A stretch of 32,684 nucleotides of DNA. Origin: Mycobacterium sp. (GTDB taxonomy: Bacteria > Actinomycetota > Actinomycetes > Mycobacteriales > Mycobacteriaceae). This document shows, in pieces, positions 1-32,684 of this stretch. The DNA is taken from NCBI GenBank assembly GCA_035642315.1, contig DASQSQ010000093.1, positions 1-32,684 on the forward strand. The letters run 5' to 3'. The stretch's first letter is position 1, and the number at the start of each line of letters is the position of its first letter. A program made the position numbers and the translations under genes. Under the pieces are notes generated by a model. That model did no database searches. It was given only the letters and a program-made list of their open reading frames with translations, and had not been told where the DNA came from.

Positions 1-699
1 CAGCGCGTAGGAGTTGACGTCGTAGACCTGTCCGTTGCCCGGCGTGCGCGAGATATCGACCAGCTCGCCGCCGACCGCCAGCACCGACAGCCGTGGGCGC
101 GGGTGGACCAAAACCCGGTCACGGCCCACCGCGGCCAGCAGTCCGACCTGGGCGGCGCCGATGATCGTCCCGGCCCGCACCGCGACATCGCCGGGCTGGA
201 CGTCGTCGCCGGTGCGCCGCACGTAGGCACCCGATCGCACGCCGCGCAGCACCCGCACCCGCGACTGCCCGCCGTCGGTCCATCGCAACGGCAGGACCGC
301 ATCGGCCAGCGTCGGCAGCGGGGCACCGGTCTGCACTCGCACGGCCTGCCCCGGCTGCAGCCTGCTTGGTGTACGGGTGCCGGCGTCGATGTGGCCCATC
401 ACCGGCAGCGTCACTCCGCCTGGCGCAGAAGGCAATTCGTCCTCCTCGCCCGGGACTGCGCGCAGATGGTCCTCGCCGTTTCGATCGATGGACGGCCCCG
501 ACTCACCGACGCCGAGCACGTCGACACTGCGGACTGCGTAGCCGTCGATTGCGGCCTGGTCGAAGCCGGGCAGCGGACGCTCGGTCACGACTTCTTCGGC
601 GCACATCAGCCCCTGCGCCTCGGCGATCGCAACGCGAACCGGCCTTGGCGCCACCGCGGCGGCCGACACCCGGGTTTGTTGCTCCTCCACCGAACGCAC
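1..699 (-). CDS. moeA1: Molybdopterin molybdotransferase MoeA1 (Rv0994 homolog), 3' end truncated by the window edge
   Basis: Not in the ORF track. Hand translation from GTG at 699 gives MRSVEEQQTRVSAAAVAPRPVRVAIAEAQGLMCAEEVVTERPLPGFDQAAIDGYAVRS, and the same frame reads QVYDVNSYAL at the window edge. AAAGG RBS upstream; follows galU as in mycobacteria. Confidence 0.93.
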   Translation of the reverse strand, partial: MRSVEEQQTRVSAAAVAPRPVRVAIAEAQGLMCAEEVVTERPLPGFDQAAIDGYAVRSVDVLGVGESGPSIDRNGEDHLRAVPGEEDELPSAPGGVTLPVMGHIDAGTRTPSRLQPGQAVRVQTGAPLPTLADAVLPLRWTDGGQSRVRVLRGVRSGAYVRRTGDDVQPGDVAVRAGTIIGAAQVGLLAAVGRDRVLVHPRPRLSVLAVGGELVDISRTPGNGQVYDVNSYAL

Positions 700-750
700 A
701 GCGCGCCTTTCTGCCGTCACAGCGGTGCGGGCACGAACCGTGGCCCGCCG

Positions 751-1659
751 CTAGTTTTCGGCCAGACCCAATCGAGTCACCAGCCACCGCCGTAATTCCG
801 GGCCGTAATCGTCACGGTCCAGTGCAAAGTCAACCGCAGCCTTGAGGTAGCCGCCGGGATTTCCCAAGTCGTGTCGGGAGCCACGATGCACGACAACGTG
901 TACCGGGTGCCCTTCGCGGATCATCAACGCGATCGCATCGGTGAGTTGCATTTCGCCGCCCGCGCCCCGCTCGATGCGCCGCAACGCGTCGAAGATGGCG
1001 CGGTCGAGGACGTAGCGACCGGCGGCGGCGTACAACGACGGTGCGTCTTCCGCCTTCGGCTTTTCCACCATGCCGTTGACCTTCAGCACGGCTTTGTCGG
1101 CGCCGGGCACCGGCTCGACGTCGAAAACCCCGTAGGCGCTTATCTCTTCGGGAGAAACCTCGATTGCACACAACACCGTGCCGCCGCGGGCGGCGCGCAC
1201 CTTCGACATCGTCTCCAGCACGCCGGTCGGCAGCACGAGGTCGTCGGGAAGTAACACCGACACCGCGTCCTCGTCGTCGGACAGCACCGGCTCCACGCAG
1301 CTGATGGCATGTCCCAGACCGAGTGGCTCGGCCTGCACGACGGACTCGACTTTGATCAACCCCGGTGCCCGACGGACCTTTGCCAGCATGGCCTTCTTGC
1401 CCCGCGCCTCCAGCGTGCCCTCGAGCACCAGGTCTTCGACGAAGTGCGCGACGACACCATCCTTGCCCTCGGACGTGATGATCACCAGCCGGTCGGCCCC
1501 GGCCTCGGCCGCTTCGGCGGCCACCAACTCGATGCCGGGCGTATCGACGACCGGCAATAGCTCCTTGGGCACCGTCTTGGTCGCGGGAAGAAAACGTGTG
1601 CCCAAACCAGCCGCGGGAACAATCGCCGTGCGCGGAACCGGAACCTGTGAGCTTGACAT
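751..1659 (-). CDS. galU: UTP--glucose-1-phosphate uridylyltransferase
   Basis: TAIVPAAGLGTRFLPATKTVPKELLPVVD signature, plus MVEKP and GEMQLTDAI motifs. ATG 1659 preferred; alternative start 1671. Confidence 0.96.
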   Translation of the reverse strand: MSSSQVPVPRTAIVPAAGLGTRFLPATKTVPKELLPVVDTPGIELVAAEAAEAGADRLVIITSEGKDGVVAHFVEDLVLEGTLEARGKKAMLAKVRRAPGLIKVESVVQAEPLGLGHAISCVEPVLSDDEDAVSVLLPDDLVLPTGVLETMSKVRAARGGTVLCAIEVSPEEISAYGVFDVEPVPGADKAVLKVNGMVEKPKAEDAPSLYAAAGRYVLDRAIFDALRRIERGAGGEMQLTDAIALMIREGHPVHVVVHRGSRHDLGNPGGYLKAAVDFALDRDDYGPELRRWLVTRLGLAEN

Positions 1660-1683
1660 CGTTGAAACCATATCGTTGACCCT
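1660..1683. promoter_or_regulatory. Putative overlapping divergent -10 elements for leaderless galU and cyclo-ligase mRNAs
   Basis: TATCGT (+, 1671-1676) lies 7 nt before GTG 1684. TATGGT (-, 1672-1667) lies 7 nt before ATG 1659. Confidence 0.55.
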
Positions 1684-2274
1684 GTGGCGACCGCGGGCAA
1701 GTCCGCATTAAGAGATCGGCTGCTGGCCGCCCGGCGTTCAGTGGCCGACGACGTCAGGGCCGGCGAGGCACGGTCCCTGACCGAACACCTCGACGCGGCG
1801 GTGAGCAGCGACAGCACGGTCTGCGGCTACGTGCCGGTGGGCGTCGAGCCGGGATCGATCGAGATGCTGGATGTGTTGCTGCGACGGGCCGCACGGGTGC
1901 TGCTGCCGGTCACGCGTACCACTGCCGACGACTCGCCGGTCGCCTTGCAATGGGGCGAATACCGGCCGGGGCATCTGGTGGCCGCCCGGTTCGGACTACT
2001 CGAACCGGCCGAACCGTGGCTGCCGGCGACGACCGTGGCCGAGGCGAGCGTGGTGCTTGTTCCCGCGCTCGCCGTCGACCGCGCGGGCGTGCGGCTGGGA
2101 CGAGGCCGCGGTTTTTACGACCGCACGCTGGTGCACCGGGATCCGCGGGCACGCCTGATCGCGGTGATCCGGGACGAGGAGCTGCTCGACGAGCTGCCGC
2201 ACGAGCCGCACGATGTGCTGATGACACACGCCCTGACCCCCTGCGGCGGCCTGATCGACCTGGGGAGCGCTTAG
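1684..2274 (+). CDS. 5-formyltetrahydrofolate cyclo-ligase (Rv0992c homolog)
   Basis: N-terminal KSALR, FGLLEP, and VLVPALAVDRAGVRLGRGRGFYDR / EPHD motifs. Confidence 0.93.
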   Translation: MATAGKSALRDRLLAARRSVADDVRAGEARSLTEHLDAAVSSDSTVCGYVPVGVEPGSIEMLDVLLRRAARVLLPVTRTTADDSPVALQWGEYRPGHLVAARFGLLEPAEPWLPATTVAEASVVLVPALAVDRAGVRLGRGRGFYDRTLVHRDPRARLIAVIRDEELLDELPHEPHDVLMTHALTPCGGLIDLGSA

Positions 2275-2990
2275 CAGTCCCGCAGCACCTGCCGCATCGC
2301 GTCTTTCTCCCGGCCGGACACCCACAGTTGGTAGTCGGTCTTCACCTCGACCTGACGGGCGACAAACGCACACCGGAAGGCCACGTTCGGCGGTAACCAC
2401 GAGGCGGCGTCGCGAAACGCCTTGTCGAAGTTGGCCTGCCCGACGACGGCCAGCAGATTGCCCGGGTCGTTGGCGAAGTCGCGGCGGCGTTGGTCGTCCC
2501 ACAACCGTGCGCCCTTGTACCAGGCGTCGGACAGCGACACCACATGGTCGATCTGCACCGCGGGCGACGTGTCCGGGCCGCGAACAAAGGCGATGGTCGC
2601 ACCGGTGTAGGGGTCGTGCAGGATGCCGCTCTGCGCGAAGCAGGTCCCGGGCCGCACCTGCAGGTCGGCCAGATCGCGGCGCAGGATGTCGTCGCGGGTG
2701 TTGCAACCGTTATGGCCGAACTCCACGTTGACGTCGTCACTCCAGGGCTCACCGAATCGGGCGCGGTCAAAGTCCTGGGCACGGTCCCAGCCCTTGACGG
2801 GCAGTGCGTCGAGTTCGCGGCGGGGTACGTCGTAGTTCGGGGTGGCCGTCGGCGACGGCCCGGGCTCGGGTTGCCGGGTCGCGACGTCGCGGTAGTACGC
2901 CCAACCGACGCCCACAGCCACCGCCAGCAGGATTACCAGCGCCAACGCATCTCTCCACCGGCCACGCCGGGCGGGAATGACACGCGCCAC
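2271..2990 (-). CDS. Exported or membrane-anchored HNH-like endonuclease (DUF1524-type)
   Basis: N-terminal hydrophobic segment, GCNTRDDILRRD, then QIDHVV...FANDPGNLLAV...N.DK...WLPP, typical of the actinobacterial DUF1524 nuclease family. Stop overlaps that of the convergent cyclo-ligase gene. Confidence 0.8.
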   Translation of the reverse strand: MARVIPARRGRWRDALALVILLAVAVGVGWAYYRDVATRQPEPGPSPTATPNYDVPRRELDALPVKGWDRAQDFDRARFGEPWSDDVNVEFGHNGCNTRDDILRRDLADLQVRPGTCFAQSGILHDPYTGATIAFVRGPDTSPAVQIDHVVSLSDAWYKGARLWDDQRRRDFANDPGNLLAVVGQANFDKAFRDAASWLPPNVAFRCAFVARQVEVKTDYQLWVSGREKDAMRQVLRDC

Positions 2991-2999
2991 ATAGCGGTT

Positions 3000-3026
3000 C
3001 TAGCACTTGAGACTGTAGAGTGCTAA
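3000..3026. promoter_or_regulatory. CIRCE element (HrcA operator)
   Basis: CTAGCACTT-N9-GAGTGCTAA matches TTAGCACTC-N9-GAGTGCTAA at 16/18 positions. It lies upstream of the Rv0991c homolog, a known HrcA target. Confidence 0.92.
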
Positions 3027-3052
3027 CCGTTTAGACCATCACGGAGGTTTCT

Positions 3053-3403
3053 GTGCCGACATATAGCTACGCGTGCACCGAATGCGATAACCGCTTCGAT
3101 GTGGTTCAGGCCTTCACCGATGATTCCCTGACCACGTGCGAGAAGTGCTCCGGTCGGCTGCGCAAGCTGTTCAACTCGGTCGGTGTGGTGTTCAAGGGCA
3201 GCGGTTTCTACCGCACCGACAGCCGCGAGTCGTCGAAGAGTTCGACCAACGGGTCGGCGGAGTCGAGTTCGTCTTCGAGCACCGACGGGTCGAGCAGCAG
3301 CGACAAGTCAGGCTCATCGGAAAAGTCGAGTGGCTCCAGCGACAAGTCGTCTGATTCGGCGAGCTCGAAGTCAACGACATCGGCGGCCGCCGCCGCCAGT
3401 TAG
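3053..3403 (+). CDS. ruc: FmdB-family zinc-ribbon, Ser-rich redox-regulated chaperone (Rv0991c/Ruc homolog)
   Basis: MPTYSYACTEC...CEKC...FKGSGFYRTDSR followed by a disordered Ser-rich tail; GGAGG RBS. Confidence 0.9.
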   Translation: MPTYSYACTECDNRFDVVQAFTDDSLTTCEKCSGRLRKLFNSVGVVFKGSGFYRTDSRESSKSSTNGSAESSSSSSTDGSSSSDKSGSSEKSSGSSDKSSDSASSKSTTSAAAAAS

Positions 3404-3407
3404 CCGG

Positions 3408-3416
3408 TTATCCACA
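3408..3416 (+). promoter_or_regulatory. Perfect DnaA-box nonamer
   Basis: TTATCCACA in the short intergenic gap; single copy. Confidence 0.4.
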
Positions 3417-3468
3417 AGCGGTTGCCCGGCGGCCGCGCGTAGCACCCAGCGGCATTTACCGTTGCGGC

Positions 3469-4131
3469 GTGGGGGATTCCCTGAAATCGCTGAATCCGTC
3501 GCTGGCGACCCGCATCTCGCAGTGGCTGCGCCCCGACTGGTCACGAACCCTGCTGGCCCGGCGTATCGCCGCGGCGGGGCTGGTCGTCCTTGCCGGTGTT
3601 GCCGCACTGCGTCCCGACCCCGACGGTGAACGAGCCCCGGTCTTAGTGGCGGCGCACGATCTGAGCCCCGGCGCCGCGCTGAGTGCCGACGACCTTCTAC
3701 TCGAAAAGCGTTTGGTACCAACCATTCCGGATGGGGCACAATCCGAGATCGACACCGTTGTCGGATCGACACTGGCCGGGCCGGCTCGGCGCGGTGAAGT
3801 GCTGACCGACGTCCGGTTACTGGGCCGCCGACTGGCCGAGTCGGCCGCGGGGCCAGGCGCCCGGATAGTGCCGGTGCATCCGGTGGACAGCGCGCTGACC
3901 GACCTGGTTCGGCCCGGCGACGTCGTCGACGTCGTTGCCGCGTCGCAGACCAGCCCGCCTTCCGCCGCGCGGGTCATAGCCACCGACGCGATCGTGGTCC
4001 TGGTCTCGGCGAAGCAGAAAGCTCAGGCCGCGACCAACGATCGGGTGGTGCTGGTGGCCCTGCCGACCGCCTCCGCCAACGCCGTGGCCGGGGCGGCCTT
4101 GGGGCAGACCGTCACGCTCACCCTGCATTGA
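3469..4131 (+). CDS. SAF-domain/CpaB-like protein (Rv0990c homolog)
   Basis: TM segment, VLVAAHDLSPGAAL SAF motif, LVRPGDVVDV motif, synteny. TACCGT 6 nt before the GTG suggests a leaderless start. Confidence 0.85.
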   Translation: MGDSLKSLNPSLATRISQWLRPDWSRTLLARRIAAAGLVVLAGVAALRPDPDGERAPVLVAAHDLSPGAALSADDLLLEKRLVPTIPDGAQSEIDTVVGSTLAGPARRGEVLTDVRLLGRRLAESAAGPGARIVPVHPVDSALTDLVRPGDVVDVVAASQTSPPSAARVIATDAIVVLVSAKQKAQAATNDRVVLVALPTASANAVAGAALGQTVTLTLH

Positions 4132-4149
4132 GCGCGGGTGAAATAGTTT

Positions 4150-4575
4150 TCAGGCGGCCGCCGGCTGATCGCTGGCGCAGAACTTGCACTTGTGCGCAGG
4201 CTCGGGGATGTCGGAGCAGCACTCCCCACATGCCTTGGTCGCCGCCTCCTCGCCGAACACCGTGACGCCGCGGCGTTTCTGGATGTGCCGGTAAGGCACC
4301 ACGATCGCGACGTAAATGGTCACCATGAAGACCACGAAATAGACGATTGCCCCGATCAGGTTTCCGATGTCGATGAACGTCGTCTTGTTGCCGGCATCGC
4401 CGAGCTGCACGCCCAATCCGAGGGCGGCGTGGGGCTGGGCCGCGGCCACCAACGGATTGATCACGGTGTCGGTGAAGGCCTTGACCAGGTTTGAGAAAGC
4501 CAAAGCCACAACCAAACCAACGGCGACGGTGATCACGTCACCTTGCATTACGAAATCTCTGAACCCTTTGAGCAC
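4150..4575 (-). CDS. mscL: MscL-family mechanosensitive channel with C-terminal CxxC-CxxC extension
   Basis: LKGFRDFVMQGDVITVAVGLVVALAFSNLV N-terminal/TM1 signature, TM2, tail KACGECCSDIPEPAHKCKFC. GTG 4575 has GGAGG about 9 nt upstream; alternative start 4584. Confidence 0.85.
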   Translation of the reverse strand: MLKGFRDFVMQGDVITVAVGLVVALAFSNLVKAFTDTVINPLVAAAQPHAALGLGVQLGDAGNKTTFIDIGNLIGAIVYFVVFMVTIYVAIVVPYRHIQKRRGVTVFGEEAATKACGECCSDIPEPAHKCKFCASDQPAAA

Positions 4576-4716
4576 GCGAGCCACCCTCCGTCAATACGAA
4601 TCACCAAGGCGACACAAGATCGCCCGCAAAAACGGTATGTCCGGATGTCCGCAAATGCGGCCGTTGCGGCGAATTAGTCACGCAAGGGTATTCATGCTGT
4701 GACATCGTCGGGCCGT

Positions 4717-4863
4717 TCAAATGTGGTGTGGGGGTACGTTCGCCCGCAACCATTGCTCGCGATCATCCCAGTCGTGATCCCGCCCGTCAGTCGACTCCTG
4801 CGGCAGCTCGGTCCCGAAAACCTGGTCGATCAACCTTCGGTCGTCGCCGGCTGGCCCGGTCAT
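4717..4863 (-). CDS. Small hypothetical protein (48 aa) ending WLRANVPPHHI
   Basis: Hand translation: MTGPAGDDRRLIDQVFGTELPQESTDGRDHDWDDREQWLRANVPPHHI*. Starts 7 nt after the moaB2 stop and is below the ORF-track cutoff. Confidence 0.65.
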   Translation of the reverse strand: MTGPAGDDRRLIDQVFGTELPQESTDGRDHDWDDREQWLRANVPPHHI

Positions 4864-4870
4864 GCCGGCG

Positions 4871-5416
4871 TCAAATCTCCAAGCTCGAGAGCTGGCCGAT
4901 GATGCCGACCGCCAGTGGATTCAGCGTGGCCATGCCGTCGCGCACCGCGTATCGCGAACCGGCGAGGTTGACCACCAAGGTGCTGCCCGAGATGCCCGCC
5001 AAACCACGTGACAAGCCGGCGTCCATGATGCCGGAGGACAAGCCGGACGCCCGGATGGCTTCGGAGATGCCGAGCAGCTCGCGGTCGAGGATCTCCAGGG
5101 TGGCTTCCGGGGTTACGTCACGCGGCGTCACGCCGGTGCCGCCGACCGATACCACCAGATCCACTCCCCCGATCACCGCGGTGTTCAGTGCGTTGCGGAT
5201 CTCGATCTCGTCGGCGGCGACGGCCACCACGCCGTCGACAACAAAGCCGGCTTCGGTGAGCAGCTCGGTGACCAGTGGCCCGCTGTGGTCCTCATCGCCG
5301 TGCGCGGTCCGATCGTCGACGACGACGACGAGTGCCCTGCCGACCAACTCCGCGCTCTGTTCCATGGGTGCAACCGTATATCTGGGGTCGGACCACGTCG
5401 CGCCGACTCTCATCAC
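4871..5416 (-). CDS. moaB2: MogA/MoaB-family molybdenum cofactor biosynthesis protein (Rv0984 homolog)
   Basis: EDHSGP and VSVGGTGVTPRDVTPEAT motifs. The true start may be ATG 5365 (MEQSAELV), 7 nt after a TACGGT -10. Confidence 0.93.
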   Translation of the reverse strand: MMRVGATWSDPRYTVAPMEQSAELVGRALVVVVDDRTAHGDEDHSGPLVTELLTEAGFVVDGVVAVAADEIEIRNALNTAVIGGVDLVVSVGGTGVTPRDVTPEATLEILDRELLGISEAIRASGLSSGIMDAGLSRGLAGISGSTLVVNLAGSRYAVRDGMATLNPLAVGIIGQLSSLEI

Positions 5417-6858
5417 TGCTGCGCCTTGCCCAAGGTGACCTGCACGGTCTTGCTGTCACCCGATGGATCCTTGAACGTCAGCGTCACTTTGTCGCCGGGT
5501 GCCTTGGATCGCACGGCGGCGACCAAGCCGTCGGCACTGTTGACCGGGCGGTCGTCGACCTTGGTCACCACGACGCCGCTGGGCAGGCCGGCGGTAGCCG
5601 CCGCGCCGTTCGGTACCACCTCGACCACTTTGGCGCCGGGCGTGCCCTTGTCGTTGGTGACCTGAACGCCCAGCGATGCGTGCGATGCAGTTCCGGTCTT
5701 GATCAACTCGTCGGCAATGCGCTTGGCCTGATCGACCGGAATCGCGAAGCCGAGTCCGATCGAACCGCTCTGCGCATCCTGCGAATCGCCGCCCAGGGTG
5801 GCGATCGCGGAGTTCACGCCGACCAACTGTCCGCTCATGTTGACCAATGCGCCGCCGGAGTTACCGGGGTTGATCGCGGCATCGGTCTGAATCGCGTCGA
5901 GAACGGTGTTCTGGTTGCCCGCCTCGCCGGTCGTCGACACCGGCCGATTGAGCGCGCTGACGATGCCGGTGGTCACCGTGCCCTCCAGGCCGAGCGGCGA
6001 TCCGACCGCCATCACCGGCTGGCCGACGCGCAAGTTCGATGACGACCCGAGGTTGATCGGCGTCAAGCCGGAAACGCCTTGCACCCGAACCACCGCGATG
6101 TCGGTAGTCGGGTCCGTCCCCACCACGGTGAACTCTGCGGTGCGCCCGTCGGAGAAGGTCACCGTGGTCTTCGGTGTCCCGGCGGAGTGATCGCTGTCCG
6201 GCGCCCGGGGGTCTGGCTCCTGGGGGCCACCCGGGTCGGGCTCGCGGGGACCACTGTGCTCGCGGTCCCGCGGCGGAGCGGGGTGGCCGGGGTTAGCCGC
6301 AGTGGCGACGACGTGGTTGTTGGTCAGGATCAGCCCGTCCGAAGACAAGATGATGCCCGAGCCCTCCTCGGACTGACGGCCCAGATCCGTCTCGAGCATG
6401 ACCACACTGGGCACGACCTTGGCGGCGACCTGTTCGACGTTGCCCATCGGAGGGTTCGCAGCCGGCAAGCTGGGAGTCCCGCCACCCAGTGACGATCCGT
6501 CACTGGCGATCGGCAGTTGTCCGTGGTGCTCGATCACCGAGGCAGCCGCGCCGCCGATGCCGGCCGACACGACCGCGATCGCCAATGCGCCGACAGCCAA
6601 TCCTCCTGCGCGGGAACGCTTTCGCGGCGGGCCCACTAGGGGTGGCGGCGGGGCGCCGGCAGGGCCGGGCTGGCCGGCACCGAACGAGCCGTACGGCTGC
6701 TGTCGGTACTGCGGCTGCTGGCCGTAACGCCAGTCATAGTGCTGCGGGTGCGTTTGCTGCTGCCCGTGGCCGGAATAGCCTGGGGCTCCACGCTGATCGG
6801 AGCCCGGGCGGTACCCGGGCTGCTGCGGCGGTGGCGAATACCTCGGGTGATTCGTCAT
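5413..6858 (-). CDS. pepD: HtrA-family serine protease PepD (Rv0983 homolog)
   Basis: LTNNHVV, DIAV and IQTDAAINPGNSGG catalytic motifs; TM helix; C-terminal PDZ domain. Confidence 0.95.
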   Translation of the reverse strand: MTNHPRYSPPPQQPGYRPGSDQRGAPGYSGHGQQQTHPQHYDWRYGQQPQYRQQPYGSFGAGQPGPAGAPPPPLVGPPRKRSRAGGLAVGALAIAVVSAGIGGAAASVIEHHGQLPIASDGSSLGGGTPSLPAANPPMGNVEQVAAKVVPSVVMLETDLGRQSEEGSGIILSSDGLILTNNHVVATAANPGHPAPPRDREHSGPREPDPGGPQEPDPRAPDSDHSAGTPKTTVTFSDGRTAEFTVVGTDPTTDIAVVRVQGVSGLTPINLGSSSNLRVGQPVMAVGSPLGLEGTVTTGIVSALNRPVSTTGEAGNQNTVLDAIQTDAAINPGNSGGALVNMSGQLVGVNSAIATLGGDSQDAQSGSIGLGFAIPVDQAKRIADELIKTGTASHASLGVQVTNDKGTPGAKVVEVVPNGAAATAGLPSGVVVTKVDDRPVNSADGLVAAVRSKAPGDKVTLTFKDPSGDSKTVQVTLGKAQQ

Positions 6859-6912
6859 GTCGCTATGTCGCTCTTTCCTTCAACAGTCGGTTCAGACTCG
6901 ACAGTAACTCGA

Positions 6913-8448
6913 TCACCGTGCCTGCGTGGTCTGAGATTCGACTGAGATAACGTTCGCTGGAGTTGATGAGTTCCCCGAATTCGACGAATCAGAAACATCC
7001 GCCGCAGCAGCCTCGGGAGTCGGGTACTCCGAAGTCGGGATCGGCCGTCCCGGCAGTAATACATAGATTGACGTTCCTGGCGGTTGGCCGCCCGGCACGG
7101 TGTCTTCGACGCGCAGCGCCCCGCCGTGATTGAGGACGACCTGTTTGACGATCGCCAGCCCAAGACCCGAGCCGGGCATCGCGCGCGCCGTGGTCGAACG
7201 GAAGAACCGCTCGAACACCAGCGCACGCTCAGCCGTCGGGATCCCCGGGCCGTGGTCGGACACCACCAGCTCGGCGTGCGTCGCGTTCAGCGGCCGAAGC
7301 CGGATACCGACCGTCTCCCCCGACGGGCTCCACTTGGCGGCGTTGTCCATCAGGTTCAACACCGCGCGCGATAGGCCGGCGGAGTCGCCGTAGACCTGCC
7401 AGGGCGTCACGTCGACGTCGAACTCAATGTCGTTGCGGCGCCGTCGAACTCGCTCGAGGCTCCGGTCGACGACCTCGCCGATATCAACCGGCTCGTGCAC
7501 GACTTCGCCGGCGTCGCCTCTTGTGAGATCCACCAAATCACCGACCAGCGTTGACAATTCCTCAATCTGCGCGATCACGTCGGTGCGCAGATCGATCATC
7601 TCCTGTTCGGGTATTGGTGGCGCACCCGGTTGCGTTGAGGCCATCAGCAGTTCGATGTTGGTGCGCAGCGACGTCAGCGGAGTGCGCAGTTCGTGACCGG
7701 CATCGGCGACCAGCCGGGTCTGGCGTTCCCGAGATTCGGCCAGGGCTCGCAGCATCAGGTTGAACGCCTCGGTCAGCCGGGCCAGCTCATCGCTCCCGAA
7801 TACCGGGATCGGCCGTAGATCGTCGGTGCGGGCGACCCGCTCGGCCGCCTCGGTGAGCCGGCCCACCGGACGTAGACCGGCCTGGGTGACCATCCCGCCG
7901 GCAACCGCGGCCACACCGACGCCGACCCCGCCGACGATCAACAGCACCCAACGCAGCTTGGTCATCACCGCATCGGTAGGGGCCAGGCTCTTGGAGATCA
8001 GCAGCGAGCTCCCGTTCGGCAGGTGAACTGCCAACACCCGCTGACCGGCCGCGGTGCGCCGCGACATGAACAGGTCGCCGCGGATGACCGCCTTCTCCGG
8101 CGGCCCGACCGGCAGCGTCTGGCCCTCCTGGTTGGCCGTGAAGATCGATCGGCCGGGGTTCACCAGCATCGCGTTGACATCCGAATATGCAGTGCCCTCA
8201 ATGGCTTTCGCGGGATCGGCGGCCAACGATCCGCTGGCGATCAAAAGCTGGGCCCTGCTCTGCAGCTGGTTGTCGATGTCCTTGTACAGCGCCGCGGAGA
8301 TCACCGCGTACACCGCGACGGCCATCAGGACGACCACCATCGCCACCATCGACATCGCCAGCAGCATCACTCGCCACCGCAGCGACAACGAGGTGCTGGC
8401 TCGCAGTTGGGTTCGTTTTCGCCGGCGGAACGGGTTCTTCAGCGGCAT
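6913..8448 (-). CDS. mprB: Sensor histidine kinase MprB
   Basis: Two TM segments, HAMP, DAGHELRTPLT H-box, NLMDNAAKWS N-box, GSGLGLAIV G2-box. ATG 8448 overlaps the mprA TGA. Confidence 0.95.
   Translation of the reverse strand: MPLKNPFRRRKRTQLRASTSLSLRWRVMLLAMSMVAMVVVLMAVAVYAVISAALYKDIDNQLQSRAQLLIASGSLAADPAKAIEGTAYSDVNAMLVNPGRSIFTANQEGQTLPVGPPEKAVIRGDLFMSRRTAAGQRVLAVHLPNGSSLLISKSLAPTDAVMTKLRWVLLIVGGVGVGVAAVAGGMVTQAGLRPVGRLTEAAERVARTDDLRPIPVFGSDELARLTEAFNLMLRALAESRERQTRLVADAGHELRTPLTSLRTNIELLMASTQPGAPPIPEQEMIDLRTDVIAQIEELSTLVGDLVDLTRGDAGEVVHEPVDIGEVVDRSLERVRRRRNDIEFDVDVTPWQVYGDSAGLSRAVLNLMDNAAKWSPSGETVGIRLRPLNATHAELVVSDHGPGIPTAERALVFERFFRSTTARAMPGSGLGLAIVKQVVLNHGGALRVEDTVPGGQPPGTSIYVLLPGRPIPTSEYPTPEAAAADVSDSSNSGNSSTPANVISVESQTTQAR
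6931..6947 (-). promoter_or_regulatory. MprA box upstream of pepD, inside the mprB 3' end
   Basis: TCTCAG-TCGAA-TCTCAG tandem hexamer on the minus strand. Confidence 0.85.
6949..6974 (-). promoter_or_regulatory. SigE/SigH-type promoter for pepD
   Basis: GGAAC-N17-CGTT on the minus strand, adjacent to the MprA box. Confidence 0.7.
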
Positions 8449-9140
8449 CAGGGCGGTGTTTCGCGAAGCACGTAACCCACGCCTCGCACGGTGTGGATCA
8501 ATCGCGGCTCGCCGTTTGCCTCGGTCTTGCGACGCAGGTATCCGACGTACACTTCCAGCGCGTTGCCGGAAGTGGGAAAGTCGAAGCCCCACACCTCCTC
8601 GAGAATCCGGCTGCGGGTCAACACCCGTCGCGGATTGGCGATCAGCATCTCCAGCAGAGCGAATTCGGTGCGGGTGAGGCTGATCTGCCGTTGCCCACGC
8701 GTGACTTCACGCGTCACCGAATCCAGGGTGAGGTCCGCGAACGTCATGGCCACGGATTCGCCCGAGTCATCGATCGTGGTACGGCGCAGCAGGGCCCGCA
8801 TCCGCGCCAGCAGCTCTTCGAGAGCGAACGGCTTGGGCAGATAGTCGTCCGCGCCGGCGTCCAGACCGGCGACCCGCTCGGAAATCGTGTCGCGGGCGGT
8901 CAGCACCAGGATCGGTAGGTCGTCCCCGGTACTGCGCAGCTGGCGACACACCTCCAAGCCGTCCAGACGCGGCATCATCACGTCGAGAACCAGCGCATCG
9001 GGCCGGTCGGCCGTGATCATCTCGAGGGCTTCTACACCGTCTTCGGCTAACGCGACGGAGTAGCCATTGAAGGAGAGCGATCGGCGCAGTGACTCACGCA
9101 CCGCTCGGTCGTCGTCAACGACAAGAATTCGCACGGCCAC
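8448..9140 (-). CDS. mprA: OmpR-family response regulator MprA
   Basis: [23 protein letters not shown] and [11 protein letters not shown] motifs. Confidence 0.96.
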
Positions 9141-9157
9141 CAGTTTCGTCCAATCGC

Positions 9158-9174
9158 CTGAGAGCGCGCTGAGA
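9158..9174 (-). promoter_or_regulatory. MprA autoregulatory box
   Basis: TCTCAG-CGCGC-TCTCAG just upstream of the mprA start. Confidence 0.87.
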
Positions 9175-9259
9175 GGCGCAGGGGCTAATTGCCCAGCTCT
9201 TCAGCGGGCTGCGGCGCGGCCCGCGTCGTTGCTGGGCGGCAAAGTTCATGGCGAAAAAG

Positions 9260-9433
9260 TTAGCGGCGATCCAGGTCAATGAGGCCGAGGCGCGCCGCTT
9301 TGAGCAGTCGGCGCGGCACCTTGTGCTTCTGGCCGGCCACCGTCACACCGACAAGTTCGGGCTTGGCAGCTTTCCACTGCGCGCGCCGACTCCGGGTGTT
9401 CGCGCGCGACATCCTGCGCTTTGGCACAGCCAT
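9260..9433 (-). CDS. rpmF: 50S ribosomal protein L32 (Cys-free form)
   Basis: Not in the ORF track. Hand translation: [57 protein letters not shown] (57 aa). Confidence 0.95.
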
Positions 9434-9603
9434 AATCGGGCCTTACTACTGGTAGGGGGTCGCCGCACGAGCAGCCTCGATGGCGAAGTTACGACCAATT
9501 TGTAACCAATAATAGTCGGTGACCTGCTGGTCACAAAAATCGGCACCCATCGCGTCGCCGCCCGGCAGGGAGCATCCTTGACGTGACACCCGCGGCACCC
9601 GCT

Positions 9604-9619
9604 AACCTACCGGTTGGTT
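9604..9619. promoter_or_regulatory. Near-palindromic putative repressor operator upstream of the catabolic operon
   Basis: AACCTACCGGTTGGTT is 14/16 self-complementary and overlaps a TAACCT -10-like hexamer at 9603-9608. Confidence 0.5.
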
Positions 9620-9647
9620 GGTAACGGCCGTTGGAGGGAGGACACGC

Positions 9648-11342
9648 ATGGTGTCGGTGGTCCGAATCGGGAACTGTTCGGGGTTCTACGGCGACCGGCA
9701 CTCCGCGATGCGCGAGATGCTCACCGGCGGCGAGCTGGACTACCTCACCGGTGACTACCTGGCCGAGCTGACCATGCTGATCCTCGGCCGCGACCGGATG
9801 AAGCAGCCCGACCGTGGCTACGCCAAGACCTTCCTGACCCAACTCGAGGAGTGCCTCGGGCTGGCACACGACCGCGGCGTGCGCATCGTCGCCAACGCGG
9901 GCGGCCTGAACCCCGCGGGGCTGGCCGAGGCGGTGCGCACCCTGGCCGAGCGTGTGGGCGTGCCGGCGCGGGTCGCCCGCGTCGAGGGCGACGACCTTCT
10001 GGCGCGGGCCGAGGAGCTCGGGCTGGGGGCACCGCTGACGGCCAACGCCTACCTGGGCGCGTGGGGCATCGTCGACTGCCTGAACAGCGGCGCCGACGTC
10101 GTCGTGACCGGCCGGGTGACCGACGCGTCGGTGATCGTCGGCCCGGCGGCCGCGCATTTCGGCTGGGGCCGGAGCGACTATGACCAACTGGCCGGAGCCG
10201 TGGTCGCCGGCCACGTGATCGAATGCGGCATCCAGGCCACCGGCGGCAACTTCTCGTTCTTCACCGAAATCCCCGATCTGACGTATGCGGGTTTCCCGCT
10301 GGCCGAGATCCACGCCGACGGCTCGTCGGTGATCACCAAGCATCCAGGCACCGGCGGGCTGGTCAGTGTCGACACCGTCACCGCGCAACTGCTGTACGAA
10401 GTCACCGGCGCTCGCTACGCCAATCCGGACGCCACCGCGCGGATGGACACCATCGAGTTGTCCGCTGACGGCACCGATCGGGTGCGGATCAGCGGGGTGG
10501 TCGGCGAACCACCGCCGCCGACGCTGAAGGTCTCGTTGAACAGCATTGGCGGATTCCGCAACTCGATGACGTTCGTGCTGACCGGCCTGGACATCGAGGC
10601 CAAGGCGGAGCTGGTGCGCCGCCAGCTCGAGGCATCGATTACCGTCAAACCGTCCGAGCTGGAGTGGAGCCTGGCCCGCACCGACCACGCCGACGCCGAT
10701 ACCGAAGAAGCCGCCAGCGCGTTGCTGCACTGTGTTGTCCGCGACCCCGACCCCGCCAATGTCGGGCGCCAGTTCTCTTCTGCCGCCGTTGAATTGGCGC
10801 TCGCCAGCTACCCAGGCTTCACCGTCACCGCCCCGCCTGGCGACGGTCAGGTGTACGGGGTGTTCACCGCCGGCTACGTCGACGCGACGAAGGTGCCGCA
10901 TGTCGCCGTGCATGCCGACGGGACCGGGACTTTCATCCCCAGCGCCACTGAGACTTTGGAACTGGCGCCGGCCGATCCCCCGCCGCTACCCGAGCCGCTG
11001 CCCGCGGGGCCGACCCGGCGCGTGCCGCTGGGCCGGATCGCCGCCGCCCGCAGCGGCGACAAGGGCGGGTCGGCCAACGTCGGAGTGTGGGTGCGCACCG
11101 AGGAGCAATGGCGCTGGCTGGCCAACACACTCACCGTCGACATGCTCAAGACGCTGCTACCCGAGACGGCCGACCTGCCGGTCACCCGGCACCTGCTGCC
11201 CAACCTGCGCGCGGTCAATTTCGTCATCGAGGAGATCCTCGGCCAGGGCGTCGCGTACCAAGCGCGATTCGACCCACAGGCCAAGGGCCTGGGTGAATGG
11301 CTGCGCAGCCGCCACGTCGATATTCCGGAAGGGCTCTTGTGA
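9648..11342 (+). CDS. Acyclic terpene utilization AtuA-family protein (DUF1446; Rv0976c homolog)
   Basis: RIGNCSGFYGDR, DYLAELTM, ARSGDKGG and DPQAKGLGE motifs; GGAGGGAGG RBS before ATG 9648. Confidence 0.92.
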   Translation: MVSVVRIGNCSGFYGDRHSAMREMLTGGELDYLTGDYLAELTMLILGRDRMKQPDRGYAKTFLTQLEECLGLAHDRGVRIVANAGGLNPAGLAEAVRTLAERVGVPARVARVEGDDLLARAEELGLGAPLTANAYLGAWGIVDCLNSGADVVVTGRVTDASVIVGPAAAHFGWGRSDYDQLAGAVVAGHVIECGIQATGGNFSFFTEIPDLTYAGFPLAEIHADGSSVITKHPGTGGLVSVDTVTAQLLYEVTGARYANPDATARMDTIELSADGTDRVRISGVVGEPPPPTLKVSLNSIGGFRNSMTFVLTGLDIEAKAELVRRQLEASITVKPSELEWSLARTDHADADTEEAASALLHCVVRDPDPANVGRQFSSAAVELALASYPGFTVTAPPGDGQVYGVFTAGYVDATKVPHVAVHADGTGTFIPSATETLELAPADPPPLPEPLPAGPTRRVPLGRIAAARSGDKGGSANVGVWVRTEEQWRWLANTLTVDMLKTLLPETADLPVTRHLLPNLRAVNFVIEEILGQGVAYQARFDPQAKGLGEWLRSRHVDIPEGLL

Positions 11343-12487
11343 ACATTTGGGCCACGCCCGAACGTAACCAACTTCGTAAGACGGTGCGCTCATTCGCCGA
11401 GCGGGAGATCTTGCCCCACGTCGACGAGTGGGAACGGATCGGTGAGTTGCCGCGCGAGTTGCACCGCCGTGCCGGACAAGCCGGGCTGCTGGGGGCGAAC
11501 TTCCCCGAGGCGGTCGGTGGCGGCGGCGGCGATGGCGTCGACGCGGTCATCGTCTGCGAAGAGCTGCATGAGACCGGTGTCCCCGGCGGCGTGTTCGCGT
11601 CGCTGTTCACTTGCGGCATTGCGGTGCCGCACATGATTGCGTCCGGCGATGCCGGGCTGATCGAGAAGTTCGTCCGGCCGACGTTGGCCGGCGAGCTCAT
11701 CGGCTCGCTGGCCATCACCGAGCCCGGCGGAGGCTCCGACGTCGGCCACCTGCGGACTACGGCGACGCGGGCCGGCGATCAGTACATCGTCAACGGCGCC
11801 AAGACCTACATCACCTCCGGGGTGCGCGCCGACTACGTCGTCACCGCGGTGCGCACCGGTGGTCCAGGCGCCGCGGGTGTTTCGCTGCTGGCGGTCGAAA
11901 AGGGCACGCCGGGCTTTGAAGTCACCCGCAAGCTGGACAAAATGGGTTGGCGCTCCTCGGACACCGCAGAGCTGTCCTACATCGACGCCGCCGTGCCGGC
12001 GGCCAACCTGGTCGGCGCGGAGAACAGTGGCTTCGCCCAGATCGCACAGGCATTCGTTGCAGAACGTATCGCCCTTGCCGCGCAGGCATATTCGAGCGCA
12101 CAGCGGTGCCTGGACATCACCGTGCAGTGGTGCCGCGACCGCGAGACGTTCGGCCGGCCGCTGATATCCCGGCAAGCCGTGCAGAACACGCTCGCCGAGA
12201 TGGCCCGTCGCATCGATGTCGCCCGCGTCTACTCACGCAATGTGGTGGAGCGCCAACTGGCCGGCGAGACCAATCTGATCGCGCAGGTGTGTTTCGCCAA
12301 GAACACCGCCGTCGAGGCGGGCGAATGGGTGGCCAACCAAGCCGTCCAGCTGTTCGGCGGCATGGGATACATGTCCGAGTCCGAAGTCGAACGCCAGTAC
12401 CGCGACATGCGGATCATCGGCATCGGCGGCGGCACAACCGAAATCCTGACCTCACTGGCCGCGAAGACCTTGGGATTCCAATCATGA
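11339..12487 (+). CDS. fadE13: Acyl-CoA dehydrogenase FadE13
   Basis: LAITEPGGGSD, NGAKTYITSG, QLFGGMGY and IGGGTTEI motifs; GTGA overlap with the upstream gene; synteny. Confidence 0.9.
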   Translation: MNIWATPERNQLRKTVRSFAEREILPHVDEWERIGELPRELHRRAGQAGLLGANFPEAVGGGGGDGVDAVIVCEELHETGVPGGVFASLFTCGIAVPHMIASGDAGLIEKFVRPTLAGELIGSLAITEPGGGSDVGHLRTTATRAGDQYIVNGAKTYITSGVRADYVVTAVRTGGPGAAGVSLLAVEKGTPGFEVTRKLDKMGWRSSDTAELSYIDAAVPAANLVGAENSGFAQIAQAFVAERIALAAQAYSSAQRCLDITVQWCRDRETFGRPLISRQAVQNTLAEMARRIDVARVYSRNVVERQLAGETNLIAQVCFAKNTAVEAGEWVANQAVQLFGGMGYMSESEVERQYRDMRIIGIGGGTTEILTSLAAKTLGFQS

Positions 12488-12573
12488 TTCCTCCGCCTCC
12501 TCTCCCCCTCGCCGCTTCGCGGCTGGGGGTACCCCCACATCGCTCCGGCTTGCATCGTCGGCGGTGGCTATGA
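12484..12573 (+). repeat. MIRU-like interspersed repeat forming a 29-codon translational-coupling mini-ORF
   Basis: ATGA overlaps at both ends; encodes MIPPPPLPLAASRLGVPPHRSGLHRRRWL*. Reverse complement contains the GCCGACGATGCA...AGCGATG...GGGGGTACCCCC core typical of MIRUs. Confidence 0.8.
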
Positions 12574-14165
12574 CCGTCCTTCAGTCGACTCTCGATCCGA
12601 AAAGCAACGCCTACACCGAGGCGGCGTCGGCGGCGACGTCACGGCTCGACGAGATCGGCGCCGAATTCGCGAACGCGCTTGCGGGCGGCGGTCCTAAGTA
12701 CGTTGAACGCCACCACGCCCGCGGCAAGTTGACCGCGCGGGAACGCATCGAGTTGCTGGTCGACCCCGACTCCCCGTTCCTGGAGCTCAGCCCGTTGGCC
12801 GCGTGGGGCAGCGCCTTCACCGTCGGCGCCAGTACGGTCGCCGGTATCGGAGTGGTTGAAGGTGTCGAATGCTTGGTCGTCGCGAACGACCCGACGGTCA
12901 AAGGTGGCACCAGCAATCCGTGGACCCTGAAGAAAATCCTGCGGGCCAACCAGATCGCCTTTGAGAACCGGCTTCCGGTGATTTCACTGGTGGAATCCGG
13001 GGGCGCTGATCTGCCGACGCAGAAAGAGATCTTCGTTCCCGGCGGACGGATGTTCCGCGACTTGACCCGGCTGTCGGCGGCGGGCATTCCGACAATCGCG
13101 CTCGTCTTCGGCAACTCGACGGCCGGCGGCGCGTACATCCCCGGGATGTCCGACCACGTGGTGATGATCAAAGAACGCTCGAAGGTCTTTCTGGCCGGGC
13201 CGCCGCTGGTGAAGATGGCCACCGGCGAGGAGTCTGACGACGAGTCGCTCGGCGGCGCCGAGATGCATTCCCGCATCTCAGGTTTGGGCGACTACTTCGC
13301 CGTCGACGAACTCGACGCGATCCGCATCGGACGCCGCATCATCGCGCGGCTGAATTGGGCCAAACAGGGACCGGCACCCGGTCCGGTGACCGAGCCGCTG
13401 TTCGACGCCGAGGAACTGATCGGCATCGTGCCCGCCGACCTGCGCATCCCGTTCGATCCGCGGGAAGTGATCGCCCGCCTCGTCGACGGCTCCGAATTCG
13501 ACGAATTCAAAGCCATGTACGGCTCGTCGCTGGTCACCGGCTGGGCCCGGCTGCACGGCTACCCGCTGGGCATCCTGGCCAACGCGCGCGGTGTGCTCTT
13601 CAGCGAGGAGTGCCAGAAAGCCACCCAGTTCATCCAGCTGGCCAACCGATCCAACACGCCACTGTTGTTCTTGCACAACACCACCGGATACATGGTCGGC
13701 AAGGACTACGAAGAAGGCGGCATGATCAAACACGGATCGATGATGATCAATGCCGTCTCCAACTCCACGGTGCCACACATCTCGTTGCTGATCGGCGCGT
13801 CGTACGGCGCCGGGCACTACGGCATGTGCGGCCGGGCATATGACCCGCGATTCCTGTTCGCCTGGCCCAGCGCCAAAGCCGCCGTGATGGGCGGCGCCCA
13901 GCTGGCCGGAGTGTTGTCGATCGTCAGCCGCGCCGCCGCCGAGGCGCGCGGCCAAAAAGTCGACGAGGAAGCCGACGCGGCCATGCGGGCCGCTGTCGAA
14001 GGCCAGATCGAGGCCGAATCGCTACCGATGGTGTTGTCCGGAATGCTCTACGACGACGGGGTGATCGACCCGCGCGACACCCGCACCGTACTGGGAATGT
14101 GTTTGTCCGCCATCGCCAATGGCCCGATCAAGGGGACGTCGAACTTCGGCGTCTTCCGGATGTGA
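12570..14165 (+). CDS. accD2: Acyl-CoA carboxylase beta (carboxyltransferase) subunit AccD2
   Basis: RGKLTARERI, LVESGGADL, GNSTAGGAY, GASYGAG and YDDGVIDPRDTR motifs. Confidence 0.93.
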   Translation: MTVLQSTLDPKSNAYTEAASAATSRLDEIGAEFANALAGGGPKYVERHHARGKLTARERIELLVDPDSPFLELSPLAAWGSAFTVGASTVAGIGVVEGVECLVVANDPTVKGGTSNPWTLKKILRANQIAFENRLPVISLVESGGADLPTQKEIFVPGGRMFRDLTRLSAAGIPTIALVFGNSTAGGAYIPGMSDHVVMIKERSKVFLAGPPLVKMATGEESDDESLGGAEMHSRISGLGDYFAVDELDAIRIGRRIIARLNWAKQGPAPGPVTEPLFDAEELIGIVPADLRIPFDPREVIARLVDGSEFDEFKAMYGSSLVTGWARLHGYPLGILANARGVLFSEECQKATQFIQLANRSNTPLLFLHNTTGYMVGKDYEEGGMIKHGSMMINAVSNSTVPHISLLIGASYGAGHYGMCGRAYDPRFLFAWPSAKAAVMGGAQLAGVLSIVSRAAAEARGQKVDEEADAAMRAAVEGQIEAESLPMVLSGMLYDDGVIDPRDTRTVLGMCLSAIANGPIKGTSNFGVFRM

Positions 14166-14170
14166 CGCTG

Positions 14171-16162
14171 ATGGGAATCACTCGAGTTCTGGTTGCCAAC
14201 CGCGGCGAGATCGCCCGACGGGTATTCGCCACTTGCCGCCGGCTCGGACTGGGCACCGTCGCCGTCTACACCGATCCCGACGCCGCTGCGCCGCACGTCG
14301 CCGAGGCCGATGCCCGGGTCCGGCTGCCGCGGACAAACGACTACCTCAACGCCGAGGCGATCATCGCCGCGGCCCGCGCGGCCGGCGCCGACGCGGTGCA
14401 CCCCGGCTACGGATTCCTCTCGGAGAACGCCGAGTTCGCGGCTGCGGTGCAAAACGCGGGCCTGGTTTGGGTCGGACCGCCGGTCGACGCGGTGCGGGCA
14501 ATGGGCTCCAAGATCGAGTCGAAGAAGATGATGGCCGCCGCCGGCGTGCCGGTGCTCGATGAACTCGACCCGGACACGGTCACCGACGCCCAGCTGCCGG
14601 TGCTGGTCAAGGCCTCCGCAGGGGGCGGCGGTCGCGGGATGCGGGTGGTGCACGAATTATCCGCTCTCCCAGGTGAAGTCACTGCGGCCCGGCGAGAGGC
14701 GCAGTCTGCGTTCGGCGACCCAACCGTATTCTGCGAGCGCTACTTGCCCACCGGCCACCACGTCGAGGTCCAGGTGATGGCCGATACTCACGGGACGGTG
14801 TGGGCGGTCGGCGAACGGGAATGCTCGATCCAACGGCGTCACCAGAAGATCATCGAAGAAGCGCCGTCGCCGTTGGTCGAGCGCACACCGGGCATGCGGG
14901 CCAAGCTATTCGAGGCGGCCCGGCTGGCCGCCGGTGCGATCAGCTACACCGGCGCCGGCACGGTGGAATTCCTCGCCGACGATAACGGCGAGTTCTACTT
15001 CCTCGAAATGAACACCCGGCTACAGGTCGAGCATCCGGTCACCGAGGAAACCACCGGGCTCGATCTGGTCGAGCTGCAGCTGGCGGTGGCCGACGGCGGC
15101 CGACTGGACGCTGAACCCCCTGCCGCTCACGGGCATTCGATCGAAGCCCGGCTCTACGCCGAAGATCCCGCGCGCGGCTGGCAGCCGCAGGCCGGCGTCG
15201 TCGACATGTTCGAGGTGCCAGCCGAGCGCTCCGAGTTCTCGTCGCTTCAAGGGCGGACCGGCATCCGGCTGGATTCGGGCATCCTGGACGGGTTCGCGGT
15301 ATCGATTCATTACGACCCGATGCTCGCCAAGGTGATCTCGTACGCTCCGACCCGGCGGCAAGCGGCGCTGGTGCTTGCCGACGCGCTGGCCAGAACCCAC
15401 CTCCACGGTTTGCGCACCAACCGCGATCTGCTGGTCAACGTGCTGCGTCATCAGGCCTTCCTCGACGGCGCCACCGACACTGCGTTTTTCGATACGCACG
15501 GCTTGGCGCAGCTCTCCGCGCCGCTGGCCGACGCCGGCGTGATCCGACTGTCGGCGATCGCGGCGGCGCTCGCCGACGCCGCGCACAATCGCGCCACCGC
15601 CACCGTCCTCGGCTCGATTCCCAGCGGGTGGCGCAACCTGGCGTCGGGTTATCAGGTCAAGGTCTATCGGGATGACGCGGATGACGAGCACACCGTCAAA
15701 TATCGATTCACCAGAACGGGATTGATCCTCGCTGACGACGAGCCGGCACAGCTGGTCTCGGCGACCGAAGACGACGTCGTGTTGGCCGACGGCAACGGGG
15801 TGGCGTGTAGTTTCGCGGTCGCGCGCTATGGCCAGCACATCTATGTCGACTCGGCGCGCGGCCCCGTGCACCTGGTCGCGCTGCCGCGCTTCCCCGAGCC
15901 GGGCTCGGCCGTCGAGAAGGGCTCGCTGGTAGCGCCCATGCCCGGCAACGTCATCCGGCTCGGCGCCGCGGTCGGCGATACCGTCGCCTCCGGCCAGCCG
16001 CTGATCTGGCTGGAAGCCATGAAGATGGAGCACACCATCACCGCCCCGTCCGACGGCATGCTCGCCGAGCTCAACGTGGACACCGGCCAACAAGTCGAAG
16101 TGGGCGCCGTCCTGGCAAGGGTGGAATCGCCCGAAAGCTCATCAGAAGGAGAATCGCAATGA
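14171..16162 (+). CDS. accA2: Acyl-CoA carboxylase alpha subunit (biotin carboxylase plus BCCP) AccA2
   Basis: LVANRGEIA, HPGYGFLSEN, GGGGRGMR and EMNTRLQVEHPVTE motifs; EAMKME biotinylation site. Confidence 0.94.
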   Translation: MGITRVLVANRGEIARRVFATCRRLGLGTVAVYTDPDAAAPHVAEADARVRLPRTNDYLNAEAIIAAARAAGADAVHPGYGFLSENAEFAAAVQNAGLVWVGPPVDAVRAMGSKIESKKMMAAAGVPVLDELDPDTVTDAQLPVLVKASAGGGGRGMRVVHELSALPGEVTAARREAQSAFGDPTVFCERYLPTGHHVEVQVMADTHGTVWAVGERECSIQRRHQKIIEEAPSPLVERTPGMRAKLFEAARLAAGAISYTGAGTVEFLADDNGEFYFLEMNTRLQVEHPVTEETTGLDLVELQLAVADGGRLDAEPPAAHGHSIEARLYAEDPARGWQPQAGVVDMFEVPAERSEFSSLQGRTGIRLDSGILDGFAVSIHYDPMLAKVISYAPTRRQAALVLADALARTHLHGLRTNRDLLVNVLRHQAFLDGATDTAFFDTHGLAQLSAPLADAGVIRLSAIAAALADAAHNRATATVLGSIPSGWRNLASGYQVKVYRDDADDEHTVKYRFTRTGLILADDEPAQLVSATEDDVVLADGNGVACSFAVARYGQHIYVDSARGPVHLVALPRFPEPGSAVEKGSLVAPMPGNVIRLGAAVGDTVASGQPLIWLEAMKMEHTITAPSDGMLAELNVDTGQQVEVGAVLARVESPESSSEGESQ

Positions 16163-17325
16163 CCGACACCAGCTTCATCGAAAACGAAGAGCGCCAGGCG
16201 CTGCGCAAGTCCGTGTCCGCGTGGGCGTCCAATTATGGCAGCGAGTACTACCTGAAGAAGGCCCGTGCTCACGAACACACCGACGAATTGTGGTCCGAGG
16301 CAGGAAAACTCGGCTTCCTCGGGGTGAACCTCCCGGAAGAATACGGCGGCGGCGGTGCCGGGATGTACGAGTTGTCGCTGGTGATGGAGGAGATGGCGGC
16401 CGCGGGTAGCGCGCTGCTGCTGATGGTGGTATCGCCCGCCATCAACGGCACGATCATCAGCAAGTTCGGCACCGACGAGCAGAAGAAGCGGTGGATTCCC
16501 GGCATCGCCGACGGCTCGCTGACGATGGCATTCGCCATCACCGAACCGGACGCCGGATCCAACTCACACAAGATCACCACCACCGCCCGTCGTGACGGTG
16601 GTGACTGGATCCTCAAGGGCCAGAAGGTTTTCATCTCCGGCATCGACCAGGCGCAGGCCGTGCTGGTCGTCGCGCGCAGCGAAGAAGCTAAAACCGGCAA
16701 GCTGCGGCCGGCGCTGTTCGTCGTGCCCACCGATGCACCCGGCTTCACCTACACCCCAATCGAAATGGAGCTGATCAGCCCCGAGCGGCAGTTCCAGGTC
16801 TTCCTCGACGATGTCCGGCTGCCGAGCGACGCTCTCGTCGGCGCCGAAGATGCCGCGATCGCACAGCTTTTCGCCGGGCTAAACCCCGAGCGCATCATGG
16901 GCGCCGCCAGCTCCGTCGGCATGGGACGGTTTGCGCTCGACAAGGCTGCAGATTATGTCAAGACCCGCCAGGTGTGGGGAACGCCGATCGGCTCGCACCA
17001 GGGTTTGTCACATCCGTTGGCGCAGTGCCACATTGAGGTTGAGCTGGCAAAGCTGATGATGCAGAAGGCGGCGACGCTCTACGACAGCGGTGACGACATG
17101 CGGGCGGCCGAGGCAGCCAACATCGCCAAATACGCTGCCGCGGAGGCTGCGACGCGCTCGGTGGACCAAGCCGTGCAGTCCATGGGCGGCAACGGTCTGA
17201 CCAAGGAGTATGGCGTTGCGGCCATGCTGGCGTCCGCCCGGTTGGGTCGCATCGCGCCGGTGAGCCGGGAGATGGTGCTCAACTTCGTGGCGCAAACGTC
17301 GCTGGGCCTGCCCCGGTCGTACTGA
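16159..17325 (+). CDS. fadE12: Acyl-CoA dehydrogenase FadE12
   Basis: FAITEPDAGS, KGQKVFISG and SMGGNG motifs; synteny. Confidence 0.9.
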   Translation: MTDTSFIENEERQALRKSVSAWASNYGSEYYLKKARAHEHTDELWSEAGKLGFLGVNLPEEYGGGGAGMYELSLVMEEMAAAGSALLLMVVSPAINGTIISKFGTDEQKKRWIPGIADGSLTMAFAITEPDAGSNSHKITTTARRDGGDWILKGQKVFISGIDQAQAVLVVARSEEAKTGKLRPALFVVPTDAPGFTYTPIEMELISPERQFQVFLDDVRLPSDALVGAEDAAIAQLFAGLNPERIMGAASSVGMGRFALDKAADYVKTRQVWGTPIGSHQGLSHPLAQCHIEVELAKLMMQKAATLYDSGDDMRAAEAANIAKYAAAEAATRSVDQAVQSMGGNGLTKEYGVAAMLASARLGRIAPVSREMVLNFVAQTSLGLPRSY

Positions 17326-18122
17326 TGGACAGGCTGGTCGAGTACGCCGTCGACAAGCACGTCGCTCGCCTCACGCTGAACTCACCGCACAACCGCAACG
17401 CGCTTTCCACGACCCTGGTCAACCAACTGCACCAGGGCCTGCGCGACACGGCCGCCGATCCGGCGGTGCGGGCGGTGGTGCTCGGCCACACCGGGAATAC
17501 CTTCTGCGCGGGCGCCGACCTGTCGGAAGGGTCGGCAACGACGGGTGCCGATCCGGCCGAGATGGCCGCCGGACGCGCCAGGGAGATGGCCGCGCTACTG
17601 CGTGCGATCGTGGAGTCGCCGCTGCCGGTGATCGTCGCCGTCGACGGCCATGTCCGTGCCGGCGGCATGGGGCTGGTCGGCGCCTGCGATATCGCCGTCG
17701 CCGGTACGCGCAGCACCTTCGCGTTGACCGAGGCCCGGATCGGAGTCGCGCCGGCGATCATCTCGCTGACGCTGCTGCCGAAGATGTCCGCCCGCGCCGC
17801 CGCCCGCTACTACGTGACCGGCGAGACGTTCGACGCCACCACTGCCGCCGCGATCGGGCTGGTCACGATAGCCACCGACGATGTCGACGCCGCGGTTGCC
17901 TCGCTCGTCGCGGACATCGGACGGGCTTCACCGCAGGGGTTGGCCGCGTCCAAAGCACTGACCACCGCCGCCATCCTGGACGGCTTCGATCGTGACGCCG
18001 AGCGGCTCAGCGCCGAGTCGGCGCGACTGTTCGTCTCGGACGAGGCACGTGAGGGCATGCTCGCTTTCCTGCAGAAACGTGCGCCACAGTGGGCCGCCCA
18101 GCAGGGAAGCGACACAGTTTAG
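17325..18122 (+). CDS. echA7: Enoyl-CoA hydratase EchA7
   Basis: RNALS, FCAGADL, AGGMGLVGACD and EAREGMLAFLQKR motifs. Confidence 0.9.
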   Translation: MDRLVEYAVDKHVARLTLNSPHNRNALSTTLVNQLHQGLRDTAADPAVRAVVLGHTGNTFCAGADLSEGSATTGADPAEMAAGRAREMAALLRAIVESPLPVIVAVDGHVRAGGMGLVGACDIAVAGTRSTFALTEARIGVAPAIISLTLLPKMSARAAARYYVTGETFDATTAAAIGLVTIATDDVDAAVASLVADIGRASPQGLAASKALTTAAILDGFDRDAERLSAESARLFVSDEAREGMLAFLQKRAPQWAAQQGSDTV

Positions 18123-18168
18123 CCAACTTCCCTTGCAGCAAATTCTGATCGTCGTACGCTCGTAGCTG

Positions 18169-18771
18169 ATGAGCAATTCTGCGCAGCGGGGCGTGCCAGA
18201 ACAGCGGAACGCCACGACGCGTGCCGCCGATACCGACCGCATTCAGGTCGCCCAGTTGCTGACTGATGCCGCCGCACAGGGCCGCCTGCAGATGAGCGAC
18301 TACGAAGACCGGCTCACCAGGGTATACGCGGCGCAGACCTACGACGAGTTGGATAATCTGCGCTCCGACCTGCTGGGGTCGTCGGTGAGCCCGCAACGCG
18401 GCGGCGCCACCAAACCCGCGCCGTCGATGCTGCTGCTGGCCATTATGAGTGCGTTCGAGCGGCGCGGCCGATGGAACGTTCCGAAGAAGTTGACCACGTT
18501 CGCGTTGTGGGGTGGCGGCGTGATCGACCTCCGCTACGCCGACTTCACCTGCACCGAGGTCGAGATCCACGCGACCTCGATCATGGGCGGACAAACCATC
18601 CTGCTGCCCCCCGAAGTCAACGTTGAGATCAAGGGCCACGGCGTGATGGGTGCGTTCGATCACCAGGTTGCCGGCGAAGGCACCCCGGGCGCCCCGACCG
18701 TCAAGATCCGTGGTTTCGCACTGTGGGGCGGCGTCGGTATCAAGCGGAAAAACCGCCAGACGCAGCAGTAG
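18169..18771 (+). CDS. DUF1707 (SHOCT-like) domain protein (Rv0966c homolog)
   Basis: RAADTDR...AAAQGRL...YEDRL DUF1707 motif; C-terminal beta-rich WGGGVIDLR...MGG domain. Confidence 0.87.
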   Translation: MSNSAQRGVPEQRNATTRAADTDRIQVAQLLTDAAAQGRLQMSDYEDRLTRVYAAQTYDELDNLRSDLLGSSVSPQRGGATKPAPSMLLLAIMSAFERRGRWNVPKKLTTFALWGGGVIDLRYADFTCTEVEIHATSIMGGQTILLPPEVNVEIKGHGVMGAFDHQVAGEGTPGAPTVKIRGFALWGGVGIKRKNRQTQQ

Positions 18772-18784
18772 GCGTCGGCGAAAA

Positions 18785-18826
18785 GGCCAGTTCACAGCGG
18801 CTATAAGTGACTGGCCGACGGTTTTT
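18785..18826 (+). terminator. Probable intrinsic terminator after the DUF1707 gene
   Basis: GGCCAG(T)TCAC...GTGACTGGCC stem followed by GACGGTTTTT. Confidence 0.5.
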
Positions 18827-18845
18827 CGTATGGGATACTTGGGCG

Positions 18846-19175
18846 ATGGCGGACAAATTGCGGGTCGATCCCACAGCATTGTCTCAGGCCGGCAATGAGG
18901 TGGCTAACCACGGCGAGGATCTGCTGGCCCGTCAGCAGTCATGTCACGGCGAGGCCGCAGGCGCGCACTCCGGATGGGTGGGCTCCTCAGCGGGTGCGTT
19001 GTCAAGCCTGTTGGACGGCTGGGAGACGACCAGCGACGCCCATTTTCGCCGCTTCGGAAAGCATTCGACCGACATGCACTTCCTCGCTGTCGATTTCGCG
19101 GACACGGAGGACCGCAATGTCGAGGCGGTGCGCAGGGTCGGCGAGGCGCTCGGTGGTCAGAGTCCGCGCCGGTAA
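18846..19175 (+). CDS. WXG100/ESAT-6-like small helical protein (Rv0965c-like)
   Basis: 109 aa; LRVDP N-terminus, central WVG motif, C-terminal FADTED (F/YxxxD/E-like). Confidence 0.82.
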   Translation: MADKLRVDPTALSQAGNEVANHGEDLLARQQSCHGEAAGAHSGWVGSSAGALSSLLDGWETTSDAHFRRFGKHSTDMHFLAVDFADTEDRNVEAVRRVGEALGGQSPRR

Positions 19176-20866
19176 TGGCGTTGACCCTGGCCGACATTGA
19201 ACGCTGGAGCCCGGAGGCCATCAACACCGTTTTTCAGGCGGCGATCAAACGTGCGCACGGCACCCGCACCGCGTCGGCGGCGCTCGGCCAAACCATGCAA
19301 TTCCTCGATTGGGGCGGCGATAGCGCTGACGCGGCACACGCCGCGACGCATCGCACCATGCTGAACCTCGACAGCCACGCCGATGCGTGTGATGCCGTCG
19401 GCGGGGCCGCGGATAAGGCGGCCGGGGAGGTTGCTGCGATCAAGGCCCGGCTCAAGGGGATCCAGAACACCGCCCGCGCTTACCACCTGACCATCGACGA
19501 GAACACCGGGACGGTAAGCCTGCCGGAGAATCTGTCGTCGTACTCCGCGGCCGATCAGAGCGAGATCGAGGCTGCGTGGCTTCGGGTTGCCCAGGCGATT
19601 ACGCAACTGCTGGCCGACGCCCACACGGCTGACGAGGATCTGGCCGCGGCCATCCGCGGCGCCGACGGCGATTTGTCGCCGGACCAAGTCAATGCCGAAA
19701 CCTCGCACGAGCCACCGAAAATGCCGAAGGTGCCGCCGCCGGGCACGGCGCCCGCGGACGTCAACAAGTGGTGGGATTCTCTGACGCCCGCACAACAAGA
19801 CCGCGTCAAAGACTGGTTCCCGCAATCGATCCGCAACCTCGACGGCATCCCGACCAACATCAGAAATGAACTCAATCTCCCTGTGCTGCAAAGCGAGATC
19901 ACCCGGCTGCAAAGCGGCTGGCTCGACGGTAACGGCGTCTGGCATACCGACACCGCCAAACTGAACGACCTGACACATCTGCGGGACGCCCTGGCGAACA
20001 ATCCCGATACCAGCCTGATACTGCTGGACACCACTAGTAACCCGAACAAGGTGCTCGCCGCGGTCGGAGTGGGCGACGTCGACAACGCCGAACGCGTCGG
20101 CGTCACCGTTGGTGGCCTGAACACCCGCGTCAGCTCCAGCGTGGACGAGATGGTCCGGGAAGCCGAAGCCCAGCGTCGCGAGGCAACCACCTTACGTACG
20201 AAAGCGAATATGGCGGATCCCAAGGCGGTGGCGTCCATCGCCTGGCTCGGCTACGACGCGCCCGACAGTCTGGTGGGCGTCACTCACGACTATCTCGCCC
20301 ACGACGCGGCGGGGCCGCTGAACAGCTTCTACAAGGGCTTGGCCGCGACCACCAATGTTTCGGATCAGCACATCACCGCGTTCGGCCATTCCTACGGTTC
20401 GCTGGTCACCAGTTTGGCGCTGCAGCAGGGCGCGCCCGTGGGCGACGTCGTGCTCTACGGCTCCCCCGGCACCGAGCTCACCAACGTGTCGCAATTGGGA
20501 GTTCAACCGGGGCATGCGTACTACATGATCGGTGTCAACGATCACGTCTCCGACATCATCCCCGAATTCGGCGCCTTCGGCCCCGCGCCGCAAGACATGC
20601 CCGGATTTACTCAACTGTCGGTCAACACCGGCATCGGCCCCGGCGATAGCGTGCTGCATGAACGCGCCTGGGGCCACTCCGAATACGCGCGCGATGGCAG
20701 CAACAATCAGCTTCGCATGAGCGGATACAACATGGCCGCCGTGCTGTCCGGTGTGCCCGACGACAAGCACTATCTCGTCCCGCCGCCCGTGTTACCACCG
20801 CCGACGATTCCCAGCGGACCGGGACCGTTCGGGTTACCGATCCCCAACCCCGACTACCACCCGTGA
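19175..20866 (+). CDS. Alpha/beta hydrolase (DUF1023/Abhydrolase_8-like) with N-terminal WXG-like helical domain; putative type VII effector
   Basis: 563 aa from ATG 19175 (TAATG overlap). LTLADIERW, WGG, IRNLDGIP, WLGYDAP, GHSYGS nucleophile elbow, YGSPG, GHSEY, Pro-rich tail; no Sec signal peptide. Confidence 0.85.
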   Translation: MALTLADIERWSPEAINTVFQAAIKRAHGTRTASAALGQTMQFLDWGGDSADAAHAATHRTMLNLDSHADACDAVGGAADKAAGEVAAIKARLKGIQNTARAYHLTIDENTGTVSLPENLSSYSAADQSEIEAAWLRVAQAITQLLADAHTADEDLAAAIRGADGDLSPDQVNAETSHEPPKMPKVPPPGTAPADVNKWWDSLTPAQQDRVKDWFPQSIRNLDGIPTNIRNELNLPVLQSEITRLQSGWLDGNGVWHTDTAKLNDLTHLRDALANNPDTSLILLDTTSNPNKVLAAVGVGDVDNAERVGVTVGGLNTRVSSSVDEMVREAEAQRREATTLRTKANMADPKAVASIAWLGYDAPDSLVGVTHDYLAHDAAGPLNSFYKGLAATTNVSDQHITAFGHSYGSLVTSLALQQGAPVGDVVLYGSPGTELTNVSQLGVQPGHAYYMIGVNDHVSDIIPEFGAFGPAPQDMPGFTQLSVNTGIGPGDSVLHERAWGHSEYARDGSNNQLRMSGYNMAAVLSGVPDDKHYLVPPPVLPPPTIPSGPGPFGLPIPNPDYHP

Positions 20867-21543
20867 GGCCGACCGTGCGCCAACTGATCGCCGCGCTTCT
20901 CGGAGTCGCCGTCCTGCTCGCAGGGTGCATGAAACCGAACACCCTTGACCCGTACGCCAATCCGGGGCGCAAGGAATTGGACCGTCGGCAAAAGATCGTG
21001 AACGATCGGCCCGATCTGGAAACCGTCGTGCAGCAACTCGCCAACCTCAACAACGCGATCGATGCGGCGATCGCGAAATATTCACCGCAGACTCAGTTCT
21101 CGTCAAACAAGGTCGACCAGTCGACGAATGGCTGCGATGATCCGTTCAACCGCTCCATCGGTCGGCAAGAAAAGAGTGACGACTACTTTGGCAAACCTGC
21201 TCCCACCCCTGGGCAGTGGGCGCAGATCGTTACCGAGCTGGCTCCGGTGTTCAAAGCCGCGGGCTTCAAGACTGAGCGGGAATACGCTGCTGCACAAGGT
21301 GTTCCGATCCCGCCCGATGTTGAAAACGACTCCCAGCTGCGCGACGACGGGGTACGAATAGACCTCGTCGGTGGAATTAATGGTGGCCCGATGAATTACT
21401 CCTACAACACCGGTTGCCATCTGCCGGCCGCCTGGCGCACCGCACCGCCACCGCCAAACATGCGGCCCGGTAACGATCCGGACATTCACTACCCGTACCT
21501 GTATGGGTCACCGGGTGGTCGAACCGGCGAAGCTTTCGGCTGA
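20863..21543 (+). CDS. lprP: LprP/LppA-family lipoprotein (Rv0962c homolog)
   Basis: Lipobox LLAG-C, KPNTLDPYANPGR, RPDLE, NGC...TGCHLP; GTGA overlap with the hydrolase stop. Confidence 0.85.
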   Translation: MRPTVRQLIAALLGVAVLLAGCMKPNTLDPYANPGRKELDRRQKIVNDRPDLETVVQQLANLNNAIDAAIAKYSPQTQFSSNKVDQSTNGCDDPFNRSIGRQEKSDDYFGKPAPTPGQWAQIVTELAPVFKAAGFKTEREYAAAQGVPIPPDVENDSQLRDDGVRIDLVGGINGGPMNYSYNTGCHLPAAWRTAPPPPNMRPGNDPDIHYPYLYGSPGGRTGEAFG

Positions 21544-21547
21544 GCAA

Positions 21548-23533
21548 CTACCGCCGGCGGCGGGCTCGCAGATAATCGCCCACCACAGCCGCGCCCAGGC
21601 CGTCGAGATCGGGAACTACAACCCGGCCCTCGACGCGGCGGGCAACCTGATCGATGAACCGGGCCAGCCCGGGATCGCTGCCCAACCGGAAGATGGTCAC
21701 CTGCGCGCCCAGCCGCGCCATGTCGTCGAAGCCGCGCACGGTATGAGCGATGGTCCGTGGATGCGGCGGATAATCAAAAAACACCGAAGACCCATCGCCG
21801 TCAACGTCTTCCAGATGCGCCGTCGGCTCGCCATCAGTGACCACTAGCAGGACGGGCTGGGCGTTGGGGTGCCGACGTAGATGCCGGCCGGCCAGCGCCA
21901 GCGCGTGATGCAGGTTGGTGCCCTGCTCGTACACACCTTCCAGGCCCATCAGCTCCGCGCTGGTCATCGTACGCGCGTAACGACCAAAGGCGATGATCTG
22001 CAATGCATCCGAACGAAATCGGGTGCGCACCAAGTGGTCGAGCGCCAGCGCGGTGCGCTTCATCGGCAGCCAGCGATTCTCCATCACCATCGAGAACGAC
22101 GTGTCGACCAACAGCGCCACCGCGGCCTGTGTCCGCGTCTCGGTCTCGGAGACCTCGACATCGTCGACGGTGATTGTGATGGCTGCGTTCGGGCCGTCTA
22201 GCGTTGACGTTCCGGCCTGCCGCAGCACGGCATTGGTCAGCGTCCGGGTGACGTTCCACGGTTCGGTGTCGCCGAACTGCCAGGGCCGGGTGGCGCCGGT
22301 CAGCTCGCCGGCGGCGCCGGCGCGCCGGTGATCGCGTTCACCGCGACGCCCGGAAAGTTGTTGTGCCACATCATGCAAAGCCGTCTCGCCCAGCCTACGC
22401 ATCGCCTTCGGCGACAACCGCCATTGGCCGTCCGAGCTACGGTCCAGGAAGCCCTGATTGACCAGCGCCCGCTCGAGCTCGTTGAGTGTCTGCGCGTCGA
22501 TGGCGGCCTGATCGCCGAGCTGGCGCGCCAGCGCGTCGAGGTCGACATCGTCCATGGTTGCACCGGGATAACTCTGCGACAGTTGCTCGGCCAGTTGCTC
22601 GAGCTCGCCGATATCGGCCAGCGCCTGGGCGCCCTCACCCATCCCCAGCGGGTTGTCGCCGGAGAACTGCGCCGACCCCTCCCAGTCCTCGCCGGGCCGG
22701 GCCGCCTGCAGGTGGGCATCGAGTCGGTCCAGCGCCTGCATTAGGGCCGGCGACCCGAATGCTTGCTGCGCCAATGCATCCAGCTCGGCGCGCTGGTCCG
22801 GGCTCAGGCTGTTGCGGAACCGCTGCGCCGCGGCAGCGCGCTTGGCCAGCGAGTCCAGCAGCTCGTCGACATTTTGCGGGTTCTCCGGGAAGAACTCGCC
22901 GTGCTTGTCCATGAAGTCGTCGAAATCTTGCTGGGTGTCCTCGCCGCGAGCGTGCTTGTCCAACAAGTCGTTCAGATCATTGAGCATTTCGTTGACGCGC
23001 TGACGGTCCTCGTCGGTGGCACCTTCGAGCGCCTGCTTCATGCCGGCGAAGCGCTGATCGAGCATCTCACGCCCGAGCAGATCCTTGATCTGCTCGTATT
23101 TTTCCCGCGCCTCGCTGCTGCGCCAGTCGTAGTCGGAGAGCTCCTGCACCGCTTTGGCCGGCGACGGCGAGAGCGCATCCAGTTGCAGCTCACCGAATCG
23201 CGCGTCGTCGTCCAACGCGCGGGCCAGAGCCTTGCGCTCGGCCAGCACCGCCTCGTCGAGAAGCTTTTTGATCTCTTGCAGAGTCCCATCTAAGTTGTTG
23301 TTGCGCAACAGGTCTCGTCGCCGGCGATTGGCCTCGGCGGCCAGTCGATCGGCCCCGGGCATGTTCTTGGTGCCTCGACGGAGCAGCTCGGACAGCGCCC
23401 GGCGCGGCGAGGTGCCCGCCATGACGTCCTGCCCGATCTGCTCGAGGGCCTCGCGCAGGTCCACCGGCGGAGCCAGGGGGTCGGGCCCGCCGGTGTACGC
23501 CGAATACCGCGACGAGTGACCACCTTTAGCCAT
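21548..23533 (-). CDS. VWA domain-containing protein (Rv0959 homolog)
   Basis: LLVDTSFSM MIDAS motif, GTN and VVTDGEPT motifs. ATG 23533 overlaps the ATPase gene end. Confidence 0.88.
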   Translation of the reverse strand: MAKGGHSSRYSAYTGGPDPLAPPVDLREALEQIGQDVMAGTSPRRALSELLRRGTKNMPGADRLAAEANRRRRDLLRNNNLDGTLQEIKKLLDEAVLAERKALARALDDDARFGELQLDALSPSPAKAVQELSDYDWRSSEAREKYEQIKDLLGREMLDQRFAGMKQALEGATDEDRQRVNEMLNDLNDLLDKHARGEDTQQDFDDFMDKHGEFFPENPQNVDELLDSLAKRAAAAQRFRNSLSPDQRAELDALAQQAFGSPALMQALDRLDAHLQAARPGEDWEGSAQFSGDNPLGMGEGAQALADIGELEQLAEQLSQSYPGATMDDVDLDALARQLGDQAAIDAQTLNELERALVNQGFLDRSSDGQWRLSPKAMRRLGETALHDVAQQLSGRRGERDHRRAGAAGELTGATRPWQFGDTEPWNVTRTLTNAVLRQAGTSTLDGPNAAITITVDDVEVSETETRTQAAVALLVDTSFSMVMENRWLPMKRTALALDHLVRTRFRSDALQIIAFGRYARTMTSAELMGLEGVYEQGTNLHHALALAGRHLRRHPNAQPVLLVVTDGEPTAHLEDVDGDGSSVFFDYPPHPRTIAHTVRGFDDMARLGAQVTIFRLGSDPGLARFIDQVARRVEGRVVVPDLDGLGAAVVGDYLRARRRR

Positions 23534-24920
23534 AGACGGTCTCGCCTTCCCCGGACACCTTGTCGATACGCTTGGCCAAATACAGTGCCTCCAAAGCCAA
23601 TTCCAGCGCCGCGGCACGCTCGCCCTCGGATTCCGCACCGAGCCGCTTGGCAACCGCCTCGATGACCGGTAGATCCGGCAGCGCCGCCAGCACATTCTTC
23701 GCCGACACACGCTCACCCGTCGTCACCGCGGAACCGCCCTCGACCGCGGCCACCAGCGGACCGACGTCGAGGCCGCCGAGTGCTCTGGACGCGGTGTCGG
23801 CCGTGGCGCGGCGCAACAGGTGCTCGAGAACGGCTTGCTCGCGCCCTTCTTCGCCGGACTCGAACTCCAACTTGCCACGCAGCACGTCGATCACGGTGCC
23901 CAGATCGACCACCCGCGCAACCGGATCGGTCTCACCCAGCACCGCGCCGCGATGCCGCGCGGCGGCGGCAACCGTCTCGGCGGCCGCGATCGCGAACCGC
24001 GCCGAAACCCCGGAGCGCTGATCGACCGAGTTGGATTCTCGAAGGTAGCGGGCGAACCGGGCGATCACCTTGATCAAATGTTCGGGTACCTGGGCGCTCA
24101 GGTGCGCCTCTTGAAGAATCACTCCCACCTCGGCGTCGAGTTCCAGCGGGTAGTGCGTGCGGATCTCGGCGCCGAACCGGTCTTTGAGCGGGGTGATGAT
24201 GCGACCCCGGTTGGTGTAGTCCTCGGGGTTGGCGCTGGCGACCACCAACACGTCCAGCGGCAACCGCAGCGTGTAGCCGCGCACCTGAATGTCGCGCTCC
24301 TCCATCACGTTGAGCATCGACACCTGGATGCGCTCGGCCAGGTCGGGCAATTCGTTGACCGCGACGATGCCGCGATGCGCCCGCGGAATCAGGCCGTAGG
24401 CAATGGTCTCGGGGTCACCCAGACTCCGGCCCTCGGCGACCTTGATCGGGTCGATGTCGCCCACCAGGTCGGCGACGCTGGTGTCCGGGGTGGCCAGCTT
24501 CTCGGTGTAGCGCTCGCTGCGGTGCTTCCACTCGATCGGCAGGTCATCACCCAGCGTGGCGACCTTGCGGATCGCCTCCGGCGTGATCGGCGAGTAGGGA
24601 TGCTCGCCGAGTTCTGCGCCGGCGATCACCGGCGTCCACTCGTCGAGCAAGCCGACCAGTGCCCGCAGCAATCGGGTCTTGCCCTGACCGCGCTCACCGA
24701 GGAGCACGAAGTCGTGGCCCGCGATCAGCGCCCGCTCCAGCTGCGGCAGCACGGTGTCCTCGAAGCCCAGGATTCCCGGCCAGATCGCCTCACCATCTGC
24801 ACCTTCGGTGAGCCGGGCCAGCAGGTTTTCCCGGATTTCCTGTTTGACTCCCCGTTCACGGTGCCCGGCGGCACGTAGTTCGCCGACGGTGCGGGGCAAG
24901 TTGTTCGCTGCGGTCACCAC
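23526..24920 (-). CDS. Magnesium chelatase-like/MoxR-related AAA+ ATPase (Rv0958 homolog)
   Basis: Walker A GERGQGKT, variant Walker B IVAVNELPDL, ASANPEDY, LKDRF. Confidence 0.9.
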   Translation of the reverse strand: MVTAANNLPRTVGELRAAGHRERGVKQEIRENLLARLTEGADGEAIWPGILGFEDTVLPQLERALIAGHDFVLLGERGQGKTRLLRALVGLLDEWTPVIAGAELGEHPYSPITPEAIRKVATLGDDLPIEWKHRSERYTEKLATPDTSVADLVGDIDPIKVAEGRSLGDPETIAYGLIPRAHRGIVAVNELPDLAERIQVSMLNVMEERDIQVRGYTLRLPLDVLVVASANPEDYTNRGRIITPLKDRFGAEIRTHYPLELDAEVGVILQEAHLSAQVPEHLIKVIARFARYLRESNSVDQRSGVSARFAIAAAETVAAAARHRGAVLGETDPVARVVDLGTVIDVLRGKLEFESGEEGREQAVLEHLLRRATADTASRALGGLDVGPLVAAVEGGSAVTTGERVSAKNVLAALPDLPVIEAVAKRLGAESEGERAAALELALEALYLAKRIDKVSGEGETVYG

Positions 24921-24976
24921 ACCACGCTACGACGGTCGCCCGAATACGGCACCGCTGCCCGTCCTTTGAACGAGAC

Positions 24977-25007
24977 AGGCCGGGCAACCGCTTGGATTGC
25001 CCGGCCT
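24977..25007 (-). terminator. Hairpin, probable terminator of the LGFP lipoprotein gene
   Basis: Perfect 11-bp stem AGGCCGGGCAA/TTGCCCGGCCT with a 9-nt loop, about 25 nt past the stop. Confidence 0.65.
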
Positions 25008-25031
25008 TCCCGAGGTGAATGTCAGGGACTG

Positions 25032-25598
25032 CTAGCTGAAGGTGACGGTCGCCTTTTCGTCGCCCTCTTTCCAGGTGACGGTGCCGTGCTCGAACGTCGA
25101 CTTGTAGGTGCCGTCCGGCTCCTTAACCTCGTCGGCGGTCGGGTAACCCAACTTGCCCTGCGAAGCCTGGTTGTCATTCCACGCGTCGCGGATCTTGCCC
25201 CACACGAAGTAGACCGGGCCGCCATTCCGATAGATCAGAACACCACCATCGAACTGCTGGTAGACACCGCTGTTGTCCAAGGTGTTTTTCTGGTTGTCGT
25301 AGGGTGCGCCCAGATCCTTCTTTTGATCGTCGGTGAGGGTGTCCCACTTCGCCAGGATCGGCCCCTCCACCGTGTACTCCGTGCCGTTTTTCCCGGCGAT
25401 CTGCGTCGAAGTCGGTGCCGCTCCCGCGCTCGTCGACGGTTCCGCGGCAGCCGATGACGTCATTGCGGACGCCGAGGATGACATTGCAGAACTTGAGGCT
25501 TGACTGGAGTTGGTGGATTTGTGGCAACCCACGCCTACCAGCGCGAACACCGCAATTCCGATCGAGAACGCCGCTGTTCTTCTAGTTATCGCGCGCAT
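25032..25598 (-). CDS. LGFP-repeat-containing lipoprotein
   Basis: Signal peptide ending VGVG-C, Ser/Ala linker, repeats GPILAKW...LGAP...YQQFDGG and GKIRDAW...GKLGYPTADE...FEHG; GAGGAAG RBS. Confidence 0.83.
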   Translation of the reverse strand: MRAITRRTAAFSIGIAVFALVGVGCHKSTNSSQASSSAMSSSASAMTSSAAAEPSTSAGAAPTSTQIAGKNGTEYTVEGPILAKWDTLTDDQKKDLGAPYDNQKNTLDNSGVYQQFDGGVLIYRNGGPVYFVWGKIRDAWNDNQASQGKLGYPTADEVKEPDGTYKSTFEHGTVTWKEGDEKATVTFS

Positions 25599-25807
25599 TT
25601 CTTCCTCTCGAATACCTTTCGAATCGCACGGACTCGCCGCCGTCGACGCGCCCAATTCGACCCTATTCCGATCCGATCTTGTTCGGAACAGAATCGTGGC
25701 GACCCGCGACAGAATTGCAACGCTTTGCTCAACTTTCGGGCGACGGTCAGGCCTGCGCCGCGCAGTGGCCTGCGCAACAGTCGCCACGCGCCGATACCAA
25801 GCTCACA

Positions 25808-26854
25808 GTGGGCCACGCCCAACTACCCGATACCCTCAGTCCCGTGAATTCTCCCGACTGGTGTGATCGACCCGAAACCGCGCACTACGGCCCGGCGTCG
25901 TGGCAGTCCAGCCTGCTCGCCCTGCTGTCGGCGATCTTCGTGCGCCCGGTGCTGGGCGTCCTGACGATCATCGGGTTGATCGTCAACCGTCTGCGCCCTG
26001 AGGCGATGCAACGTGTCCGCCTCGACGTGATCGACAAGCCGCTGCGGATGATTCCGCCGGTGCCAGCTACCGAGATCACCCCGGTCGCGCTGCCGCACTG
26101 CACGGCCGAGTGGGTGGTCGCTCCGGCGGCCGTCGGCTCCCAGCGGGTCATCGTCTACTTCCACGGCTCGGCGCTGGTGACCCTCGGCCTGAACTCGCAC
26201 CGCCGGTTCGTCAGCAAGTTGTCCGCGGCGACCGGGGCGCAGGTGTTCAACGTCGGTTACCGGCTGGCACCCCAAGTCAGCATCGAAGAAGCGGTCTCCG
26301 ATGGGCTGGACGCTTACCGTTACGTGCTGTCCCGCGGGTTTGCCGCGGAAGGCATTGTGCTCGCCGGGGATTCGGCGGGCGGTCTGATGGCCGCCGACAC
26401 CGCGCTCGCGGCCCGCGACGCCGGGCTGCCGGTGCCGGCCGGGCAGGCGCTGCTCTCACCACTGACATCGGCGGATATGAGCTTGAAGTATCGCGCCCTC
26501 AAAGAGCATCGGGATGCGTTGTTTCCGTTCATGACGGTGAAGTTCATCTACGACGTGTTCGCCACCGTGAACGGCACCCGTCCGCCGCCGTTGATGCCGC
26601 CGGAGGCTGATCTGCACGGCCTCGGCCCGTTCCTGCTGCAGGTCGGCACCCACGAAATGCTGCTCAACGACACCTTCGCGCTGGCCCAACGGCTGCGGGC
26701 CGGCAACGTGCCGGTGTGGGTGCAGGTGTGGCACAAAGCCATGCACATGTTTCAGCTCAGCTTCGACGTCAACCCGGACGCGCGCCGCGCCGTCGACGAG
26801 GTCGCCGCGTTCATCAACCACGTGACAACCGCACGTGACGAGGCCAGCGCTTAG
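25808..26854 (+). CDS. Hormone-sensitive-lipase-family alpha/beta hydrolase (esterase); start uncertain
   Basis: YFHGS, YRLAP, GDSAGG and HMFQ motifs. Confidence 0.82.
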   Translation: MGHAQLPDTLSPVNSPDWCDRPETAHYGPASWQSSLLALLSAIFVRPVLGVLTIIGLIVNRLRPEAMQRVRLDVIDKPLRMIPPVPATEITPVALPHCTAEWVVAPAAVGSQRVIVYFHGSALVTLGLNSHRRFVSKLSAATGAQVFNVGYRLAPQVSIEEAVSDGLDAYRYVLSRGFAAEGIVLAGDSAGGLMAADTALAARDAGLPVPAGQALLSPLTSADMSLKYRALKEHRDALFPFMTVKFIYDVFATVNGTRPPPLMPPEADLHGLGPFLLQVGTHEMLLNDTFALAQRLRAGNVPVWVQVWHKAMHMFQLSFDVNPDARRAVDEVAAFINHVTTARDEASA

Positions 26855-26864
26855 CACCCGTCGG

Positions 26865-28445
26865 TCAGTGCGCGAAGTGCCGTGCGCCGGTCAGGTACAG
26901 CGTCACGCCGGCCTTTTCGGCCGCCGCGGTCACCTCGTCGTCGCGCACCGAACCGCCCGGATGCACGATCGCCGTCACACCACCTGCGGCCAGCGTCTCG
27001 AGGCCGTCGGGGAACGGGAAGAACGCATCGGAAGCCGCGACCGCGCCGCGGACCCTATCGCCGCCACGTTCCACTGCCAACCGCGCCGCATCGACCCGGT
27101 TGACCTGGCCCATGCCGATGCCGATGGTGGCGCCGCCGGCGGCGATGACGATCGCGTTGGATTTGACCGCGCGACATGTTCGCCAGGCGAAAGCCAGATC
27201 CGCCAGCGTGGCCGGGTCGGCGGGGTCACCGGTCGCCAGCGTCCAGTTGAGCGGGTCGTCGCCCGGTGCATCGATCTGGTCGCGCTGCTGCATCAGTAGG
27301 CCGCCGCTGATCTGTCGCCGCTCGGTGTCGTCACCGAGCGGCTCGGACGCCAGCAACACGCGGACGTTCTTCTTGCGCGCCAACACATCGACCGCGCCCG
27401 GCGCGTAGGCGGGCGCCACGATCACCTCGGTGAAAATCGTGCTGACGTACTCGGCCATCTCGACGCTGACCTCGGTGTTGGCCGCGATCACTCCGCCGAA
27501 TGCGCTGAGCGGATCGCACTCATGGGCCTTGCGATGCGCGTCGGCGACCGACGAAGACGAGATCGCGATCCCACATGGGTTGGCGTGCTTGATGATTGCC
27601 ACACAGGTCTGCTCGTGGTCGAACGCCGCCCGCCAAGCCGCGTCGGCGTCGGTGAAGTTGTTGTACGACATCTCTTTTCCGTGCAGCTGCTCGGCCTGCG
27701 CCAGGCCCGGCCACGCGCCGTCATCGACGTAGAGCGCCGCCTGCTGATGCGGGTTCTCGCCGTAGCGCAGTTGGGCCGACCGTCGCCACGTCCCGCCGAC
27801 CCACTCCGGGAAAGCCATCGCCGGCTCCTCGGGTGCCAGCGTCGAGCCCATCCAGCCGGCGACCGCGACGTCGTACTCGGCGGTATGCCGAAATGCCAAC
27901 GACGCCAGCCTTTTCCGCTCCGCGAGTGTGAATCCGCCGTTGTGCACCGCGGCCAGCACACCGTCATAGCCGCGCGGGTCCACCACCACCGCAACGCTCG
28001 GATGGTTCTTGGCGGCGGCGCGCACCATCGACGGCCCACCGATGTCGATCTGCTCGACGCATTCGTCGACACCCGCGCCGGAGTCCACCGTCTCGCTGAA
28101 CGGGTACAGGTTGACCACCACCAACTCGAACGCCGCGATCCCGAGCTTTTCCAGCGCCGCGGCATGCTCCGGCTTGCGCAGATCGGCCAGCAGGCCGGCG
28201 TGCACGTGCGGATGCAAGGTCTTGACCCGGCCGTCGAGCACCTCGGGAAAACCGGTGACCTGCTCCACCGGAGTTACCGGAATGCCCTTGTCGGCAATGT
28301 TTTTCGCGGTCGATCCGGTCGAGACAATGTCGACACCGGCCGCATGCAGCCCACTCGCGAGCTCGGCCAGCCCGGTCTTGTCGTACACGCTGATCAGCGC
28401 GCGCCGGATCGGCCGTTTCCCGTCGACACCGTTTTCTGGGCTCAT
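26865..28445 (-). CDS. purH: Bifunctional AICAR transformylase/IMP cyclohydrolase
   Basis: [36 protein letters not shown] and [10 protein letters not shown] motifs. Confidence 0.97.
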
Positions 28446-29071
28446 CCGATAGTCGCCTTTCGTCCGTTCCAGGTCACGCCGCCGGTCGCCACCGCGGCCA
28501 CCACATCCACCAACAGCCGCCGTTCGGTGACCTTGATGCGCTCGTGCAGGGTCTGTTCGTCGTCATCGTCGAGCACCGGGATGGGCTGCTGGGCCAGTAT
28601 CGGGCCGGTGTCAGTGCCCGCATCGACCAGGTGCACCGTGCAGCCGGTGACCTTCACGCCGTAGGCCAGGGCCTCGGCCACCCCGTGCGCGCCGGGAAAC
28701 GCCGGCAGCAGCGTCGGGTGGGTGTTGAAGGTGCGCCCGCAGAATTGTGTAAGGAACTGCGGCCCAAGAATTTTCATGAAGCCTGCGGAGACGATGAGGT
28801 CCGGCGTATGCGCCGCGACCGCCGCGGTGAGCGCGGCGTCCCAGGCAGCGCGATCGGGGTGATCGGCCAGTCGCACTGTGAAGGTCGGCAGCGACGCCTC
28901 GGTAGCGATTTCGACGGCCCGGCAGTCGCGGTCCACTCCGACCGCGACTACCCGGGCCGGATAGTCACCGGTCGCGGCATCCAGCAACGACGCCAGCAGC
29001 GAACCGGTACCCGACGCCAAGACCACCAATCGTGCCGGTGCGCTGGGAGGCACGCGGAACGGTTGCTGCAC
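28442..29071 (-). CDS. purN: Phosphoribosylglycinamide formyltransferase
   Basis: [28 protein letters not shown] and [16 protein letters not shown] motifs. Confidence 0.96.
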
Positions 29072-29080
29072 AGGCCGAGC

Positions 29081-30355
29081 CTAATCCGCCTCGTCCGGCG
29101 GCTGATCGGCGGCGTCGACCACGCCGGGGTCCTCGTCCTCGGGTTCAGCGATCGGCCGTTCAACAGCGGGCTCTGCGACGGGCGGCGCCGCGCGGACCGG
29201 TTTCGGCTTGCGCGGCGGGTATCTGACGCCGCCGGCCATCGCCACGGTGATGGCGCCGACGACGGTGAACCAGAGAAACACGGCGAACCCGAAGGTGCCC
29301 TGGTCGGTGCCGACGTGGCCGAAGTTGCCTAACTGCCCGCCTGAGGCGTAACCCAGCAGCGCCATCGTCAGCGCCGCCATCAATGCCGCCGCCACCACCT
29401 TGGCCATCGCCGGAAGGATCGGCAGCGGCCGGCGCGCACACTGCTGCCCGACAGCTACCCCCGCCGATGCGCCGACGATCAGCAGCGCAACCCACGCCGG
29501 CCCCAACGGCGGATGGGGAGCCGCGGCCAGCACCGGCAGCGCGGGAAGGTCGCCACCGAACACGGTGAACGAGCTGAACGTCGCGAAACCCAGGTGGGCG
29601 CTGGATCCGACCGCAATCGCGGCGGTGCCGACGATGACATTGGGCACATAAAGCATCGACAGCACGGTCAGGCTGAACTGGCCGAAAACTGAATTGGTGA
29701 TCGCGTACAGGTCCTGCATCGTCCCCCAATGCACGACCAGCGAGGCCGCCGTGACCATGCCGGACAGCCCGAGCAGCGCCAGCACGCCGGCCATCGCCGC
29801 CCGGAGCGAGTCGGCCAGCCAGTCCGGCAGTGGCGACGTCCCGAGAACCCGGCGACCGACCCGGGAGCCCACACCGATCGACGCACCGATTCCATGGACT
29901 ACCAGCACGTTCAGGAACGCACGCAACGCGCTCGGCGTCTGTAGCTCGGTGATCACCGATGCCGCATCGTGGATGACCGCCAGCGAGATGGCGGCGATCA
30001 GCAGCGGTCCGCCCAGCGCCGACGCCACGATCCAGCGGATGACGAACCAGGACGCCTTCGCGGGGGTGGCCTGTGCGGTCGTGCGAGCGGTGCCCCACAC
30101 CATCAGCAGCACCGGCAGCAGCGGCATCACGCCGAGCTCGCGACCGCCGATCGAGATCGGCACCTGATGTACGCCGAGCCACATGCTGGCGATCGCACCC
30201 AGCGCGCCGGTCATGTCGCTGTTGGCGATCAGCAGCTGCAGCAGCGTCACCGCCGCTATCACAACCAGCGCGACCAGCGCGGGGCCGAAGGCGACGCGCA
30301 GTAGGTCGCGGGCCTGACGGGCGCCCGCCGCTGGACTGTCCTGCACCCGCGTCAC
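29081..30355 (-). CDS. perM: Polytopic membrane cell-division protein PerM (Rv0955 homolog)
   Basis: About 10 hydrophobic segments; position directly upstream of purN. Confidence 0.85.
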
Positions 30356-30386
30356 GGTTCGAGGACGTTACCCCGGGGCCCGTCTC

Positions 30387-30476
30387 GGTGGCGACCCGCC
30401 GCGCCCGGCTTCGCCGCGCTAGCTGTCGCCGCGGGCGCGACTAGGTGGCGACACGCGGCGCCCGGCTTCGCCGCGC
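30387..30476. repeat. Two-copy intergenic direct repeat (33-bp core, 57-bp period), VNTR/MIRU-like
   Basis: GGTGGCGACCCGCCGCGCCCGGCTTCGCCGCGC (30387-30419) versus GGTGGCGACACGCGGCGCCCGGCTTCGCCGCGC (30444-30476), 31/33 identical. Confidence 0.8.
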
Positions 30477-30490
30477 GCGAGTGCGCACGG

Positions 30491-31348
30491 TCAGGACTGT
30501 GACGGGTCCGACGGCGATGACGGTGCATGCGGCTGCTGGCCCTGGCCATACGCGTGATGGCCCTGACCGGAAGCGGTGTGATTCCCGCCGTCACCCTGAC
30601 CCGAGCCGCCGGAGCCGGAGGACGGCGGCGGGCTGAAGCTGGGGAAACCCGTTGGCGGGGTGGGCGATCCCTGCTGGTGCGCCTGCGGCGAGCCCTGCTG
30701 CGGTCCGGACTGCGGGCCGACCGAGCTGAAGCCGCCGGTCGACGGCCCGGACGGGTAGCCGCCGTACTGAGAGCCGTATCCGGATTGCTGAGGCGACTGG
30801 TAGGGAGACTGCTGACCGTAGTAGCCGCCGTACTGCCCGTAGTGCCCGTACTGGTCATATTTGGGTCGGGGTGCCGGTGCGGTGATGACGCCCGCATCGA
30901 GCAGGAGGGCGGTGACCGCAAGGATCGCCTGGACTACCCCGCAGCCCAGCGCGAACCACAGCGCCCAGCCCCGGCCGGATGCGCCGATGGTGTCTTCGAT
31001 CAGCAGCAGCCCACCCAGCACGGCGACCGCCGCCACCACTGCGGCGAAGTTCTTGGCCCTGGGCACCAAACTCACGCCGGCCAGCAGCGCCGCCAGCAAT
31101 CCGAGGTCGATCGGCAAGGTGCTGCCACTTTCGACGAGTTCGTCGCCGTTCGGCAGAACCCGGGTGATCATCGGGCCGTAGCTCAGCAGATAGGCCGCTA
31201 AGCCGAGAGCCACCACTCCGATAGTCAAGTAGACCTTCAGATTGCTCTCGCCGTCATCGGATTTCGTGAACGAGGGTGCGGAGGAGGCCCCGTAGCTGCC
31301 CGGCGACTGCGCGGGCGGATATCCGGGACTGCCGGGTGGGTAGGTCAT
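30491..31348 (-). CDS. DUF5336 membrane protein with Pro/Gln/Gly-rich tail (Rv0954 / 34-kDa antigen homolog)
   Basis: [11 protein letters not shown] start with AGGAG RBS, four TM segments, [27 protein letters not shown]. Confidence 0.87.
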
Positions 31349-31531
31349 GGCTTCTCCTGTGCCTTCCAGTGCTGTTTGCGGCGCCGCTGTCGTGCGGCGC
31401 TGGTACTCCCAGGCGGACGCGTGCCAATGACCCACGCTAGCGCACCTTGGGCAGTAGGCGCCGCGGGCATCGACGTGACGGCGACCCGTTTGCGCAACCG
31501 ACGCGGTGACCCCCGCCCTTGCCCGCAAGAT

Positions 31532-31545
31532 TGGAACACGTTCTA
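31532..31545. promoter_or_regulatory. KstR operator
   Basis: TGGAACACGTTCTA is an exact match to TnnAACnnGTTnnA, 9 nt before the Rv0953c homolog start. Confidence 0.85.
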
Positions 31546-31554
31546 ATTCAGGAC

Positions 31555-32403
31555 ATGGATTACGGGCTTGTGCTGTTCACCAGCGATCGCGGTATCACTC
31601 CGGCGGCGGCCGCCACGCTCGCCGACAACCACGGCTTTGAGACTTTCTACGTACCCGAACACACCCACATCCCGATCAAACGTGAGGCCGCCCACCCGAC
31701 GACGGGCGACGAGTCGCTGCCCGACGACCGCTACATGCGGACACTGGACCCCTGGGTCAGCCTGGGCGCGGCGTGCGCGGTCACCTCGCGGGTGCGGCTG
31801 TCCACCGCGGTGGCGCTGCCGGTTGAGCATGATCCGATCACGCTGGCGAAATCTATCGCGACCCTCGACCACCTATCCGGCGGGCGAGTCAGCCTGGGTG
31901 TCGGGTTCGGCTGGAACACCGACGAACTCGCCGACCACGGCGTGCCGCCGGGCCGGCGCCGCACCATGCTTCGTGAATACATCGAGGCGATGCGGGCATT
32001 GTGGACCGAAGAGGAAGCGTCCTACGAAGGCGAATTCGTGAACTTCGGGCCCAGCTGGGCGTGGCCAAAGCCGATTCAGTCACACATCCCGGTGTTGGTC
32101 GGCGCCGCCGGCAACGAGAAGAACTTCAAATGGATCGCGCGCAGCGCAGACGGCTGGATCACCACGCCCCGCGATTTCGACATCGACGCCCCGGTCAAGC
32201 TGCTGCAGGACACCTGGGCGGCTGCCGGTCGGGATGGCGCACCTCAGATCGTGGCGCTGGACTTCAAGCCGGTGCCCGAGAAGCTGGCGCACTGGGCCGA
32301 ATTGGGCGTCACCGAGGTGCTATTCGGATTGCCCGACAAGTCCGCGGACGAGGTCACCGCGTATGTGGAACGATTGGCCGGGAAACTCGCCGCGTTGGTG
32401 TGA
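31555..32403 (+). CDS. LLM-class F420-dependent oxidoreductase (Rv0953c homolog)
   Basis: [39 protein letters not shown] and WPKP motifs. Confidence 0.92.
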
Positions 32404-32418
32404 GTCAGGAGCCGCGTC

Positions 32419-32684
32419 GTGACAGATCAGAACGACCAAGGCCGGCATTTCCGTTTTCGCTACGATCCTCGCCTGACCCCGATGTGGTTGCCGTTTTGGG
32501 TATGGCCCGGCACCCAGGGTGTGACCGTGACCGACGACGGCCGCCTGGTCGCCCGCTACGGGCCATTCCATGTCGACGCACCGCTGTCGCGCGTGCAAGA
32601 CGCGCACATCACCGGCCCGTACCGGTGGTGGACCGCGGTCGGCGCCCGGTTATCAGCTGCCGACGACGGTCTCACGTTCGGCAC
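32419..32684 (+). CDS. Hypothetical protein, truncated by the window end
   Basis: AGGAG RBS then GTG; the frame stays open to the edge: MTDQNDQGRHFRFRYDPRLTPMWLPF...LVARYGPF...ITGPYRWWTAVGARLSAADDGLTFG. Confidence 0.7.
   Translation, partial: MTDQNDQGRHFRFRYDPRLTPMWLPFWVWPGTQGVTVTDDGRLVARYGPFHVDAPLSRVQDAHITGPYRWWTAVGARLSAADDGLTFG

What the first reader, a model, noticed from the sequence alone, without database searches (positions are those of the whole stretch)
18846..21543. Intact WXG100 / WXG-hydrolase / lipoprotein cassette: candidate type VII lipase toxin-immunity module
Seen: three genes coupled by overlapping stops and starts (TAATG, GTGA). They encode a 109-aa WxG protein with an FxxxE C-terminal motif, a 563-aa protein with no signal peptide carrying an N-terminal helical WxG region and a C-terminal alpha/beta hydrolase (GHSYG, candidate Asp in NDHV, His in GHSEY), and a lipoprotein with an LLAGC lipobox. 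Known: type VII substrates are exported as helical-bundle complexes with WXG100-like partners, and envelope-acting lipase toxins (T6SS Tle/Tli, staphylococcal T7SS TslA) are neutralised by adjacent lipoprotein immunity proteins. Inference: this is an orphan ESX effector module (partner, lipolytic toxin, immunity) for intermicrobial competition or host membrane attack. No ESX machinery is in the window, so it would be served in trans.
Basis: partly seen in the sequence, partly recalled or inferred. Interest (0 to 1): 0.85.

Follow-up and report, generated by a model that had tools for sequence, protein, structure and literature searches.

The report
Mycobacterial secreted hydrolase-immunity cassette
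Three coupled genes in a soil Mycobacterium encode a small export partner, a serine hydrolase and a surface lipoprotein predicted to plug the enzyme's active site, likely a type VII-secreted weapon-plus-antidote pair of a kind already annotated in mycobacteria, which would give the LppA lipoprotein family a testable job.

Summary
Observation confirmed: WXG100 gene (109 aa), 563-aa helical-hairpin + Abhydrolase_8 protein (Ser406/Asp456/His501 invariant in 109 relatives) and an LppA-family (LprP-like) lipoprotein, joined by overlapping stops/starts. It is an accessory cassette, present at this site in 4 of 30 loci checked. A lipoprotein follows the hydrolase in 120 of 136 loci (null 14 of 1129), and 26 of 30 LppA loci sit in hydrolase-headed arrays. 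A complex model supports binding (0.67, best control 0.00; one of three runs failed) over the active site, and that interface varies fastest in both proteins. Best reading (about 0.65): an ESX-exported, envelope-acting hydrolase toxin with a lipoprotein inhibitor. 'Lipase', toxicity and the export route are untested. The kind is known: the same three-family order is annotated as a polymorphic toxin cassette in an M. abscessus prophage, and Benedict 2026 lists alpha/beta hydrolases first among the commonest putative mycobacterial T7 toxins. Against: about 10 of 136 loci keep a hydrolase with no lipoprotein. Extra: close soil relatives carry an unrelated 321-aa lipoprotein at exactly this junction, though elsewhere that family stands alone. 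New member of a known kind; interest 0.4.

The parts
18846..19175 (+). WXG100-like (Tap-type) export partner, 109 aa; W44-x-G46, F84-xxx-E88
   Evidence: homolog upstream in 18 of 19 loci at E 1e-4 plus the more distant L047 (19 of 19 in all)
19175..19684 (+). N-terminal helical bundle of the hydrolase protein (residues 1-170), no signal peptide; shared with proteins that have other C-termini
   Evidence: helices 13-41, 49-102, 125-163; 13 of 30 loci lack the hydrolase; 3 of 11 scanned carry EspA-like TPR_23; look-alike clusters with WXG100 19% and T7SS_signal 93%
19685..20866 (+). linker and alpha/beta hydrolase domain (Abhydrolase_8/DUF1023) with proline-rich tail; Ser406 at 20390-20392, Asp456 at 20540-20542, His501 at 20675-20677
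20863..21543 (+). LppA-family lipoprotein (UniRef names for relatives: LprP), lipobox Cys22 at 20926-20928; candidate inhibitor
20870..21546 (.). swapped segment: in 9 of 19 close loci this stretch is replaced by an unrelated ~321-aa lipoprotein gene; DNA homology ends at 20869 and resumes at 21538-21548
   Evidence: (one soil run holds both forms)
18169..18771 (+). left flank: DUF1707 gene, conserved in the genus (not part of the cassette)
   Evidence: 61 of 61 genomes
21548..23716 (-). right flank: VWA-domain gene, convergent, followed by a MoxR-like ATPase gene (not part of the cassette)

Best explanation
The three coupled genes encode a WXG100-type partner, a serine hydrolase with a helical N-terminal bundle and an LppA-family lipoprotein, and likely form a type VII-exported toxin-immunity module in which the lipoprotein is predicted to block the enzyme's active site. 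Shown: the genes, families, conserved Ser-Asp-His residues, patchy presence, tight two-way linkage of hydrolase and LppA, tandem extra LppA copies, fast change at the predicted interface. Predicted: hydrolase-lipoprotein binding over Ser406/His501. Inferred: partner and N-terminal bundle pair like PE/PPE and are exported by an ESX system encoded elsewhere (ESX-4 by analogy with EatA); the hydrolase then cuts ester bonds in the envelope of neighbouring mycobacteria or related actinobacteria; the Sec-exported, lipid-anchored LppA protects the producer from its own and its kin's enzyme. The substrate (phospholipid, mycolate ester or other) is unknown.
For: Lipobox ORF directly after the hydrolase in 120 of 136 loci vs 14 of 1129 null; 99 of 118 complete ones are Pfam LppA. 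Converse: of 30 LppA loci fetched (34 matches in 46 genomes), 24 have a hydrolase or its 3' remnant within 1.5 kb upstream, 2 are third copies of hydrolase-headed arrays, 4 are not preceded by one. Tandem LppA copies, some behind a remnant of the hydrolase 3' end. Complex model: score 0.67 (runs 0.73, 0.67, 0.00), best of 3 controls 0.00; runs agree in at least 4% of contacts; partner pLDDT at least 73; the mark was reached by 116 of 157 solved and 2 of 215 mismatched pairs, counts that hold only roughly with my alignments; interface includes residues 405-406, 501-508, 314-317. No solved relative of either chain was found by sequence. Interface columns vary more than the rest: entropy 1.43 vs 0.89 (hydrolase), 1.80 vs 1.00 (lipoprotein), also with polar residues only; interface identity 0.68-0.77 vs 0.93-0.95 elsewhere in two close kin. 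Accessory: 4 of 30 DUF1707 loci hold it, 7 have the VWA gene directly adjacent; an empty-site contig lies in the same soil run as the cassette. Shared N-domain with other C-termini. Same order annotated as polymorphic toxin cassette in prophage prophi68-1. ESX loci in the genome.
Against: About 10 of 136 loci have no lipoprotein gene behind the hydrolase. Four are full-length same-site orthologs with partner and intact triad (G014, G195, G237, G172); none of five such genomes matches the window's lipoprotein (no positive control) and three of four have no PF16708 match (control genome G070 had 7). They fall in at least two or three places on the tree, so loss of the lipoprotein is tolerated more than once; their faster protein change is slight and overlaps lipoprotein-bearing kin (dN 0.19-0.27 vs 0.11-0.24). 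One of three complex runs scored 0.00. The variable-interface test is confounded by surface exposure, which I could only approximate by residue type. The 321-aa replacement lipoprotein has a hydrolase upstream in only 1 of 30 loci found by its own profile. No toxicity, secretion or enzyme assay for this family was found in the papers seen. Genes are under ordinary purifying selection (dN/dS about 0.1-0.2), which a self-directed enzyme would show too.
Confidence: 0.65

Rival explanations
1. A T7-exported esterase that remodels the cell's own envelope or scavenges lipids, with the lipoprotein as a tether or regulator rather than an antidote.
For: Intact triad and partner in lipoprotein-less orthologs; generic esterase fold; purifying selection; a binding model alone cannot tell inhibitor from tether.
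Against: Housekeeping use fits poorly with absence from 26 of 30 syntenic loci, tandem and orphan LppA copies, fast change at the interface and prophage carriage.
Confidence: 0.17
2. The third position is a slot that collects exchangeable lipoprotein genes by recombination; the lipoprotein does not act on the hydrolase, which is weakly active or decaying.
For: Gene-precise replacement by an unrelated lipoprotein that is standalone elsewhere; repeated loss; split or frameshifted hydrolases in several loci.
Against: LppA is nearly confined to hydrolase loci (26 of 30); the complex model passes with controls at 0.00; the triad is kept in 25 of 25.
Confidence: 0.1
3. An ESX effector aimed at eukaryotic membranes (amoebae in soil, host cells in pathogens), with the lipoprotein as self-protection.
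For: Intact orthologs in opportunistic pathogens and M. canettii at about 72%; Dedrick 2021 reads prophage cassettes as aiding in vivo growth.
Against: The closest carriers are soil MAGs; a bacterial-envelope immunity lipoprotein with allele swapping points to bacterial targets; IS6110 copies sit in Rv0963c in 89% of Haarlem strains, the gene I recall as the M. tuberculosis counterpart.
Confidence: 0.08

Closest known systems
Putative ESX (T7SSa) alpha/beta hydrolase toxins of Benedict et al. 2026 (PMC13444075), incl. M. tuberculosis Rv2797c and Rv2079 modelled for their Supplementary Fig. 13
   Same: Tap-like partner gene(s), 400-1000-aa helical-bundle protein, downstream lipoprotein; alpha/beta hydrolase named first among the commonest families. 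The Rv2797c model is a 108-aa partner plus a 562-aa chain that begins like this protein; the Rv2079 chain carries the same GHSYG and WxGYDAP motifs (compared by eye only).
   Different: Only the arabinanase EatA was tested there; no hydrolase of this family was assayed in the parts I read, and LppA is not named in the main text or the five readable supplement files. EatA uses two partners, this cassette one.
PEST / PT-Imm cassettes of M. abscessus prophages (Dedrick 2021 PMC8092301; Abad 2023 PMC10654092), e.g. prophi68-1 genes 8-10 (MW584157)
   Same: GenBank annotation: WXG motif protein, polymorphic toxin protein, LppA lipoprotein, with the same 1-bp and 4-bp overlaps; gene 9 is Abhydrolase_8 and 26% identical over the full length.
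   Different: This copy is chromosomal between housekeeping genes, not in a prophage; the phage lipoprotein does not hit PF16708 in my scan; the two cassettes shown toxic by Abad 2023 had no recognised toxin domain.
M. tuberculosis lprP (Rv0962c) region and lppA/lppB
   Same: UniRef names the closest named lipoprotein relatives LprP; Rv0962c = LprP; flanks match the Rv0958-Rv0975c region as I recall it.
   Different: Here the hydrolase is one intact gene; in M. tuberculosis H37Rv I recall it as three pieces (Rv0965c-Rv0963c; not tested). Positive selection and recombination at lppA/lppB were read as antigenic variation (PMC4770551), not as immunity.
S. aureus TslA-TilA (PMC10730906)
   Same: T7-secreted serine-hydrolase-type toxin, small helical partners, variable arrays of immunity lipoproteins first taken for antigens.
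   Different: T7SSb, reverse domain order, two partners, DUF576 immunity family, phospholipase A activity shown; here T7SSa order, LppA family, substrate unknown.

Membership tests
WXG100 family (PF06013) | about 100 aa helical hairpin with central WxG scoring over the Pfam cut-off | tested here: met
   30.2 bits vs 27.3; below the stricter TIGR03930 cut-off, so a Tap-like partner rather than a canonical Esx protein
Abhydrolase_8 / DUF1023 (PF06259) | profile match and nucleophile elbow with Ser-Asp-His | tested here: met
   E 1e-61; S406, D456, H501 invariant in 109; alpha/beta hydrolase fold Z 13.9, rmsd 3.6-4.2, about 200 aligned
LppA lipoprotein family (PF16708) | profile match and lipobox | tested here: met
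   84 bits vs 26.4; C22 in at least 90% of 86 relatives
ESX/PEST polymorphic toxin-immunity cassette | gene order partner - bundle+enzyme - immunity, translationally coupled | tested here: met
ESX/PEST polymorphic toxin-immunity cassette | N-terminal export domain shared among different C-termini | tested here: met
   13 of 30 N-domain loci lack the hydrolase; 3 of 11 scanned carry TPR_23; none carried a recognised toxin domain
ESX/PEST polymorphic toxin-immunity cassette | immunity protein binds the toxin domain | tested here: inconclusive
   model supports binding over the active site, 0.67 vs control 0.00, one of three runs failed; a prediction, not a measurement
ESX/PEST polymorphic toxin-immunity cassette | immunity gene always accompanies an intact toxin | tested here: inconclusive
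   120 of 136 (about 126 after inspection); about 10 lack one
ESX/PEST polymorphic toxin-immunity cassette | toxicity, rescue by immunity, ESX-dependent export | not testable with these tools
   needs bench work
PEST in the strict sense (phage-encoded) | lies in a prophage next to an attachment site | tested here: not met
   neighbours are acyl-CoA, MoxR/VWA, pur and two-component genes
Lipase toxins (TslA, Tle type) | lipase or phospholipase activity | tested here: inconclusive
   top fold matches are tied among thioesterase, dienelactone hydrolase, feruloyl esterase, lipases

The most novel reading that the evidence does not exclude
LppA lipoproteins are the active-site-plugging immunity family for mycobacterial Abhydrolase_8 effectors, and their recombination and positive selection (including lppA/lppB) reflect bacterial warfare rather than host antigenic variation; in soil mycobacteria a second, structurally unrelated 321-aa lipoprotein has been swapped gene-for-gene into the same slot at least twice, so that one nearly unchanged enzyme is neutralised by two different folds while empty, LppA and replacement alleles coexist in soil communities.
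Probability: 0.3. Interest if true: 0.65.

Novelty: new member of a known kind. Interest (0 to 1): 0.4.

Why it matters
If right, it gives the LppA lipoprotein family, so far discussed as antigens of unknown function and labelled 'confined to pathogenic Mycobacterium', a concrete job, and shows it in soil mycobacteria. It offers an intact, non-pathogen-derived cassette with which the commonest predicted class of mycobacterial T7 toxins can be tested in M. smegmatis, and an enzyme that may cut a mycobacterial envelope lipid. The class itself is already predicted and annotated, so a specialist would be pleased rather than surprised.

Tried and rejected
PDB sequence searches found no solved relative of the hydrolase, the lipoprotein or the lipoprotein profile. 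Fold search of the 321-aa replacement lipoprotein (model pLDDT 83.7) gave no clear match (best Z 6.3; no Foldseek E below 0.001); LppA was not among the listed rows, which does not prove a different fold; its profile aligns to LppA only over the signal peptide and scored 0-1% against the other clusters. ESM Atlas gave only unnamed actinobacterial clusters for it. Idea that inserts at the empty site are orphan lipoproteins: rejected, they are aldo-keto reductase-like and other unrelated genes by eye. Idea that ESX-4 is dead in this lineage: the in-frame stop in the genome's eccC4-like gene is not seen in 4 of 4 soil runs and esxU/esxT-like genes lie on contig C579, so it is private or an assembly error. 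Idea of a mosaic breakpoint inside the hydrolase tied to lipoprotein type: only 5 diagnostic columns, scattered. Relaxed selection in lipoprotein-less orthologs: weak, overlapping. The upstream WxG heuristic found 63 of 127 vs 60 of 469 null; low sensitivity, not used as a main argument. One RNA run holds relative-like contigs over parts of genes 1 and 2, but contigs cannot show transcription. A single weak contig joining 18934 to 20868 (hydrolase skipped) is not counted as evidence. Promoter/terminator scan: nothing above chance. One search was mis-specified (whole-word stem) and its zero is not used. Earlier-findings look-ups returned nothing.
Full report
Setting. The window is contig C93 of a 3.8-Mb, 630-contig, 71% complete assembly. 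Its closest named relatives are Mycobacterium soil MAGs and the runs that hold the stretch are labelled soil metagenome. The neighbours are an acyl-CoA carboxylase/dehydrogenase/hydratase operon and a DUF1707 gene on the left, VWA and MoxR-like genes and purNH on the right; I recall this as the region around Rv0958-Rv0975c of M. tuberculosis.

Observation. All three genes, overlaps and motifs are as described. Families: WXG100, Abhydrolase_8, LppA. The catalytic candidates S406, D456, H501 are invariant in 109 of 109 aligned sequences (109 of the 121 in hand). The model shows a long helical hairpin plus third helix (residues 13-163) and an alpha/beta hydrolase (259-530). Fold matches are tied among many esterase types, so the substrate is open. 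Soil contigs reproduce the DNA.

Distribution. The full protein matches 33 of 36 same-genus genomes (some hits cover only the N-domain) and its hydrolase part 156 of 250 at E 1e-15. At this particular site the cassette is patchy: 4 of 30 DUF1707 loci, the window included, hold it, and 7 have the VWA gene directly adjacent. One soil run holds both the cassette and a contig that skips 2787 bases, the whole cassette. A second, distant cassette of the same build with a different lipoprotein lies on G000:C124.

Linkage. From 155 loci with a hydrolase hit (the best hits plus 80 hand-picked lower hits, 72 matches were not listed) I dropped duplicates, truncated loci and 2 loci of other families, leaving 136. 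A lipobox ORF starts at the hydrolase stop in 120; the same filter fires after 14 of 1129 long ORFs of the genome. Of the 16 misses, about 6 have a lipoprotein or LppA that the filter missed and about 10 truly lack one. Of 118 complete lipoproteins 99 are Pfam LppA; the 120 fall into four unrelated groups of 99, 11, 9 and 1. From the other side, 24 of 30 fetched LppA loci follow a hydrolase or its 3' remnant, 2 are later copies in such arrays, 4 are not preceded by one. Tandem LppA copies occur in M. persicum, M. innocens, M. ostraviense, G070, G192 and G033. Kin are not independent, so these counts are descriptive.

Binding model. Hydrolase 178-540 with lipoprotein 23-224 scored 0.67 (0.73, 0.67, 0.00), best of three controls 0.00; runs agree in at least 4% of contacts, partner pLDDT at least 73; calibration 116 of 157 solved and 2 of 215 mismatched pairs, rough for my alignments. 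The interface covers Ser406, His501 and loops 314-350 and 485-496. These columns vary more than the rest in both proteins, and in close kin the interface is 68-77% identical against 93-95% for the rest of the domain. Surface exposure confounds this and was only approximated by residue type.

The swap. Of 19 loci, 10 carry LppA and 9, with hydrolases 81-85% identical, carry an unrelated 320-348-aa lipoprotein with no Pfam match at the same overlapping junction. DNA homology stops 3 bases after the hydrolase stop and resumes at the end of the lipoprotein gene. The window's hydrolase nests among replacement-linked ones (support 96/91) with LppA-linked outgroups, which needs at least two exchanges if the tree is right; recombination inside the gene could mislead it. 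One soil run holds both alleles. But the replacement family, found in 54 of 300 genomes counting weak hits, has a hydrolase upstream in only 1 of 30 loci, so its role as inhibitor is a guess.

Against. G014, G195, G237 and G172 keep partner, full-length hydrolase and triad at this site with no lipoprotein; G094 has a split gene. No window-like lipoprotein was found in those five genomes and no PF16708 in three of four. They are not one clade. Either the enzyme can be harmless, or these copies are silent or protected otherwise (G237 has a replacement-family gene elsewhere).

Export route. The genome has three eccB matches and two eccC matches over the cut-off. C14 has the gene order I recall for ESX-4; its eccC has an in-frame stop that four soil runs do not show, and esxU/esxT-like genes are on C579. 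The N-terminal bundle is shared with proteins of other C-termini and resembles T7 signal clusters. Export itself is inferred.

What is known. Benedict 2026 (PMC13444075; I read parts 1, 3 and 4 of 10, passages, and two parts of supplement file 1) shows EatA/EatI and lists alpha/beta hydrolases first among common putative T7 toxins with Tap partners and lipoprotein immunity; its Supplementary Fig. 13 models include Rv2797c and Rv2079. The supplementary PDF and source table were too large to read. The preprint was seen as passages only. Dedrick 2021 (passages and section 11) and Abad 2023 (passages and part 1 of section 8) describe three-gene prophage cassettes, some with lipoprotein immunity; prophi68-1 genes 8-10 are annotated WXG protein, polymorphic toxin, LppA lipoprotein. 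Garrett 2023 (TslA), Zhang 2012, Phelan 2016, the IS6110 paper, PMC10956863 and PMC13622651 (nothing relevant) were seen as passages. I found no paper testing this hydrolase family or calling LppA an immunity protein: searches (listings only; 0 papers with LppA, mycobacteri, immunity protein); subscription journals are not covered.

Verdict. A real, intact member of a predicted but, as far as I found, untested class. Mechanism as stated at about 0.65; novelty low for the arrangement, moderate for the LppA inhibitor model, the variable interface and the gene-precise swap. Interest 0.4.

Noticed in passing
G000:C124:156-2352: Second cassette of the same build: 547-aa bundle + hydrolase (27% to this one) followed by a different 189-aa lipoprotein; the contig starts just upstream, so its partner gene is not seen.
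   Followed up: partly
G000:C189:2079-2396: Lone 105-aa WXG gene (34% to gene 1) between penicillin-binding-protein-like and murE-like genes of the cell-division cluster, with no toxin gene beside it.
   Followed up: no
G000:C14:7366-7368 (L196:3013-3015): In-frame stop in the eccC4-like gene, not seen in four soil runs or in relative G019; esxU/esxT-like genes are not at this locus in G000 and G019 but lie on C579 in G000.
   Followed up: yes
L215 (G070:C1:3397500-3408500): Same site holds hydrolase, two LppA copies and a fragment, then a second hydrolase and LppA: duplication of the cassette.
   Followed up: partly
L049, L216, L064, L048: Hydrolase genes split by frameshifts at this site in several genomes, three of the four with a lipoprotein kept.
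   Followed up: no
L165:843-1406: At the same site in G087, two short tandem ORFs of like sequence and a membrane-protein ORF replace the cassette; by eye they could be cytoplasmic immunity-type genes, which would make the site a defence hotspot.
   Followed up: no
G024:C1:4624029-4631180 and G018:C5:236872-249183: Giant open frames (4292 and 5849 aa) with repeated matches to the linker/hydrolase region of this protein.
   Followed up: no
L078 / L287 (G028:C1:25245-25694): LppA-family protein anchored by an N-terminal membrane helix instead of a lipobox, behind a hydrolase.
   Followed up: partly
window 20863-21543: The lipoprotein gene has lower GC (0.60, third position 0.69) than its neighbours (0.64-0.70; 0.76-0.85), as has the replacement lipoprotein (0.61; 0.70).
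   Followed up: partly
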